DNA of 64,000 bases, taken from sequence record PQ805430.1; one strand, written 5' to 3'. Below, one piece after another: positions 1-64,000 of this stretch. The position numbers and the translations under genes are program-made. The notes below the pieces were generated by a model. The model saw only the letters and a list, made by a program, of their open reading frames with translations. It made no database searches and was not told the origin of the DNA. Source of the DNA: Escherichia phage EK8. How positions within the stretch are numbered: the first letter of the stretch is position 1; every line of letters begins with the position of its first letter.

Positions 1-1061
1 TGACAGTCAACCATGATGCCCGCATCTTTTTCGGATTTAACACCGGATGCAGTCAGGCGTTTGTAGATCACGATGGAGCCATCGTCAGCAATCGGCAGAT
101 CGCCGTGCTTCATGAACTTCATCAGGTCTTCAACGCTGAAACGGCGTTTGTGAACCACCGTACCCAGGCGTTCCAGGAATTTCTGGAAGCCAGTGAAGTC
201 TTTCAGATCCGTGGCTGCTTTAACTTGTGCAGCCAGGTGCTGAGCTTCCGGGATGATGGTACGGCCACCGTTGGTAACCGCCACTACCGTTTCGTCTTCG
301 GTCAGCTTTTCGTGGAACTTCGGATCGGATGCAGGTACTGCTTCCTTCTCCAGAATGTCCAGTCGAGCATTGGCCTCAGCGATTTTCTGCTCATTGGTTT
401 GAACCGGAGCAACCGGAGCCGGAGCATTGGCAGGCTTGTACGTTACCACACCGCCCAGGCGAGCCAGTTCGGTTACGAACAGCTTAACCCGTGCATCGTT
501 AACATCATACGCCACGAGAACCGGCAGGCTGCTGGATACCAGGTCATGGGCTTCTTTCAGCCCAGCCCCGGCGACAGCACGGATAGCTTTGATAACAGCA
601 ACCTTCTGCCCCTGCGGGTATGCTTCCAGCATCACGTCATAGTTACCCGGAGGGATAACCACGTCGTCGAACTCAGTCTCTACCGACTCGCCGGGGATAA
701 CCCCCAGCTTGATCGGATTGACATAAGCAGACGGTGCCGGTTGGGTAACCGCAGGCTGCTCAGGTTCATCACTGAACCAGTCAGCAATACGTTTTTTCGC
801 CACTTTGAAGAAGCGAACAACACCATTACTGGCTTTCTCTGCTTCATCAAATTCCGGCTGATGGACAACCGGTATAACCGGTGCCAGGGAGACTTCCACT
901 GCACGAGGGGGAACCTCGGACAGCGGAGCCTTCACCGTTTCCATAATGCGGGTGACACGAGGATCACCCTGCTTTACGGTTACGGTATCACCGTCCTCGG
1001 TAAAGAGGACGATGTTCGCAGAGTCAACTGACACTGCGATCACCACAACTGAATTTTTCAT
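1..1061 (-). CDS. rIIB: rIIB-like protein (partial; start at 1061, 3' end beyond window start)
   Basis: ATG at 1061..1059 overlaps rIIA stop (ATGA); hand translation MKNSVVVIAVSVDSANIVLFTEDGDTVTVKQGDPRVTRIME... stays open to position 901 in frame; plus-strand ORF 105..1031 is its shadow; position directly downstream of rIIA. Confidence 0.45.
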   Translation of the reverse strand, partial: MKNSVVVIAVSVDSANIVLFTEDGDTVTVKQGDPRVTRIMETVKAPLSEVPPRAVEVSLAPVIPVVHQPEFDEAEKASNGVVRFFKVAKKRIADWFSDEPEQPAVTQPAPSAYVNPIKLGVIPGESVETEFDDVVIPPGNYDVMLEAYPQGQKVAVIKAIRAVAGAGLKEAHDLVSSSLPVLVAYDVNDARVKLFVTELARLGGVVTYKPANAPAPVAPVQTNEQKIAEANARLDILEKEAVPASDPKFHEKLTEDETVVAVTNGGRTIIPEAQHLAAQVKAATDLKDFTGFQKFLERLGTVVHKRRFSVEDLMKFMKHGDLPIADDGSIVIYKRLTASGVKSEKDAGIMVDC

Positions 1062-3496
1062 TTTTTATTTCCGTTTTTCATCGCGATTAAAACGAGGGAT
1101 CGGAGAGCAGCTTTTCTCTCCGGGTACATGTCGGCAATCTCACGGACTTGCTCAATCGTTAATTTACGAATCACAATATCCGACTTGATGGCCTTAATTT
1201 GCTTGATCCAAGCAAACTCGGTCAGGTGCAAGGTTTCAACAACCTTACACTGCTCGTACTCTTCTTCGGTCAAGACCTCATCGGTGTACAGGCGATAGAG
1301 GCTGCACTCGTCGATAGCTTTGATTACAGCTTCCAAATCCTTACGGAATGTTAGCTTCTTCAAGCCAGGGACTTTAATGTCCAGCTTCTCCAGCATACGC
1401 AATGTGCCAGATTCTATGTTATGGGCAGTGGACAGATCCGATTGACGTTCTTTGGTCAGGTAGGTCTTCATCTCTTTGCTGAGATAAATCTCCAGCATAG
1501 GTTTGATGAAATACTGATCTACCGGAACCGCACCACGGCGTGCTGCCATGTTACGCTCGATACCGTTACGGACTACCACTGCGTTATCCAGCAGATTGTC
1601 ATCCAGCATGGATGGCGTGCAGAAACGGCCCAGCTTATTGTGCTTCACATCGTCGTACTCAACGTAGAACAGCGGAGCGTCGGTATTACCTTTCCACTCT
1701 TTAGCTGTCTTGATTTTCGAACGTGTGAACACCATAACGCCTTTGTCGCCAGTGTCCACCATGTTACGGATGGGCACCAGGCCATTTGCGATTACTGGTT
1801 TGGCTTCAGCAAGTTTTTTACGCTGCTTTTTGTACTTCTCGACCGGATCCCATTCATGATTCAGGGTCAGGTCAACGACAGTCCAGCCAGCGTCAGTGAA
1901 GGCTTTGATCGGTGCAACCTTTGCATCCTTCTTCATGCCGATGTGGTAAATGTAATAGTTCTTACGGAAGTCAGAGCCATTAAAACCAGGCCACTGCTCG
2001 CAGGAATACTCTACTTCTTTCAGGCGGGTAGTGATGAACACCACACGCTGAGTCAGGCAGTAGAGATTGCTCAGGATTTCCATGTCCTTGTGGTACAGGT
2101 GGAAATTCTTTGCGGTCAGCGAACGATAGCCTTTGAACTGAACCACACGAAGTGATCTCAGATCCAGGTCTTTATGCTCAAAGACTTTGGCTACCGGCTT
2201 CCAGATGAACTGGTAATGGAAACGACGTAACGCATCGTTGCGGCTGGTATTTTTAGCCACGTTAAGGGCACCCAGCAGGGCACTTTCGATGCTCGGATGA
2301 ATATTCCGCTCCGCGAGGAACTTCTTATACGAAGCCAGTTCACAATTTTTGAAGTATTTACGCCAGTGCTCAACGAGATCTTTACCCAGAGGTGAGGTCA
2401 GATAACGCTGTTGCAGATCGGAAAAGCCACGGATGAAGTGATACCAGTTTTTATCCTGCAAACGGTTGGCATTGACATCCCGCAGTTCCTCGCCAACTTT
2501 CATGGCTGTTACCGGAATGCTGGCACGGATATCTTTTTCGACACGCTTGGTCAGGTTAACGCAGAGGTCAACGATACCGTTCTCCGTCATCTTCTGGCTT
2601 GACAGTGCCTCACGGCCCGGTGTTAAAGCCAGAGTGTCAGGAGCAGCCTGAACGAGCATACGACGGATGTTCACGATACGCATGAAACGACGGATGGTGT
2701 CCAGGGCAGGACGAGTTGCCGGGGTATCCAGTGCCGGATAAACGACGTTACCATAACGGATAAACACTGCGTGCTCACCCATATAATCGTCATACCAGCG
2801 GTTCGAGTCCATGTGATAAGAACCTGGCTCGAAGGACATACCCAGTGTTTCCAGACGGCCAGTGGCACCACGGTAATAACCGGATACTTCCAGATCCACT
2901 TTCATTTCGCCATGCAGCGTGATGTAACGGATGTACTGGAGGAACTCGTACTCATCCCCATCTTCGACACGGATACGCACTTCCAGACCGGTTTCAGTGG
3001 TCGGAGCGTCCATGATTTTGGTAATACCCGGACGGCCACCAGATTCTATTGAGGATTTAGTTATGTTGTATACCGTCTTAGTTCCCTGGTTATACGAGAT
3101 AACCCGGAAGCTGTCGGTATACGCGAATGGTGATTTACAGCCCAGGCCAAAGCCACCAGTCACATTGCTGTTGGTCTTTTTGGTGGACGCACCATAGGTG
3201 CCGTACACTTCACCCATTTTGTCATGGGGAATGCCTGTACCGAAGTCACGGAAGATGAGATCACCTTCTTCGTTGATGGATACTTTAACGGCTGTGTCTT
3301 TCAGGCCAGCCTCAATATGGGCATCCCAGGAGTTGCAGAGCGTTTCACGCACTACAGCTAATTTCTGGTTTGAATAGAGGTTGGCTGACAAAATCTGGAA
3401 GAACGCCGGATCGTCAGAGATACCGAAGTTGATGGTCTGGTTGGCACCGCCCAGAGTTGCGGAAGACGCCAGTTGTGTTGAGTCGGCTACCTGCAT
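1058..3496 (-). CDS. rIIA: rIIA-like protein with N-terminal GHKL (histidine-kinase-like) ATPase domain
   Basis: 812 aa; N-terminus LSANLYSNQKLAVVRETLCNSWDAH...DFGTGIP...GGFGLGCKSPFAYTDSF matches the N-box/G1/G2 boxes of T4 rIIA as recalled. Confidence 0.75.
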   Translation of the reverse strand: MQVADSTQLASSATLGGANQTINFGISDDPAFFQILSANLYSNQKLAVVRETLCNSWDAHIEAGLKDTAVKVSINEEGDLIFRDFGTGIPHDKMGEVYGTYGASTKKTNSNVTGGFGLGCKSPFAYTDSFRVISYNQGTKTVYNITKSSIESGGRPGITKIMDAPTTETGLEVRIRVEDGDEYEFLQYIRYITLHGEMKVDLEVSGYYRGATGRLETLGMSFEPGSYHMDSNRWYDDYMGEHAVFIRYGNVVYPALDTPATRPALDTIRRFMRIVNIRRMLVQAAPDTLALTPGREALSSQKMTENGIVDLCVNLTKRVEKDIRASIPVTAMKVGEELRDVNANRLQDKNWYHFIRGFSDLQQRYLTSPLGKDLVEHWRKYFKNCELASYKKFLAERNIHPSIESALLGALNVAKNTSRNDALRRFHYQFIWKPVAKVFEHKDLDLRSLRVVQFKGYRSLTAKNFHLYHKDMEILSNLYCLTQRVVFITTRLKEVEYSCEQWPGFNGSDFRKNYYIYHIGMKKDAKVAPIKAFTDAGWTVVDLTLNHEWDPVEKYKKQRKKLAEAKPVIANGLVPIRNMVDTGDKGVMVFTRSKIKTAKEWKGNTDAPLFYVEYDDVKHNKLGRFCTPSMLDDNLLDNAVVVRNGIERNMAARRGAVPVDQYFIKPMLEIYLSKEMKTYLTKERQSDLSTAHNIESGTLRMLEKLDIKVPGLKKLTFRKDLEAVIKAIDECSLYRLYTDEVLTEEEYEQCKVVETLHLTEFAWIKQIKAIKSDIVIRKLTIEQVREIADMYPERKAALRSLVLIAMKNGNKK

Positions 3497-3524
3497 TTGA
3501 AATTCCTCAAGTAAGATTTAGAAA

Positions 3525-3560
3525 GGCTTTTAGTAAGAAAAAGCCAGATTAAATCTGGCT
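3525..3560 (-). terminator. rho-independent terminator candidate
   Basis: perfect palindrome agccagat-taa-atctggct followed on minus strand by ttttcttact. Confidence 0.4.
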
Positions 3561-3567
3561 TATTGGG

Positions 3568-3900
3568 TTAGATTTTTGGCAGCTTACCCGCCATAGCTTG
3601 CAGTACAAATACGGCCATATCTGATGCACGATCATCAGAAAGGTCAGATAATTGGAATCCCCAGTCTTCATCCCATTCATCAGCAATACGCTGAACTTCG
3701 GCCAGACCCGCCTGCACCATATCCGGGGTCGGAGTGGTGAACGCTTCTTCTAACTGTTGAATACGCTGAACGAGGGCGAGAGCCAGATTATCTCCAGTAA
3801 GGTCGCGCCAAAGGTGGCCATTACGATGAGCAACGAAATGAGCACCGCAATCGTGAGAGACTTCATATTCGCCTACCTTCACAATGGTTTTGGTTGTCAT
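3568..3900 (-). CDS. hypothetical protein (110 aa)
   Basis: ORF in co-directional operon, abuts neighbours. Confidence 0.5.
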   Translation of the reverse strand: MTTKTIVKVGEYEVSHDCGAHFVAHRNGHLWRDLTGDNLALALVQRIQQLEEAFTTPTPDMVQAGLAEVQRIADEWDEDWGFQLSDLSDDRASDMAVFVLQAMAGKLPKI

Positions 3901-4424
3901 ACAAACACTCCTAAAGTGTTCTTGGTCGCACGCTGGAACAGCATATCCAGGTTATGCGCATGTTTGGTTTTAAACTCGGCTACCTGCTCATCACTGAGAG
4001 GCTGGAAGTGTTCCAGGTCGAGTTCCTCTTTGATGCCAATCTTCCGCATTTGTTCATGCAGAAGGCTCGGCAATAGTTGGTACAGGTGAGTTGCACTTTC
4101 ACACCGGCCTACGGCAGCGATCAGTGCAGCATTAACGTAGGCACCTTCCTCATCCAGAATCTTCCGGCGTTTTGCCATCAGTTCGTGCATTTCGGGATAC
4201 AGGAATTTGGCCAGTGTCTGGGGGAAACGTACCGGTTGCGATTCGAACCGGAATACTTCACCCCCGAACGTAAACGTTAATAACGGCGACTTTCTCGCTT
4301 CCTGGTTTCGCTGGGCAATCGACATGATCTTCTCATCGAAGTAGTCAATCGCCCCCTGAAACATGTAACGGTGCAATAGCTTCACCACAAGCTGGATATC
4401 TTTGGTTGTCAGGTCTTTGATCAT
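3897..4424 (-). CDS. hypothetical protein (175 aa)
   Basis: ORF, 4-nt overlaps with both neighbours. Confidence 0.5.
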   Translation of the reverse strand: MIKDLTTKDIQLVVKLLHRYMFQGAIDYFDEKIMSIAQRNQEARKSPLLTFTFGGEVFRFESQPVRFPQTLAKFLYPEMHELMAKRRKILDEEGAYVNAALIAAVGRCESATHLYQLLPSLLHEQMRKIGIKEELDLEHFQPLSDEQVAEFKTKHAHNLDMLFQRATKNTLGVFV

Positions 4425-5776
4425 CAGTACAGATCCCCAGTAAGAAATAGCTGCTTACGGGCACGAGTGCAGGCCACATACAGAAGCCGCATACGGATTT
4501 CAGTGTCCACACAATACCCGATATCAGCCAGGTCAATATAAACACGTCGGAAGGTGGAACCCTGTGACTTGTAGACTGTCTGGGCATAGACCGGGCGTAA
4601 GTCTACCCAGGTGTCTTTCACCTTACGCATCTGGTGCAGATAGGCTTCGGCTGCTTTAGGCTCCGGGGTATTCTCATACTCCCGGTACAGTCGGTTGATG
4701 ATTTTGGAGATGGCCTTATGGTCATGTGGCATGAAGAACGTTCGTTCGTTCTCGTTGTTCATGTACACCCAATAGCCAGGCTCTCCATGCTGAACATCCT
4801 CTTCGAGGGCACTGATATAAACCAGGCCATCAGTACGGATGCCACCAGTGCCTTTCTTGCCAGCCACGTAGTGGTTGTTGATCGCATAATCCCCGGCCTG
4901 AAAGTCACGGCTACCGGTGATGATTCTGTTCATGCCTTTGTTGTAGGCTTGAACCCGGTTGTTACGAAAGGCCAGGAATTTGCTGGTGCTAAAGATCCAG
5001 TCGTCGGACGACATATCCGCCAGCATTACCCGGTCGAACTGAGGACGTGGCATCCACACGATGTGTTTCCCGTCGATAGGACAGGGCGGGATACGCCAGT
5101 CCTTCGCCAGAATACGCTTACGCAGTTCCACGCTGAGTTTGAAGATGGGCGTATCAGTATCAAAACGCTCCACGATCTTAAGCTCAGCTTTACGGAAGCC
5201 AGATTCGAATGCAGGCATCGACTTGGCATCGGCATTCTTCAACTGAGCAGGATCACCAACAAAGATAACTTTCGTATCCTTGCTGATTTTCTTCTTAATC
5301 CAGTCGAATAATTCCTCGTCGATATAGCTCGCCTCATCAATGATGAGGATGCACTTACCGGCCTTGAAATCGTATTTCCGGTCGGCCAGTCTGTCCTTCC
5401 TGGGATTGTTGGGATCCGGTGCCATAGTCAGCCCCAGATAGCTGTGAATAGTTTTCACCTCTGGATTCATGACAGTAATGTCATCACCAGTCACCGACGC
5501 ATCCAGGCCACGGAGTTGAATCTCCATAGCCTCACATGCTTTATTGGTGGTGGCGGTGAAATTGATAGGCAGACCGGTTTTACCCTTCAAACCCAGCAGT
5601 CGCCGGGTCTTATGGAAGTCATGAAGGGTACGCACGAAGTGCTTTAGCACGAATGTCTTACCGGTTCCCCCGGCACCCTCCAGAACCATAAACTGTTCTG
5701 TGGAGCTACCGAGGAACCCGTGCATTATCTGAATGGCCGATTCCTGATCGGCATTAAGTTTTACGTCTTCGGACAT
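4424..5776 (-). CDS. SF1 DNA helicase (Dda/RecD-like)
   Basis: Walker A GAGGTGKT, Walker B IIDEASY, VGDPAQL, YKSQGSTF, ACTRAR motifs. Confidence 0.75.
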   Translation of the reverse strand: MSEDVKLNADQESAIQIMHGFLGSSTEQFMVLEGAGGTGKTFVLKHFVRTLHDFHKTRRLLGLKGKTGLPINFTATTNKACEAMEIQLRGLDASVTGDDITVMNPEVKTIHSYLGLTMAPDPNNPRKDRLADRKYDFKAGKCILIIDEASYIDEELFDWIKKKISKDTKVIFVGDPAQLKNADAKSMPAFESGFRKAELKIVERFDTDTPIFKLSVELRKRILAKDWRIPPCPIDGKHIVWMPRPQFDRVMLADMSSDDWIFSTSKFLAFRNNRVQAYNKGMNRIITGSRDFQAGDYAINNHYVAGKKGTGGIRTDGLVYISALEEDVQHGEPGYWVYMNNENERTFFMPHDHKAISKIINRLYREYENTPEPKAAEAYLHQMRKVKDTWVDLRPVYAQTVYKSQGSTFRRVYIDLADIGYCVDTEIRMRLLYVACTRARKQLFLTGDLY

Positions 5777-5793
5777 GATTACCTCTTAGAGGA

Positions 5794-6963
5794 TCAATCG
5801 TCCTCCGGCATTTTAAAGTGTACAACCTGACCGAATGGCGGTGTGAAACCTGGGTTACCATAGACTGCCCAGATCACCGGTTTACGGGGGTTAGGAATGT
5901 TGTGCAGATTGTGGATGTAACCATCCGTCAATACAACCAGCCAGCGGGACTGATCGGCAGCGTAGGATTCCATCAACTCGTCGATGACCGTACCACCACC
6001 GCCCTTCATCTCAATGTTCAGGAGAGCCTTGAGACTACGGACACGGTTTTTGCTACGCAGCACATGGTCAAACTGCATCACCTCGATATAGTCCGGGTTG
6101 AAGCCCTTCAATACGTGGTGAGTTTCACTGACGAAGAAGTTGAAGATCTTATCGGTTATTGATCCTGATGTATCCCAGCCGAAAGCACCTGGGCCTAAGC
6201 CAGGGGAATATTGACTCGGCAGATAGATACCCATCGGGTGATAACGACGGTTCGGACGCATCCAGTTGAAATCGCCTTTGGTCATGGCGAAAAACAGACG
6301 ACGAAGCACACGCTGCCAGGGAATGGCAGGCTTAAGAATGCTGTCAATCAGTCGCTGTAAGTCTGGGCCAATATCGCTGGGCATTTTGCCAGCCATCTCA
6401 GCCATCGCCTTACCACGCATGACAAGCTCTTGCACCTTCTGCTTAATTTCCTGTCTGGTTTCGGTCTGGTGAGGCCCGTTAGGTTCACGCAGATCCTTCA
6501 TCGGCATACCGCCAAACATATTGTCCGGGGTAGAGCCTTTACCATTCTCTTCCTCTTCATCCTGTAGCAGGCGATACACCTGCATAGTGGAGAGGTTACG
6601 GAAATCTTCACGCAGTAGACCACCCTTCGGCATTTTCAGGCCGACACGGGTGAGGATTAAGTTGATCACGTAATCCGCAGCTTTGTTCCAGAGGTCAGGA
6701 TCCATACCCTGAGCACGTTCAGTGCAGTGCTCCAGTGCGATATGCAGACCTTCATGGGCGACGATGAACTCACGCTCATCAGGGGTGAGGGATTTGAAAA
6801 ATTCCTCGTTGTAGTAACAGTTCAGCCCGTCCGTAAAGGCCGTGGCTTCTGTATTGTTAATGCTGTGCTTACAGCCCAGGATGATGTGAGTGAAGAACAC
6901 CATCTCATCTTTTGTAAGTAGGCCGATCTTGGCCTTGCTCATAATTTTTTGGAAGTCCATCAC
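5794..6963 (-). CDS. vWA-domain protein with N-terminal zincin-like HExxH domain
   Basis: HEGLH motif plus MIDAS-like DTSGS; sits beside MoxR-type ATPase; start could be the internal Met at 6903. Confidence 0.6.
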   Translation of the reverse strand: MMDFQKIMSKAKIGLLTKDEMVFFTHIILGCKHSINNTEATAFTDGLNCYYNEEFFKSLTPDEREFIVAHEGLHIALEHCTERAQGMDPDLWNKAADYVINLILTRVGLKMPKGGLLREDFRNLSTMQVYRLLQDEEEENGKGSTPDNMFGGMPMKDLREPNGPHQTETRQEIKQKVQELVMRGKAMAEMAGKMPSDIGPDLQRLIDSILKPAIPWQRVLRRLFFAMTKGDFNWMRPNRRYHPMGIYLPSQYSPGLGPGAFGWDTSGSITDKIFNFFVSETHHVLKGFNPDYIEVMQFDHVLRSKNRVRSLKALLNIEMKGGGGTVIDELMESYAADQSRWLVVLTDGYIHNLHNIPNPRKPVIWAVYGNPGFTPPFGQVVHFKMPEDD

Positions 6964-7504
6964 TGTTACCTTTCAGTAAGATCATGGTTTTAATTTCGAA
7001 TGCCCGATCATTTATCAGCGACCAATCGAGTTGACGCAGATAATCGTCGAGCAGATATAGTTCACTTTTAATACCCTCATGGGTATCAACCACCATCCAC
7101 TTATGTACCATGAACTCACTTTCGTCAGACCAGTAGTACATATCGCAATGCGCACGCATTGTTCTTGATGACTGTGGGTTGAATTTCTCCGTACTGATAT
7201 TGATTATGCAGTGCGGAATGTAGGCTTGCCCCAGCAGCTTAGAAGGCGACGGGCTGGATGGTTTAATAAACCGGGAAAAGAGACAGAGAGGATTACGCTG
7301 GAATGACCACACGAGTGGCAACTGCATATCCTCTTGGATGGGTAGTATGATCCTCTGTGCCTCTTCTAAACGAGAATCGGGGACTACCACAAATATTTCT
7401 TCTGCCTTTTCGAATTGGGAAGCCCAGCTTTGTTCGTACTGTTCTTTCCATTCACGCCCGGAGGCCAGACGGGGCTGATCGTTTAGCCACGGATACTTGC
7501 TCAT
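6905..7504 (-). CDS. hypothetical protein (199 aa)
   Basis: ORF in operon context. Confidence 0.45.
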   Translation of the reverse strand: MSKYPWLNDQPRLASGREWKEQYEQSWASQFEKAEEIFVVVPDSRLEEAQRIILPIQEDMQLPLVWSFQRNPLCLFSRFIKPSSPSPSKLLGQAYIPHCIINISTEKFNPQSSRTMRAHCDMYYWSDESEFMVHKWMVVDTHEGIKSELYLLDDYLRQLDWSLINDRAFEIKTMILLKGNSDGLPKNYEQGQDRPTYKR

Positions 7505-7519
7505 GATAGTCCCCTTTAC

Positions 7520-8152
7520 TTAGCCGACGATAGAACGGTCTTCTTTGCCGTGGCGTTTCACAATTTCAACGGCCATGTAATACGGCATTGCAGTGATGTT
7601 CAGGCTTTCCACTACAGCGGTTTTTCCGCCGTGCAGAATAGCGAACACATTAGGATTGTTACGGCTTTGGTAAACATCCACCGGGCCGGACATACCGTCC
7701 ATACGAGTGATCTGCACAAAACGCAGTTTGTTGGTCGGTTGTTTTGCTTCCGGCTTACCGAACATCGCGTTACATGCTTCGCAGTCGGTACGGCCACAAT
7801 GCTTTTCAGGGATAGCCGCATCACGCAGAGCAGAGAACAGATAGCTCAGAGCGTCGATAGCATCATCCTGGCTTTGTGGATCAAAGATTTCGGGATCTTT
7901 ATACTCCGGGTTCGGGCCAGCCGGTTCAGCCTGTTGATACGCAGTCTGGTCTTCGCCGGGTTTAGCCGGGTCAACAGCCACTTCGGGCATTACACCGACT
8001 TCCAGTGCAGCACCGGCAGCGACAACAGCCTCCTCTACGAGGTTACGCAGATTGGCTCGTTGATCCTGGCGAGCACGAGTGATTGCCAGTTCAATTGCCA
8101 GTTCTTGCAGGCTTTGTGGTAAAGAATTAAAGGTACGGATGGTATTAGACAT
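7520..8152 (-). CDS. hypothetical protein (210 aa)
   Basis: ORF in operon context. Confidence 0.5.
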   Translation of the reverse strand: MSNTIRTFNSLPQSLQELAIELAITRARQDQRANLRNLVEEAVVAAGAALEVGVMPEVAVDPAKPGEDQTAYQQAEPAGPNPEYKDPEIFDPQSQDDAIDALSYLFSALRDAAIPEKHCGRTDCEACNAMFGKPEAKQPTNKLRFVQITRMDGMSGPVDVYQSRNNPNVFAILHGGKTAVVESLNITAMPYYMAVEIVKRHGKEDRSIVG

Positions 8153-8193
8153 TGACTGTCTCCAGTTAAAGTGGGGCCGAAGCCCCAGGGGGA

Positions 8194-9234
8194 TTAATGC
8201 CAGAGTTCTTTGCTGTTACGAGCGATCCAGTCCTTCATCGCTTCATGCTGGATGAGTGAATCGTCACGCGCCATGATGTGACGGAATGCGATTACCTGGT
8301 ACTCCATCAGCATACGCTCGATGTACGGCACCAGTTTATCGATGTTGTCCTTATTGGCGTGCTGAGCCATTGAACCGGCTACAGCGTAAACCAGCGACGG
8401 ATTATCATCGCTTTCCGGGCAACGGGCTTTCAGCGGGTCTGCCAGAATGTCAGCCAGCTTCGGCACCTGGTCGAAGATTTTACAGAATGCAATAAATTCA
8501 GCACCTACACCAGATGAGATACAGCCAGCCACCAGCGGCAGGTCAGCATCAGTTACCGGTTCGCCACGGATCAGCTTATCCAGGAACATCCAGGTACGCG
8601 GAGCAGCGAAGGTCAGGTCGTCGTGGTCAGGCTTGAAGTGATGCACATAGTCCGGTTTGAACTCCAGAAACGCAGCGATACGATAATCGATATTCTGCGT
8701 CAGGGCATACTTCATGAAGCAATCCAGGTTGGTATACACCTGGAAGTTGATCATACGAGACTGCAACGGAGTTGGTAACGGGTTAACGATGGCACCATCG
8801 TCTTCCATGTTACCGGCAGCGGCCAGGAGTGCATGGGAGTGCAGCTTACGCTGGCCTACCATTTTATCCAGGATCAGCTTGAATGCAGCAGCCTGTACGG
8901 ACGGAGCCGCAGACGGCAGTTCATCCAGGAATACCAGCCAGCCTTTGTAGCCTTCGGGGATAGAATCCCCTTCGACCGGGAATACGTCGAACGGTACATA
9001 CTCCGCAATGTTGCGGGCACCGGACGTGTTGAAGTATGGCAGACCGTTCATGTCAGCAGGGTCATACGTGCTCAGACGCACGTCAATGACCTTGAGGCTG
9101 AACTTTTCTGCGATGGTGCGAATGATATCGGATTTACCGATGGCAGGTGATCCATGCAGCATAGGCACCAGACGTTTTTTGAGCACACGTTCTACGAACG
9201 GGATGGAGTGATCCAGACGGACTTGGGTTGTCAT
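8194..9234 (-). CDS. MoxR-like AAA+ ATPase
   Basis: P-loop LHGSPAIGKS, Walker B LVFLDE; classic partner of vWA proteins. Confidence 0.65.
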   Translation of the reverse strand: MTTQVRLDHSIPFVERVLKKRLVPMLHGSPAIGKSDIIRTIAEKFSLKVIDVRLSTYDPADMNGLPYFNTSGARNIAEYVPFDVFPVEGDSIPEGYKGWLVFLDELPSAAPSVQAAAFKLILDKMVGQRKLHSHALLAAAGNMEDDGAIVNPLPTPLQSRMINFQVYTNLDCFMKYALTQNIDYRIAAFLEFKPDYVHHFKPDHDDLTFAAPRTWMFLDKLIRGEPVTDADLPLVAGCISSGVGAEFIAFCKIFDQVPKLADILADPLKARCPESDDNPSLVYAVAGSMAQHANKDNIDKLVPYIERMLMEYQVIAFRHIMARDDSLIQHEAMKDWIARNSKELWH

Positions 9235-9236
9235 AA

Positions 9237-10004
9237 CTATACCTGTAAGAAGTAACGGTGAATGAGTTGATTCACAACACGGACGCCAATAGCATTCGTC
9301 TTGTAGACCATTTTAAGTTGGGCCTGCACTTCGTTGATGACCTTCTTCTTGTACTGGCTTAAGTTCTTGCCAGTACCGAACGCCTTAATGTACTCGTCCA
9401 GTAAACGAGACTCCGGCACCAGGTCGAGAAGGGATTGCAGGGACGGTCGGATGGTACTGAAATGCAGTGCCACACGTCCTAAAAATTCTGTACGCACACC
9501 CAGTTCACGCATACGGTCGTGGGTGAGGTTAGCTTCGCCATTGAAAGCACCAGCGAACACGAATAATACGTGCTCAACGGAGACTTTCTCGTACTTGCCA
9601 TAGTCACCAAAGACACTGGCGGTACTGCTTTCCAGCATGGTGAGGAACTCGTTCTGGACACCGGCCAGAGCTTCGTGAGTCTCACCGCCTACGCCATTGG
9701 TAAACAGCTTATCGAACTCGTCTACGAAGATTACGATGCCGTTTACCCCGACCATTCCCCGGAGGGGAGCCAGGGCTTTGGATAACGAGTTACCCGATAC
9801 ACCTTCTTTGGTTAAACCAGCAGCGTTGACTTCCAGCATCTGAATTTCACGCTCTTTGGCGAGAGTCGAGATCAGGTGAGATTTACCAGATCCTGATTCA
9901 CCCGACAGGATGAAGTGAGGGCGGATCGCACCTTTAGATTTAGTGTAAGCATCAAAGACGCGGCCTAATACGCCCGCAACTTCTTCTTGTTCTGGGAGAA
10001 TCAT
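9237..10004 (-). CDS. AAA+-type ATPase (255 aa)
   Basis: Walker A GESGSGKSHL, Walker B IVIFVDEFD. Confidence 0.55.
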   Translation of the reverse strand: MILPEQEEVAGVLGRVFDAYTKSKGAIRPHFILSGESGSGKSHLISTLAKEREIQMLEVNAAGLTKEGVSGNSLSKALAPLRGMVGVNGIVIFVDEFDKLFTNGVGGETHEALAGVQNEFLTMLESSTASVFGDYGKYEKVSVEHVLFVFAGAFNGEANLTHDRMRELGVRTEFLGRVALHFSTIRPSLQSLLDLVPESRLLDEYIKAFGTGKNLSQYKKKVINEVQAQLKMVYKTNAIGVRVVNQLIHRYFLQV

Positions 10005-10075
10005 AGATACCTCGAATTAGGTTCAGGTGCCTACTCACGGTCGGCAGGGACTTTCATATTTCAGCACCAGAGGGA

Positions 10076-10468
10076 TTAACGACAGTCGAACGCAATACCG
10101 AATTGCTTCTGGCCTTCGTAGCGGAATACGCCATAGAAGCCCGCATACTGGCCTGTGCCTTTGCTGAACAGCAGACCAATGTTGTTGTAGCCCTGTATAC
10201 CAGAAGGCTTCTGGATGATGAGCTGAGGCGACACCATTGCTACTTTGCCTTTCGCGTTAATCACGGTGAATCGGTCACCCTGATCACGGATGAAGGAGAT
10301 GGCCAACGGCTGATCCGGTTTACCCGTTTCAGTGCGAACAGCCTGACACCAGAGATCAGTAGCCGGGGCGGAGGCAACCGCCGTAACCTGCGTAGCAGGT
10401 GTAGGCTGGTTGACGACGCACCCAGCAAGAGAAAAAACAGCGACAGCAACGAGAATAAGTTTTTTCAT
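10076..10468 (-). CDS. lipoprotein (130 aa)
   Basis: signal peptide MKKLILVAVAVFSLAGC with lipobox LAGC. Confidence 0.6.
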   Translation of the reverse strand: MKKLILVAVAVFSLAGCVVNQPTPATQVTAVASAPATDLWCQAVRTETGKPDQPLAISFIRDQGDRFTVINAKGKVAMVSPQLIIQKPSGIQGYNNIGLLFSKGTGQYAGFYGVFRYEGQKQFGIAFDCR

Positions 10469-10638
10469 TTCTTAACTTCCGGTACGAATTGCATTACACA
10501 ATTCTGGTTTCGAGGTATGTTGAGTTCGCACTCATCACGTTTTTGTGTAAGTTCACTAGTTACTGTCCAATAGGTCAGCAAACCCATAAGAAATGCTCCC
10601 AACACTAAACCAATAACAAATTCCGGTTTATGATTCAT
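10465..10638 (-). CDS. small membrane protein (57 aa, below ORF-track cut-off)
   Basis: hand translation MNHKPEFVIGLVLGAFLMGLLTYWTV...; AAGGGG RBS; stop overlaps the lipoprotein start. Confidence 0.35.
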   Translation of the reverse strand: MNHKPEFVIGLVLGAFLMGLLTYWTVTSELTQKRDECELNIPRNQNCVMQFVPEVKK

Positions 10639-10960
10639 CTTTGATGCCCCTTAAACCAGGGATTGAGTTAAGCCGGGAGATGTATTCACCGATGTAAAAC
10701 AACTCATTAATTTCATCTTGCGTACAAATTAATTTATTGCCTGCATCAGTGATGATTTCCCAGGTTGGTATGAATACTAAAGCCGGGATACCATTGCCTT
10801 CACGCAGAACGAACGCATTACCGCAACGGCGACCATCTTTAGTGAAAAGCTGGCGACCAACCTCTACTACGCCATCAGGCTTATAAGCAGTGGCCCATTC
10901 GGGTAAAACTTCACGTTTGAATTGCTCATTTTGATCTTCAAAGTAATCTTCAAAGCTCAT
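10628..10960 (-). CDS. hypothetical protein (110 aa)
   Basis: ORF in operon context. Confidence 0.5.
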   Translation of the reverse strand: MSFEDYFEDQNEQFKREVLPEWATAYKPDGVVEVGRQLFTKDGRRCGNAFVLREGNGIPALVFIPTWEIITDAGNKLICTQDEINELFYIGEYISRLNSIPGLRGIKDES

Positions 10961-11319
10961 ACCTGCTCCTTCTTGGCACGCTGCATTCGTTTACAATTCT
11001 CTTTCTGGCTTACCAGTTCGAGGTGTTCCGGATTACAGCAGAGACGGTTACGGCATTTATGATCCACCTGCTTATTGCCGGGGATGTAGCCGAAGTAATG
11101 GGTAGCCATGACGATGTGAGTAGCACACGTCTGGCTGTTAATACTGATACGGCCATAACCTCCACCACGTCCTTCGCCCGAAGTGGGGCCAGTCCAGATA
11201 TGACAAGGGGATACGACACCGTTAACGCGATAACCGCAGTCACGGATATCCACCCGCTTCATGATACGGTCGCAGATTTCCTGACGACGATCAGGATGGG
11301 GATGTTTTTTCGTGATCAC
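10957..11319 (-). CDS. HNH homing endonuclease
   Basis: VDHKCRNRLCCNPEHLE HNH motif with Cys/His zinc ligands. Confidence 0.7.
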   Translation of the reverse strand: MITKKHPHPDRRQEICDRIMKRVDIRDCGYRVNGVVSPCHIWTGPTSGEGRGGGYGRISINSQTCATHIVMATHYFGYIPGNKQVDHKCRNRLCCNPEHLELVSQKENCKRMQRAKKEQV

Positions 11320-11570
11320 TTTGAATCCAGAAATAGTAGGGCTTGCTCCAGATATAACCGAAGGTCAAGCAGTTCGTCATGATAGAGGAAGAGGCTATGA
11401 AACTTGTCGTGATACATACTGCGCCCATGTTCAGTAGTCGAGTAATACTCTTCATGTAGTTCCAGTTTGTACCTGGAATCCTTCCTCCTGGTTTCTTTGG
11501 TGATTGTTACCGTCACCGTACCATTGGTATGACGACGTTCGATCACTTGGGTCATACTGTCCATAAACAC
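11316..11570 (-). CDS. hypothetical protein (84 aa)
   Basis: ORF, 4-nt overlap with HNH gene. Confidence 0.45.
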   Translation of the reverse strand: MFMDSMTQVIERRHTNGTVTVTITKETRRKDSRYKLELHEEYYSTTEHGRSMYHDKFHSLFLYHDELLDLRLYLEQALLFLDSK

Positions 11571-11627
11571 TCCTGACTGTCTTACTCCCGAAGTGGGGAG
11601 ATCGACTCATTGAGTGCCCGGAGGGCA

Positions 11628-11942
11628 CTACTCTTCGGGTTCAGCAATTTCCACTGAGAAGCCCTGCTGGGCTAACAGTGTGGCTACTTCACCGGTTTCG
11701 AGATAACGGGTAGGCTCGCAGTTCATGGTACGGCCTGCGGGCAGGTAGATGGTTTTGCCCACTTCTTTGATGAGGGTGTTGTGATACATCATCACCAGAG
11801 AGTGAACAGTGTTCTCATCGTAGGGATACAGATGAGCTTTGATTTCGCTCAGGGCTTCGTCCAGGTTATTCGCTGTCCTGAACATCGGCACCGGAGCCAG
11901 AGGGATCTTTGAAAGCATTTGCATATACCTTAGCTGCAACAC
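11628..11942 (-). CDS. hypothetical protein (104 aa; start probably at an internal Met)
   Basis: ORF; annotated start overlaps upstream gene by 77 nt. Confidence 0.4.
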   Translation of the reverse strand: MLQLRYMQMLSKIPLAPVPMFRTANNLDEALSEIKAHLYPYDENTVHSLVMMYHNTLIKEVGKTIYLPAGRTMNCEPTRYLETGEVATLLAQQGFSVEIAEPEE

Positions 11943-12459
11943 GACGCATTAAGGCAATGGCCTGTTCCTGCGTCATATCTTCCAGTTGTGAGTCGATATC
12001 CAGAGCACGTTCAAGCTGCTCAGGGGCGTAGATTTCTTTGTCGTGGAGAATGTCCAGCATTGCATGGCCAGACTTCTTCACATACTGGCTTAGGTAGCCC
12101 CAGAAAGCCGGTGTAGGCTGTCCTGACGGCGTAAAGAAGCCAGACAATACACGAGCTTCCAGACCAGCATAATCCGCATCGGATAATGTTTTATGGGCTT
12201 TAGCCAGTTGACAATTAGATTCTTTAAACAGGTCTTCTTGCAGACGTAAACCCATCTCCAGGGGAGTTTCCTGTTTACGTTTAGGGGCTAATAATTCATC
12301 GTACAGTTTGTCAATAGAAGTCTGGCCTTCATATGCCATCTGAACTTTGACAGCACGTACTGTAGCGACACGGAGGCCATACATGTTGGCTACCTGATAC
12401 TCGCTGTACTGCAACAAAGCACGGCGAACCTTGTTTTCCATATCTTTGGTAAGTTGCAT
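11866..12459 (-). CDS. hypothetical protein (197 aa)
   Basis: first ORF after a 516-bp noncoding spacer. Confidence 0.5.
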   Translation of the reverse strand: MQLTKDMENKVRRALLQYSEYQVANMYGLRVATVRAVKVQMAYEGQTSIDKLYDELLAPKRKQETPLEMGLRLQEDLFKESNCQLAKAHKTLSDADYAGLEARVLSGFFTPSGQPTPAFWGYLSQYVKKSGHAMLDILHDKEIYAPEQLERALDIDSQLEDMTQEQAIALMRRVAAKVYANAFKDPSGSGADVQDSE

Positions 12460-12604
12460 TTTAATCTCCAGGGTTAAATTTAAGCCTATAGATAACCTGA
12501 TTTGGTATATAGGATCGTTTAGTCAGACTGTCTCAAATGACTGTCTTCAACATATAGGTTTAAAACTTACGACACATACTATGTAAGGTCTAAAACTGTA
12601 TGCT

Positions 12605-12635
12605 CAAAACTAAAAACCCCTCACAAGGAGGGGTT
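12605..12635 (-). terminator. rho-independent terminator candidate
   Basis: aacccctc-acaag-gaggggtt hairpin with T-rich tract on minus strand. Confidence 0.4.
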
Positions 12636-12875
12636 TCTATTGCCATGTTTATCGTTGATTACAGGATCTGGAATCCTGCGCGTCTCAACCCTAGTGGGTC
12701 AGTCGCCGATTTCACTTTTACGACCAGAGGATCGTCTGTATGAACTACATCTGATACATGGCGGTACAGATGCAGCAACGATAAGATAAACCAGATTAGC
12801 ATCAGGTATCCTCATCGTAAGGTGAATCACACTATGTAATTCACATTGGATTATATAACCATAATACAATGTAAA

Positions 12876-12912
12876 CTAAGAAAAAGTAGGACACCCTAAG
12901 ATGGGGTGTCCT
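12876..12912 (-). terminator. rho-independent terminator candidate
   Basis: 9-bp stem aggacaccc/gggtgtcct then ctttttc on minus strand, just after the 81-aa gene. Confidence 0.45.
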
Positions 12913-12975
12913 TTCAGAAAGTAAAAACTAAGTTATGCAGACGCAGAGCGTCATTCATTAAACGCACGGAGTGCG

Positions 12976-13221
12976 TCATTTAAGTTTAAAACGGAGCTTC
13001 TGGGTTCCACCCTGTTCATCGAATACGGACTGCACTTCCACTACACCCTCGTGATCCAGTACCAGTACCTTGTCAGCTTTATTGGTGAACTCACCCTCGA
13101 TTTCAATGACCTTCAAGCCTAACAGCTTCTTGGTTTTGAACTCGTTCAGCTTATCTTCGGTGGTATAGATGACTCTGGTTTGTTGTGTAATATGTTGATA
13201 ACCGCGAAATGGGTCGGCCAT
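12976..13221 (-). CDS. small protein, paralog-family member (81 aa)
   Basis: carries family motif TEDKLNEFKTKKLLGLKV. Confidence 0.5.
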   Translation of the reverse strand: MADPFRGYQHITQQTRVIYTTEDKLNEFKTKKLLGLKVIEIEGEFTNKADKVLVLDHEGVVEVQSVFDEQGGTQKLRFKLK

Positions 13222-13493
13222 TATTCCTCCAGGTATAGACGGATCAGCTTGTCCTCCCCGTCTTCGTAGACACTGACGCCAACCACGCCGAATACTGGCA
13301 GATTGATACGCATCCAGCCTTTCTCCAGCAGATCAGGAGTAATGCGGAACTCGGTCGGGTTAACTCCGGCCAGCATACTGGCCTTGACCGTCGAAACGAG
13401 AGAGGCGGGAACATTCAACCGGGCGACAGGCTTACCCGGTTGTGGCAGAGATTGCAGCAATTTCATAGTTACCTCGATTTGAAGGTGATGCAC
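13221..13493 (-). CDS. small protein, divergent paralog-family member (90 aa)
   Basis: weaker motif VKASMLAGVNPTEF. Confidence 0.45.
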   Translation of the reverse strand: MHHLQIEVTMKLLQSLPQPGKPVARLNVPASLVSTVKASMLAGVNPTEFRITPDLLEKGWMRINLPVFGVVGVSVYEDGEDKLIRLYLEE

Positions 13494-13714
13494 TTAAACG
13501 AGCCATAAACACTCTCATACTGGATTGAGTCAGTATCTATGGGCATTAGTATGCAAGGGAATGTACGGTTAACCTCATCGATCCAGGCATTGGGTACGAG
13601 TACCTCATGATCCTTTATACCGATGAGCATTTCAGTTCTGAGTTCATCCATGATATCGCCCGGCAACCGGACTTCTACCCTGGGATCTGAACCATTGGAT
13701 ATGAAGACAGCCAT
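13469..13714 (-). CDS. small protein, paralog-family member (81 aa)
   Basis: motif IMDELRTEMLIGIKD. Confidence 0.5.
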   Translation of the reverse strand: MAVFISNGSDPRVEVRLPGDIMDELRTEMLIGIKDHEVLVPNAWIDEVNRTFPCILMPIDTDSIQYESVYGSFKCITFKSR

Positions 13715-13722
13715 AGGATCTC

Positions 13723-13869
13723 TTATCGTTTATACCAGTCTTTGATTTTGCAAGTAGTACAAACTGAGAATAGTTTTATGTATTGATTCGCTGTACCACC
13801 AAATTTTCTTGCACGTTCCTCAGCAGAAGGAACAAGTACAATTTCTTTATTACACTTCGAACATTTCAT
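13723..13869 (-). CDS. small zinc-ribbon protein (48 aa, below ORF-track cut-off)
   Basis: hand translation MKCSKCNKEIVLVPSAEERARKFGGTANQYIKLFSVCTTCKIKDWYKR; CxxC..CxxC; GGAGA RBS 6 nt upstream. Confidence 0.4.
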   Translation of the reverse strand: MKCSKCNKEIVLVPSAEERARKFGGTANQYIKLFSVCTTCKIKDWYKR

Positions 13870-13875
13870 AGGATC

Positions 13876-13907
13876 TCCAAATGAAATAGCCACCCCGAAG
13901 GGGTGGC
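13876..13907 (-). terminator. rho-independent terminator candidate downstream of RNAP II genes
   Basis: gccacccc-gaa-ggggtggc hairpin then T-rich tract on minus strand. Confidence 0.45.
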
Positions 13908-13913
13908 TGGTGG

Positions 13914-14168
13914 TTATTTCGGATACTTCGGGTCATTTTCTTTAAGCCAGATAACATGGCGATTGAAGGTATTAACCAGACGGTTGTATTCACCACCTGT
14001 GGCGACATTAATCATATCAATGCCACATTCGAAGCTGCATGTTAGATTAGCAATCTGGATACTGGTCTTTCTGGCTTGTCGCTTATGCCACCAGATTTTA
14101 AGAAAGAGCATAGTTTGAGTTCCTGATCTTATCGCCCAGGTCGTTGCTGAGCTTCTCGTAGACACCAT
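13914..14168 (-). CDS. hypothetical protein (84 aa; doubtful)
   Basis: ORF overlaps RNAP large-subunit 3' end by 71 nt in another frame. Confidence 0.2.
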   Translation of the reverse strand: MVSTRSSATTWAIRSGTQTMLFLKIWWHKRQARKTSIQIANLTCSFECGIDMINVATGGEYNRLVNTFNRHVIWLKENDPKYPK

Positions 14169-15372
14169 CGGTGGTCTGATATAACTGGTTCATGAGCATA
14201 GCCAGCATGTCGCTATCAGCGAAGTCAGCCATGATCTCTTTGTACCAGTAACGGGTGATATCGCAGTTGTTTGCATGGCAACCAAACGCATCATGCACCG
14301 TGATAATCGGGAACGGTTTGTACGTCAGCATGTCATCAGTGATAGACAGCAGCTTGGTAACAATCCACTCCGGCAGGCACATAACGTTGCTCCAGGTCAG
14401 CAGTGGCAGGATGGACAGGTCAGCGATGTGAGCCTTTTCCATCAAAGCCAGAGCTTCAACCAGTTCAGCATGTACAGGCAGACGGTTAGCACCGTTGGCA
14501 TACATGATTTGAGCATTGGCCAGCATCTCATTCGCAGGGTGAACGATAGCCGGATCGTAGTTACAGCGACGTTCCATCCCACGCAGGAGATAGGCGTCAC
14601 AACCGTGAATGGTATTGGCAACGTTGGCACGGCCACGCTCAGTACCTTCGTTCACCTTGTATTGCAGCGTGAACGTAGCGTGGTCGAGTTCGTCTACTTC
14701 AATCCTGGTTTCCTTCGACTCCATGACTTTCATCACGGCTACGAAGCCATCCGGGAACACCAGAGTGTGATCCAGTGCGAACGGACGCCAGGACTCCAGC
14801 AGTTCATCCATTAACTGGAATGCACCCGGAGCGATGATCATCGCAGCGTTGTAGAACACGTCCAGCATTTCACCTTCACCGAATACACGCTTTGGTACGG
14901 CCTTAGAGCCATAGCCAGAGGTCATCACGGCTTGTTTCACGTCCTTACGTGGAACAGTGATGGTAGCGTGACCGGTTTCCAGCAGGAGTTTATTCATCTC
15001 TGCTGTGGTGTTGCTGTACGCATCCATACGGGAGCGAGGGTCAATCATGCCAGTGTTGTAGGCACCAGAGATGCAGCCCGTGAGGGCTGACATAATCTGG
15101 ATACCAGAGCAGCAGGCATCGAAGTGAACGATATGCCCAACAGGGATACCACGGCGAGCACGGTCAATGACCATTGCAGCCTTACGGAACAGGGCAGGTT
15201 CTTCTGCCTGATCCGCGATAGCTTCGAGGTTGTTGATGTTGTTCTGGATGAACTCGATACGAGTATCGAACAGTTCTTTATCCATACCAAAGTGGTTGGC
15301 AGCATCTATACAGAGGTATTCCCAGCCAGTGAACGTCTGGAACCCGGAACCGAAATTGATAGTCTTTTGCAT
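14098..15372 (-). CDS. T7-like single-subunit RNA polymerase, catalytic (large) subunit of split RNAP II
   Basis: motif A HFDACCSGIQ (T7 FDGSCSGIQ), motif B VMTSGYGSK, motif C VHDAFG (T7 HDSFG). Confidence 0.8.
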   Translation of the reverse strand: MQKTINFGSGFQTFTGWEYLCIDAANHFGMDKELFDTRIEFIQNNINNLEAIADQAEEPALFRKAAMVIDRARRGIPVGHIVHFDACCSGIQIMSALTGCISGAYNTGMIDPRSRMDAYSNTTAEMNKLLLETGHATITVPRKDVKQAVMTSGYGSKAVPKRVFGEGEMLDVFYNAAMIIAPGAFQLMDELLESWRPFALDHTLVFPDGFVAVMKVMESKETRIEVDELDHATFTLQYKVNEGTERGRANVANTIHGCDAYLLRGMERRCNYDPAIVHPANEMLANAQIMYANGANRLPVHAELVEALALMEKAHIADLSILPLLTWSNVMCLPEWIVTKLLSITDDMLTYKPFPIITVHDAFGCHANNCDITRYWYKEIMADFADSDMLAMLMNQLYQTTDGVYEKLSNDLGDKIRNSNYALS

Positions 15373-15382
15373 AAGTTAATCC

Positions 15383-16384
15383 TCATTTTCTGAATTTATC
15401 AGGTACACCAATTACCGGCTCTTGATCGGCCAGGTTAATCATTGCTTTTTTGAAGCTGGTGCCCTGTGGGGTGATATGGTAGCCACAAGCGTACATGCGC
15501 CCGCGTTTGTCTACCTTGTTGCTGATATAGAACCGGTTACCCTGGTTCACCATCAGGCTGTAGAAGTAGTAGGACTGCTCCTTATAGGATGCCCAGTTCT
15601 CCTTCTGTTTGCGGATCATATCCGCTATCTGCCAGTCACTGAGATCCTCATCAGACTCAATGCTATCCAGATCGTGAGTTGGTTCTTCCTCCACTGAGCA
15701 TAGGAACTCAACGTCCAGGGACAGAGGAACACGATTGCGTGAATTAAGTACATCAAGGCAGATGTTTCCGTCATGATGGTTGAACCCTCCACCCAGAATG
15801 AGGCTATCGCTCTTGTGGGTATAGTAGGCAGTTGAACGGTTATTCGTGAGCTTACGAGGCTCACAAACCAGTGGTGGTAAATAGCATGAATATTCAATGA
15901 AGTTGCTTAATTCTTCACTGAACTGAATGTTACTGATTATCTGGATTGGGCTGTTACGGTGATGCTTGTTCAGGTCGAACACGTCGGTTGTAGCGAGTAC
16001 AGCCAGCACCTCAGCGATGGTCTGCACGCTATCACGTTTGTCATCGAAGCCCAGACGGGAAGCCAGTTGACCGATGGCATTGACCAGAGGCGTTTCAGCC
16101 TGGAAGTAGGTCACACCAACGAAGATCTCTTTGACGAGATTCTCCAGGTCAAGCTGGGCTAAGTGATGCAGCCGGACAGCTTTGCTGTCGTAATACTGCT
16201 CACTCATCCACTGCTTCAATAACTCAACGCCCTGCTCCACTTCTGGCAGCAGGTTCTCGGTGCCCTCAAATAACTCCTTACGGATGTATCCGTCGATATG
16301 ACGGCGATTGAACTGACGTTCGTTTACGAGTTGTAACTCTTTTGGTGGCAACCACTTATGTTCCATAATTCCCTCTAATCTCAA
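15383..16384 (-). CDS. T7-like RNA polymerase N-terminal (small) subunit of split RNAP II
   Basis: C-terminus DKRGRMYACGYHITPQGTSFKK resembles T7 RNAP DWRGRVYA...PQG segment that precedes motif A; immediately upstream of the catalytic subunit. Confidence 0.7.
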   Translation of the reverse strand: MRLEGIMEHKWLPPKELQLVNERQFNRRHIDGYIRKELFEGTENLLPEVEQGVELLKQWMSEQYYDSKAVRLHHLAQLDLENLVKEIFVGVTYFQAETPLVNAIGQLASRLGFDDKRDSVQTIAEVLAVLATTDVFDLNKHHRNSPIQIISNIQFSEELSNFIEYSCYLPPLVCEPRKLTNNRSTAYYTHKSDSLILGGGFNHHDGNICLDVLNSRNRVPLSLDVEFLCSVEEEPTHDLDSIESDEDLSDWQIADMIRKQKENWASYKEQSYYFYSLMVNQGNRFYISNKVDKRGRMYACGYHITPQGTSFKKAMINLADQEPVIGVPDKFRK

Positions 16385-16411
16385 ATAAAGAGGCCAACCC
16401 TAAGGTTGGCC
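16381..16411 (-). terminator. rho-independent terminator candidate just upstream of RNAP II genes
   Basis: ggccaacc-ctaa-ggttggcc hairpin then tctttatttg on minus strand. Confidence 0.45.
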
Positions 16412-16417
16412 GATTGG

Positions 16418-16717
16418 TTACGCGAGTTCGAACTTTGCACCTTCCGGCGTGGCTTCGCCATACGACAGGACGATGCGGGATGCCAGCGCTTTCAGTTGTT
16501 TCTCAACGTCAGCCTCAGACTTACAGTCTTTCAGCATGTCGATGATCATCCCTTCCAGGGGATGAGACTCACGCAGGCCAATACCCTGACCACCCAGACG
16601 TTTCAGACCTTGTTTGGTCATCACGCCGATGTTCAGATAGCCAGCGATTTTGTTGCGGTTAGCATCAGCAGCAGGAGCGGAGTTGTTAGAACCAGAAGAA
16701 CGACGATTGAAAGCCAT
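16418..16717 (-). CDS. hypothetical early protein (99 aa)
   Basis: ORF in early block. Confidence 0.5.
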   Translation of the reverse strand: MAFNRRSSGSNNSAPAADANRNKIAGYLNIGVMTKQGLKRLGGQGIGLRESHPLEGMIIDMLKDCKSEADVEKQLKALASRIVLSYGEATPEGAKFELA

Positions 16718-16781
16718 GATATATACCTCGAAGAATGAGTAGATGAATGATATTTAAAGGATTGGGGGGTTTTCCCCTCTG

Positions 16782-16796
16782 AGGCGCTATGCGCCT
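16782..16796 (-). promoter_or_regulatory. hairpin element aggcgc-TAT-gcgcct (candidate hairpin promoter)
   Basis: GC stem with 3-nt loop, 66 bp upstream of gene start at 16717; shares cgcTATgcg core with two other copies. Confidence 0.3.
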
Positions 16797-16797
16797 T

Positions 16798-17079
16798 CTA
16801 ACAGATGATGAGGCAGCTAACAGCGTCCCTCCAGGCTGCATAGAGCACCGGATTGCTGTTGACCTCATCATTGTATTGGGACAGGTCTTCGAACGCTTCA
16901 CGACCCAGGTGGGCAGCAGCAATCTCGACCTGAATTTCCAGCGATATGTCTTCCATCACAAGCTGTGACAGACCTTTACGAAACAGGAACAATGCCAGAG
17001 CACGCATCTCCCCGTCTTTCCATGCACGGGAAGCCCAACGAAGGTTGGTTTGAGCGTGGTCAATATTCATATTTGGCAT
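16798..17079 (-). CDS. hypothetical early protein (93 aa)
   Basis: ORF in early block. Confidence 0.5.
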   Translation of the reverse strand: MPNMNIDHAQTNLRWASRAWKDGEMRALALFLFRKGLSQLVMEDISLEIQVEIAAAHLGREAFEDLSQYNDEVNSNPVLYAAWRDAVSCLIIC

Positions 17080-17146
17080 ACAGATAGTCCTTAAGGGTGA
17101 GCGAGGATCCCAGCAGCCCTGGAATCCCCGGTAGTTATTCTGTTCG

Positions 17147-17161
17147 ACGCGCTATGCGCGT
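17147..17161 (-). promoter_or_regulatory. hairpin element acgcgc-TAT-gcgcgt (candidate hairpin promoter)
   Basis: same cgcTATgcg core, 69 bp upstream of gene start at 17079. Confidence 0.3.
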
Positions 17162-17445
17162 TTTCCTTCCAGAGTGACGTAGGACATTTCAACCGTGATA
17201 GTGGAGTAGACACCCAGCAAACACTTTGTGGCTATGGCATAACGCTCATCCCTACGCAGGGTAAATGCGTAGTAAACGTTATCCTGTTTGAACTGGTAGC
17301 TCTCGTTGATATCCAGCTTCGAGGGTGTATAGGCATAGATGCTCACATCAGCTAACACCACGCCTTCAATGGCATCGGTTATCTGGTTTATATCCCAGTC
17401 GATCACTGCGGTTAAGTCTTTGGATTTATACGTATGCTCGGCCAT
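17152..17445 (-). CDS. hypothetical early protein (97 aa)
   Basis: ORF in early block. Confidence 0.5.
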   Translation of the reverse strand: MAEHTYKSKDLTAVIDWDINQITDAIEGVVLADVSIYAYTPSKLDINESYQFKQDNVYYAFTLRRDERYAIATKCLLGVYSTITVEMSYVTLEGKRA

Positions 17446-17759
17446 TACATGCCCTTAATAGTTGCCTCCACCATTGTTACCTCTGGCTTCTTGAGCATGT
17501 GATGCGTCACGTAGACAGCCAGGATGACAAACTTGTTGTCGATACCCGGTATGGTAACGATGGTCTGAATGGTTCCACCCAGGTTATTCGGGCCTAAACT
17601 GACGTTGGCCAGGTTAACCGGGAAGGTGTCCTTGTACACGAATTTGGGGCTTATCAGCCGCATTGTACGAAGATGATCATACTGCTCAGCACTCAGCCAG
17701 CCTATGGCTTCACCATCGTTTACCTTACGGATTTCGTACTCACGTACCTTAGTAGTCAC
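17445..17759 (-). CDS. small protein, paralog-family member (104 aa)
   Basis: motif LSAEQYDHLRTMRLIS. Confidence 0.5.
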   Translation of the reverse strand: MTTKVREYEIRKVNDGEAIGWLSAEQYDHLRTMRLISPKFVYKDTFPVNLANVSLGPNNLGGTIQTIVTIPGIDNKFVILAVYVTHHMLKKPEVTMVEATIKGM

Positions 17760-18121
17760 TCGGCTTCTCCTGTAAGTTTCAGCGGTGGTTTATATTTCAG
17801 AAACCAGCGTGAGATGATACGGCGATTAACCTGTGGAATTAACTCACCACGGTCTACAGCACGTCCACGCCAGTCTTCCGGGCAGTCCATAAATATGGGC
17901 TTAGGCGGATCGCCTCCGTCATACCAGTACACGATGGACGGTAGTTCGAACACCGTATCGGGAGTTATCAACGTAGTGGTACGCATGGCATCAAACTCTT
18001 CCTGAGTTATCTTGGCCTCAACGATGAGGCTAATACCATTCGGGCTTCGTTGTAATATATCCCGTAAGTAAATTGATTTTGACATTAAAAGGGTATCTCC
18101 TTGGTGAAGTTGAATACCCAC
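17756..18121 (-). CDS. small protein, paralog-family member (121 aa)
   Basis: motif ITQEEFDAMRTTTLITP. Confidence 0.5.
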   Translation of the reverse strand: MGIQLHQGDTLLMSKSIYLRDILQRSPNGISLIVEAKITQEEFDAMRTTTLITPDTVFELPSIVYWYDGGDPPKPIFMDCPEDWRGRAVDRGELIPQVNRRIISRWFLKYKPPLKLTGEAE

Positions 18122-18378
18122 GTCATCGGTTGAATAACATCTTCGATACGTTCGTATTCTTCACTGGTTAAAGTATCAGGACGACCTTCGAGATATAAAT
18201 CTTCGGTCACATTCAGATAGCTGGATACACCAAAGTCAGATTTGAATGTATCTACCACTTTACGGTATACAGCGCCTTCACCTAATAAGGTTAAAGCAGT
18301 ACGTATAGCATCTACTTCATTCTGGCTTAACTGACATACCACACGAGAGAACCCTCTAGATCTTAGTTCGTATCCCAT
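18085..18378 (-). CDS. small protein, paralog-family member (97 aa)
   Basis: motif LSQNEVDAIRTALTLLGEG. Confidence 0.5.
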   Translation of the reverse strand: MGYELRSRGFSRVVCQLSQNEVDAIRTALTLLGEGAVYRKVVDTFKSDFGVSSYLNVTEDLYLEGRPDTLTSEEYERIEDVIQPMTWVFNFTKEIPF

Positions 18379-18701
18379 GGTGTATTAAACCTCGCTATTA
18401 GTTGACCGTTCTTTTCAAAGTACAGGAAATTAATACGGACTGAATCCAGATATAGAAGGCTGCTATTACCGGACACTAATAAATGCGGTACAGCCAGTTC
18501 TTCTTTTTTAAAAATAGGCACATCCAGGATGCAGTCCTCCACACCTAATAAGTGTTGAGTACGCATGTTTAATATCAGATCATCATTAATCTCGAAATAA
18601 CGATGACCATTATCATTAACGCTGGTGGCACGACAATAACGTTTCATGCACCCTCCACTCGAACAAAGTGATACATTTCCTGCACCGAAGGTGTAGGCCA
18701 T
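18363..18701 (-). CDS. small protein, paralog-family member (112 aa)
   Basis: motif INDDLILNMRTQHLLGVED. Confidence 0.5.
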   Translation of the reverse strand: MAYTFGAGNVSLCSSGGCMKRYCRATSVNDNGHRYFEINDDLILNMRTQHLLGVEDCILDVPIFKKEELAVPHLLVSGNSSLLYLDSVRINFLYFEKNGQLIARFNTPWDTN

Positions 18702-18955
18702 TCGAACTGGGAATTAGAGCATGGCTCTAATGTAATACGTAATTCAGTACCAGGTATCTGATATTGCATATATACGTTGGTCTGGATTAAGTGAATTTGT
18801 TCGGGTTTTAATATCGTCAATGAATCACGATAATTTATCATTCGATTGCCCAACAAATAGTTGGTACGAATAACCCCAATATCCTCTTCACTTAATTTAC
18901 GTGAGATCAGATAACCATGCTGTATGGCAGCAAGTATTATCTCGTTCACTTGCAC
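18644..18955 (-). CDS. small protein, paralog-family member (103 aa)
   Basis: motif LSEEDIGVIRTNYLLGNR. Confidence 0.5.
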   Translation of the reverse strand: MQVNEIILAAIQHGYLISRKLSEEDIGVIRTNYLLGNRMINYRDSLTILKPEQIHLIQTNVYMQYQIPGTELRITLEPCSNSQFEWPTPSVQEMYHFVRVEGA

Positions 18956-19605
18956 TCCTTATAACAGTAGGCAACGATTTCAACATCGACCTCTTTACGC
19001 CGGGCAACCATATCTTCATGCTCTTGAATACGAGCACGACCATACGGTGACAGCCAGTCATCAGGATCAGCTTTAGCGTAACGGGCTTCGATACAGCCAC
19101 GACGCCACTTGATCAAATAGCGATGAGCAGCCAGATATGACTTGAAGAACTGAGCACGATAAACGCACTCTTCATCAAACTCTCTGGCTTCATCACCCAT
19201 TACACGGTTGGAGATAAACTTATCGGTAAGGAACTTACCGGTGCCAACCTCACGCAGGAAATACATGGTCTTGAATTGGGTATCACCCCCACGATATTCA
19301 TGCAGTCGCAACATCGTGATTTCCATATCCTCACGTTGACGTGTGGGTACAGGAATAGGTTTACCCGGATAAGTCCAGTAATAGCTGTGGTATTCATCGC
19401 CATCCCAGTCTTCTTCACGAGGGATCTGACCTTGCAGCCAGATGGTGAGATAGATTTTGGCATGGCGTAATTCCGGGAATACACGCGGATATGCTAACCG
19501 TGGATCAATGGGTTCAACCCATGAACCACCACGCATACGACTGGACTTGGGTTTAGGCAGAAACTCCTTACGTCGTTTAATGGCATACACATGCTGAGTT
19601 AACAT
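18946..19605 (-). CDS. hypothetical early protein (219 aa)
   Basis: ORF in early block. Confidence 0.5.
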   Translation of the reverse strand: MLTQHVYAIKRRKEFLPKPKSSRMRGGSWVEPIDPRLAYPRVFPELRHAKIYLTIWLQGQIPREEDWDGDEYHSYYWTYPGKPIPVPTRQREDMEITMLRLHEYRGGDTQFKTMYFLREVGTGKFLTDKFISNRVMGDEAREFDEECVYRAQFFKSYLAAHRYLIKWRRGCIEARYAKADPDDWLSPYGRARIQEHEDMVARRKEVDVEIVAYCYKECK

Positions 19606-19844
19606 TAACGAAACCTCATTTGTGTTACAGGTTCAATGTGGAATTGCCAGTGGTTATTACCCAGGTATTCCACGGAATAGTAATTACCCATATGGTGGGT
19701 TTTATCCTTACCCATATGGTTAATACTTACAGCCGGTGCATCAATGACATTAATACCCAGTAGTTTGAATATACGCATTTGATCCATCATGGCTTTAGTT
19801 AGCCAGATGCCTTTACCGGTCTTACTACATCTGAGCTTTTGCAT
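19605..19844 (-). CDS. small protein, paralog-family member (79 aa)
   Basis: motif LTKAMMDQMRIFKLLGINV. Confidence 0.45.
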   Translation of the reverse strand: MQKLRCSKTGKGIWLTKAMMDQMRIFKLLGINVIDAPAVSINHMGKDKTHHMGNYYSVEYLGNNHWQFHIEPVTQMRFR

Positions 19845-20115
19845 AGGCTTCCTCTACTAATAAACGTAGAGCGTGCATAGCCTGATTACAGGTTTCACCC
19901 TCTTTGGTGATGTGGATAATGTCAGCCGGTGTACCGTCTTCCAGGGTTTTACCAATATCCGCATACAGAATGTAATTACCACGGCCATCGGATTCCATAG
20001 ACAGCTTTACGTCTTTCTCTTTGAAATAACGCTCATCATCTTCGTCGATAGCGTTAATTTCTGTATTGGTTCGATTACCGAAAGGACGGGTATAGATTAA
20101 GCAATTAATTGGCAT
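19825..20115 (-). CDS. hypothetical early protein (96 aa)
   Basis: ORF in early block. Confidence 0.45.
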   Translation of the reverse strand: MPINCLIYTRPFGNRTNTEINAIDEDDERYFKEKDVKLSMESDGRGNYILYADIGKTLEDGTPADIIHITKEGETCNQAMHALRLLVEEAYAKAQM

Positions 20116-20237
20116 AAGATTTACCTTTTAACCATGCAGCTTTATAGATATCCCATAAGTCTATCTCAATAGCTTTAGGGCCATAATTAGCAGTGAGCCA
20201 CATTCTGTAATCACTGCGGCATTGAATGAGTTCTTGT

Positions 20238-20486
20238 TCAGTCACGGAATAATTGCTCCATATCGGTTAACAATTCGTATTTAAGGCTGACCTGCACTTC
20301 CATTGGAATGGGTTGAGGTGTCACGCCTAACATAAGCTGGGTTCGATGCTGACTTATAAAGTCCTCATCAATAATTTTGGTAATGAGTTGAGTTATATCT
20401 AACTCCACTTCACCATCTTTAAGGTAATACCTTAAGATAATTGGTTTAAGTTTACTCATACGATTAGTCCAGGACGGGAAACTCAT
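20238..20486 (-). CDS. small protein, paralog-family member (82 aa)
   Basis: motif IDEDFISQHRTQLMLGVTP. Confidence 0.5.
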   Translation of the reverse strand: MSFPSWTNRMSKLKPIILRYYLKDGEVELDITQLITKIIDEDFISQHRTQLMLGVTPQPIPMEVQVSLKYELLTDMEQLFRD

Positions 20487-20505
20487 AAATATGGCCGGAG
20501 GCCAT

Positions 20506-20533
20506 AAAAAATAAGATAAGCCCCGAAGGGCTT
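20506..20533 (-). terminator. rho-independent terminator candidate
   Basis: aagccc-cgaa-gggctt hairpin then atcttatttttt on minus strand. Confidence 0.45.
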
Positions 20534-20702
20534 ATTTAGATTTAAACAAAGATATGGGATAACCAATCATAAATATCACAAAGCCCATTACGAGAATGAA
20601 GGCAGTGAATACCAGTTCAGCAATAAGCATGGCAATGGCAAACACAAACGGCAGCAGGCCAGTGAAGTAAAGTACGACCATTACGATCAGGAATGTGATC
20701 AT
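20532..20702 (-). CDS. small membrane protein (56 aa, below ORF-track cut-off)
   Basis: hand translation MITFLIVMVVLYFTGLLPFVFAIAMLIAELVFTAFILVMGFVIFMIGYPISLFKSK; ATGA overlap with upstream gene stop. Confidence 0.35.
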   Translation of the reverse strand: MITFLIVMVVLYFTGLLPFVFAIAMLIAELVFTAFILVMGFVIFMIGYPISLFKSK

Positions 20703-21091
20703 TCAAATGTTACCTTTTTCCAATACTGCATATTGATATAACCACCCTTACGAATATGTTTATCGATACGGTTAAGCGTATGCTCCACCTGAGCTTTAAG
20801 TTCTGGCTTGCAGCCGTCACGGTACTCAGCGGAATGCGCGAGGTAATAATCCTCGCCATAGATCGTTATCTCGATCCGATTGATGTAATACTGCTGTCCC
20901 AGGTGCGTCTGCATCAGACGACGAGCAATACGAGGGAATGTCAATGCGCGAGCATGTTCACGCTCTAAACGCATTTCGAAGCCCGCAGCACGGGCTTTAA
21001 CGATTTCGTCATGTACCATTAAATGTGATTGCATAATATGTCCCCAGTCCCGAAGCGATGATGAACAACCATACAGCGAGAATAATGGCAA
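20699..21091 (-). CDS. hypothetical early protein (130 aa; true start probably an internal Met)
   Basis: ORF; annotated 5' end overlaps upstream gene. Confidence 0.45.
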   Translation of the reverse strand: MPLFSLYGCSSSLRDWGHIMQSHLMVHDEIVKARAAGFEMRLEREHARALTFPRIARRLMQTHLGQQYYINRIEITIYGEDYYLAHSAEYRDGCKPELKAQVEHTLNRIDKHIRKGGYINMQYWKKVTFE

Positions 21092-21224
21092 TAATGCCTA
21101 TCTCCAGTGCATGGTTAGGTTTGGTTCCGAACATGCGAGCACGTTCTTCCTCATGCCGAATACCCCAATAGAGCATCGGCACAACGATGATAGTGAACAA
21201 CGCAAAGCCTAAGAGGTAACCCAT
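21009..21224 (-). CDS. small membrane protein (71 aa, start re-assigned to internal ATG)
   Basis: GAGGA RBS 6 nt before ATG at 21224; two hydrophobic helices; ORF-track start 21299 adds an implausible Cys-rich leader. Confidence 0.4.
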   Translation of the reverse strand: MGYLLGFALFTIIVVPMLYWGIRHEEERARMFGTKPNHALEIGIIAIILAVWLFIIASGLGTYYAITFNGT

Positions 21225-21358
21225 ACTTAGTCCTCGTACTGATTCATGCTTACCAGACGGACAGCAGCGAAGGTTGCTACTACGGATACAGCAGCCCATA
21301 CGAGCAGACCGGTTAAAATAGTCATAATTAATACCTCTGGTTTAAATGGAATCACCCG

Positions 21359-21371
21359 ACTCGCTATGCGA
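21359..21371 (-). promoter_or_regulatory. hairpin element ctcgc-TAT-gcgag (candidate hairpin promoter)
   Basis: same cgcTATgcg core, in spacer upstream of small membrane-protein genes. Confidence 0.3.
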
Positions 21372-21387
21372 GCCAGGTTTTGATTAT

Positions 21388-22011
21388 TTATGCACGGATG
21401 ACAAGTTGCATGTCTGGTACAGTCAAAGCAGCGTTCGTGTCCTGCACGTAGACTGCGTTATGTGGGTCACCCTCTTCCAGTGTCTTCTGTAACTTTTGAC
21501 GACCACCATACGCATATCCCTGGGCCATATAGAACAGAGTACCATCAGGTAGGTCACCAAACCGCTCCACACGCGGTAAATCGCTTGCACCTACATCAAC
21601 TACAGGCAGATTGAGTTCAGTCGCTCTGTGAGCGATACAGGCGCTTTTAGAGGGATTGACCATCTCGCTACGCTCAATGGTCGCTTCGCTGCACTTCATG
21701 CAATTACAAGCATCACCACATACAGATAAGTCAGTAAGTGGTTTGATTGGACGACAGAACTCAATAACATCTGACCAGCCATCTACAGGCTCATTATCAC
21801 CGTGGAACAGTGTGATGTAGTGGAAGTCAGATTCACGCTGTCCTAACAGCCATGCGTATACAGATGCTTTATCTTCAAACTCTTTCTCTGTCGAGTGAGT
21901 TGCATCAAAGGTCAGATAGTCCAGTACGAATAACGTAGTCATAGTATGTCTCCAATAAGTTAAGTGTATTACTTCACTTAAAGTGCTATGCACTACTACC
22001 GGTCGTAACAC
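21388..22011 (-). CDS. hypothetical early protein with Cys cluster (207 aa)
   Basis: ORF; CGDACNCMKC motif. Confidence 0.45.
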   Translation of the reverse strand: MLRPVVVHSTLSEVIHLTYWRHTMTTLFVLDYLTFDATHSTEKEFEDKASVYAWLLGQRESDFHYITLFHGDNEPVDGWSDVIEFCRPIKPLTDLSVCGDACNCMKCSEATIERSEMVNPSKSACIAHRATELNLPVVDVGASDLPRVERFGDLPDGTLFYMAQGYAYGGRQKLQKTLEEGDPHNAVYVQDTNAALTVPDMQLVIRA

Positions 22012-22038
22012 TACGGTACTACGTACCTACGTGTTACT

Positions 22039-22090
22039 GACTAACCAATACTTCGTACTACGCTTCGCTACGTACTCGTATTGGTTAGTC
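22039..22090. repeat. perfect 13-bp inverted repeat gactaaccaatac / gtattggttagtc with 26-bp spacer
   Basis: read directly at 22039..22051 and 22078..22090. Confidence 0.8.
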
Positions 22091-22118
22091 TTACATCCCT
22101 AGTTATGTATACACATAC

Positions 22119-22259
22119 TAATAGTAAGGTTATTAGATATAAGGTAGATATGAGTTATAGATATAGGATAGGTATAGGTATAGAGATAGTAGTTGATAGG
22201 GTATAGGTAGAGATAAGTGATATAGATATAGATAAAGTAGTAGTAAGAGTAAGTAGTAA
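22119..22259. repeat. cytosine-free microsatellite-like tract (GTA/TAG/ATA units)
   Basis: 141 bp with no C on plus strand; only 4 C in 22119..22320; units taggta, gatatag, gtagtaa. Confidence 0.8.
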
Positions 22260-22520
22260 CAAAGTAGTAAGTAAGTAGAGATAGTAGTAACAGGTAGATA
22301 CTAAACATAAGTAAGTAGTGTTTTACTCAGTAAATACATCCTAATCTCTGTCAACCTTTTCCACTAATATAAATTTCCGATAAGGGTTATCGATAAAAGT
22401 GGTATAGGAAACTTACTGTATGATTTCTGACCGTCATACCTAGCGCGAGTAAAAGCTGTAAAGTTTTGGTAACTTATAGCGCGCCTTACTGTCTCAGTGG
22501 TGAGTTGTGTAATGTGTAAT

Positions 22521-22557
22521 TGTGTAGAAAAGAAATAGCCTACTCCGAAGAGTAGGC
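22521..22557 (-). terminator. rho-independent terminator after the first early gene
   Basis: 8-bp stem gcctactc/gagtaggc, loop cgaa, then ctatttcttttct on minus strand. Confidence 0.5.
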
Positions 22558-22564
22558 ATTGATG

Positions 22565-22819
22565 TTATGCAGTAGCAGTAGCTGATGCAGCCAGAGCTTT
22601 GACTTGGTTATCAAGCTCAGACTTAGCTGCGTTGTAAATCATCTGGTCTTTGATTTCGATGAGTTCACCGAAGCGTTTAGCTTTGTTCTCTGCTACCTTA
22701 GCCAGCTCATCACCAGCAGTAGCCAGACGATTGACTGCGGTTGCAGTTGTGGTGACAGTGGATACGGTTGCAACTACAGCACCAGTGAGAGCAGCGAACA
22801 GACCTTGTGGTTGGGACAT
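22565..22819 (-). CDS. hypothetical small protein (84 aa), apparently monocistronic
   Basis: ORF followed immediately by a terminator. Confidence 0.5.
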   Translation of the reverse strand: MSQPQGLFAALTGAVVATVSTVTTTATAVNRLATAGDELAKVAENKAKRFGELIEIKDQMIYNAAKSELDNQVKALAASATATA

Positions 22820-22991
22820 GAGTAATACTCCATAGCTATTGGATTAATGTAAGGGATGAAGGCATCTCACCTTCAAGACTCTGAAGCCTCCCACATCGCA
22901 GAGCTACGATTGTGGGTGCATACATGTGATTAATCTCAAGCAGACAATGTATGAAAACACTGAATGAGATGGATACGTATATCCATATGAT

Positions 22992-23002
22992 GGCCTATGG
23001 CC
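22992..23002 (-). promoter_or_regulatory. hairpin element ggcc-TAT-ggcc (weaker relative of the cgcTATgcg hairpins)
   Basis: 4-bp GC stem, TAT loop, about 175 bp upstream of gene start 22819. Confidence 0.2.
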
Positions 23003-23133
23003 TGAATTGTGTAAGGCGTAGTAAGAATCCTTTTTCAGCCAGCACTATGGAGGGGGTATCCACCCAAAGCTACAGCCAGAGTAGTAAGTTGAGCACTCGT
23101 ACCTAAATTAAAAAATTTTATAAAAGTTTTCCC

Positions 23134-23334
23134 TTAAACTTTTTTATCTCTATCCAGCGGAGCTATCCTGTTTACCCACCCTTCAAACTTATCCCTGAGT
23201 TTATCCATACCGTTCCAAATACTTTCAAAGATATAAGCAAGCACTAACGCTATACCACCCACCAACCATATCACTAACCAAACTGGCAGCAGAGAGATAC
23301 GGATAGCCTTGCTCTTGGTACTCATGCGATACAT
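23134..23334 (-). CDS. small membrane protein (66 aa)
   Basis: one strong TM helix; GAGG RBS; flanked by AT-rich sequence. Confidence 0.4.
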   Translation of the reverse strand: MYRMSTKSKAIRISLLPVWLVIWLVGGIALVLAYIFESIWNGMDKLRDKFEGWVNRIAPLDRDKKV

Positions 23335-23362
23335 AAAATTTTCCTCATAAAATTTTTAAAAA

Positions 23363-23391
23363 TTGCCCAACCTTTCGACCCTATTTATACT
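23363..23391 (+). promoter_or_regulatory. sigma70-like promoter candidate for the late operon
   Basis: -35 ttgccc (23363..23368), 17-bp spacer, -10 tatact (23386..23391), about 30 bp before the first late gene. Confidence 0.3.
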
Positions 23392-23422
23392 CTGGCTTAG
23401 AACCTATAGGGAGACTATATCA

Positions 23423-24109
23423 ATGGCATTGCTCGATTTAAATACACTCAAAGCTGCGTTGCCTGACAACATCCGTAAGACTATCACTGATGAAGTGTTG
23501 AATGGGATTAACGCTGCTGTGGCTGACCCCCAGTTTTACGAGTATTACCGTAACAACCTGTTGAGCTATGGCCATGTGCTGAAAGAAGGGAAGTTTACGG
23601 TTAAGCAGTACAGTGCAGCAGTCCGGTATGTGTCGTATAAGCTGATGGGCTTAACGAACCAGGAAGCGTGGATGAAGACCTTCCCGGACAAGTATGCGTA
23701 CTTCGCTCAGAAGGGCACCAGTGCAAAAGACATTTCAAGTTACGTCCATGCGTACCATAATACTAAACTGGTAAACCTGGTAATGGAGCAGTCGCTTGTT
23801 CCTGTGCATGTGGTAGGCCGTGACCTGTTCTGGAAAGCTCTCAACGTTCAGGCTGAGTTAATGGTCAGTGCTACCAGTGAAAAGGTACGCAGCGATGCTG
23901 CGAACAGCGTACTGAACACGTTGCGCCCGCCTGAGACTAAGAAGATGGAACTGGATATCAACCACAAGGACGATGGTACGCTGGAGGCGTTGCGTGCTGC
24001 TACGCAGGCTCTGGTAGACCAGCAATCGAATGCGATTGCTAGTGGGACAGTAACAGCAGGGCAGGTGGCCGCGTACCGTGTCATTGAAGCGGAGAAACTC
24101 GATGAGTAA
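23423..24109 (+). CDS. putative terminase small subunit (229 aa)
   Basis: first gene of late operon, directly upstream of large terminase; GGGAGA RBS 8 nt before ATG at 23423 (ORF-track start 23363 is a TTG). Confidence 0.35.
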   Translation: MALLDLNTLKAALPDNIRKTITDEVLNGINAAVADPQFYEYYRNNLLSYGHVLKEGKFTVKQYSAAVRYVSYKLMGLTNQEAWMKTFPDKYAYFAQKGTSAKDISSYVHAYHNTKLVNLVMEQSLVPVHVVGRDLFWKALNVQAELMVSATSEKVRSDAANSVLNTLRPPETKKMELDINHKDDGTLEALRAATQALVDQQSNAIASGTVTAGQVAAYRVIEAEKLDE

Positions 24110-24272
24110 GCCAGAACTGATAGTGACACTGTTTGGGATAGGTGCGTTTTTACTGGGTGCATTCATGGCCTGGCTTAAGCGTTGTCGGCATTCATATTAC
24201 TTTGTACGCACGGCCACTGATGGAAAAAAGGTGCTGTGCTGTGCGAAATGCGGGAAGGTTAAAGTCCAATGA
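24102..24272 (+). CDS. small membrane protein with C-terminal Cys pairs (56 aa)
   Basis: ATGA overlap with upstream stop; GGAGA RBS; hydrophobic helix. Confidence 0.35.
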   Translation: MSKPELIVTLFGIGAFLLGAFMAWLKRCRHSYYFVRTATDGKKVLCCAKCGKVKVQ

Positions 24273-24412
24273 TTACCTTATGGCCCGATTTCAAAGATCA
24301 ATCCCTGGCTTTCAACGAAGAAGAAGGTAAGTGGGAATTTAATAGCCGCCTCTACAGACGTAGGGGCCAGGCCGAAAAAGCAGCCTGGAAAGCATGGAAT
24401 AAGATGCGATGA
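24269..24412 (+). CDS. small protein (47 aa, below ORF-track cut-off)
   Basis: hand translation MITLWPDFKDQSLAFNEEEGKWEFNSRLYRRRGQAEKAAWKAWNKMR; overlaps both neighbours by ATGA. Confidence 0.3.
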   Translation: MITLWPDFKDQSLAFNEEEGKWEFNSRLYRRRGQAEKAAWKAWNKMR

Positions 24413-26022
24413 AAGACCTGGTAATGGGAGAACAGATCACCGCCCGCACCGTGGATAGCTGGTTGGCAGACGTTGACTATAACGACGATCCGACTTACCA
24501 GCCGTCCCGGTTCGCGCTGGAATTTGTGCTGTTCATCAAGATGGTGAACGGCGGGCAGGGGGAGGAAAACAAATCCCCCGTCCTGCACTACAAAATGTTG
24601 GATCAGGTTGTGTCCGGCGATACCCGTATCGCCAACATGATTCACCGTGGTGCCGCTAAGACGACCATCATGGGTGAATACCTGTTCCTGTATATCGGCG
24701 TTTATGGGGAGATCCCCGGCTTCGGTAAAATTGAACTGGCCTTGTACGTGTCGGACTCCATCGATAACGGCGTGAAGAACATGCGTAAGAACCTGGAGTT
24801 CCGCTATGAGAACAGCCCGTTCTTGCAGCAGTACATCCCGGTAGCGAAGTTCACTGATATCCGCTGGGAGTTCCAGAACGTCGATGGTAATAAGTTCGTG
24901 GTCAAGGGCTACGGTGCGAAGACCGGCGTTCGTGGTACGAAAGAAATGGGTAAACGTCCCCGTCTGGCGGTACTCGATGACCTGGTTTCGGATGAGGACG
25001 CACGTTCTCCGACTGTTATCGCGGCCATCGAAGATACCATCTACAAGGCAGTGGAATACGCCCTCCACCCTGAACGTAACATGATGATCTGGTCGGGTAC
25101 GCCGTTTAACGCATCCGATCCACTGTACAAAGCAGTCGAGTCCGGTGCCTGGTCGGTTAACGTCTACCCGGTGTGCGAGCGTTTCCCCTGCACGAAAGAA
25201 GATTTCCGGGGTAGCTGGCCTGACCGTTTCCCGTATGAGTACGTCAAACGCCAGTACGATAAGGCGTTACAGGCCGGAATGATTTCGATGTTTAACCAGG
25301 AGCTTATGCTTCGCATTATGTCCGACGAGGATCGCCTGATCGCAGATGGTGATATTCGTTGGTACAAAATCGACCTGGTTAAAAATAACCCGACCAACTT
25401 CAACTTCTACATCACCACTGACTTTGCGACCGGCGAGAAGCAGGCGAATGACTTCTCGGTTATCTCCGTGTGGGCTTATAACAACAACGGTGACTGGTTC
25501 TGGGTAGACGGGATCTGTAAACGACAGGATATGGCCAAGAACATTGATGACCTCTTCCGGCTCAATGCAAAATACAGGCCAATCTCCGTGGGTGTTGAAG
25601 TCTCCGGGCAACAGCAGGGCTTTATCTCAATCATCCAGGAGCGTATGGGCCGAACCAACAACTGGTTCACTCTGGCTTCAAACGAGAACTCAAACCAGCC
25701 TGGTATCAGGCCGAATACGAACAAGCTGCAACGCTTTAACGTAGTCGTGCCCTGGTTTAAGGCCGGTAAGATGTATTTCCCGATTGAGCACAAACATGAA
25801 GCCCCGCTCATGGAAATGATGGATGAACTTAAGCTGGCCTCAGTCGGAGGGTTTAAGTCCAAGCACGATGACGCCGTTGATACCATCTCCATGCTCGCCA
25901 GCATGAAACCGTTCAAGCCGAGCGAAGAAAGCACGCAGACAACCTGGGAGGATGGTAATATTTGGGATCAGAAAGTTGATGATGGTTGGGGCGATAGTGG
26001 CCTTAACTCCTACCTACCGTGA
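24409..26022 (+). CDS. terL: terminase large subunit
   Basis: 537 aa; Walker A-like HRGAAKTT, Walker B LAVLDD, C-terminal nuclease-like region with acidic residues. Confidence 0.8.
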   Translation: MKDLVMGEQITARTVDSWLADVDYNDDPTYQPSRFALEFVLFIKMVNGGQGEENKSPVLHYKMLDQVVSGDTRIANMIHRGAAKTTIMGEYLFLYIGVYGEIPGFGKIELALYVSDSIDNGVKNMRKNLEFRYENSPFLQQYIPVAKFTDIRWEFQNVDGNKFVVKGYGAKTGVRGTKEMGKRPRLAVLDDLVSDEDARSPTVIAAIEDTIYKAVEYALHPERNMMIWSGTPFNASDPLYKAVESGAWSVNVYPVCERFPCTKEDFRGSWPDRFPYEYVKRQYDKALQAGMISMFNQELMLRIMSDEDRLIADGDIRWYKIDLVKNNPTNFNFYITTDFATGEKQANDFSVISVWAYNNNGDWFWVDGICKRQDMAKNIDDLFRLNAKYRPISVGVEVSGQQQGFISIIQERMGRTNNWFTLASNENSNQPGIRPNTNKLQRFNVVVPWFKAGKMYFPIEHKHEAPLMEMMDELKLASVGGFKSKHDDAVDTISMLASMKPFKPSEESTQTTWEDGNIWDQKVDDGWGDSGLNSYLP

Positions 26023-26030
26023 GGTGAGGC

Positions 26031-26939
26031 ATGAAATTAAGACTGTCCGACGTATTGGATAACCTTCTGGTCGGAGAGTTCGCACAAACAGGCTGGGCAC
26101 AAGATGGTGAGTTTTCCGTAGCGACGGTGAACAAGATTATCATCCTGCTCAATGCTGCATTGGGCGATATCTCTTCTCGGTTCTGGATTAAGAGGAAAGA
26201 AGTCTTCCTCCAGACCTGCCGGGGCCAGACGCTGTACGTGATCGATAACTCGGTCGCAAGTGCCCAGATGAAATTGCAGGGTGGCAACTGTAATTTAACC
26301 ACCAGCACTGGTGAAGTCTGGGAAGATGATCTCCAGCAGATCTATGAAGTCTATGACTGCAACGGGAATGAGATGCCTCTCGCGCACGACGTAGGTTCGC
26401 CGCACGCCAGTGCAAGGCGAACCTGCAAGTGCGGGGCACCGATTAGCCCGGAAGAACTGGATGAGATGTGTTACAAATGCCGTAACGCCCGGTTCAGTAA
26501 AACCGTGGATAAACCAGGTACGATTGTTACCCGGCACCATCCGTTTGGTGTACCGAACATTCGTCCGGGCGACTCGTGCTCTATCCAGCTTGCAGCGTAT
26601 AACACGATCCGTGTACCGGATAACCTGACTCCGCAGAAACTGCGTGTCGTGTACCGGGCAACGGCGAAGCGTGTTAAGAAAATTGAAAACAACGGTGTCC
26701 CATATGACCCAACTCGAATTTTTATTGATGTGCCTTACGAGTATCTCCAGGCGATTCTTTTTTATATTGCTTCTCGTAAGTTCAACTCTAATAAATCCGG
26801 GGTACAGGGTGGGATGCACGAAGGGAACAACTACTACCAAAAATACATTGCAGCCTGTACACTACTGCAAGACCAGGGAGCCGGTGTCGAACCGGTAGGG
26901 AACTCAGGAAGTAAGTTCGAACAGAACGGATTTGTATAA
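26031..26939 (+). CDS. hypothetical protein with zinc-ribbon-like Cys cluster (302 aa)
   Basis: ORF; CKCGAP...CYKC. Confidence 0.5.
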   Translation: MKLRLSDVLDNLLVGEFAQTGWAQDGEFSVATVNKIIILLNAALGDISSRFWIKRKEVFLQTCRGQTLYVIDNSVASAQMKLQGGNCNLTTSTGEVWEDDLQQIYEVYDCNGNEMPLAHDVGSPHASARRTCKCGAPISPEELDEMCYKCRNARFSKTVDKPGTIVTRHHPFGVPNIRPGDSCSIQLAAYNTIRVPDNLTPQKLRVVYRATAKRVKKIENNGVPYDPTRIFIDVPYEYLQAILFYIASRKFNSNKSGVQGGMHEGNNYYQKYIAACTLLQDQGAGVEPVGNSGSKFEQNGFV

Positions 26940-26940
26940 T

Positions 26941-26968
26941 AAAAAGCCCCTCATTGAGGGGCTTAATT
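26941..26968. terminator. bidirectional rho-independent terminator candidate
   Basis: agcccctc-att-gaggggct flanked by A-run upstream and T-rich downstream; sits between convergent genes. Confidence 0.5.
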
Positions 26969-26970
26969 AT

Positions 26971-27417
26971 TTAAATGCTACAGGCACCGCTTTCACACTT
27001 GTTGTTCTCAGCAAACTCAGCCAGTGCAGCTTTGGTCTGAATTTCTTCAAACAGACGCTGTTTCAGGCGATAACCTTCCACCAGCCAGATCTTCTCAATG
27101 GCGTTTTCACGGGCAACATCGCAGCCAATGGAGAAGTTAAAGTTCTCCGGGCTGGCGCAGGCAGAATGACCAATCACGGTGAAGCCGTTTTCCAGAGTCA
27201 GTACGCAGATGGTCACCAGCTTATGGGACTCCAGCGTTTCCTGGGTGGTATCCGGGGAATCACTGTTCTGGTTTGCACCGGAGATACCTTCGGCAGCGGT
27301 GAAGAAGACTTCGGATTTAATCAGGGACTTGATGTAATCCGGGGTAAGACGCGGAGCTTTATCGGCACCAGCAGCAACAATTTTCTGTTCGAGATCAGAC
27401 ATTGGGTTTCTCTTCAT
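26971..27417 (-). CDS. hypothetical protein (148 aa; start may be the Met at 27402)
   Basis: ORF in minus-strand island. Confidence 0.45.
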   Translation of the reverse strand: MKRNPMSDLEQKIVAAGADKAPRLTPDYIKSLIKSEVFFTAAEGISGANQNSDSPDTTQETLESHKLVTICVLTLENGFTVIGHSACASPENFNFSIGCDVARENAIEKIWLVEGYRLKQRLFEEIQTKAALAEFAENNKCESGACSI

Positions 27418-27535
27418 AGAGTGGTTTCATGGAATAGCCGAACATGACTGCATTGTCATACTCGACACTGTTGGCAAATACCAGGTACTTCTTGCCACGG
27501 CGATCCGTGACTTCATAAGCATAAGGTATCGGCAT
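27395..27535 (-). CDS. small protein (46 aa; tentative)
   Basis: hand translation MPIPYAYEVTDRRGKKYLVFANSVEYDNAVMFGYSMKPLYEEKPNV; stop overlaps downstream ATG. Confidence 0.25.
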   Translation of the reverse strand: MPIPYAYEVTDRRGKKYLVFANSVEYDNAVMFGYSMKPLYEEKPNV

Positions 27536-27704
27536 AATTTGTACCTTTTCTTACCCGTGAGAGTATACGTCTGCACATGGATTTAGTGATCGGGGAGCTA
27601 TGCTCAAAGAACATTAGCTTATTACACATTGTTACCACAGCGAGACAGAATACTCCCTGCTCATCTGGTTTAGTCCGGTAATAACGTTTAATTTTCATAG
27701 GTAT

Positions 27705-27737
27705 CCTTAATGGAAAAAGCCCCTCCAAAGAGGGGCT
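27705..27737 (-). terminator. rho-independent terminator candidate
   Basis: agcccctc-caaa-gaggggct then ttttccatt on minus strand. Confidence 0.45.
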
Positions 27738-27836
27738 ATTCCAGGCTTGCAGGTGCATAGGCGCTTTTATATTCCCTATGCGGATAACCTTGTCGGGTAT
27801 TTCCAACCATTACGCACCAGGCGTAACGACGGGAAC

Positions 27837-28082
27837 TTATAAGCCAGCCTTGATAACTTCCAACTGGCTTTTCATCATCACCCAGAATACGGCTGGTATC
27901 TTCTCGTAACCGAGGTTTATAAACATGTCACGTATCTGAATGTTATGAATACGTTTGGCTATAAGCAGACTACAACATCTGAGCTTATCGTCAACGGGTT
28001 CGTTATACTTTTTTGCCATAGCAATACAGAGATCTACCGTATCCACGGCATCAAGAAACTCATCAATAGGATCGGGGAACAT
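27837..28082 (-). CDS. hypothetical protein (81 aa)
   Basis: ORF downstream of tRNA genes. Confidence 0.45.
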   Translation of the reverse strand: MFPDPIDEFLDAVDTVDLCIAMAKKYNEPVDDKLRCCSLLIAKRIHNIQIRDMFINLGYEKIPAVFWVMMKSQLEVIKAGL

Positions 28083-28113
28083 GATTGTTACTCTGGTTTA
28101 GGGAGGGTATGAA

Positions 28114-28189
28114 TTGGATGGGGTATCTGGATTCGAACCAGAGAATGCCGATATCAAAGACCGGTGCCGTAACCACTTGGCTATACCCC
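28114..28189 (-). tRNA. tRNA-Gln (anticodon UUG), 76 nt with encoded CCA
   Basis: hand-folded cloverleaf: 7-bp acceptor, T-loop TTCGAAT, anticodon loop CTTTGAT; close to E. coli tRNA-Gln as recalled. Confidence 0.85.
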
Positions 28190-28194
28190 AGAAG

Positions 28195-28270
28195 GTGGCG
28201 ATGGGATGGAGATTCGAACTCCAATGTCGCGGATTAACAGTCCGGTGCTTTACCGAGTTAGCTATCCCAT
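28195..28270 (-). tRNA. tRNA-Asn (anticodon GUU), 76 nt with encoded CCA
   Basis: hand-folded cloverleaf: acceptor GATGGGA/TCCCATC, T-arm TGGAG-TTCGAAT-CTCCA, anticodon loop CTGTTAA. Confidence 0.8.
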
Positions 28271-28661
28271 CTTATTAATTAAGACACTCTGTTACCTGCC
28301 GATCCATGTGGCTGCATGGAATGATAACACACTGAGATTAGGGTATGAGCCTGTTCAATGTTGAGTGTCCTAATTAATAAGCCCCCTGTAAAGCCGGGGG
28401 GGCAACTCCGAGTTCGGTAATCTGGTTCTGGTTCCAGAGCACTCCAGGTATTAAGCCTTTGTGCAGGGACGGGTCACTGCCCGTATTATCAAATCGTATT
28501 CCCAAAGTAGAACATGGTTCTTAGTCGCTGGCGTCACCGGTGCTTCTAAGCATCAACACACTCGTAAGTATGTTCAGGTTTAAAAGCTCCCCCATCGCTG
28601 AGGGAGAAAATTGATAATGCAGGTGGTGTAAGTTAAGTATTACCGCACCCGCAGCCAGATA

Positions 28662-29210
28662 TCAAGCCTGGTTTGGAAGAAGTTGAGAAAAATCTGGTTC
28701 GGTGAAAGTCACCATGTTTTTCAGGAACTTCCCTTCCGGGTAGAATTTACCGTTCAGTTTGATATCACGCTTAACCTTAATGCACATAGTCGGGTAGTTA
28801 CCGTGCAGATACAGGTCGTCAGGCTGGAAGCCCAGATCATAGTAATAAGCCAGGGCTTTAATCTTGTCGCCTTCGCTGCTAATGAACTTAGACATGTTAG
28901 ATTCATGCACCAGGTCATAGCAGGAGTTACCATCGAAACCAGCCACATGAGCTACTCCGTCGTTAACGGTGGTCAGGTCACCCTGTGCATCCAGGATACC
29001 GGGCATATCGATACTGGTTTCATCCGTATCGCCATTCAGATCCCAGACTACCTTCATACCAGGGTGTGCAGCTTCGACCATTTCGATAGCTTCCTCTAAA
29101 CAAAGCATTGCCTGTTTACGGATAGCCTTAACGTTAGGGTTGTTCAGATCGCCTTTCGCGTTACCAAATGCTAAATTAAGTGCAGTAACTTTTTCGAAAG
29201 TAGTTTTCAT
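28662..29210 (-). CDS. hypothetical protein, possibly all-alpha NTP pyrophosphohydrolase (MazG-like)
   Basis: 182 aa; LCLEEAIEMVEA resembles the MazG/HisE EExxE helix; AGGAAA RBS. Confidence 0.35.
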   Translation of the reverse strand: MKTTFEKVTALNLAFGNAKGDLNNPNVKAIRKQAMLCLEEAIEMVEAAHPGMKVVWDLNGDTDETSIDMPGILDAQGDLTTVNDGVAHVAGFDGNSCYDLVHESNMSKFISSEGDKIKALAYYYDLGFQPDDLYLHGNYPTMCIKVKRDIKLNGKFYPEGKFLKNMVTFTEPDFSQLLPNQA

Positions 29211-29275
29211 GAAAGGTTTCCTTTCTCTTTAAATTGACAATAATGGGTGAAATTATTCACCAGAGCAGAGGACAT

Positions 29276-31513
29276 ATGACTGACCTTGCCCCCGATGACG
29301 TACAGATTGCTGCTGGGGTAGAGGTGCCTAAGCTGACCGACTGGTCGCGTGAACCGACGCTTTCCATTTTCAAACAGGACTTGCAGAGTTGCGAATCCTC
29401 GCACCAGGCTCAGATGAGCAAGGTCGAAGAATGGAATGACTATCGGAATGCGACCGGTAAAGCGGCACCGAAAACCACTAAAGGGCAATCCAAAGTTCAG
29501 CCTAAACTTATTCGTAAGCAGGCTGAGTGGCGGTATGCTGCATTATCGGAGCCGTTCTTAGCAAGCCCAGATCTGTTTAAAGTCTCCCCGATTACCTGGG
29601 AAGATAAGAAGGGGGCTGTTCAGAACGAACTCCTGTTGAACATGCAGTTTACTAACAAGATGAACCGTGTTGCTTTTATCGATGAGTACGTTCGTGCTGC
29701 TGTCGATGAGGGCACCGTTGTGCTGCGTACTGGTTGGGACTTCGAAGAGGTTGAAGAAACCGTCGAAGAACCTATTTACCAGGGTATGGTTGATCCTCGC
29801 ATGAGCGATATCTATCAGCAGATGCAGCAACTGGAAATGGAAAACCCAGTCCAACTGCTCAGTCTTGACCAATCACTGCAAGACGGATATGCCCAGTTCA
29901 AACAGACTGGCTTACCAATCCGTTTAATTCAAACCGGCGTGCGTATGGTTAAAAAGATGCGCACCGTCAAAAATCAGCCAACTCTGGAAGTATGTCGGTT
30001 GGCAAACCTCTATATTGATCCTTCATGTAATGGTGATATTAAAAAGGCCAACTTTGTAGTTTATGCCTTCGAAACCTCCATCGCGGAATTGAAGGCAGAG
30101 GGCCGTTACCGAAACCTGGAGAAACTCAATGTCTCATCTGAATCGCCTTTATCGGCTGCTAACTTCACCCCGAATGCTGCCCCCGATTTCCAGCCAGCAG
30201 GTAAATCCCGTAAGAGAATTGTTGCTTACGAGTATTGGGGATATTGGGATATTGACGGTAGCGGTCGTCTTACTGCAATTGTCGGCACATGGGTAGGTGA
30301 TACCCTCATCCGTCTGGAAGAGAACCCTTTCCCTGACGGTGAACTTCCATTCACTATCGTGCAATACCTGCCGGTGCGTAAGGCCGTATACGGTGAACCC
30401 GATGGCGAACTCCTGAAAGATAACCAGGATATCGCTGGTGCTGTAACCCGTGGGATGATTGACCTGCTCGGCAAATCGGCTAACTCGCAGACTGGCTTCG
30501 CCAAGTCTCTGCTCGATAGCCTCAACAAGAAACGTTACCAGCAGGGACTCGACTATGAGTTTAACCCTGGGGTATCACCGGAAAATGGTATCTATAGCCA
30601 CAAGTACCCGGAGATTCCGGTATCTGCTCAGTACATGCTGAGCCTGATGAATACCGAAGCCGAATCCATGACAGGTGTTAAAGCGTTTGCCAATACCGGT
30701 CTGGACGGTGACTCCCTGGGTGGTACTGCTACGGCAGTCCGTGGGGCACTGGATGCAGCATCCAAACGTGAGATGGGTATCCTCCGTCGTTTATCCACTG
30801 GCTTAGTGGAAGTGGCCCGTAAGGTCATTGCCATGAATGCTGTATGGCTGGACGAGGAAGAGGTAGTCCGTGTTACCGAAGATGAGTTTATCCCGGTACG
30901 TCGTGACGATCTGAAAGGTGAGTTTGACCTCAAGGTCACTATCTCCACCGCAGAAGCCGATGAGCAACAAGCTCAGGATCTGGCATTCATGCTCCAGACT
31001 CTGGGTAACAATATCGACTTCGGTATGACTCAGATGATCCTCGGTGAGATTGCCCGTCTGCGTAAGATGCCTGATCTGCAACACAAGATCATGTCCTTCC
31101 AGCCGCAGCCTGATCCGATGCAGCAAGCTATCCAGCAAGCTCAGCTTGAACTGCTGCAAGCTCAGATTGAACTTACCCGTGCTCAGGCTCTCGAAGCTGG
31201 TACTAAAGGTTCTCTCAACCAGAGCAAGGTTCCTGTTGAACAGGCTCGTGCTAACCACATTCAATCCAGTGCGGATAAAAACAATCTGGATTTCCTCCAG
31301 GAACAGAATGGGGTTAAACACCAGCAACAACTGGAACTTACCCGGACGAAAACTGATGAGCAAATGGCACTCGCTGAGTTGCAAAGTAACCATCAATCCA
31401 CGTTGGCTAAGCTCACCCATAACTTAAATCTGTTGCAGGAACATGCGAAGGCTGGCTTAAACAGACAGACTCAACGTATGAATAACGCTGGACGAAGCCC
31501 AGCAACTGCGTAA
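29276..31513 (+). CDS. portal protein
   Basis: about 746 aa between terminase and capsid genes; GAGGA RBS before ATG 29276 (ORF-track TTG start at 29234). Confidence 0.6.
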   Translation: MTDLAPDDVQIAAGVEVPKLTDWSREPTLSIFKQDLQSCESSHQAQMSKVEEWNDYRNATGKAAPKTTKGQSKVQPKLIRKQAEWRYAALSEPFLASPDLFKVSPITWEDKKGAVQNELLLNMQFTNKMNRVAFIDEYVRAAVDEGTVVLRTGWDFEEVEETVEEPIYQGMVDPRMSDIYQQMQQLEMENPVQLLSLDQSLQDGYAQFKQTGLPIRLIQTGVRMVKKMRTVKNQPTLEVCRLANLYIDPSCNGDIKKANFVVYAFETSIAELKAEGRYRNLEKLNVSSESPLSAANFTPNAAPDFQPAGKSRKRIVAYEYWGYWDIDGSGRLTAIVGTWVGDTLIRLEENPFPDGELPFTIVQYLPVRKAVYGEPDGELLKDNQDIAGAVTRGMIDLLGKSANSQTGFAKSLLDSLNKKRYQQGLDYEFNPGVSPENGIYSHKYPEIPVSAQYMLSLMNTEAESMTGVKAFANTGLDGDSLGGTATAVRGALDAASKREMGILRRLSTGLVEVARKVIAMNAVWLDEEEVVRVTEDEFIPVRRDDLKGEFDLKVTISTAEADEQQAQDLAFMLQTLGNNIDFGMTQMILGEIARLRKMPDLQHKIMSFQPQPDPMQQAIQQAQLELLQAQIELTRAQALEAGTKGSLNQSKVPVEQARANHIQSSADKNNLDFLQEQNGVKHQQQLELTRTKTDEQMALAELQSNHQSTLAKLTHNLNLLQEHAKAGLNRQTQRMNNAGRSPATA

Positions 31514-31579
31514 AACTATAGGCAGGTTGGATAATTTATTGTATTGTCCACCTGCCTTAACTCTATATGAGGTTACCGT

Positions 31580-31900
31580 ATGTCTTTAGAAACCGAACTC
31601 GAAAGCCAGATTAGCCGTGATACAAAAGTCATGGAGAAAGGTAAAGCGTTACGACGACTCCTTAATAGCTCCGACTTTAAATCCGTAATCATTAACGGCT
31701 TCCTTCGTGAATATGCGCTCCACCTGGTTTACCAGCGTGCGGAATCCACGGAAGATGGGGATAAAGTTTCTCGTAAGATCGATGCAGTAGCCGAATTTAA
31801 AGCGTACATCGATAAAGTATTATTGGACGCTGCAACCGCAGAGAAGACAGTTGGCGAAGCCAGCGAAGCACTTCTCTCTATTCGAAATAACGAGGAATAA
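31580..31900 (+). CDS. hypothetical structural-module protein (106 aa)
   Basis: ORF between portal and scaffold-like gene. Confidence 0.5.
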   Translation: MSLETELESQISRDTKVMEKGKALRRLLNSSDFKSVIINGFLREYALHLVYQRAESTEDGDKVSRKIDAVAEFKAYIDKVLLDAATAEKTVGEASEALLSIRNNEE

Positions 31901-31902
31901 GC

Positions 31903-33087
31903 ATGAGTGGAAACGCCGAGCAACTAGGTCAGGACGTTGACGTATTCGCAATGTCGGATGACGAATTAAGCCGGTTGGATATCTCTCAATACCTGGGTGG
32001 TGCAGAACCGTCCCCGAAAGAAGATCCCCAACCTGAACAAACTACCGTTACCGAACCGGAACCGGAAACTCCGAACCCGGATGATAACGGTGAAGTTGTA
32101 GAGACAGGTGAGGGCGACCCAAAACCGGGTGACGATGCTGAAGCACCTAAACCGGGTGAAGGCGAAGATGAGCCGAAGCCGGAGGCGGAGCCGGAAGGCA
32201 AGGCGAAATCTGAGCCGGATGCTGATCCTAAAAAGCCTGATCCTTCATCTCAGAATGTACCGGATTACAAAGCGTTTTATGAGCAACTCACCAAACCCTT
32301 TAAAGCCAATGGGCGTGACCTGACTCTCTCCAGCCCGGAAGAGATGATTACGCTTATGCAGATGGGCGCGAACTACAACGCGAAGATGGCTGCTCTGAAA
32401 CCCAACCGTCGCTTTATGAAGATGCTTGAGCAGAACGAACTGCTGGACGAAGGTAAGCTCGGTTTCCTTATCGACCTGAGCAAGCGTGATCCTAAAGCAA
32501 TCGCCAAGCTGGTGAAGGACAGCGGATTTAATTTCGACGAGTATGATCCTGATGCCGAAGTGGACTATCAGTCCAAGCACACTGCACCTCCGGTTGAACA
32601 GATCGACCTCGAAGATGTTGTTACTGAACTCGGCCAGCAACCTGGTTTCGCAGATATGCTGAACGTGGTTACTACTGGCTGGGATGCTGCAAGCCAGGAA
32701 ATCGTTGGTAAGAACCCGCAGATTCTGCGTGTCCTCCAGCAACAAAAAGCCCTGGGCCACTTTGACCTGATCCAGGCAGAAGTAGATCGCTCCGCATTGT
32801 TAGGTAAAGCCAATGGCATGACCACGCTTCAACTGTACTCTGCTGCTGAGCAAAAACTGATGCAGGAAGGTAAGCTGGGTGTTGCACCGCAACCTCAACC
32901 TACCCCTGCTCAGCAAGCTGCACCGGTAGTAACTGCTCCGGCTAAGAAGGACAATACTGCTGCTAAAAAAGCTGCTGCTGCACCGAAGCAAACCGTACAG
33001 GGCAAAACCTCTGCACCGGTAAGTGATAATTTATTTTCACTTTCTGATGAAGAGTTTGCTAAGATTGACCCAACTAAATTTAAGTAA
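31903..33087 (+). CDS. scaffolding-like protein (acidic, Pro/Glu-rich)
   Basis: 394 aa, low-complexity acidic N-terminus, directly upstream of capsid gene. Confidence 0.45.
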   Translation: MSGNAEQLGQDVDVFAMSDDELSRLDISQYLGGAEPSPKEDPQPEQTTVTEPEPETPNPDDNGEVVETGEGDPKPGDDAEAPKPGEGEDEPKPEAEPEGKAKSEPDADPKKPDPSSQNVPDYKAFYEQLTKPFKANGRDLTLSSPEEMITLMQMGANYNAKMAALKPNRRFMKMLEQNELLDEGKLGFLIDLSKRDPKAIAKLVKDSGFNFDEYDPDAEVDYQSKHTAPPVEQIDLEDVVTELGQQPGFADMLNVVTTGWDAASQEIVGKNPQILRVLQQQKALGHFDLIQAEVDRSALLGKANGMTTLQLYSAAEQKLMQEGKLGVAPQPQPTPAQQAAPVVTAPAKKDNTAAKKAAAAPKQTVQGKTSAPVSDNLFSLSDEEFAKIDPTKFK

Positions 33088-33101
33088 GAGGCTGACTATT
33101 T

Positions 33102-34274
33102 ATGGTTATGCAATATAAAGACCCCGCTAATGGGCGTGAGTCCAGTGTTGGCCCGCAGATTATCACTGCGTACTACCAGCGCCAGGCTTTGACCGAACTG
33201 CGTAAAGAGCAGTTCTTCACCCAGTTGGCTAACGCTCAATCTATTCCGTCGAACTACGGTAAGAAAATTAAGCGTTTCCACTACATGCCGATCCTCGACG
33301 AACGCAATATTAACGACGAAGGTATCGACGCAACCGGTGCGAAAATCGTTAACGGTAACCTGTACGGCTCCAGCAAAGATATCGGCTCTGTGCCGAACAA
33401 GCTGCCGGTACTGGGCGAAAACGGTGGTCGTGTTAACCGCGTTGGTGTTACCCGTCTGGAACTGGAAGGCACCTTTGAGAAGTTCGGCTTCTTCACTGAG
33501 TACACCCGTGACTCTCTGAACTTCGACACTGATGCTGACCTGTTGATGCACATCAACCGCGAACTGCTGACTGCCGCGAACCAGATCACCGAAGATGCCC
33601 TGGGCATCGACCTGATCAACAACGCCGGTACAATCCGTTATGCGGGCGAAGCAACCCAGCGTAGTGAAATCGGCCAGGGTGACGTGGTTACCTACGTTGA
33701 CCTGATGCGTCTGTCTATCGACCTCGATAACAACCGCACTCCGAAACACACCACGATCCTGACTGGTACTCGTAACATCGATACCAAAGTCGTTCCGGCT
33801 GCACGTTATGCGTACATCGGTTCCGAACTGATCCCAACCCTTCGCGCGATGACTGACCTGCATGGTAATCCGGCGTTTATTTCTGCCGAGCATTACGCTG
33901 CTGGTACTACCCTGGCGACCGGTGAAGTTGGCCAGATCGACCAGTTCCGTTTCATCGTTAACCCGAACATGTTCAAGTGGGAAGGTGCCGGTGCGACTCT
34001 GGAATCTGGCGATGACGCTGTGTACTACAACAACGGCGAGAACTATGACGTGTTCCCGATTCTGGTTGTTGGTGACGAGTCCTTTGCGACCATCACTTTC
34101 CAGACTTCCGGTAACTCCGTTAAGTTTGAAATCAACCACAAGAAACCGGGCGAAAACCTCGACCGTCTTGACCCGTATGGCGAAACTGGCTTCATCTCTA
34201 TTCGCTGGTTCTACGGCTTCATGGCACTGCGTCCTGAGCGTATCGCACTGGTTCAAACTGCTGCCAAGATGTAA
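33102..34274 (+). CDS. major capsid protein
   Basis: 390 aa, follows scaffold-like gene and is followed by a strong terminator. Confidence 0.6.
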   Translation: MVMQYKDPANGRESSVGPQIITAYYQRQALTELRKEQFFTQLANAQSIPSNYGKKIKRFHYMPILDERNINDEGIDATGAKIVNGNLYGSSKDIGSVPNKLPVLGENGGRVNRVGVTRLELEGTFEKFGFFTEYTRDSLNFDTDADLLMHINRELLTAANQITEDALGIDLINNAGTIRYAGEATQRSEIGQGDVVTYVDLMRLSIDLDNNRTPKHTTILTGTRNIDTKVVPAARYAYIGSELIPTLRAMTDLHGNPAFISAEHYAAGTTLATGEVGQIDQFRFIVNPNMFKWEGAGATLESGDDAVYYNNGENYDVFPILVVGDESFATITFQTSGNSVKFEINHKKPGENLDRLDPYGETGFISIRWFYGFMALRPERIALVQTAAKM

Positions 34275-34308
34275 TTCTGGCTTCGGCTTGTGAGATGAGC
34301 TAAAGTAA

Positions 34309-34338
34309 GACCGGGGATAATACCCCGGTCTTTTTTTA
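34309..34338 (+). terminator. rho-independent terminator after capsid gene
   Basis: gaccgggg-ataata-ccccggtc then ttttttt. Confidence 0.55.
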
Positions 34339-34362
34339 TTTAATCAATGAGGTATTTACTTT

Positions 34363-34938
34363 ATGTCACAGTTTGATGAAACCACCGACCAGGGCGAGAT
34401 CCCGGAACAAGATGAACGTGCAGCCCTTGAAGCCCGTGCTAAAGTGCTGAACATTTCCTATCACACCAATATTTCTACCGAGAAGCTGCGTGAACGTGTT
34501 AACGCTGCAATCTCCGGTACTCGTGAACAAGACTCCGAACGTCCGGCAAAAGATGAGTCTGACGTTGCACGTCGTAGCCGACTGAAAAAGAAAGCCAGTC
34601 GCCTGATTCGTGTACGTATCCACTGTAATGACCCGGCTAAAAAAGACTGGCCCGGTGAGTATATTACCGTGGGCAATAACGCGGTTGGTACGTATCGTAA
34701 GTACGTTCCGTACAACCAGGACGAACCTTTCCACCTGCCGGAAATCATCGTCAATGCTCTGCGTGAAAAGCGCGTTCAGGTGTTTGCCACCAAGAAAAGC
34801 AAGAACGGTATTCCGGTACGTGAATCCAAATCCATCGCTGCTTACGCTATCGAAGTCGTTCAGCCTCTGACCGAAGAAGAACTGACTCAGTTGGCGAACT
34901 CCCAGATGGCCCGTAACGCTTTAAGCGATAACGTTTAA
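34363..34938 (+). CDS. hypothetical virion-module protein (191 aa)
   Basis: ORF in late block. Confidence 0.5.
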   Translation: MSQFDETTDQGEIPEQDERAALEARAKVLNISYHTNISTEKLRERVNAAISGTREQDSERPAKDESDVARRSRLKKKASRLIRVRIHCNDPAKKDWPGEYITVGNNAVGTYRKYVPYNQDEPFHLPEIIVNALREKRVQVFATKKSKNGIPVRESKSIAAYAIEVVQPLTEEELTQLANSQMARNALSDNV

Positions 34939-34949
34939 GGTAATCGACA

Positions 34950-35717
34950 ATGGCAGAGATTATTACCCCACCAGACGTAACTAGTGATCCGCTAAACATC
35001 ACGGATCTGACGTTAAAGACACTGGATGGTACTGGTGTTCTGGATCAGATGCTGGCTACGATGCGTGTGCATTTAGGTGAGCAGTTTGAAAAGGAACGAA
35101 TCCAGGGTACTGAGTATGCTGAGGTTTACCTCGGTGCATTCCAGTCAACGTTGGCTGCTGCCATTCAGTTCCTTCTGGCACGTCGTAAGTTGGGACTTGA
35201 CCTTAAGCTACAGGAAGCACAAATCAGTCTGACCACTGCTCAGGAAGAACAGATTCGGGCTGAGATGCAGAAGATCCCTTATGAGATCCAGGCGCTCCAG
35301 AAACAACTTGAACTGGCTGATAAGCAGATTGCCCAGGCTGATAAGCAACTGGAACTGACCGAAGCTCAGATTCAGGTTCAACTGAAACAGCTCGACCTGA
35401 TGGCTGAACAGCTCGAACAGGCTAAAGCCCAGACTGCCTACTATGAGCAACGCACCATTACGGAGAAAGCTCAGACCTCGGCTGGTGTGGCTGCAACTGG
35501 TTCTGTTATTGGTACTCAGGTTGCACTGATGAATAAACAGGCTGATGGTTACGACCGTAACGCTGAACAGCAAGCTGCTCAGATTATCACTAACACCTGG
35601 AACGTTCGTCGTCAGACTGATGAAGATACGTCTGCCAACACCACCAACAAACTGGATGATGCCTCTGTCGGGGCGGTTATTTCTAAACTGGCCGCAGGTA
35701 TAAACGTGGTTCTGTAA
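34950..35717 (+). CDS. coiled-coil structural protein (255 aa)
   Basis: Q/E/L-rich heptad-like repeats. Confidence 0.5.
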   Translation: MAEIITPPDVTSDPLNITDLTLKTLDGTGVLDQMLATMRVHLGEQFEKERIQGTEYAEVYLGAFQSTLAAAIQFLLARRKLGLDLKLQEAQISLTTAQEEQIRAEMQKIPYEIQALQKQLELADKQIAQADKQLELTEAQIQVQLKQLDLMAEQLEQAKAQTAYYEQRTITEKAQTSAGVAATGSVIGTQVALMNKQADGYDRNAEQQAAQIITNTWNVRRQTDEDTSANTTNKLDDASVGAVISKLAAGINVVL

Positions 35718-35767
35718 TCACTCTGGTTTAAAGGTATACTCAAGGGAGCTTCGGCTCCCTTTTCATT

Positions 35768-38554
35768 GTGAGGTTCCCGATGGGATTATTCGGCAGTAAG
35801 AAAAAGACCTACCGTGACCTGTCGTATTCCCGGCTTATCGAAGATGACTATCTGCCGGATGTTATCGGCCAGGCCATTACCACCTATGTACTTGACGAAG
35901 ACAACACGTCCAGCCTTGCTGACCTGATGATTGAGTATGGGTGGAAAAGTAACGCAGTTAAATGGAATGCTGCTTATCGCTGGGCAAGTAAACCAGGTAA
36001 GTATGCTTATGGCGTGCCATCGGCATCCATCGTAAACCAGACGGATTTTACCGGGGCTGCATCCCTCAATGAGGTATTGGAGTCACTGACCGGGCAGACC
36101 AATCTGAATTACATCTACAGCAAATTCGGCTCCATCAACATGCGTCATGCCATGTGGCAGTTGCTGATTAGCCAGTATTCCTATAACCCAACTACCAACC
36201 AGCTTAACGGGCTGAATGCTTCGTTGGGGGCTACGGCATATCTGTACTCAGCCAAATCATTCTTCAATGCACAAGTCTGGTTACTGGCAGATCCGTTTAC
36301 TCTGGAACACTGGGGCTTCTCCCCGGAATCCGGTGCAACGCAGAACCGTGCTCAGAACCTGGCCGCTGCTGATGTGCCCGATGGTACTGCCATTGGCCAA
36401 GAGAACTATACCCGTGTGGAATACACCTTCCGCTTCACTGGTTTGACCAAGACTGACGTTGTGACGACCACGGAAGTAGAGACTACCGTTCGTACACCGA
36501 ATGAATCTGGTGGCTACGACAATGAGACTACGACCACCAGCAGTGATTCTACAACCTCGACGACGGATAATAACGGGCAGACTCTGCCTCCAGCATCCAA
36601 CATCATAAGCCAGGATAAGACAGTAACGGATACCACTACCAATACTGAAACTGACGATCCTACCACCACCACGACTACTGACCCGGATACCGGCGTCATT
36701 ACCATTGTGAAGACTACCGTTAGCCGTAAGACTACGGTTACGACTTCCAGCAATGATGTGGTGGCATTTTTCAATATGGGCTTCGGCCAGTACGATTATT
36801 CTTCTGATCTGTTCGTCGATACCACAACGGTACTGGACGACAACGATATGAATAACTATGACCCGAATGCTGTACTGGATCCGTCCGGGGAAAGTGTGGG
36901 TGGGGATGATGACTATTTCCAGGTGCTGTATACCTATGCCGTGGGTGATACTACACACATCGGTTATTTCACCTATCAGTATGGTTCCGGTAACTATCCA
37001 GACCTGGATGGCATCTCTGATACTACAGTAACGGATTTTGGTAAGTCATACCCTCGAATGTATTTCCGACTGAATGGCAACAAGTTATCCGATTCACGTT
37101 ATGTGGATACGGCTGCTTATAAGACCTCCATCAAGTTCGGCAAGAAACTTGATATGGACTGGCTTGAGATCTTGGGCAAGATTTATGACAGTCTCAGTTC
37201 TTTGAAAAAAATTCGTGACGTACTGATGATCCAGTGTGTTCCGGCCAATACCAGTAACAAACTGGAGCAGGAATATCTGTTCCGTTATTTCAAAACGCTA
37301 TATGGCATCCGACCTGTTATAACCGATTCGAATATCGGTACAACGACCGTAATGGGTGACGGTGGGGGTAGTTCTACCCGTCCAACCACTGATTACGATA
37401 CGTATGCTGCTCATGCCGGTACGACTATGAAGTCCACTGATGGGACGATTAACGTCTACAACTCAATGGATGCTATCGGCTGGCGAAGCATTACAGGAAC
37501 GATTGGCCCGGTCGGTTCAGTGGCCTCCGGGCGGGGTACTGGTACTAAGCTCGTAATTTACAAGCGTACTACCAGTGACGACCGAGGTAAGACCTCAACC
37601 CAGACGACATATGGCACGGCAAACACCAGCTACCACTACTACCGTATGCAGGTTTCTGCCACGGTATACGAGGAAGTCCGGGTGTATGAGTTAAGTCATA
37701 AAGTCGATGTAGGTGGTAAAGGGGTAGGGCGATCCGGTGACAGTGATGAACTGATGGTTCCACTGGATTACGCCTTCCGTAAAGAGTTCTCCCCACATGA
37801 GCGTGAAACCCTCTATGCACGGGCAACCCACATTCTGATCTGTACGGAATACACGGTTAAAACCAAATGGTATCAATCGGGTATTTTCAAAGCAGTAGTT
37901 GTGGTGATTGCTGTTGTGCTGTCCTGGTGGACAGGAGGTGCGTCTCTTACGCTCATCGGTGCGGTTACTGCTGCTGCTACAGCGATAGGGGCTATGATAG
38001 TTATGTCCCTGCTCAGCAAATATGTGTTCAGTAAGCTGGGTGGGGTATTTGCTATTATCGCTACCGTGGTAGCTATAGCTGTTGCTATATACACTGGTTA
38101 TCTATATCTGACTAGCACAACAGGGCCGTTCAGTGTTACAGCCACTCAAATGATGCAGGTAAGTAATGTTGCATTCCAAGCGGCTCAGTCTGCTCAGCAA
38201 GGTGCTATCGCCAAAGAAATGCAGAAAATTGCTACGCTGGAAGAAGAGATCGCCGATAAGCAAGAAGCGTTGAAAGTAGCCCAGAAGGAACTAACTAATC
38301 CTTACAATACCATCGAAGATGGTGTGTTTCTTAAAGCGCTTCAAGGTTACGCTTACCTGGGAGAGAAACCGCAGGAATACTATGCTCGTACCCTAAATAC
38401 TAACATTGGTGCTGAAACAAATAACCTGGTTGAAATGTATTACAGCCAATCTATCCAGCTTCCTTCGGATGTGGCTATTAACCAGCTTATACTGCAAAAT
38501 ATACAAAGACCGTTCGAACTCTTCAATGAGTTAAGCAATCTTATTAACCAATAG
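35768..38554 (+). CDS. large virion protein with Thr-rich tract and C-terminal transmembrane helices (928 aa)
   Basis: poly-Thr region and hydrophobic helices AVVVVIAVVLSWW / IIATVVAIAVAIY. Confidence 0.5.
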   Translation: MRFPMGLFGSKKKTYRDLSYSRLIEDDYLPDVIGQAITTYVLDEDNTSSLADLMIEYGWKSNAVKWNAAYRWASKPGKYAYGVPSASIVNQTDFTGAASLNEVLESLTGQTNLNYIYSKFGSINMRHAMWQLLISQYSYNPTTNQLNGLNASLGATAYLYSAKSFFNAQVWLLADPFTLEHWGFSPESGATQNRAQNLAAADVPDGTAIGQENYTRVEYTFRFTGLTKTDVVTTTEVETTVRTPNESGGYDNETTTTSSDSTTSTTDNNGQTLPPASNIISQDKTVTDTTTNTETDDPTTTTTTDPDTGVITIVKTTVSRKTTVTTSSNDVVAFFNMGFGQYDYSSDLFVDTTTVLDDNDMNNYDPNAVLDPSGESVGGDDDYFQVLYTYAVGDTTHIGYFTYQYGSGNYPDLDGISDTTVTDFGKSYPRMYFRLNGNKLSDSRYVDTAAYKTSIKFGKKLDMDWLEILGKIYDSLSSLKKIRDVLMIQCVPANTSNKLEQEYLFRYFKTLYGIRPVITDSNIGTTTVMGDGGGSSTRPTTDYDTYAAHAGTTMKSTDGTINVYNSMDAIGWRSITGTIGPVGSVASGRGTGTKLVIYKRTTSDDRGKTSTQTTYGTANTSYHYYRMQVSATVYEEVRVYELSHKVDVGGKGVGRSGDSDELMVPLDYAFRKEFSPHERETLYARATHILICTEYTVKTKWYQSGIFKAVVVVIAVVLSWWTGGASLTLIGAVTAAATAIGAMIVMSLLSKYVFSKLGGVFAIIATVVAIAVAIYTGYLYLTSTTGPFSVTATQMMQVSNVAFQAAQSAQQGAIAKEMQKIATLEEEIADKQEALKVAQKELTNPYNTIEDGVFLKALQGYAYLGEKPQEYYARTLNTNIGAETNNLVEMYYSQSIQLPSDVAINQLILQNIQRPFELFNELSNLINQ

Positions 38555-38562
38555 GAGGATTC

Positions 38563-38976
38563 ATGGGTGAATTAACTTCTCTCATCCAGAACCTGTTTGG
38601 TGGGGGTACTCAGGCAGACACGGTGCCTATTACTCCTAATATGGCAGGGGCAAGTATCAGCTCTAATGCCTCACCGAATGCGTTCAATACCCCGACTATT
38701 ACTGACACCCTCAGTAATGGTATGTCTGGTTTGCAGATCGGCCAGCTTGGACTGGGTGCTGCTAATGGCCTGCTCAATGGTTATCTTGGTTTCCAGAACC
38801 TCAGACTTGCTAAAAGCCAGGCACGTCAAGCTCAACAGAACTGGGATAAACAGTGGTCTGCCAATGTGAAGAACACTAATGCTGCGCTGTCTGACCGACA
38901 GGCTGCTCGTGTCGCTTCTAACCCTAATGCGTATGAGTCCGTGGACTCCTACATGAAAAAATACGGGATCAGCTAA
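38563..38976 (+). CDS. hypothetical virion-module protein (137 aa)
   Basis: ORF in late block. Confidence 0.5.
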   Translation: MGELTSLIQNLFGGGTQADTVPITPNMAGASISSNASPNAFNTPTITDTLSNGMSGLQIGQLGLGAANGLLNGYLGFQNLRLAKSQARQAQQNWDKQWSANVKNTNAALSDRQAARVASNPNAYESVDSYMKKYGIS

Positions 38977-40139
38977 TGGCAACTATTCGGACACAACAAC
39001 TGGCTCCGGTAAACTTCGGTGATTCCAATCAACTCCTGCGGGTTGCACAACAGCTCATTCAGCAGGGTGCTGGTGGCCTCGTCGATACCTTCGGACAGTT
39101 ACGTCAGAATGTTGTGGATCGAAACACTGCTAATGCGGTTAACCTGCTTACTGGTGCTCAGTCAACCGATGAGTTGGCTCAGCGTCAGGGGCAGGTTGCC
39201 CAGATTCTCCAGGCTGCAAATGGGGATATCAACAACGAAGCAGTGCAACGAGCGCAACTGACCATGCCGGATACACTGTTAGGCCGTCAGCTTAACACCA
39301 ACCGGATTACGGAGTTCAACCAACAACAACATGACCAGCCTCTGTTAAACCAGGCTATGGCTCTGTACGCTGCTGGCGATAAAGCCGGTGCTCAGCAAAT
39401 TCTGTCTGGTGTTCAGGGTGATGCTTCCAAAGCATTGACCTTTGGTGCCAGCCGGGAAGACGCTGCTGCTCAGCGTAGTCTGCAAGAACGTCAGCTTGGT
39501 ATTCAGGCTGCTGGTTTGGCATTACGTCGTCAGGCCGCTGCACAACGTGCTGCTGCTGCGGGGAATAGCAGTAAACAGTTACAGGGGATGCTTAATAAGA
39601 TCCTCGGTATCACTGGTGATGCGAATATCGCTTCTACCGAAGCTGCGGTCAAAGAAGAGAACGCTCGTTTGAAGGATGCGGAGAGTAACAACCCTCTGCT
39701 GAATCCGAACAACGACTCTACTGCGGCTGCTGCTAAGATCACCAATGACAACCGGTCTGTATTGACCAGTTTGCTTCCTAACTCCTGGCGTAGTGACCGG
39801 GGCGGTCGTCTTTTAGGACTCATTGATCAACTGGATCCTGATAAGAAGCTCACCGAAAAAGAACGCACCAACATGCTTAAGGGCATGAACGATGTGTTTG
39901 AGAACGCGAACCTTAACGAAGATCCAGATAAAGCTGCTTTAGACTGGGGTAAAAAAGCTCTGGATAACTTAGGTAAAGTTCGTACCCAGCGATTGCAAAA
40001 TACTCAATCTCAGATTGATCAGAAGAAGGCTACCCGACTCGCTCAAATGCAGGTATTATTACAAAGCATGTTAGCGAACGGTAATGGTCAACTCGACCCA
40101 ATGGCCCTTCAACTGCTCAATCAAGATTATGAGGAATAG
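38976..40139 (+). CDS. Gln/Ala-rich hypothetical virion protein (387 aa)
   Basis: ORF directly upstream of vRNAP. Confidence 0.5.
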   Translation: MATIRTQQLAPVNFGDSNQLLRVAQQLIQQGAGGLVDTFGQLRQNVVDRNTANAVNLLTGAQSTDELAQRQGQVAQILQAANGDINNEAVQRAQLTMPDTLLGRQLNTNRITEFNQQQHDQPLLNQAMALYAAGDKAGAQQILSGVQGDASKALTFGASREDAAAQRSLQERQLGIQAAGLALRRQAAAQRAAAAGNSSKQLQGMLNKILGITGDANIASTEAAVKEENARLKDAESNNPLLNPNNDSTAAAAKITNDNRSVLTSLLPNSWRSDRGGRLLGLIDQLDPDKKLTEKERTNMLKGMNDVFENANLNEDPDKAALDWGKKALDNLGKVRTQRLQNTQSQIDQKKATRLAQMQVLLQSMLANGNGQLDPMALQLLNQDYEE

Positions 40140-40141
40140 CA

Positions 40142-43100
40142 ATGGCAGACTCTCTGTTGTCCCAGGCTCTTAATGCTTTAAGCAACGGCGAGTTCACCAA
40201 TCCTACCGAAGCTGTTTCCGTTCCGCAGGCTGCTCCCCAGCAGCCTGTCTCCAAAGATTCTCAAGTCCTTGACGCCACCCAACGTATTAATACTGGCTTT
40301 GCTGCTAAGGGCATCTATCCGTCTATCTCTGGTGAAATCGAACGTTTAAATCAGCAAAAAGCAGGACGTGAACAAGTCGTTCAAGCATACGAAGAAGATA
40401 TGCAACGTCTGGTTCCAACCAACGCTTTAGAGTCTGGTTCCCCGGTAATTCGCACCGGTGCCCAGATTACCAACGCAATGGCTGGTTTCGGCAGTTCAAT
40501 TGCACGTATCGCTCTCCAGGTGAAAAACCTTAACAATCTCGGTGCTGTAGCTGCCGGGATGGACGGTGCCACCGATGAAGAAAAACTCGCCTTTAACCGT
40601 GAAGCCACTCAACGTGGTGCTGAGGCTGCTGCACTGGTAGGCAATAATGCCCGTCGTGTTCAGGATATCCTCGGCGGTGTTCCGGGTGCGTCTGCTAAGG
40701 CGATTGCCGAAGCATCTGAAATCCCGAATCAGCTTAAGGCTTACCCTTCTGATACCAACCTGCTTGACCGTGAGATTCCTCGTGGTGCAGCAAAAATTCC
40801 TTCTGCAACTCAGGACGATTCTCTTCTGGGTTCGGTAGGTCAATACTTCAATAACCTGAATGATCGACTTGTCGGATCGGTAAATGGCATGACTGGTGAA
40901 GACCAGACCGGCCAGACTGAATCTGTACGTGACCGACTGCAACGTGCTCAGACTGCCCTTACCCAAACTCAGAAATCCCTGGGTAACACTGCACAAGGCG
41001 TCGATAACGAATGGGGAACGGACTCCTGGGTTAACCGTGAACAAACTCAACGTATGGCTCAGCAACTGGAAGAAGAGAATAAAGATCTCTCCATCCCTGG
41101 TGCTATTGCTAACACTGTTGGGGAATATCTGGCTAACCCTTCACTGGTTATCCAATCTGCCGCAGAGTCCTTACCTTACGCACTTGGTCGTGTCGGTATC
41201 ATTGCCGGTACTACCGGTCAGGCGGTACAAAACCAGACTGATGGTTACCGTGGTCAGGCAGATGGACAGCTTCCTACTGATGAGCAAATCAGTGATGTAA
41301 CCCGACTCAATGCGTTGCATTCTGGTTTGAACTTTGTGGAGAACGTAGTCAATGCACGCGCTCTTACCGGTCTTAGCAATGCTGCTATCACTGCTCCACT
41401 TCGCCGTGGTGGTGAAGCACTGGCTGATACTGCCCTCGGACGAGCGATTACCAACGCTGTCGCTCGGAATGGCGTATCTCGTGCTGCTCTGGCAGCAGGG
41501 CGAGCAATTACTCCCGAACCTGTTAGGGAACTTGGCCTGACTATGGCCATTAACGGTCTGACCGAAGCTGCACAAAATCAGATCGAAACTCGCAACCTGC
41601 TCGGTGATGATCGCTGGGATACCGAAGGCAACATCAATGCTGGTGTGCTTGGTGCCCTGTCTGCTGGTGTAATGACTGGCCCATCTACTCTGGCGGCTGG
41701 TGCCGGTGCCGTAGGTGAGCGTATTGCCCGTGCTGCTCAGGAACGTCGTGACGCTGCTAACCCACAAGCTGCCGAAGCTCGTCGTGCTGCACAAGACGCT
41801 GCTAAGCCGTTTGAAGATCTGACCAACCCGGAACATGCGGATTACAACCCGCAGGCTGCTATTCGCCAACAGACCAACGTGTTTGCTGATGAATCAACTA
41901 CTCCTGAAGTACGTCAGGCTGCTATCGACCGTGCTCAGTCCGTCCGTGATTCTGCCGAACAGAACCTGGCTTCGGTTACTGATGAAGTACGCCAAATCCA
42001 GAAAGATATGGCTACCCGTCAGGAAATCGAACGTCGTCTGGAAGATATCCAGACCAACCCGGATTCTGAGTACAAAGGTAGCGAAGCTCAACTGACCACT
42101 ATCCGTGACCAGATTGATGAGCGTATGCCGGATGAAGCTGCTCAACAGGATCTGGTTTCCCGCTTCCAGGCTGCAAACGAAAACGTTGAACGTGTGCGTA
42201 GTGCCTACGATCAGTTTGAGAATGCTGCTGGTCTGCGTGAACGTCAGGCTCCAGAAGAAGCTCAGGCTCAGATGGATACTGCTACCAATCCTGATGCAAC
42301 TCAGGAACAGGTTGATACGGCTGCTGACCATGTGGTTACGCACCCTATGCAGTACACCCCGGAACAACTCCGTACTCTGGCCGATGATACGACCAACCGT
42401 TTCAGCGACACTCAGCGTGAAGCGATTCGTAAACTGGCTGATGCCCGTGTTGCCCAGAACAACCTGAAAGATGATCTGCGTGTAAACCAGGATATTATGC
42501 AGGGTGGTAAGGGCTACCGTTCCCTGGGTGAATACACCTCTGCTTATGCTGCTGCTATCCGTTCCGGTGATAAGACTATGGCTACCAACCTGCGTGAGCA
42601 GTTAGGTCGCTTCCAGGCTTCTCATGAACAGAAAGCTGCCGTTGCTCAGCAAATGATGGACTCTGGTAACTACGGCCAGCTTATCCGTCAGAACAGTCAG
42701 TGGGTGGCTAACGAAGGTAAGAAACTTCGTGGTAAAGATAAGACCCGTAACGGTGCTCTGGATATTCATTCTGGCTCCGGTCGTCTGGTTGCTCGTCTTC
42801 AAGAAGAAGCCGAAGCAATCCGTGCAACTTCCGCTGCCCTGGATGCAATGTCTCAGGCTCGTCCGGCTGCTCCCGCTACCGCTCCGCAGCCGTCCTCCCC
42901 TGCACCAGCGAACGACGCAACCACAACGGTGGAGGCGAAGCCGGAACCGGCAGTGGTGGAGTCGGAAGCGACTGTTACCAAATCATCCCTCTCTCACTAT
43001 GCCAATGACGGCGTACTGACTCAGGATGCTGATGGTGATATGGCTCTGCGTCTGGATCAGTTCTCTCCGGCTGAACAACAGTTCCTGCGTGACAACAATA

Positions 43101-46100
43101 TGGTTGATGCTCAGAACATGGTTAAAGCTGCTTTCTTACGCCGTGCTGAACCGCGTAAAGATGACGCCCATAAACCACGTACTCTGAACCAGCAAGACCG
43201 CATTGCCCCGGCAGAACAACAGACTCAGCAAGAGCAGGTACAGGCTCAGGATACCAATGAGAATGACCCTACTCCGGCCAGCACTGTAGAAACCGACACC
43301 AACGTAACTACCGATCAGACTACGGCAACGAAGACTGACGAGAACACGAAGGCAGACGGTGCTACCCGTGTCCTACGTCCAGAAGGTAAATCTCTGGAGA
43401 CTGCCCGTACCGAAGAACGAGCTAAGCCATTCTCAGAACAGAACCTTGTTCTCACTGGTTTCGTTCAGCGTGTCCGTGAAGGTTTCGTTAACCCACTGGT
43501 TACCGTTGAAAACTTCATGTCCAGCGTTATGGATAAAGCTGACTGGTCTGGTCGCTTCACCGAAGTGAACCGTTACCTTGCTCAGCCGATGAACGCTGCC
43601 CAGAAGAATCTGGTCGGTATGTTCACCAAATTCCATAAAGCAGTGGAAGGTGATATCGATCCTGCTATTAAACAGAAGATCGGTAAAACCCGTGGTGGTC
43701 TGGATCGCTCTGCTTATAACTACCAGGATTTTGTCCAGTTTCTTACCACTGACGGTAAACTGGATGAAAACACGAAGACGGCCCTGACCGCCTCTATGTT
43801 CACCTGGCTTGCAGAGAACGGTAACAAGCTCATCGCCACTCGTGACGATATGGCTGGCCTGTTCCATATGGATAAAGGTGAAGTACCGGTAGAGATCCAT
43901 AATCGCTTCTCTGAGATCGGTTCTTCTCAGCGTGCTGTTATCCAGTCCCTTGGCCAACGTGCTTACCAGATGCTGGGCTTCAAGGTACTGAAAGACGTTG
44001 ACCCTAACCGTGCTGGACGTATGCAGCAAGCTCTCGGCATGTACGCAATGCACGTTATGATGAAACGTGGCTACCTGGAGCAGACAACTATGACTGCTCG
44101 TGAGTACGCCGACGTTATCACTACTGGTTTGGATCCTGAAGCTGCTCAGGCTAAACGTGCAGAGTTTGCTCGTGACTTCCTGAATGGTGAGTCCATCGAT
44201 AAAGCGAAAGAGACATTCAACTTTGTTCGTGTACCACGTAAAGAAGTAAACGGTAAACTCGTACCGGCAGATAACATTGCCCGTATCGTTGAAGCCAACA
44301 AAGGGACTTCCGGGGTTATGAGCAAGCTGTTTAGCTTTGACTCATCCCAGACTTTCCCGTTGACTAAGAAGCCAGGTAAATTCATTCAGAATACCGTAGG
44401 TGACTTTGGTCAGCAGGTTCCTTCTGAATTGGCAGAACGTCTGACTAAAGCCCAGCAACAACCGTACCGGATCAATGAGTCCCTGGTTAACGCCATGAAC
44501 ACGATCCGCAATGTGGATGAAGCTGCATTGCTGCACATGATGGGTGTTCGTACTGAGACAGAAACTCCGTTCATGCACGCTCGTGACCGTATCGGGCAGC
44601 AGGCCAAAAACGACGATATCATTCGTGCTCTGGCTAATGCTGATGAGGTAATGGGTACTCTGGATTCCATCGACCAGCAGATCTATATGCCGCTGGCAGT
44701 ATGGAGTAACAACCGTGTCGGCGTAGCGTCCAACATGCTCAACCCGCAGGGGAACAAAGTTCACCGTGCAATGGTAGGCATGGAAGCACACCGTGTTGAT
44801 ATCCCGGTAAACCAGGCACCAATCGACGCCAACGGTAACATCACTGAGTACGGCCAGTTCTTACTGACTGTGGCTCAGGGTATGGAAGAGGCGCCGATCA
44901 AGAAACCAGGCACTACTGATAAGATGCCTACGGTTGATAAAGTGACTGGTGGTACTTATCTGCAAGGTATGCAGGAATACCTGAAAAGTGACAGCGTTCG
45001 TGCTGGCATTAAAGCCATGCAGAATATCGTTGAGGGTAACTCCACTCCGCGTGATATCGAAACCGTTAAGCAAACCGTTGCCGAATTTGGCATGGGGCCA
45101 CACTCCTTCCAGTCACTCCATGCACTGGCTCTGGTTAACCAGGCTCGTGAACAGGGTGCTGAAAAAGTGCAGGTTGCTATCGGTGGCGAATCAGATGGTG
45201 TCACCAACGGGCCGATCCTTACCAATGTGCTCTATGGTACGGCAGACACTGACCTTCTCGCTCGTGGTGGCCTTTACACTGCTGACGCTGGTGTTACCAA
45301 CGTACCGCAGTACCGCGAACAAGGTGGGCAGGACTACTACCAGTTATTGGGGACAGCTCAGAAGGAAGCATGGGATGCCATGTATCCTCCGACGACTGGC
45401 CGGGTAACGGATCAGAACCAGAAGTTCCGTCGTGCAATTGATTACTTATCTCCTGGTTTCGGCTCTCGTTCGAAAGCCAAAGTACAGGCTACCCCATTCA
45501 ACTACGGTTCCGGTATGGACTCGCTCAAGCGAGCAAGTGCCAGAGACACCATTGATAGTGTCTACGGTCATATCACTGATATTGCCGAAGCCTATAGCCG
45601 TTCCAAAGTTGAGGGTGATTTTGCTCGCCATAAACTGGAGAAAGCAATCGAGATCGTACTGGCCCAGGGCAAGACGCTAGGGATTAAAGTTCCCGCATTT
45701 TCCGGCCTGGGTAAAACGGAATCACTGTTAACCACCGAATTGCCACGTCCAATTGTGGACGCGATTATGCAGATCGATATGGCTATCCGTGGTGAAGCAT
45801 CCGAGACTGCGATTGAGCGTGTTGCTGCTCACTACATCAAAACCCGTGACACTAACACTGCGATTACTAATGCAGCGTTTGAAGTGGGCAAAGTTGTACG
45901 TGACCGTGCAGAGGCTCTGGCTCTGGAACAGGCAGTTAAAGACGGGCAAGTAGGTTCCATCAACGATATCGCCGTAGAAGGCTTATCGACTGATGCAAAA
46001 GCTAACCTGTCTGAACAACTGCGTGAAGCCAGTGCTATCGTCCCTACCGCTACCGGATCCCTTTCCAAAAATAAACTGGAATCAGGTTACGTGGCTGCTA

Positions 46101-49100
46101 AGGTCGGTACTACCTTCAAAACCAATGACCCAACCACCGAGGTATATGCCTCGTTCCGTGAGGGTGCTAACCCTACTGGTACTGGCTTAACCAACACCAA
46201 ACCGACGACCTTTAAGGACGTAAGATCTGGCGCTCAGGTTAAAGAACAGATCGCTCCGGGTGTGTCTACAAGTGCATTGGTTGTGCAGGGTACTGATGCT
46301 GCAATCTCAACTCGTGTTATCGCTGAGCGTCCGGCTCAGAACTTCCATGATGCGAACCTGTTCGCTATTACGGATATGATTGAAGGTGCCAAAGCGCAGA
46401 ACAAAGCCATGTGGGATACAGTGGTCGGTTATGACTCTCAGTTAGCGAATACCGAAGCATTAATCCGCACCCTAGAAGGTGTTACCCAACAAGACGGATT
46501 AACGTCACTGGATTGGATTAATATTGCCGGGTCTTTGCAACAACTGGCTTTCAAGGCTGAACTAATTGGATCCCCTAAAGAGTCCGTATCGGCGGTAGCC
46601 GTACTTGGACGGGTAGTCGGTGATGCTTATAACCGTGAGATTGCCAAGCTCAACACACTCAACGAAGTTGAGTATGTAAACCAGTATGGTTATGAGGGTG
46701 GTGAATACCAGGTTACTGCTGCCGACCGTAAAGCTCTGGCTGACAAAATTGACTCTCTACGCATATCACGGGATAAAGCGGTTGATAAGGCAATGACTCT
46801 TGGCGGTGAACTAAATACCCTGCTACAGCAAGGTACAACCACATCCAAGCGTAAAGCCGATGCTGTTAATGCTGCTCAACGCCGTCAGGCTATTGAACAA
46901 GCTGCTGCTGATAGCGTACCGGTTACCCGTGATGCCAAAGGCAAGAACGCTCTTGAGCGTTTCCTGACTGAAAGCAAAGACGGCACCGTTAATGCTAAAG
47001 ACCTGATGAACTTTACCGTTAAGTCCCTGGCTTCCGGTCGTACTGATGGTTCAGCACTGCAAAGCCGTATGCGTACCACTTACAGCGAACTTGCTAAAGT
47101 GCTCGCAGCGACTCTGCCGGAAAACCTGACCGTTAATATCCTGTCTGCTCAACATAATCCAAAAGGGGTTATGGGTGCTGAGCAGAACGTTAACTCACGA
47201 GCATGGTTTTATAGTGACGGTAAGGTAAACCAGATCAACATCAAGATGGATGGCCCGGAAGCACCGGGGCTGGAAGTTGTGCTGCATGAAATGCTTCACG
47301 CTGCCACTGCCCGTGCTCTGGATGCTGCTCGCCGTGATCCTAAAGCTAACCCGGCTCTGACCGAAATCGTTGGCCGACTGGAATCACTGCGTAGCGAGAT
47401 CGAACAGTCCGTACAGAGTATGCCTCAGTTTGCACCGGCAGTCCGTAACGTGGACGAGTTAATCTCGTGGGGTATGACTAATCCGGCATTTCAGCAACAT
47501 CTTGATGGTTTGCAGTCCTCCATGTACCCACGTCAACGCGAAGGTGTACGTGGTCGTCTGGGTTCCATGTTTAAACAGTTTGCCAACACTGTGCTGCGTG
47601 CGGTCTACGCCTTTACTGGTCGTAAGCCTTCCGCTAAACAGATGACGGCAATGGAAGCCCTAATTCTGGATACTGCTGACGTACTCCAGACTGCCACGGT
47701 TAATCCGGGCAATGCTGGTAACGTTAATCTGGCAATGGCCTCATCTACCCGTGCAGCACAAACTGCCGGACAGTACACCCATCGCCAGATATTCGATGCT
47801 CTGTCGTCCTCGACTGCTGGTAAGCGGAACACTTCTGCCTTTACCGGAAATCTGGGTAAGATCATCGAAAATGTATCGGATAAACTGTTTAGTCAAATTG
47901 GTGGTGATCACCTGACCAACCTTCCGGCAGGTCACGGTTATACACCGGGCCAGGTATGGGCGAATGCTCTTACCGGGGGCAAGGCACCGTTCACTACCAA
48001 AGCATTGGCTGCTGGTTTCCACATGACTGACCAGGAAGCATTCGCTATCGAGTCCATTGAGACTGCGGTTGCTGCTGCTCTGGATTCTGGTTTCGGTACT
48101 GCTGTGAACCGTGAGATCCGTAAATCCTGGGAAGCTGCCCGTAAGCAGGTAACCCCGGAACAGTTCCATAACGGTAACTGGAATACGGCTACCCCGGCAG
48201 AGAAAGCTGCTGCACAAGCAAAGTGGGATCACCTGTTCAAACTGGAAGCCAGCCAGAACGGTAAGAACCGCTACCTCGCACAGTTTGTGGCAATGACTCT
48301 GGGTCATGAAGAAACCAGTAAACTGATGGGCTTCACCAATGAAGTTGCCGATGCTAACGCTCCGGTCACTCCGTTCGAGAAAGCTGCTGCCTTCTTTAAC
48401 CATTCGGTTAACTGGGCATCGGGTTACCTGACTCGCACCAACAATGGCCAACTGGTAAACCAGAAGGCTCAGGCACTGGCTCAACAGTTGATTGAAATCG
48501 ACTTGAAGAACCGTGACAAATCCGTTGATGCACTTGAGAAAGCGTTTATCTACGTCAGCGATCTGGGTGAGAAAGCTGGTAATAAAATCTGGGATGCTGC
48601 TCATGCAACTGCTGATGCGAAACTGATTCGTGAGAACCCTCTCGGTATCGTTCGTATGGCCGGGTCTATTACCCGTCTGGCTGCTAAGCGTAATCTGGAT
48701 GTGCTGAGCGATACCATTCGTCAGGTACGTGATATGAATAACCCGAATACCGCTGATGGTTGGGCTGCTCAAATCCTGTCTGATATCGCTAACCCGGATA
48801 AAGTACGTAGTGCGTTCGAATCGCTGCAACGACACACGAACCTCATTGAACAACGTCGCCGTAATTTCGCAGAAATTACTCGTGGCAACGTGATGGGAGC
48901 GTTCGAAAATAACGGTGAGTATCTGACCAACGAAGATAAAACTGCGTTGTCTTATACCCTGCTGCGAACCGAAGCACACTCACTGCTCAATACCCGCTCC
49001 CTGGATGACGTTCAGCAACTGGTTTCCAGCAAAGCTAAACGTAATGCAGAGATTCGTAATCTGGAGCAAATCGTATTGGCAGATCCGAATGGTAATGATA

Positions 49101-51232
49101 TGGTTATCCGCGCTAAAGCACTCGGCTATTATATGGTGACTGGGAAACCAACTGATGTAGGTTTAGCTAAGAATGCACAAGCCATTGCTTCTGGAGCTGG
49201 TACTCACTACGTCACGACTGGTTTAGCAGACCGCAATGGTGCCCTGACAGAGGCAATAGATCAACTGGCTACTCTGTACGCCATAGACTACTCAAAACCA
49301 GAGCATTTATCGGCTACTGCTGCCGTCATGAAACGTGAGATGGCTAACCCTTACAATGGCATTAAAGCGTTGCTGAATGTGCATAAAGTGCTGGCCGAGG
49401 ACGCAGCCTCTACCCTGTTCCAGGATAACGAGATCTCCCGGATTAAAGGCTACGTTCCAGAGGTAACCAACCCTTATCGTGATGTGAAGATTGTTGAAGA
49501 GGGTGACCGTGCTCAACGTTCAGAGCTTGAGGCAATGGGGTATCAGTTTGTAGGCATGGTGCCGACTGATCCGACTATCCCAAGCATGGGCAAGAAAGCA
49601 ATGTACGCCACTAAGGACAACGGCTCTCAACGTTACGTGTCTGGTGCTGTGAGCTTAACCAGCAATCAACGTAAAGGTTCGTCGGCTATCCGTAACCAGA
49701 ACTACCGCAAAGGGCAAGGCCCGACTGTGGCCGATGGCAGCAAAGCTGTGTATGCCGCTGCTCGTCGCCGTGCTCAAATGAGTTATAAAGACTTTGACCC
49801 TACTCAGGTTAAAGATACTTATATGATTCCGGTGTTCGGAACTGATGGCCGTATTATGGACTTCCAGTACGAGATGAATGCCACTAACCGTGACACTCTG
49901 CTGGATCGTAACAATGACTTTGCACACCTGCTGGGTCAGTACGCAGGGCAGAACTTCGATAAGCTGCATAGCCCGACTCAGAACCGAGTCATTATGGAAG
50001 CTTTACACGAAGACTACCGATCCAACTACGCTGCCAATCCAGAGCGTTACGTTGCAATTGGGCCACAAGTTGCTGATGCCCGCTCCAGAGAAATCTGGGC
50101 TATGCTGCCGCAACAGACCCGTTACGACGCTGAATCAATCTGGGGTGCAGGCGAACCTATGCAGGTACGCAGTGATCTGGTCAACCTCGTGTTCGGTTTC
50201 CGTAAGCTGACAGTGGCGAATGCCTTTGATAAGGATGCCCAGGATCGCAATATGGCCGAGTCTTTAGCGACCTCCGTTTTCAACACTCTGGGCCTCCTGA
50301 CCAATTCCAACGGGAAAGTCATGGCTGCTCAGACTGAACGTGGTGTTCAAGGGGGTGTTGAACTACTGAAAGATATTATCGTGATCCGTAACGTCACCAC
50401 TTTGATGCGCAACCTAGTGGGTAATGCAGCATTGCTGAAAGCCTATGGCGTGTCTCCGACTGATATTGTGAAGGACACCAAGACTGCTTTACAGGCTGGT
50501 TTGAGCTACCGCAAAAACACTGCACTGCTGCTGAAATACCAACAGCAACAACGTGCAGGTATCGGTAACTACGAACAGCTTGAGCAGAAGATCATTCAAC
50601 TGGAAGACCAGCTTGCTCGTAACCCGATCAAGGACTTCATCGAAGCCGGTACTATGCCGAGCATAGTTGATGATGTAGATACTTCTGATACTGCGTATAC
50701 TTTTACGTCAGGCTTACAGCAGAAGATCTCTGGTGTGACTGATAAAATCCCGGCATCTGTACGGACGGCGGCTAAGTGGGCGTTTGTGACTAAAGACACA
50801 CCGCTTTACAAATTCCTGTCCAATACCGCTCAGTTCGGTGACTTTACGTCGAAATATGTGCTGTACAAATACAGTATGAATAAGGCGGATACTAAACTGA
50901 ACCACGCAGAAGCGGTACAGCGTGCAACCGATGCGTTCGTTAACTACGACCTGCCGACTTCGCCAGAGTTGCAGTATATGAACGACATGGGTTTGTTCAT
51001 GTTTACGAAGTATCGTCTGCGGATCCAGCGTGCAATGCTGACCCTGATGAAGGAACGTCCGGGCACTGCACTGGCTCAATCCGTACTGGTGTCGCGCTTT
51101 ACCGATGCACCTCCGGCACTGGAGCCTAACTTAATTACTGGTTTGGGTAATCCGTTCTCATCCGGCGTATTGCAGTTGCCGAATGCACTGACCCAGCCGA
51201 TGCCGATTAAGTTAATCCTCGGATCGCTGTAA
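40142..51232 (+). CDS. giant virion-encapsidated RNA polymerase (vRNAP), 3696 aa
   Basis: size; embedded T7-like motifs GGESDGVTNG (A), RSKAKVQATPFNYGSG (B), NFHDANL (C); N4 vRNAP is known to be about 3500 aa. Confidence 0.8.
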   Translation: MADSLLSQALNALSNGEFTNPTEAVSVPQAAPQQPVSKDSQVLDATQRINTGFAAKGIYPSISGEIERLNQQKAGREQVVQAYEEDMQRLVPTNALESGSPVIRTGAQITNAMAGFGSSIARIALQVKNLNNLGAVAAGMDGATDEEKLAFNREATQRGAEAAALVGNNARRVQDILGGVPGASAKAIAEASEIPNQLKAYPSDTNLLDREIPRGAAKIPSATQDDSLLGSVGQYFNNLNDRLVGSVNGMTGEDQTGQTESVRDRLQRAQTALTQTQKSLGNTAQGVDNEWGTDSWVNREQTQRMAQQLEEENKDLSIPGAIANTVGEYLANPSLVIQSAAESLPYALGRVGIIAGTTGQAVQNQTDGYRGQADGQLPTDEQISDVTRLNALHSGLNFVENVVNARALTGLSNAAITAPLRRGGEALADTALGRAITNAVARNGVSRAALAAGRAITPEPVRELGLTMAINGLTEAAQNQIETRNLLGDDRWDTEGNINAGVLGALSAGVMTGPSTLAAGAGAVGERIARAAQERRDAANPQAAEARRAAQDAAKPFEDLTNPEHADYNPQAAIRQQTNVFADESTTPEVRQAAIDRAQSVRDSAEQNLASVTDEVRQIQKDMATRQEIERRLEDIQTNPDSEYKGSEAQLTTIRDQIDERMPDEAAQQDLVSRFQAANENVERVRSAYDQFENAAGLRERQAPEEAQAQMDTATNPDATQEQVDTAADHVVTHPMQYTPEQLRTLADDTTNRFSDTQREAIRKLADARVAQNNLKDDLRVNQDIMQGGKGYRSLGEYTSAYAAAIRSGDKTMATNLREQLGRFQASHEQKAAVAQQMMDSGNYGQLIRQNSQWVANEGKKLRGKDKTRNGALDIHSGSGRLVARLQEEAEAIRATSAALDAMSQARPAAPATAPQPSSPAPANDATTTVEAKPEPAVVESEATVTKSSLSHYANDGVLTQDADGDMALRLDQFSPAEQQFLRDNNMVDAQNMVKAAFLRRAEPRKDDAHKPRTLNQQDRIAPAEQQTQQEQVQAQDTNENDPTPASTVETDTNVTTDQTTATKTDENTKADGATRVLRPEGKSLETARTEERAKPFSEQNLVLTGFVQRVREGFVNPLVTVENFMSSVMDKADWSGRFTEVNRYLAQPMNAAQKNLVGMFTKFHKAVEGDIDPAIKQKIGKTRGGLDRSAYNYQDFVQFLTTDGKLDENTKTALTASMFTWLAENGNKLIATRDDMAGLFHMDKGEVPVEIHNRFSEIGSSQRAVIQSLGQRAYQMLGFKVLKDVDPNRAGRMQQALGMYAMHVMMKRGYLEQTTMTAREYADVITTGLDPEAAQAKRAEFARDFLNGESIDKAKETFNFVRVPRKEVNGKLVPADNIARIVEANKGTSGVMSKLFSFDSSQTFPLTKKPGKFIQNTVGDFGQQVPSELAERLTKAQQQPYRINESLVNAMNTIRNVDEAALLHMMGVRTETETPFMHARDRIGQQAKNDDIIRALANADEVMGTLDSIDQQIYMPLAVWSNNRVGVASNMLNPQGNKVHRAMVGMEAHRVDIPVNQAPIDANGNITEYGQFLLTVAQGMEEAPIKKPGTTDKMPTVDKVTGGTYLQGMQEYLKSDSVRAGIKAMQNIVEGNSTPRDIETVKQTVAEFGMGPHSFQSLHALALVNQAREQGAEKVQVAIGGESDGVTNGPILTNVLYGTADTDLLARGGLYTADAGVTNVPQYREQGGQDYYQLLGTAQKEAWDAMYPPTTGRVTDQNQKFRRAIDYLSPGFGSRSKAKVQATPFNYGSGMDSLKRASARDTIDSVYGHITDIAEAYSRSKVEGDFARHKLEKAIEIVLAQGKTLGIKVPAFSGLGKTESLLTTELPRPIVDAIMQIDMAIRGEASETAIERVAAHYIKTRDTNTAITNAAFEVGKVVRDRAEALALEQAVKDGQVGSINDIAVEGLSTDAKANLSEQLREASAIVPTATGSLSKNKLESGYVAAKVGTTFKTNDPTTEVYASFREGANPTGTGLTNTKPTTFKDVRSGAQVKEQIAPGVSTSALVVQGTDAAISTRVIAERPAQNFHDANLFAITDMIEGAKAQNKAMWDTVVGYDSQLANTEALIRTLEGVTQQDGLTSLDWINIAGSLQQLAFKAELIGSPKESVSAVAVLGRVVGDAYNREIAKLNTLNEVEYVNQYGYEGGEYQVTAADRKALADKIDSLRISRDKAVDKAMTLGGELNTLLQQGTTTSKRKADAVNAAQRRQAIEQAAADSVPVTRDAKGKNALERFLTESKDGTVNAKDLMNFTVKSLASGRTDGSALQSRMRTTYSELAKVLAATLPENLTVNILSAQHNPKGVMGAEQNVNSRAWFYSDGKVNQINIKMDGPEAPGLEVVLHEMLHAATARALDAARRDPKANPALTEIVGRLESLRSEIEQSVQSMPQFAPAVRNVDELISWGMTNPAFQQHLDGLQSSMYPRQREGVRGRLGSMFKQFANTVLRAVYAFTGRKPSAKQMTAMEALILDTADVLQTATVNPGNAGNVNLAMASSTRAAQTAGQYTHRQIFDALSSSTAGKRNTSAFTGNLGKIIENVSDKLFSQIGGDHLTNLPAGHGYTPGQVWANALTGGKAPFTTKALAAGFHMTDQEAFAIESIETAVAAALDSGFGTAVNREIRKSWEAARKQVTPEQFHNGNWNTATPAEKAAAQAKWDHLFKLEASQNGKNRYLAQFVAMTLGHEETSKLMGFTNEVADANAPVTPFEKAAAFFNHSVNWASGYLTRTNNGQLVNQKAQALAQQLIEIDLKNRDKSVDALEKAFIYVSDLGEKAGNKIWDAAHATADAKLIRENPLGIVRMAGSITRLAAKRNLDVLSDTIRQVRDMNNPNTADGWAAQILSDIANPDKVRSAFESLQRHTNLIEQRRRNFAEITRGNVMGAFENNGEYLTNEDKTALSYTLLRTEAHSLLNTRSLDDVQQLVSSKAKRNAEIRNLEQIVLADPNGNDMVIRAKALGYYMVTGKPTDVGLAKNAQAIASGAGTHYVTTGLADRNGALTEAIDQLATLYAIDYSKPEHLSATAAVMKREMANPYNGIKALLNVHKVLAEDAASTLFQDNEISRIKGYVPEVTNPYRDVKIVEEGDRAQRSELEAMGYQFVGMVPTDPTIPSMGKKAMYATKDNGSQRYVSGAVSLTSNQRKGSSAIRNQNYRKGQGPTVADGSKAVYAAARRRAQMSYKDFDPTQVKDTYMIPVFGTDGRIMDFQYEMNATNRDTLLDRNNDFAHLLGQYAGQNFDKLHSPTQNRVIMEALHEDYRSNYAANPERYVAIGPQVADARSREIWAMLPQQTRYDAESIWGAGEPMQVRSDLVNLVFGFRKLTVANAFDKDAQDRNMAESLATSVFNTLGLLTNSNGKVMAAQTERGVQGGVELLKDIIVIRNVTTLMRNLVGNAALLKAYGVSPTDIVKDTKTALQAGLSYRKNTALLLKYQQQQRAGIGNYEQLEQKIIQLEDQLARNPIKDFIEAGTMPSIVDDVDTSDTAYTFTSGLQQKISGVTDKIPASVRTAAKWAFVTKDTPLYKFLSNTAQFGDFTSKYVLYKYSMNKADTKLNHAEAVQRATDAFVNYDLPTSPELQYMNDMGLFMFTKYRLRIQRAMLTLMKERPGTALAQSVLVSRFTDAPPALEPNLITGLGNPFSSGVLQLPNALTQPMPIKLILGSL

Positions 51233-51239
51233 AAAATAA

Positions 51240-51264
51240 AGCCTCCCTATTCGGGAGGCTTTTT
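51240..51264. terminator. strong bidirectional rho-independent terminator after vRNAP
   Basis: agcctccc-tattc-gggaggct with A-run before and T-run after. Confidence 0.6.
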
Positions 51265-51426
51265 ACTTTCATGGTGCTCTTTCAATGCAGCCACGATAAA
51301 AGCGGCAACGATAATGACTGCCGCTAAAAGTCCAACCCCATACAGGATGAACTTAAATACCATGAGCGCACCTATCAGAGCCAGGGCACCAAAGATGCCC
51401 AATATCCAGTAGATGACACTGAGCAT
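51247..51426 (-). CDS. small two-helix membrane protein (59 aa, below ORF-track cut-off)
   Basis: hand translation MLSVIYWILGIFGALALIGALMVFKFILYGVGLLAAVIIVAAFIVAALKEHHESKKPPE; AAGGAG RBS. Confidence 0.35.
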   Translation of the reverse strand: MLSVIYWILGIFGALALIGALMVFKFILYGVGLLAAVIIVAAFIVAALKEHHESKKPPE

Positions 51427-51435
51427 CTATGCTCC

Positions 51436-52197
51436 TTAATCAAACAGATCCAACACTGCATCACCGCCAGCCGGTTTTACAAAACCTTCCTCAGTGGAGG
51501 TGACAGGTTTACCTGCATCCTGAGTCGGAGCCGGGTCAGAAAACAGATCGAGGCTGTCTTCCGATACCTCCGTCTGCTGTTCACCGCCGAACGGATTGGA
51601 TGCTGCCGTAGTGCTTTCAGCTTCGCCTTCATCTGCGAACAGATTTTCCGTCTGAGTTTCCACCGACTGCTCGGCTACGCTGCCTGACTGAGTATCAGCG
51701 AACAGATCAGTTGCTGCTTCTGTTCCTGCTCCTGCTGCCGCCGCAACCGTACTCGCTGCCGTCGTCGCTTTATCTGATCCCGTTTCAGGTTTGGTTTCCA
51801 GAACTGTTTCGGTTTCCGTACCTTTGGTTTCAGGCTGCTGCGCGTCCTGGCTTTCGCCTGCGGCTTCGCCAGACGCTTGCTGTGGTTGCTGAGTTTCTGC
51901 TGCTTGTTTAGCTTTCGCTTCATCGGCTGCAATTTCCTCTTTGGTGCGACGTTTACGACGCTTACGCGGAGTTGCAGGTTCAGCTTCACCAGTCGGTTTA
52001 GCTTCGCTTTCAGCTACCGGATCAGTGTCGTCATCGTCGAAAGTGCCCTGGGGAACTTCCTCACCGACGCCAGCTACCGCTTTGATTTCGCCACCAATCG
52101 GGCCGATGTGAATTTCAACCGGTGCCAGGCCAGTTTCGGATTTCAGACCTAACAGTACCAGACGTAGAATGTCGTCGGTATTCAAAATGATTTGCAT
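51436..52197 (-). CDS. acidic disordered protein with repeated (D/N)LF motifs (253 aa)
   Basis: DLFAD, NLFAD, LDLFSD and C-terminal LDLFD; basic patch PRKRRKRRTK. Confidence 0.5.
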   Translation of the reverse strand: MQIILNTDDILRLVLLGLKSETGLAPVEIHIGPIGGEIKAVAGVGEEVPQGTFDDDDTDPVAESEAKPTGEAEPATPRKRRKRRTKEEIAADEAKAKQAAETQQPQQASGEAAGESQDAQQPETKGTETETVLETKPETGSDKATTAASTVAAAAGAGTEAATDLFADTQSGSVAEQSVETQTENLFADEGEAESTTAASNPFGGEQQTEVSEDSLDLFSDPAPTQDAGKPVTSTEEGFVKPAGGDAVLDLFD

Positions 52198-52202
52198 CTG
52201 GA

Positions 52203-52793
52203 TTATTCCTTCTTGGCTACCATAGCCATAGTTTTAAAGAGATCGGTTTCCATCGCTGCGTAGATCGCTGCAATGGCATCAGCCATGTGTTCAGCGAGGC
52301 TTGCATTCACCTCGCCCCGGTGCATAGGCCACGGTGCCTCCGGGTGCTTAGCCATTGCCCAAGCAATTGCCTGGGCTTTGGTTGCTTCCCTGGTGCCGGT
52401 AATTACCATTCTGGTTTCGATAGCGTTAACTTCGATCAGAGGTACGCGGGTATTTGAAGCCAGACTGAGTATACCGATACAAACGCCATACCCGGCCATA
52501 GCACGGGCAGATTGACTACCATGAGGGACTTCGGCTGCGATGAGGTCACTTACCCTCATCCTGTCGATAAAGCCCTTAGAGAGCTGTTTAGCGCGGTTTA
52601 AATCGATAGCACTCTGCCGAGTTTGTTTACCCTTTGGAGTTACCGGTCGGATAACGTCCAGCCGTTCAATGATCAGCTTAGACGTTTCCGGGTTGTACAG
52701 ACCTTCGGCAATGCCCCAGTTACTAAATGAGGGGTCACACCCCAGGATCCGTAAACCTTTAGGCATCGGTATCACCTTCAACCGCTTGCTCAA
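52203..52793 (-). CDS. RuvC-like Holliday junction resolvase
   Basis: N-terminal ILGCDPSFSNWG resembles RuvC ILGIDPG catalytic motif; acidic residues later. Confidence 0.5.
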   Translation of the reverse strand: MSKRLKVIPMPKGLRILGCDPSFSNWGIAEGLYNPETSKLIIERLDVIRPVTPKGKQTRQSAIDLNRAKQLSKGFIDRMRVSDLIAAEVPHGSQSARAMAGYGVCIGILSLASNTRVPLIEVNAIETRMVITGTREATKAQAIAWAMAKHPEAPWPMHRGEVNASLAEHMADAIAAIYAAMETDLFKTMAMVAKKE

Positions 52794-53097
52794 TTTCCTG
52801 CTCTACGAACTGGAACGGCAGCGTTTTGAAGATGGCACCGGCTACCTGCACACCGGCGATGAACGCATCACGCTCATTAGGTGTCAGCACTTTTTCCTTC
52901 CCACGGATGGTGGCTTTGATACGAACATCCTTCGGCGGGTTACTGGCTAAAGCAATCTGCTTCTGCCCGTCAGTGTGCCAGTCCACCATAAGCTGTGCGA
53001 ACTGATCCAGATTTTGAACAGGTAGCGGGGTTACCCCTTTACCGTCCGGCGAAATAGGAGCATTCATATGCTCAGCAGCTAATTCGTCACGAGTCAT
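52759..53097 (-). CDS. hypothetical protein (112 aa)
   Basis: ORF in replication block. Confidence 0.45.
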   Translation of the reverse strand: MTRDELAAEHMNAPISPDGKGVTPLPVQNLDQFAQLMVDWHTDGQKQIALASNPPKDVRIKATIRGKEKVLTPNERDAFIAGVQVAGAIFKTLPFQFVEQEIEQAVEGDTDA

Positions 53098-53107
53098 AAA
53101 AGCCTCT

Positions 53108-53140
53108 GGTTACGGAAAAGAAAGCCCACCGAAGTGGGCT
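53108..53140 (-). terminator. rho-independent terminator candidate after SSB-like gene
   Basis: agcccac-cgaa-gtgggct then ttcttttcc on minus strand. Confidence 0.45.
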
Positions 53141-53157
53141 ATTGAACTACTGATCTG

Positions 53158-53937
53158 TTACAGGAACAGATCGTTCTGACCAGCCGTAGTACCAGCAGGT
53201 TCCTGGCTACCAGCAGCGTTACCCGCACCAGCGAATGCACCGCCTGGTACGCCACCAGTCCCGGCCTGAGCGACAGCTTTATATTTGTCGTTCGGCTTAC
53301 CGTCCCACTTGGTTTTCCAGGTTTCGATAAACTCAGCTTTATCTTTCTTACCGACGATTTCGCCAACGGTTTTATCGTCGCGGTCACGGAAGAATTTATC
53401 GATTTCGTTGATGGTACGTTTTTCGTTGATCGGTTCGTACACACCGGTAGATGGGTTCTTCGCAGACTTGTTCTCGATGGTTTCGAGAATACCCGCTTTG
53501 ATACGCTGGCCGATCAATGGCATCAGCATATCCACTTCGGTCGGCACTTCGCGTTTCAGATCGAAGTTGTACAGGTTGATCGTTTTCTTTTCGATCTGTG
53601 CCTGCAACTGCACCAGCGGTTTACCAACGGTCAACAGGCATAGGCTGTCCACGGTCAGGAAGCCAGGCAGATATTGCAGTTCGCCAGTCTTCTTGTCTTT
53701 GTACTTAATGGAACCCTGCTTGTTCGACACGTAGATCGTGAAGCGATGTTTGTTACCGGATTCAACTTCTTTCAGTTCGAGTTGAACGAACTTAGCGCCA
53801 CCGTTGGATTTACCGCAGTACGCCAGCACAACATCAAAGCCGTAGATGCCAGAAGTCAGGGAGCGGAAACCGCCACCTACAACGTCTTTCTCTACTGCAT
53901 TACCGGCTTCGTACTCTGCACTATCTAAAAAGCTCAT
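53158..53937 (-). CDS. single-stranded DNA-binding protein-like (259 aa)
   Basis: Gly-rich C-terminal linker ending in NDLFL tip; size and position in replication module. Confidence 0.45.
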   Translation of the reverse strand: MSFLDSAEYEAGNAVEKDVVGGGFRSLTSGIYGFDVVLAYCGKSNGGAKFVQLELKEVESGNKHRFTIYVSNKQGSIKYKDKKTGELQYLPGFLTVDSLCLLTVGKPLVQLQAQIEKKTINLYNFDLKREVPTEVDMLMPLIGQRIKAGILETIENKSAKNPSTGVYEPINEKRTINEIDKFFRDRDDKTVGEIVGKKDKAEFIETWKTKWDGKPNDKYKAVAQAGTGGVPGGAFAGAGNAAGSQEPAGTTAGQNDLFL

Positions 53938-53954
53938 ATCATTACCTTTTTGGT

Positions 53955-54491
53955 TTATTTTTCGGATCCGTGATTCTCACTGAATCCGAGTTCGATTAAC
54001 TTTGCGCGTCTGGTTTCAACAGCCTCAGCCGCAGTCACGAACGATTTCTGATACACCTTCTTACCGTCCATCGTTATCTCAGCAACATAGCGGTTCCTGC
54101 GCTTGTTGTACCACACGCCCTGGTGACCAGTAACTGTATCCCGCAGTGCAGCCTTGTTTCGCATGTTCTGCTTAAAGGTTATGTCCCGGAGATTGCTGAT
54201 CCAGTTATGGTCACGTACCTGGTCTTCATGGTCGATCTGTCCCTCTGGCCATTTACCGTAGTAAATGAACCAGATAAGGATATGTTCAGGGTAGCTCTTA
54301 CCAAAGATGGTTATGCTACGATAGCCCGTACTTGGTACGAGACTCCCAGCACGAGAACCGAGAACAATTCCTTTATTATGAAACTTACCAATCCAAACAA
54401 GATGTCCAGTATTAGGGTCATATTCCAGTACCGATCTTAACAGTTGGGGGGTAAGGTCTTCTTTACGTAGTCGCATCACCGTAATACTCAT
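53955..54491 (-). CDS. HNH homing endonuclease with AP2-type DNA-binding domain
   Basis: IDHEDQVRDHNWISNLRDITFKQNMRN HNH core plus GVWYNKRRNRYVAEI AP2-like segment. Confidence 0.65.
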   Translation of the reverse strand: MSITVMRLRKEDLTPQLLRSVLEYDPNTGHLVWIGKFHNKGIVLGSRAGSLVPSTGYRSITIFGKSYPEHILIWFIYYGKWPEGQIDHEDQVRDHNWISNLRDITFKQNMRNKAALRDTVTGHQGVWYNKRRNRYVAEITMDGKKVYQKSFVTAAEAVETRRAKLIELGFSENHGSEK

Positions 54492-55200
54492 GCAGGCGGT
54501 CTAAGACCAGTTGCATGTCATTATCGATAAATGTTTCGTTGGACGCAAACAGACCCATCGGGCCACGGAGTCTTTCGTTCACCGTGTCTTTTGTGATCAT
54601 CGTCTGAAATACATACTTGAAGCCCAGAGCTTCTTCCTGCGGAGTGATCGTCAGCAAGTCCGACTTGTACTCTTCGAGGTCAGTCAGCTTTTTCTTCTTG
54701 GCTGCGATAACGCATGAGAAGTAGGATTCAATCCCGTTATTTTTCAGAGAACCTTTAACAGGCACGGAAGTTTCACGCACCATTTCGTCGGTCACATCGT
54801 CCTTAACATGGGCGGTGAAAATGACGTTCTTGGTGGATTTAGCTACCAGATCCTGCATTAGGTATTTGAAGAACTGAGCGAAGTTCGACCAGCCTTCCAT
54901 TTTGTTCGCCAGAGTCAGCACGTACTTGCTTTCGTACATATCCAGCAGGTAGGTAAGGCTGTCTACCACGATGGTATGAATTTCTGGTTTCTGCTCCGCA
55001 CCCATAAACATCTGCGGGATATGCTTAATCGGATCCGTGATTACCCGCTCAATGAACTTTGAGCGGAACGGTAATTTCTTACCGGCTTCGCAGTTGAGGT
55101 AGAGAACCCCTTCGGGATTCTTGATATTACGCAGCGATGCGGATTTGCCATTTGCTGCTTTACCTACCAGCAATACGAGGTTGTCATTGATGGCAGACAT
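54463..55200 (-). CDS. RecA-fold ATPase (Sak4-like)
   Basis: Walker A GKAANGKS, Walker B IVVDSL; 245 aa. Confidence 0.5.
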   Translation of the reverse strand: MSAINDNLVLLVGKAANGKSASLRNIKNPEGVLYLNCEAGKKLPFRSKFIERVITDPIKHIPQMFMGAEQKPEIHTIVVDSLTYLLDMYESKYVLTLANKMEGWSNFAQFFKYLMQDLVAKSTKNVIFTAHVKDDVTDEMVRETSVPVKGSLKNNGIESYFSCVIAAKKKKLTDLEEYKSDLLTITPQEEALGFKYVFQTMITKDTVNERLRGPMGLFASNETFIDNDMQLVLDRLHEYYGDATT

Positions 55201-55331
55201 TACTCTTCACCTCCCAGTACAACGACATAAATTTCGTTAGGGTCTTCACCACGTTGTTCGCAGTGGTTTTCCCATAACGCCCAATGCTGTCCGAGAAATT
55301 CCCGGAGCGATAACATCTGTTCTTCGTCCAT
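55200..55331 (-). CDS. small acidic protein (43 aa, below ORF-track cut-off)
   Basis: hand translation MDEEQMLSLREFLGQHWALWENHCEQRGEDPNEIYVVVLGGEE; AGGGGAG RBS; stop overlaps ATPase ATG. Confidence 0.35.
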   Translation of the reverse strand: MDEEQMLSLREFLGQHWALWENHCEQRGEDPNEIYVVVLGGEE

Positions 55332-55396
55332 CTGGACTCCCCTTTAAAGATGCCCCCCGAAGGGGGCAAGGCCATTAAACGAGCGGAAGCTCGTTA

Positions 55397-55621
55397 CTAA
55401 GACAGTTCGACGTAGCCTTCTTCGAATACGTCTTTAGGGGACCAGGAGTGATACTCCTGATCCGTACCTTTGGCATACACGACCAGATAGCCTGCTGTTT
55501 CCGGTGAACCAGCCAGGTCTTTCTTACCGGAGTGAGTTTTAAATTCACCCAGCGTCATTGGGGTAGCGTGAACTTTTTTATGGCACTGATACAGTTTCAG
55601 ATCTGACATTTCTAACCTCAA
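55397..55621 (-). CDS. hypothetical protein (74 aa)
   Basis: ORF, 4-nt overlap with upstream gene. Confidence 0.4.
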   Translation of the reverse strand: MRLEMSDLKLYQCHKKVHATPMTLGEFKTHSGKKDLAGSPETAGYLVVYAKGTDQEYHSWSPKDVFEEGYVELS

Positions 55622-57780
55622 GGTCTGGCCAATTTCTTGGCTACGGTGATCATGATAGAACCGTTGATTTCGGCTTCATCAAGTTTGTCTGCCAGTTTGT
55701 CATTGAGTTCAATCACGCGAGTGCGGATACCCTCAAAGTCAAAGCCAGCATCGATAAGAATTTCAGCAAAACGGTGCAGCATGTTATTGCGGTTACCGTC
55801 GCCCGTATTATTGATAACCCAACGTTCCAGGTTATCCATCTGCTGCTGGTTACCCAGCAACTGCTTACGGTCTTCGTTCTTACTGGTTTTCGGAATGTAC
55901 GGGAGCACGTCGAATACTTCGCCGTCTTGATACTCGTAACTTCCCTTATGGCTAAGCCACTTCTTACAACGGTGAGTACAGGACTCATCCACTTCAAACG
56001 GTAACCCTTCGATTACGTTATTCATGAACTCTTTGTACTCTTTCGCATCCATGTACAACTCATAGTTCGTTGGCATTATGATGCGGAAACGGTTCGTTTC
56101 AGGAGTGGATCGCTTGGTGGTATAGAACAACGCTTTCTGCCCCTGGAGCAACAGCTTAGCCGTGCTCAGTTGCATAGTGCCGTCGATATCGAGAACAATC
56201 ATGTTGAAGCCAGGAATGGCATTCTCTTCGTTACGATAACCACTTGCCACATGGTGATTAAGCCAGTGGACGCCATCGGTTTGAGTCATCTTCCAGAGCT
56301 TGTCGAACGGTGCTCTGACTGCCTGATAACCCGTCGTCATATCCTGGTTTTGGGTATACGACAGAATCATCTCGCTGAGGTCAGTCTCTTTGAGGGTTTC
56401 CCCACGCAGGAACTGAATACCGTCATTAAAGGCTTTCTTAATGATGACGTTATTTTTATAACCCCATGCAGTCGCCATAGTGATCATCTCGTCTTTCTGG
56501 TTACGACCGCCACGGAAATACGGCAGGTCTTCATCCAGATCAGCGAGTGTCACTTCGTTTTTGGTTGCAGCCAGATAACGTGCCAGCTTGACGTAAGGGC
56601 GCTCAGGAGTCATCAGCTTGGCAAATGCCTCACCGGATTCCTCCACCAGCTTAATGGCGTTTTCCAGGTGATCCTGGGTAATAACCGCCGATTCATCAAT
56701 GAAGGCATAGGCTGCTGCCAGTTTCAGCGTTTTGAAGTAGCGATGATCCATCTCACTTTTCTTCACACTTTCGTGCTCGCTGTATTCGGCACCACGTTCT
56801 TCACACCATAAACGGTAGCGAAGAAGCTCCAGACAGACCGGCTCCGGGATGAATACCTTTTTACGGATATTCGCCACGTCAGCCAGACGGCCTAACTGAG
56901 TGCTGAGATCTTCGATGAAGTTGTTGCCCGCAGCATTGAACATCTGGGCCATCATCTCTTCTGCCGTTACGCCAGCTTTCTTCTTGCTGCCGATAACGAA
57001 GCCGAACAGACAGCGACGGGCATACCCCATTTCCAGCATGTCGTTAAGACGACGCTCGGTAATGTCACCATCAAACAGCTTGGTCGGAGTACCGAATAGC
57101 AGCATGTTGGTTGGGGTTGTGCCAGTGAGTCGCTCATGGCGAACGTTCTCGCTGGTGGACTTGACCAGCTTCTCCTTGACCATACCCAGATCGTAAAGTT
57201 CCAGGAAGGTGTCCAGCACCTCAGTCTGACCAACCAGGTTTGCACCTACTTCGTCAATCTGGAGGTTGACCGCACCAGCGTTACCCATCAGCAACTTGTG
57301 TCGCATCTGTTTAACTGCCGGGGTGGTGCCTGAGTCAAAGCTGAATAACAGCGAACCCAGGCTATCGAACTCTTTGCGTACCGCTACGAGTTCATCAGCC
57401 GGGTCAATCGTGTTATCCGGGGTACTTTTACGGGTTGCACGTTTATGAGCCAGTTCCAGTAAGTGTTGCTCTGCAATCTCAGGGAACGTGTATTCCAGGA
57501 AGTTTTCCCGGAACTGGTTGATGATCTCACGTTCGATGAGACTGGTTGAATAACCTTTACCGGTGCCTGACGGTGACAGGTTCAGGGCATAGATATTAAT
57601 CGGCAGACTGCCACGGTCGAAACCGTGAATCTCAGCACGCATAGACGATGCAATTTGTGCCCAGTAGTACGCCAGCACCACACGGAAGAATAAACGTTCC
57701 TGGTTCTGGGTTTTGGTGCAAAGAATATCGACGACCTGCTCCGACATTGGATGATAGGCCATCTCACTTACTGGTTTCAT
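55618..57780 (-). CDS. putative DNA primase / replication initiation protein (720 aa)
   Basis: large replication-module protein; NMIVLDIDG resembles the DxD motif of archaeo-eukaryotic-type primases; no family-A polymerase motifs. Confidence 0.35.
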   Translation of the reverse strand: MKPVSEMAYHPMSEQVVDILCTKTQNQERLFFRVVLAYYWAQIASSMRAEIHGFDRGSLPINIYALNLSPSGTGKGYSTSLIEREIINQFRENFLEYTFPEIAEQHLLELAHKRATRKSTPDNTIDPADELVAVRKEFDSLGSLLFSFDSGTTPAVKQMRHKLLMGNAGAVNLQIDEVGANLVGQTEVLDTFLELYDLGMVKEKLVKSTSENVRHERLTGTTPTNMLLFGTPTKLFDGDITERRLNDMLEMGYARRCLFGFVIGSKKKAGVTAEEMMAQMFNAAGNNFIEDLSTQLGRLADVANIRKKVFIPEPVCLELLRYRLWCEERGAEYSEHESVKKSEMDHRYFKTLKLAAAYAFIDESAVITQDHLENAIKLVEESGEAFAKLMTPERPYVKLARYLAATKNEVTLADLDEDLPYFRGGRNQKDEMITMATAWGYKNNVIIKKAFNDGIQFLRGETLKETDLSEMILSYTQNQDMTTGYQAVRAPFDKLWKMTQTDGVHWLNHHVASGYRNEENAIPGFNMIVLDIDGTMQLSTAKLLLQGQKALFYTTKRSTPETNRFRIIMPTNYELYMDAKEYKEFMNNVIEGLPFEVDESCTHRCKKWLSHKGSYEYQDGEVFDVLPYIPKTSKNEDRKQLLGNQQQMDNLERWVINNTGDGNRNNMLHRFAEILIDAGFDFEGIRTRVIELNDKLADKLDEAEINGSIMITVAKKLARP

Positions 57781-57791
57781 GGGTACTCCTA

Positions 57792-58784
57792 CTATTCGAG
57801 AATCAGATCGCCAGATTCGATCAACCGATCCTTTTGTTTACAGACGGTAAATGCAGGGCAGTATTTGCAAGCGCCTACCTGCCCCCTAACTTCAACTACT
57901 TCACCTTTACCACCTTTGTTCTGCCAGAAGGCAATCGCTTCACCTTCATTGGTGAAGTTTTTGGTGGCACGGGCTTTGTTCGCCGGGTTTGAGTAATATT
58001 TCCAGACCGGATCGCTACGCCATAGCTCGTCGTCGGTACAGTCCGGGATCTCTTCATCGGGTGCATTCATATACTGCTGCACCAGTTTCAGGCGGTTCTC
58101 AACGTACTGTTGAGTGTCTTCCACGGACATTAACTTGAACTTGCGAGGCATCATTTTACGCGGAGGATAATTAGCATCAGCCCGTGACATTGCTTTCTGC
58201 CAGTCAGTAAAGATGAACTGAATGGTGAAAACGTCATTGGTAATGATCTCCGGGTTAAGCCAGCGATAAATGGAACCCTGGAGGATATAGTCATCGTCTT
58301 TGCGATTCTTAATCCAGGTATAGACACTGGTTGATTTAAAGTCTTCCAGCGCACCGTTGCCAACGAAGTCAAACTTACCGGACACACGAAAACCCATCAC
58401 TTCTTTGAAGCTACGGAGTTCCATATATACCGGGATACTGTCTGGCTTGAGGTCTTCGGGATTCGGGTTAAACACAATACGATCAATGATGTGCTGTGGG
58501 TAGCCCAGATCCTTCATGGCTTGGATACGTGTCTCTTCCACCGACCAGGCTTTTTCGATGCCATCGTGGATCGCCGTACCCATACGTGCAGAGATGAAAT
58601 CCTCCACATCCGGGATATCAGATCCCGGTGGTACACGGCGAGCCAGGACGTATTGTCGTAGTGGTCGGATTAACGACGTAGCCGAGATGGTATTCGGAAT
58701 ATAGTCGTAGTGATCTACGGCGAGAAACAGCGCGACAGATAACGGGATATGCTCCCGGTTTGTCACCTTACGTTGATACGCCAT
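57792..58784 (-). CDS. PD-(D/E)xK nuclease, Cas4/RecB-like with Fe-S Cys cluster
   Basis: FDFVG...LEDFK (D...ExK), QGSIY (QhxxY), C-terminal CKYCPAFTVC. Confidence 0.6.
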   Translation of the reverse strand: MAYQRKVTNREHIPLSVALFLAVDHYDYIPNTISATSLIRPLRQYVLARRVPPGSDIPDVEDFISARMGTAIHDGIEKAWSVEETRIQAMKDLGYPQHIIDRIVFNPNPEDLKPDSIPVYMELRSFKEVMGFRVSGKFDFVGNGALEDFKSTSVYTWIKNRKDDDYILQGSIYRWLNPEIITNDVFTIQFIFTDWQKAMSRADANYPPRKMMPRKFKLMSVEDTQQYVENRLKLVQQYMNAPDEEIPDCTDDELWRSDPVWKYYSNPANKARATKNFTNEGEAIAFWQNKGGKGEVVEVRGQVGACKYCPAFTVCKQKDRLIESGDLILE

Positions 58785-59296
58785 TATTCTTTTTCCTGTT
58801 TGGCAAGGAACTCAGCAGCCAGTGCCTCATAGGCTGTAGCGTCCTCAAAGTTGTCCAGCTTAAAATTCCCCTGGGTACTGCGTACCATCTTGAGGAATAC
58901 CATGAACCGCCAGCCCTGATCTTCGGTCAGGTTCATACCGTAGAACAGGTTGAACAGTTCGACAGTACGTCCCATCGACCGTTCACCTTCTGGCTTATCG
59001 TAAGTAACAGCCCGGTCAGCTAAGTGTCCGGCAGCTTTACTTAGGATCTGGTCAGCCTTAACCAGGTCGGTCAGTGTATCCTGGAATTGTTCGTCATGCT
59101 CTTCCTGACTTAACTTTTCCAGCATATCGGCCAGCTTTGCAGCTTCACCCAGGTGATAGGCTTTTTTACGCCAAGTGGCAGACTGTGCTGCCGATTTCAT
59201 TCGGTTGTTATAATTAGCCTCCAGATTTTCAATCTGTTTGGCCCTAACGGAAGCTCTCATACTCGATCCTCTGCACAATGCCCGGAAGGGCATCAT
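58784..59296 (-). CDS. hypothetical protein (170 aa)
   Basis: ORF adjacent to ThyX-like gene. Confidence 0.45.
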   Translation of the reverse strand: MMPFRALCRGSSMRASVRAKQIENLEANYNNRMKSAAQSATWRKKAYHLGEAAKLADMLEKLSQEEHDEQFQDTLTDLVKADQILSKAAGHLADRAVTYDKPEGERSMGRTVELFNLFYGMNLTEDQGWRFMVFLKMVRSTQGNFKLDNFEDATAYEALAAEFLAKQEKE

Positions 59297-59466
59297 TTAG
59301 TTTTACGGTTGGATAACTTAATCCCATGCCTACTGGCATGTTCTTGAATAGACTTACGATCACGTTTCATAAGACGGGCAAGGTAGTCTATGTCAATATC
59401 ACGTCCATGTAGCTTTAACAGAAACTTCGTCTCGTCTACCGTGAATTGTGAATATCTCTTGCCCAT
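59293..59466 (-). CDS. small basic protein (57 aa, below ORF-track cut-off)
   Basis: hand translation MGKRYSQFTVDETKFLLKLHGRDIDIDYLARLMKRDRKSIQEHASRHGIKLSNRKTK; stop overlaps downstream ATG. Confidence 0.3.
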   Translation of the reverse strand: MGKRYSQFTVDETKFLLKLHGRDIDIDYLARLMKRDRKSIQEHASRHGIKLSNRKTK

Positions 59467-59472
59467 AGCGTT

Positions 59473-60234
59473 TTACTTTGTGAGTGCTTTCCACGATACC
59501 GGGTAAAGCGGTTCGATGATGGTGCGTACCAGTTCAGCAAGCTCCTGGTTTTCACCCTGAGCATGGGGATCGACACGCTTGTTGTAGAAGTTGGCGAAGG
59601 CAAACAGATTACCAGTCCAAAGCCAGTTAACCATTGCACCCTGGGGCAACACAAAGCGTGCTTGCTCTGGTGCTACACCCTTTTCTAGCATCCAGTTATA
59701 GCATTGTACTGCTTGTTCAACTTGGTACTTATAGGCTTCCTTGATGCCAGGATTCAACGGATGAATACCGCCACTACCCTGTTTAATAGAACCTTCTGGT
59801 TTGGTACGGAACTCCGGGATAAAAATCTCCGGCGTACAGGTGATATAGCGACGGGACTCTTCGTTTTCAACGAAGCCCTGCTTATGCTTGAAGCATTGGG
59901 TGCGGATTGGAATTGGTGCCTTCATACTTACGCTAATAGAGGTATGAGCGAACGGCGTCCAGTGAGTAGCCTGGTGTCGGATCTGGTTATAGAGTTCGAT
60001 AGCTGCCTTACCTGATCCCTCTGGACACTTCAACGTACCGTTTTGAATCGCATTAATTACTGCGTTACGATCATCAGTTTTAAGGCCGAAAGCCAGGAAG
60101 TTGATTAACCCTATATCCTTCTTGGTTAATTCACCACTGGTTTCATGGCCTATACCAAAGGACAAACGGGCCGCATTGACCACCGACTTATCGGTGCCCA
60201 TATGATCCACATAAATTGCTGATTGTTGAGACAT
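59473..60234 (-). CDS. thyX: ThyX-fold protein (flavin-dependent thymidylate synthase-like)
   Basis: aligns by eye to ThyX: AARLSFG, HWTPFAH, KAPIPIRTQCFKHK...SRRY, ARFVLPQG, R...HAQ; signature reads K-H-K not R-H-R. Confidence 0.65.
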   Translation of the reverse strand: MSQQSAIYVDHMGTDKSVVNAARLSFGIGHETSGELTKKDIGLINFLAFGLKTDDRNAVINAIQNGTLKCPEGSGKAAIELYNQIRHQATHWTPFAHTSISVSMKAPIPIRTQCFKHKQGFVENEESRRYITCTPEIFIPEFRTKPEGSIKQGSGGIHPLNPGIKEAYKYQVEQAVQCYNWMLEKGVAPEQARFVLPQGAMVNWLWTGNLFAFANFYNKRVDPHAQGENQELAELVRTIIEPLYPVSWKALTK

Positions 60235-60331
60235 GGTATTTCTCCAGTTAATAGTTCATTGAGGGGCAGGGAACTGCCCTTTTATGGGAAAACAGTTTAT
60301 GATTTAGGCATTCGATTAAAGGAGACTCATC

Positions 60332-61051
60332 ATGAGTGATACCCCGATCATTCCAGAGAACACGACACTAATTGACGTGTATCTGAAAAATCCGAATGGT
60401 CATCCATTAACCAACACGCGATTCATTGTGAAACCAGTACGTGCTGGTTTCTGGAATGACTACGTAGGGGTGGTGGAAGACAGAGAGGAACTCTATTGCA
60501 CGGATGAGAACGGTTACGTTCAGTTGCACTTATGGCCGTTGCCCTATCCGTATACGCTTACCTATTCCTATGACGACAATGCTGTGCCTGGTTACTTTAT
60601 GTTTTACGTGCCGGACATTCGTACCGTCGTTCAGTTCCAAGATCTTATCGTTACTCAAGCCAGAGATGAACCCGCTTACGGTGAAACTATCCTGGCCCAG
60701 ATTGTAGCGGCTAAGGCTCAGGTATCAGCTCTCGTTGATGAGGCTAAAACCAGCGAGGCTGCTGCGGCTACATCGGCTACTACTGCTACTAATGCTGCAT
60801 CTACTGCGACAGCTAAGGCTTCCCAGACGGATGAAGATCGCGAGCAGGTTGCAGCTATTCAACTGGCTTTGCAAGGCATTCTTGGACAAATGACCGAGGC
60901 CATTGTTAAGATCCAGGGTATTAACTTACAGAACAAACTGTTACTCGGCGGTTACCAAATTTGGGTAGACGCATTCGGTAAACTTCGTATTAAAAACGGC
61001 GCTCCAACCAGTGATACTGATGGTACTGTCGTTGGCGATCAAACATCATAA
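60332..61051 (+). CDS. putative tail fibre-associated protein (239 aa)
   Basis: first gene of plus-strand tail block; Ala/Thr-rich linker. Confidence 0.4.
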   Translation: MSDTPIIPENTTLIDVYLKNPNGHPLTNTRFIVKPVRAGFWNDYVGVVEDREELYCTDENGYVQLHLWPLPYPYTLTYSYDDNAVPGYFMFYVPDIRTVVQFQDLIVTQARDEPAYGETILAQIVAAKAQVSALVDEAKTSEAAAATSATTATNAASTATAKASQTDEDREQVAAIQLALQGILGQMTEAIVKIQGINLQNKLLLGGYQIWVDAFGKLRIKNGAPTSDTDGTVVGDQTS

Positions 61052-61062
61052 GGAGCGGATAA

Positions 61063-63888
61063 ATGTGTGATAAAGATACTTGCAATGACGCCTCTTGCTG
61101 CGGTGAGTGTGAACCGTGGAACTGCTTAGAACAGCAAGTCAACGACATTCTTGCCACCAAAGAGGATCAACTCCAGGGCTATGTGGACGAAGCCAAAGAT
61201 GCAGCCGCTGAGTCGAAAGCCTCGTCAGAGGCGTCGGCTCAGTCGGCTGCGGAGTCGAAGGAGTTCCGCGACGAAGCAGAAGTGGCAGCAAGCACGGCAG
61301 TAGCCGCAGAAAGTGTTGTACTCGGTGTAGCAAACACGTTACAAGATACCGCAGATAAGCTCGAACAGATTGCTGATGAGCTTGGTACTGCTATTGCTGG
61401 TGTTGCTGTATCCTCATGGTTCTATACTACGGTATCTGAAAACCAGACGGTTATTCCTGTACCGGCTTATAAGAATGCTGTGGACGTGCAGTCGATTTAT
61501 ATCGAAGGTGCTCGTCAATCCCCATTCCGTGGGTTCGAGTTCGATAAAACTGCCATGACTATTACGCTGGCTGAACCTCTGCCGTTGGGTTTAGAAATTG
61601 AAATTATCCTGGGTACTTATAACTCAGATAATCCTAATAATTTTGCTCAAACTCTGGCTTCCAACAATGGTGCAAGTCTTGTTGGTACTTCCAATGGTCT
61701 TACAGTACAAGAGAATCTGACTGATCTAGTAGAACAGGATGCGGACTTTAAAGAAACCTTTAAAGCTCACTGGGTTAACAGCCAGGCAGATAAAAAAGAA
61801 ATTCGTTTTGATCTACCATTACTATTTCCAGATTATGATGCAATTTTAGCCGCACATCCTGACTGGACGTTTATCTATCCAGGGTCATTCTGCATCGGGG
61901 ACGATGGCAATATCTATATTGCGTATGGCCCAAGTAACAACGCAGCAACGGAACGTTTCGTTGTAGTTTACTCAGGCAATGGTGATTACTTAGGGTATCT
62001 CCAGACTAATAATGGAGGCACTGGGGTAAATGGTTCTGCAGTATCCGAAGGGATTATCGTAACCAATTACTATGGTTCACTTAAGTTATTCCTGGGGTCT
62101 TACGATGGTAACTTAGCTGAGTTTGATATCTCAGCAGTGACCTATGGCACTATGATTAGTTATTCAGCTTTGCATCAGGTAGGTCTATATAACCAGTTCT
62201 CCTTCCACAATGGAATGTGGGCAGTTGAGCAGGCCATCCCATCGTTGGGCATTAACCGCCAACGTAATGCTATTGCATATTTCAACTCCGCATTTGCATT
62301 AACTGGTTTCACGGAATTTTCTCCGTATGATGCTGGATACATCACGTCAACTACTACTGATGACGGGTCACTTCAAACTAAGCGACAAGCAATCTGTTTA
62401 GCTCCCGGTGTTTTGATCATGGCATTTGGTGGTGTTTACATTACAGGAACAACTGTAGAAGCGCCTACTAATTATCAGGGGGTAAAAGCATTTAGCACTG
62501 ATGGGCATAAAATGGTAGAGGCAGTAATACCCCCTACTGATTTTATTAATGTTTTGGATGCTAAAGGGTTAACGACCTCTCGTATAGAAAATGAGGGTGT
62601 TTGCTACGCAAAAGGTGAAGTATTCACCTTATGGATTTATAACAATAGAACTACCCCAAATGCGTATACTAACGGCATCCTGATTACTAAAGAATATTCG
62701 AACTCCCCGGATTTGGATTTTTCTGAGGCGGTTACGGTATCCCCAGGTTACGACACTGTTCGAATGGCTTCTGGGGTTTATCCTCGCATTCTCGCAGGCG
62801 ACAGACTCTATAATCCGTTGACTGGTGCTGCCATGACTTCAATGACAGAAGTATTGGACTTTATGCGCCTGTCTGGACAAAAAGCAGTTACTATTTATAC
62901 GTCAAGCACTGGTCTTACAGACCTGGCTGGGGTTGCTTATCCAATTGGGGTAGAACTCCACATTAGCAACCTAAATAACCAGAGTTTTTCTATAGATCAG
63001 ACCGGGCCAACTACCCGTAAAACTGTGCGAGTAACTTACGATACCTCCGGCTATACCATAGTCACAGCAGCTTCTGGTTTGGAGACTTACCGTTTAACTC
63101 TAAACAATACTGACTCTGGTTCTTTAACTCAGGGGCGTATTGCTGCCAGAGCTTTTGGTGGTAGTACACTCACTGAGGCAGAGCAGATTCTTGTTCTGGA
63201 TCAGCAGAGTTCTGCAACTGCTCACTCTCTTCTTATCGGGGGTGGTTCCTCAGTCTTTAAGAGTGCGACTTCTGTAAGTTTTGTGACTAACTCATCACCT
63301 GCCAGTTTAGGTGGTACTATCCGTTGGCGTTTGGATGACACATCCCTTCGTCCGTATGCAGATAACAGCTATAACTTGGGTAACCCATCGTTACGTGTGG
63401 CTCAAGTATTCGCAGCAATTGGTACTATTAATACGTCTGATTCCCGTGAAAAAACTGATCCTTCTGAAATATCGGATGATATCCTTGATGCCTGGGGCGA
63501 TGTACAGGTGATCACCTATAAGTGGTTAGCTTCTATCGCATCTAAAGGGGAGGACTCTGCTCGTTGGCATTTCGGGGTAATTGCCCAACAGGTTCGTGAC
63601 ACGTTCATCAAGCATGGATTGGATGGTACTGCCTTTGGCCTGCTTTGTTACGACGAGTGGGAAGATGAATATGAACCTGAATTCACTGATGAGATTATCA
63701 CTGTTAATATCGACGGTGTGGATACCGAAGTTACACGTCAAGTGGCAACCGGTAACACGTTGCTTGTTAGAGCTGCCGGTAATCGTTGGGGCATTCGTCC
63801 CGATCAGTGTTTTTGGTTAGAAGCCGCTTATCAGCGTCGTCGTGTAAGCCGTATAGAAGAACGCTTACTCGCACTTGAATCCAAATAA
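61063..63888 (+). CDS. tail fibre / tailspike with C-terminal intramolecular chaperone (peptidase S74-like) domain
   Basis: 941 aa; C-terminal TSDSREK motif resembling the SDxxxK autoproteolytic site of S74 chaperone domains; AAGGAG RBS; Cys-rich N-terminus. Confidence 0.55.
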   Translation: MCDKDTCNDASCCGECEPWNCLEQQVNDILATKEDQLQGYVDEAKDAAAESKASSEASAQSAAESKEFRDEAEVAASTAVAAESVVLGVANTLQDTADKLEQIADELGTAIAGVAVSSWFYTTVSENQTVIPVPAYKNAVDVQSIYIEGARQSPFRGFEFDKTAMTITLAEPLPLGLEIEIILGTYNSDNPNNFAQTLASNNGASLVGTSNGLTVQENLTDLVEQDADFKETFKAHWVNSQADKKEIRFDLPLLFPDYDAILAAHPDWTFIYPGSFCIGDDGNIYIAYGPSNNAATERFVVVYSGNGDYLGYLQTNNGGTGVNGSAVSEGIIVTNYYGSLKLFLGSYDGNLAEFDISAVTYGTMISYSALHQVGLYNQFSFHNGMWAVEQAIPSLGINRQRNAIAYFNSAFALTGFTEFSPYDAGYITSTTTDDGSLQTKRQAICLAPGVLIMAFGGVYITGTTVEAPTNYQGVKAFSTDGHKMVEAVIPPTDFINVLDAKGLTTSRIENEGVCYAKGEVFTLWIYNNRTTPNAYTNGILITKEYSNSPDLDFSEAVTVSPGYDTVRMASGVYPRILAGDRLYNPLTGAAMTSMTEVLDFMRLSGQKAVTIYTSSTGLTDLAGVAYPIGVELHISNLNNQSFSIDQTGPTTRKTVRVTYDTSGYTIVTAASGLETYRLTLNNTDSGSLTQGRIAARAFGGSTLTEAEQILVLDQQSSATAHSLLIGGGSSVFKSATSVSFVTNSSPASLGGTIRWRLDDTSLRPYADNSYNLGNPSLRVAQVFAAIGTINTSDSREKTDPSEISDDILDAWGDVQVITYKWLASIASKGEDSARWHFGVIAQQVRDTFIKHGLDGTAFGLLCYDEWEDEYEPEFTDEIITVNIDGVDTEVTRQVATGNTLLVRAAGNRWGIRPDQCFWLEAAYQRRRVSRIEERLLALESK

Positions 63889-63938
63889 TATAAGCCTCTT
63901 GGGGGGCTTTTCCATTGAGAATAACAACAGGAGCTACT

Positions 63939-64000
63939 ATGGAATCTCAATTCCGCCAACCAAAAAAAGTTATTAATGTCGAAGTTAATAAACAGAGTAT
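63939..64000 (+). CDS. hypothetical protein (partial, runs off window end)
   Basis: AGGAG RBS then ATG at 63939; MESQFRQPKKVINVEVNKQS... Confidence 0.3.
   Translation, partial: MESQFRQPKKVINVEVNKQS

Follow-up and report, generated by a model that had tools for sequence, protein, structure and literature searches.

A thyX homologue with a K-H-K motif in Escherichia phage EK8 and its place in an SRRY-type ThyX subfamily

The window analyzed here is a whole 64,000-nucleotide stretch of Escherichia phage EK8 DNA (PQ805430.1), in which an open reading frame starting with ATG (read from the sequence) encodes a homologue of the flavin-dependent thymidylate synthase ThyX (Table 1). The two neighbors named in the first-pass annotation, a 170-amino acid protein and a Cas4-like nuclease, were found as described, with a 57-amino acid open reading frame between thyX and the former. 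The likely true start of the 170-amino acid frame is M13 at position 59260, which gives a product of 158 amino acids, the length of most of its homologues. This product is a member of DUF6378, a family homologous to gp55 of mycobacteriophage L5, and its gene is a recurrent neighbor of thyX genes of the type described below, adjoining thyX in two further loci (L017 and L006). The DUF6378 protein was also considered as a nucleotide kinase of the T7 gp1.7 type, which would pair ThyX with a dTMP kinase, and this candidate was rejected: T7 gp1.7 is a DUF3310 protein, BLASTP gave E = 12, and the hhalign probability was 1.5%. The Cas4-like exonuclease carries a C-terminal C-x2-C-x5-C pattern, read from its translation, and the gene order at the primase is matched in Pectobacterium phage Nepra. 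No dCTP/dCMP deaminase or dUTPase was found in the 64,000-nucleotide window; the host itself has dCTP/dCMP deaminase and dUTPase. A dcd-thyX pairing has been reported for N4-like roseophages (PMC11934525), and it was rejected as context for the present gene: Pfam Thy1 does not match DSS3phi2 gp29 ("putative thymidylate synthase, N4 gp30-like"), and the window encodes no homologue of gp29.

Table 1 Features of the thyX locus, with positions counted along the window (Tm, T. maritima; Mtb, M. tuberculosis)
Feature	Position	Strand	Description and evidence
N4-type DNA primase	55618..57780	minus	720 aa; phrog_2135 DNA primase, 1112 bits; replication-module context of thyX
PD-(D/E)XK / Cas4-like exonuclease	57792..58784	minus	330 aa; phrog_2139 exonuclease, E = 4e-140; phrog_1706 CRISPR/Cas-associated, E = 1e-10
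DUF6378 protein	58784..59296	minus	170-aa ORF; Pfam DUF6378, E = 3.4e-8
57-aa ORF	59293..59466	minus	Between thyX and DUF6378 gene; weak match to phrog_323 "transcriptional regulator, D5-like", E = 1.9e-6
thyX	59473..60234	minus	253 aa; SRRY-type flavin-dependent thymidylate synthase homologue; ORF list, Pfam, TIGR02170, AF2, Foldseek
R220	59575..59577	minus	Tm R174, uracil-binding Arg; 122/122 in subfamily, 420/424 overall
F211	59602..59604	minus	Tm R165 (Mtb R190, H. pylori R165), canonical FAD phosphate/ribityl ligand; ungapped Tm alignment
S127-R128-R129-Y130	59845..59856	minus	Tm S88-G89-R90-Y91; extra Arg at 89, subfamily hallmark
K116-H117-K118	59881..59889	minus	Codons AAG-CAT-AAG; positions of Tm R78-H79-R80; alignments
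thyX ribosome-binding site	60242..60245	minus	GGAG, 8 nt upstream of ATG; read from sequence

The assignment to ThyX, proposed earlier from the sequence, was borne out by profile and structure comparisons. The protein matches Pfam Thy1 (PF02511; E = 3.9e-34; 118.5 bits, cut-off 24.8), the NCBIfam thyX equivalog TIGR02170 (100.8 bits, cut-off 87.9), and the thymidylate synthase family phrog_85 (E = 3.5e-54). The ThyX strings AARLSFG, HWTPFAH, ARFVLPQG, and RVDPHAQ, which the first reading had also quoted (the last as an R...HAQ region), are all present. An AF2 model of the monomer without ligands had a mean pLDDT of 94.6 and a pTM of 0.90, and the best 50 Foldseek matches of this model in the PDB were all T. 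maritima ThyX (probability 1.00, E about 3e-16, TM 0.69-0.83). The EK8 protein is a genuine ThyX homologue with the ThyX fold. ThyX enzymes are FAD-binding homotetramers in which each active site is built from three subunits. T. maritima ThyX (FDTS, TM0449; PDB 1o26, 4gt9, and 8reo), whose numbering is used below for alignment positions, is about 28% identical and shares this fold, and the two sequences are in register at H53, H59, Q75, H79, N85, E86, S88, R90, Y91, R147, N163, N169, R174, H178, and Q180. The EK8 protein differs in an extra insertion of about 35 residues ahead of the H53 motif and in the changes R78 to K, R80 to K, G89 to R, R165 to F, E58 to A, and R74 to T, the last with an Arg one residue earlier.

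The presence of K-H-K at the position of the R-H-R signature was likewise confirmed, and the motif register was identical in phmmer, MAFFT, and hmmalign alignments. The EK8 motif reads C-F-K116-H117-K118-QGFVENEE-S127-R128-R129-Y130, so that F-K-H-K-x8-S-R-R-Y corresponds to F77-R78-H79-R80...S88-G89-R90-Y91. In the phmmer search of the PDB, "qcfkhkqgfveneesrry" was paired with "QWFRHRIAS-YNELSGRY" of T. maritima and with "QWFRHRTASV-NEISGRY" of 6j61, and on these alignments the lysines occupy R78 and R80. The literal motif R-H-R-x7-8-S is replaced by K-H-K-x8-S, with the His and the Ser in register and both arginines changed to lysine. Each of the two AAG codons is a single transition away from an Arg codon. 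K-H-K was present in all of the 120 closest database homologues (65-90% identity), which argues against chance or a sequencing error. Among cluster representatives at 50% identity, the 150 nearest included no R-H-R sequence; K-H-Q (47), K-H-K (39), K-H-T (7), and other triplets were seen instead.

A position survey of 424 sampled ThyX sequences placed the motif in a wider pattern. R-H-R together with G, Q, or A at position 89 was seen in 133 sequences, a non-R-H-R motif with Arg89 ("SRRY") in 277, and a non-R-H-R motif with a residue other than Arg at 89 in 14; none of the 424 combined R-H-R with Arg89, and the two are mutually exclusive states in this sample. An SRRY-type subfamily was defined in the present analysis by Arg at position 89 combined with residues other than Arg at 80 and 165 and other than Glu at 58, and the EK8 protein belongs to it (R128, K118, F211, and A96). 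Residues were counted in 122 members. Arg89 is found in 114 of these, as against 0 of the 133 R-H-R sequences, and R78 is replaced by Lys in 105. Position 80 is never Arg and varies (K, Q, T, V, and others), position 165 is never Arg and is hydrophobic (Y, A, L, F, M, or V), and E58 is changed to A, G, or S. Of the 122 members, 78 have gained Arg at position 169, a helical turn past 165; in the query clade, 27 members keep N169 instead, and 10 of these have Lys at 173. In an NJ tree, 45 of 48 canonical ThyX sequences fell into one clan. The substitution does not stand by itself: it co-varies with the loss of R165 and E58 and the gain of Arg89, which had gone unnoticed in the first-pass annotation. 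Judged from these sequence counts, K-H-K is no one-off: a large ThyX subfamily, carried mostly by phages, normally has this kind of motif. The motif R-H-R-x7-8-S therefore describes the canonical subgroup and not the whole family, since 277 of the sampled homologues lack it, cellular genes from predicted dTMP operons among them, and the EK8 protein is placed by homology in the ThyX family as a motif variant.

Phage proteins of this type are already annotated as thymidylate synthases. The enzyme of Roseophage SIO1 (AAG02594) has exactly K-H-K and SRRY and lacks Arg at 80 and 165, as does the EK8 protein, and those of phiEcoM-GJ1, Pseudomonas phage O4, E. coli phage SU7, Streptomyces phage Mildred21, and Bacillus phage 276BB001 share K78, SRRY, and the absence of Arg80 and Arg165. 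All of these carry the thymidylate synthase annotation, are only 25-40% identical to the EK8 protein, and, SIO1 apart, have Q, T, or L at the third motif position. No assayed or solved SRRY-type ThyX was found in searches of the literature and the PDB. The closest relatives are Pectobacterium phages Nepra, CB1, CB3, and phiA41 and Kosakonia phage Kc283 (Cbunavirus and relatives), whose thyX orthologues all have K-H-K and lie at the corresponding genomic location, with the primase-exonuclease block on one side and the tail genes on the other. Nucleotide identity to this group in the region is 81-83%, and the Nepra protein is 80% identical in amino acid sequence; the window represents a separate relative at the species level. 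In Nepra the DUF6378 gene next to thyX is replaced by a barely similar gene. Canonical viral ThyX proteins (mycobacteriophage L5 gp48, cyanophage S-RIM8, Thermus phage TMA, and PBCV-1 A674R) share the family and the presumed dTMP-boosting role, and gp48 of L5 is reportedly active. In the alignment the L5, S-RIM8, and TMA proteins, unlike that of EK8, keep R-H-R, G or Q at 89, E58, and R165. PBCV-1 ThyX, active according to the literature, lay outside the alignment and differs in having S88-Q89-R90 (PMC3498832).

Cellular members of the subfamily were seen in Dependentiae (TM6/Babeliales), in a related-locus search that covered a 26-sequence subset of the ThyX alignment. These chromosomal proteins are SRRY-type and lack R165 and E58, like the EK8 protein, with a motif of the form R/K-H-T/V/S; they differ from it in being 31-38% identical, cellular, and often still Arg at the first motif residue. 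In four Dependentiae/Babeliales loci, one with K-H-V (L040), two with R-H-T (L041 and L042), and one with R-H-V (L047), an SRRY-type thyX is followed directly downstream by a dCTP deaminase gene, and in L042, which lies on a contig of 124 kb, thyX also adjoins a class II aminoacyl-tRNA synthetase gene. The pair appears to form a dUMP-to-dTMP operon, and this thyX-dcd order in cellular loci, with gene order as the sole line of argument, suggests that the subfamily makes dTMP. A literature search found no statement on thymidylate synthase in Dependentiae genome papers.

The residues that change in the subfamily lie mainly at the flavin. The canonical FAD ligands R78, R80, R165, and E58, the last of which we take to be among the diphosphate/ribityl ligands, correspond in EK8 to K116, K118, F211, and A96, so that of these features the positive charge at 78 alone survives. 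The residue roles used here draw in part on Mathews 2003. The retained positions in the subfamily include S30, N85/E86, and N163/S, with H178 present in 89/122 members. The first-pass annotation held that the two motif arginines contact the dUMP phosphate. One source does list R78 and R80, with S88 and R90, as hydrogen-bonding dUMP (PMC3498832), but others place R-H-R chiefly at the flavin: a structural review has the motif contacting the FAD phosphates and ribityl, with dUMP and the isoalloxazine touched by the first Arg only, and the R165 equivalent binding the FAD phosphates and ribityl (PMC6514825), and R78 is described as facing N1/C2=O of the reduced flavin, stabilizing anionic FADH- (PMC11940539). 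This last role could be filled by Lys. The side chain at residue 89, Gln in PBCV-1, can occupy the dUMP-phosphate pocket (PMC3498832). With three FAD-phosphate ligands altered together, the affinity for FAD, or even which flavin is bound, could be different. The K-H-K change concerns the holding of the flavin rather than the choice of nucleotide.

The nucleotide and folate sites, by comparison, are intact. The EK8 protein has the complete dUMP-site set, Q113, E125, S127, R129, Y130, R193, and R220 (Q75, E86, S88, R90, Y91, R147, and R174), of which S88, Y91, R147, and R174 are each found in 122/122 subfamily members, R90 in 121/122, Q75 in 119/122, and E86 in 116/122. The folate-stacking residue H53 (PMC11940539) is H91 in EK8, within HWTPFAH, and is conserved in 120/122. 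In homologues of the EK8 protein, inteins interrupt the S88 and H53 motifs, a placement expected of functionally critical sites. Because the dUMP-site residues are invariant or nearly so, the sequence gives no signal for a different nucleotide substrate. The earlier suggestion of an altered substrate preference thus loses its footing, all the more as K-H-K is normal in a large subfamily, and the alternative offered with it, that the change is simply a tolerated variant, is the reading that the evidence favors.

An SRRY-type ThyX acting on dCMP or UMP, or yielding 5-hydroxymethyl-dUMP for a DNA-modification pathway, would fit the departure from the literal motif and the listing of R78 and R80 among the dUMP partners in one source. 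ThyX homologues with a changed substrate do exist, one being PolB (PDB 4p5a), the UMP C5-methylase of polyoxin biosynthesis, and the SP-15 paralogue gp130 has been hypothesized to be a hydroxymethyluridylate synthase (PMC5977210). Both represent ThyX-fold enzymes shown or proposed to have diverged in substrate or product and are the precedent for this idea, but nothing in the evidence ties the EK8 protein to either. The EK8 protein keeps the full dUMP set, including the uracil-reading R174 and R90 and the phosphate ligand R147, and in the phmmer search of the PDB its match to PolB (E = 1.4e-8) is weaker than its match to T. maritima ThyX (E = 1.6e-18). The changed residues are flavin-phosphate ligands, and the subfamily occurs next to dCTP deaminase in what appear to be cellular operons. 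DNA of the relatives CB1, CB3, and CB4 was cut by BamHI, with Dam-type methylation only (PMC6027278), a result that may still be compatible with subtle base modifications, and the relatives' DNA was Illumina-sequenced with no reported problems. No gene of hydroxymethylase, glycosyltransferase, or DNA base-kinase type was found in the scanned open reading frames of the window or in the Nepra annotation, and neither held a second thymidylate synthase that could free thyX for a new role. Neither mark of an altered-substrate ThyX, changed nucleotide residues or a second thymidylate synthase with modification genes, is seen in EK8, and altered chemistry appears very improbable. A decayed, non-catalytic relic is hardly credible. 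Its one attraction is the departure from motif residues that were necessary for tritium-release activity in M. tuberculosis ThyX, as far as Ulmer 2008 is represented in PMC2386288; against it stand a full-length open reading frame with a ribosome-binding site, strong purifying conservation with invariant catalytic residues over hundreds of phage and cellular homologues, the high-confidence AF2 fold, and the retention of inteins at active-site motifs in relatives.

The gene very probably encodes a functional SRRY-type ThyX with remodelled flavin-holding residues that boosts the phage dTMP supply, with activity on dUMP most likely retained. As an N4-like (Schitoviridae, Cbunavirus-like) Enterobacterales phage, EK8 would express thyX alongside its replication genes, and the enzyme would convert dUMP to dTMP with methylene-tetrahydrofolate, reduced flavin, and NAD(P)H, so that more dTMP is made. 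Lys in place of the first motif Arg would keep a positive charge at flavin N1/C2=O and near the dUMP phosphate, and the second position is free to vary (K, Q, T, V, and others). The FAD-phosphate ligand R165 and E58 are lost, the Arg gained at 89 beside the invariant Ser could reach the dUMP-phosphate pocket, and the nucleotide site is unchanged. Catalysis and FAD binding would then probably persist, with Arg89 and Lys78 compensating. The same reaction with another handling of the flavin, whether weak FAD binding, another pose, FMN, or reduced flavin as a diffusible co-substrate, seems unlikely, and it draws on the joint change of R80, R165, and E58, in the FAD diphosphate/ribityl region, across 277 sequences, on the hypervariability of position 80, which suggests that no contact is maintained there, and on Arg169 or, in the query clade, Lys173 as possibly relocated charges. 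This proposal comes purely from sequence, however; S30, N85/E86, N163/S, and in most members H178 remain, Lys and Arg89 may simply substitute, and R165 is dispensable, being His in some R-H-R enzymes (the RcPescado-like group, 6j61). The stronger form, in which the SRRY-type has abandoned the canonical tight grip on the FAD diphosphate (R80, R165, and E58 lost, Arg89 gained) and binds its flavin differently or exchangeably, as FMN or free reduced flavin, is more doubtful still; if true, the SRRY-type would form a class of its own among flavin-dependent thymidylate synthases, distinct in mechanism.

For the phage itself, ThyX would be an auxiliary enzyme of the expected kind that boosts dTMP, and in relatives the gene already carries the thymidylate synthase annotation. 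A sizeable share of natural ThyX sequences does not fit the textbook "ThyX motif" R-H-R-x7-S. The solved or reviewed enzymes that were checked, from T. maritima, M. tuberculosis, and H. pylori and 6j61, have R-H-R, with PBCV-1 carrying Q at 89, and a phylogenetic study dropped sequences with more than two dissimilar residues off the motif (PMC2826268). The SRRY-type subfamily separates contacts that appear indispensable (S88, R90, Y91, R147, and R174) from those that appear replaceable (R80, R165, and E58), which bears on the design of ThyX inhibitors, on annotation filters that rely on the motif, and on our understanding of flavin holding. A further position distinguishes the query clade within the subfamily: Thr stands in place of R74 and is directly preceded by an Arg (R-T in 24 sequences versus A-R in 71), so that the clade reads R-T-Q where most SRRY-type phage ThyX proteins keep A-R-Q.

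The protein encoded by the thyX ORF scored 118.5 bits against Pfam Thy1 (cut-off 24.8) and 100.8 bits against the NCBIfam thyX equivalog (cut-off 87.9). The structure predicted by AlphaFold2 from 122 homologues had a mean pLDDT of 94.6, and the best 50 matches of this model in a Foldseek search of the PDB were all T. maritima ThyX. The first-pass annotation of the gene as a ThyX homologue is thereby upheld; by homology and predicted fold the protein belongs to the ThyX family and would be expected to work like ThyX. All strings quoted in that annotation occur in the ORF, and its claim that K-H-K replaces the R-H-R motif stood when the register was checked. The query motif, C-F-K116-H117-K118-QGFVENEE-S127-R128-R129-Y130, was aligned by phmmer to T. 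maritima F77-R78-H79-R80...S88-G89-R90-Y91 with a single one-residue gap, and likewise to the Thermus-type enzyme 6j61, so the two lysines occupy exactly the two motif-arginine positions. Because the protein fails the literal R-H-R-x7-S and is without the canonical FAD-diphosphate ligands, it is filed as a motif-variant ThyX, hereafter the SRRY type (T. maritima numbering: Arg at 89, and neither R-H-R, R165 nor E58). Relatives' copies of the gene already carry the annotation thymidylate synthase.

The window covers the greater part of the genome of an N4-like podovirus. Over the 4.5 kb surrounding thyX it shares 81-83% identity with Pectobacterium phages Nepra, CB1 and CB3 and with Kosakonia phage Kc283 (Schitoviridae, Cbunavirus and relatives), and its genes run in the same order as those of Nepra: primase, exonuclease, small genes, thymidylate synthase / tail genes.

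Coordinates of thyX, its surroundings and the compared genes
Feature	Sequence	Coordinates	Strand	Remark
thyX ORF	window	59473-60234	-	253 aa; ORF list
GGAG	window	8 nt 5' of thyX ATG		read from sequence
57-aa ORF	window	59293-59466	-	between thyX and DUF6378 gene
DUF6378 gene	window	58784-59296	-	170 aa
Inverted repeat	window	60264-60279		perfect 6 bp, 4-nt loop; minus strand GGGCAG TTCC CTGCCC
308-aa ORF	window	105-1031	+	left end
rIIA	window	1058-3496	-	
gp70	Nepra (L001)	21779-22303		174 aa
DUF6378 gene	Vreelandella massiliensis locus (L017)	6666-6899		directly 3' of SRRY-type thyX
DUF6378 gene	Acinetobacter contig (L006)	9750-10004		3 kb downstream of thyX
DUF6378 gene	compared locus L005	7033-7503		
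gp29	Roseophage DSS3phi2 (L276)	4658-5506		annotated 'putative thymidylate synthase, N4 gp30-like'

K-H-K was present in 120/120 of the nearest homologues in the database, which are 65-90% identical and mostly lie on ~75-kb contigs; a change of AAG to AGG would give Arg, yet the triad was kept in all of them. When 1.84 billion cluster representatives were scanned in full with HMMER, 5,183 relatives were obtained at E<=0.001. R-H-R was absent from the best 150 of these, in which K-H-Q (47), K-H-K (39), K-H-T (7) and K-H-V (5) were accompanied by rarer triads (K-S-K, K-S-T, R-H-T, R-S-N and others). Among named members, the ThyX of Roseophage SIO1 is of the SRRY type with exactly the K-H-K of the query; those of phiEcoM-GJ1, Pseudomonas O4 and E. 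coli SU7 carry K-H-Q, that of Streptomyces Mildred21 K-Y-T and that of Bacillus 276BB001 K-Y-L.

When T. maritima numbering was mapped onto 122 subfamily members, nucleotide- and folate-site residues were retained: S88, Y91, R147 and R174 in 122/122 each, R90 in 121/122, H53 in 120/122, Q75 in 119/122 and E86 in 116/122. Position 78 was K in 105/122 and R in 14/122. Arginine occurred in 0/122 members at position 80 (Q/K/T/E/N/H) and in 0/122 at position 165 (Y/A/L/F/M/V); position 58, E in T. maritima, was A/G/S/T, and position 89, G in T. maritima, was R in 114/122. An Arg was gained at 169, one helical turn past 165, in 78/122 members, and in the query's clade 10/27 members keeping N169 had Lys at 173. 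In its narrower clade R74 is replaced by Thr, with Arg one position earlier (R-T 24 vs A-R 71). A wider set of 424 sequences comprised the 150 representatives, 209 IMG/VR loci, 52 bacterial/archaeal-genome loci and canonical phage ThyX (L5 gp48, S-RIM8, Thermus TMA, Gordonia OlgasClover and RcPescado). Its states (277 non-RHR with Arg89, 133 RHR without Arg89, 14 non-RHR without Arg89, being fragments or odd members, and 0 RHR with Arg89) are clade-structured rather than independent events, and constitute a subfamily signature, not a statistical test. A neighbour-joining tree of 151 sequences placed 45 of 48 canonical ThyX in one clan. On these residue patterns, the SRRY type is a subfamily with a putatively remodelled flavin site. 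No account of how the motif departs from R-H-R and co-varies with positions 58, 89 and 165 was found in the searchable literature; one evolutionary study dropped ThyX with more than two dissimilar residues relative to the motif (PMC2826268).

E58 is said to have been described as a FAD contact by Mathews et al. in 2003. The R-H-R motif hydrogen-bonds the AMP phosphate, ribityl and FMN phosphate of FAD, as does, from the neighbouring subunit, Arg190 of M. tuberculosis or Arg165 of H. pylori (PMC6514825), which is equated with T. maritima R165 because of its spacing to the uracil-binding Arg (199/174). R78 faces N1/C2=O of the reduced flavin and stabilises FADH- (PMC11940539). The first-pass premise that both motif arginines contact dUMP has a published basis, R78 and R80 being counted among the dUMP hydrogen-bonding residues (PMC3498832), but it stands only in part, since elsewhere R-H-R is placed mainly on FAD and only its first arginine contacts the isoalloxazine and dUMP (PMC6514825). 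The side chain of residue 89 (Gln in PBCV-1) can fill the dUMP-phosphate pocket (PMC3498832). In M. tuberculosis ThyX, according to the statement in PMC2386288 citing Ulmer 2008, motif residues are necessary for activity, so SRRY-type enzymes must compensate. Arg89 and Lys78 would supply charge at the dUMP phosphate and flavin N1, and the FAD-diphosphate grip (R80, R165) may have been given up or relocated. Lysine commonly plays the N1/C2=O-stabilising role in flavoproteins. There is a modest probability that the flavin is handled differently here in some interesting respect.

Literature and PDB searches returned neither an assay nor a structure for any SRRY-type enzyme, so dTMP function is inferred, on four grounds. 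First, the subfamily keeps the whole set of dUMP-site and folate-stacking residues. Dependentiae/Babeliales and related MAG contigs provide a cellular operon context, with a dCTP deaminase gene immediately after an SRRY-bearing thyX at four loci (L040, K-H-V; L041 and L042, R-H-T; L047, R-H-V); judged by gene order, this chromosomal arrangement is a textbook pair of dUMP supply and methylation. At L042, on a 124-kb contig, thyX adjoins a class II aminoacyl-tRNA synthetase gene. BamHI cuts the DNA of CB1, CB3 and CB4, and their ClaI pattern reflects Dam methylation only (PMC6027278). Finally, neither a second thymidylate synthase nor genes of the pyrimidine-hypermodification type were found in the scanned window ORFs or the Nepra annotation. 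The best reading, and in our judgment a quite likely one, is that the query is an ordinary dTMP-making enzyme. The altered substrate preference suggested in the first-pass annotation would draw on the changed arginines; given the conserved dUMP site, the BamHI-cut DNA of relatives and the lack of such hypermodification genes, such a switch is very improbable. Around the L042 pair there are also LRR, ankyrin and collagen-repeat genes, of kinds usual in these intracellular bacteria.

Several SRRY-type homologues of 520-600 aa bear inteins or homing-endonuclease inserts (Intein_splicing and HNH in P0158; LAGLIDADG_3 in P0128, P0165 and P0179; probably also P0141 and P0195). Insertions occur at two sites, just before the H53 motif and immediately before the invariant Ser88, as in P0128 (KHTVGFAHNTQ / C...N / SRRY). 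Inteins usually occupy functionally critical sites. CB3 and CB4 are 97% identical, and their authors name the thymidylate synthase ORF as one of the two main differences (PMC6027278); in the search made here CB4 likewise aligned across a smaller part of the region. An HNH or intein insertion, mobile in nature, at thyX may account for this.

Both neighbours proposed earlier were recovered, the 330-aa protein as a PD-(D/E)XK/Cas4-like exonuclease and the 170-aa protein as a member of DUF6378 (Pfam). The latter probably starts at M13 (59260, not 59296; MRASVRAKQ..., 158 aa), since most DUF6378 homologues have this length and their alignment begins at that residue. Its fold is all-helical, and invariant residues include R83, D88, G92-E93-R94-S95, W117, K124, R127, D136 and D140. 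Mycobacteriophage L5 gp55, in the L5 ThyX/RNR cluster, is of the same family, and its annotation as 'phosphofructokinase' is most likely wrong. The recurrent proximity of DUF6378 genes to thyX hints at a functional link. In Nepra the slot is filled by gp70, which resembles the window protein only weakly (25% identity, hhalign probability 86%); no Pfam match was found for gp70, and its annotation as '3'-phosphatase 5'-polynucleotide kinase' looks unsupported. The 57-aa ORF, absent from the first-pass annotation, weakly matches the PHROG 'transcriptional regulator, D5-like' (E=1.9e-6).

Roseophage DSS3phi2 gp29 did not match Pfam Thy1 at E<0.01, and the window holds no homologue of it. Gp29 contains a motif-like site (...MTHRVFGRNARSSRAVP...) and lies in a cluster of dCMP deaminase, dATP/dGTP pyrophosphohydrolase and gp29; the protein called thyX in roseophage papers may be a far more divergent one. 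The closest 'bacterial genome' match, Acinetobacter sp. A47 contig_12 (L006, 74,273 bp), encodes a ThyX 56% identical to the query with K-S-K; its size matches an N4-like phage genome, and the contig probably represents a phage genome picked up in the assembly of the bacterial isolate. Comparable thyX genes inside complete chromosomes of Bacterioplanoides (L009), Spirochaetia (L011) and Brevundimonas (L021) could belong to N4-like prophages. The inverted repeat lies within the 97-bp gap between the divergently oriented thyX and first tail gene and could form a terminator, a promoter hairpin of the N4 type or a regulatory hairpin. The 308-aa ORF beside rIIA, on the opposite strand and without a PHROG match, is probably a spurious antisense ORF within a truncated rIIB gene.
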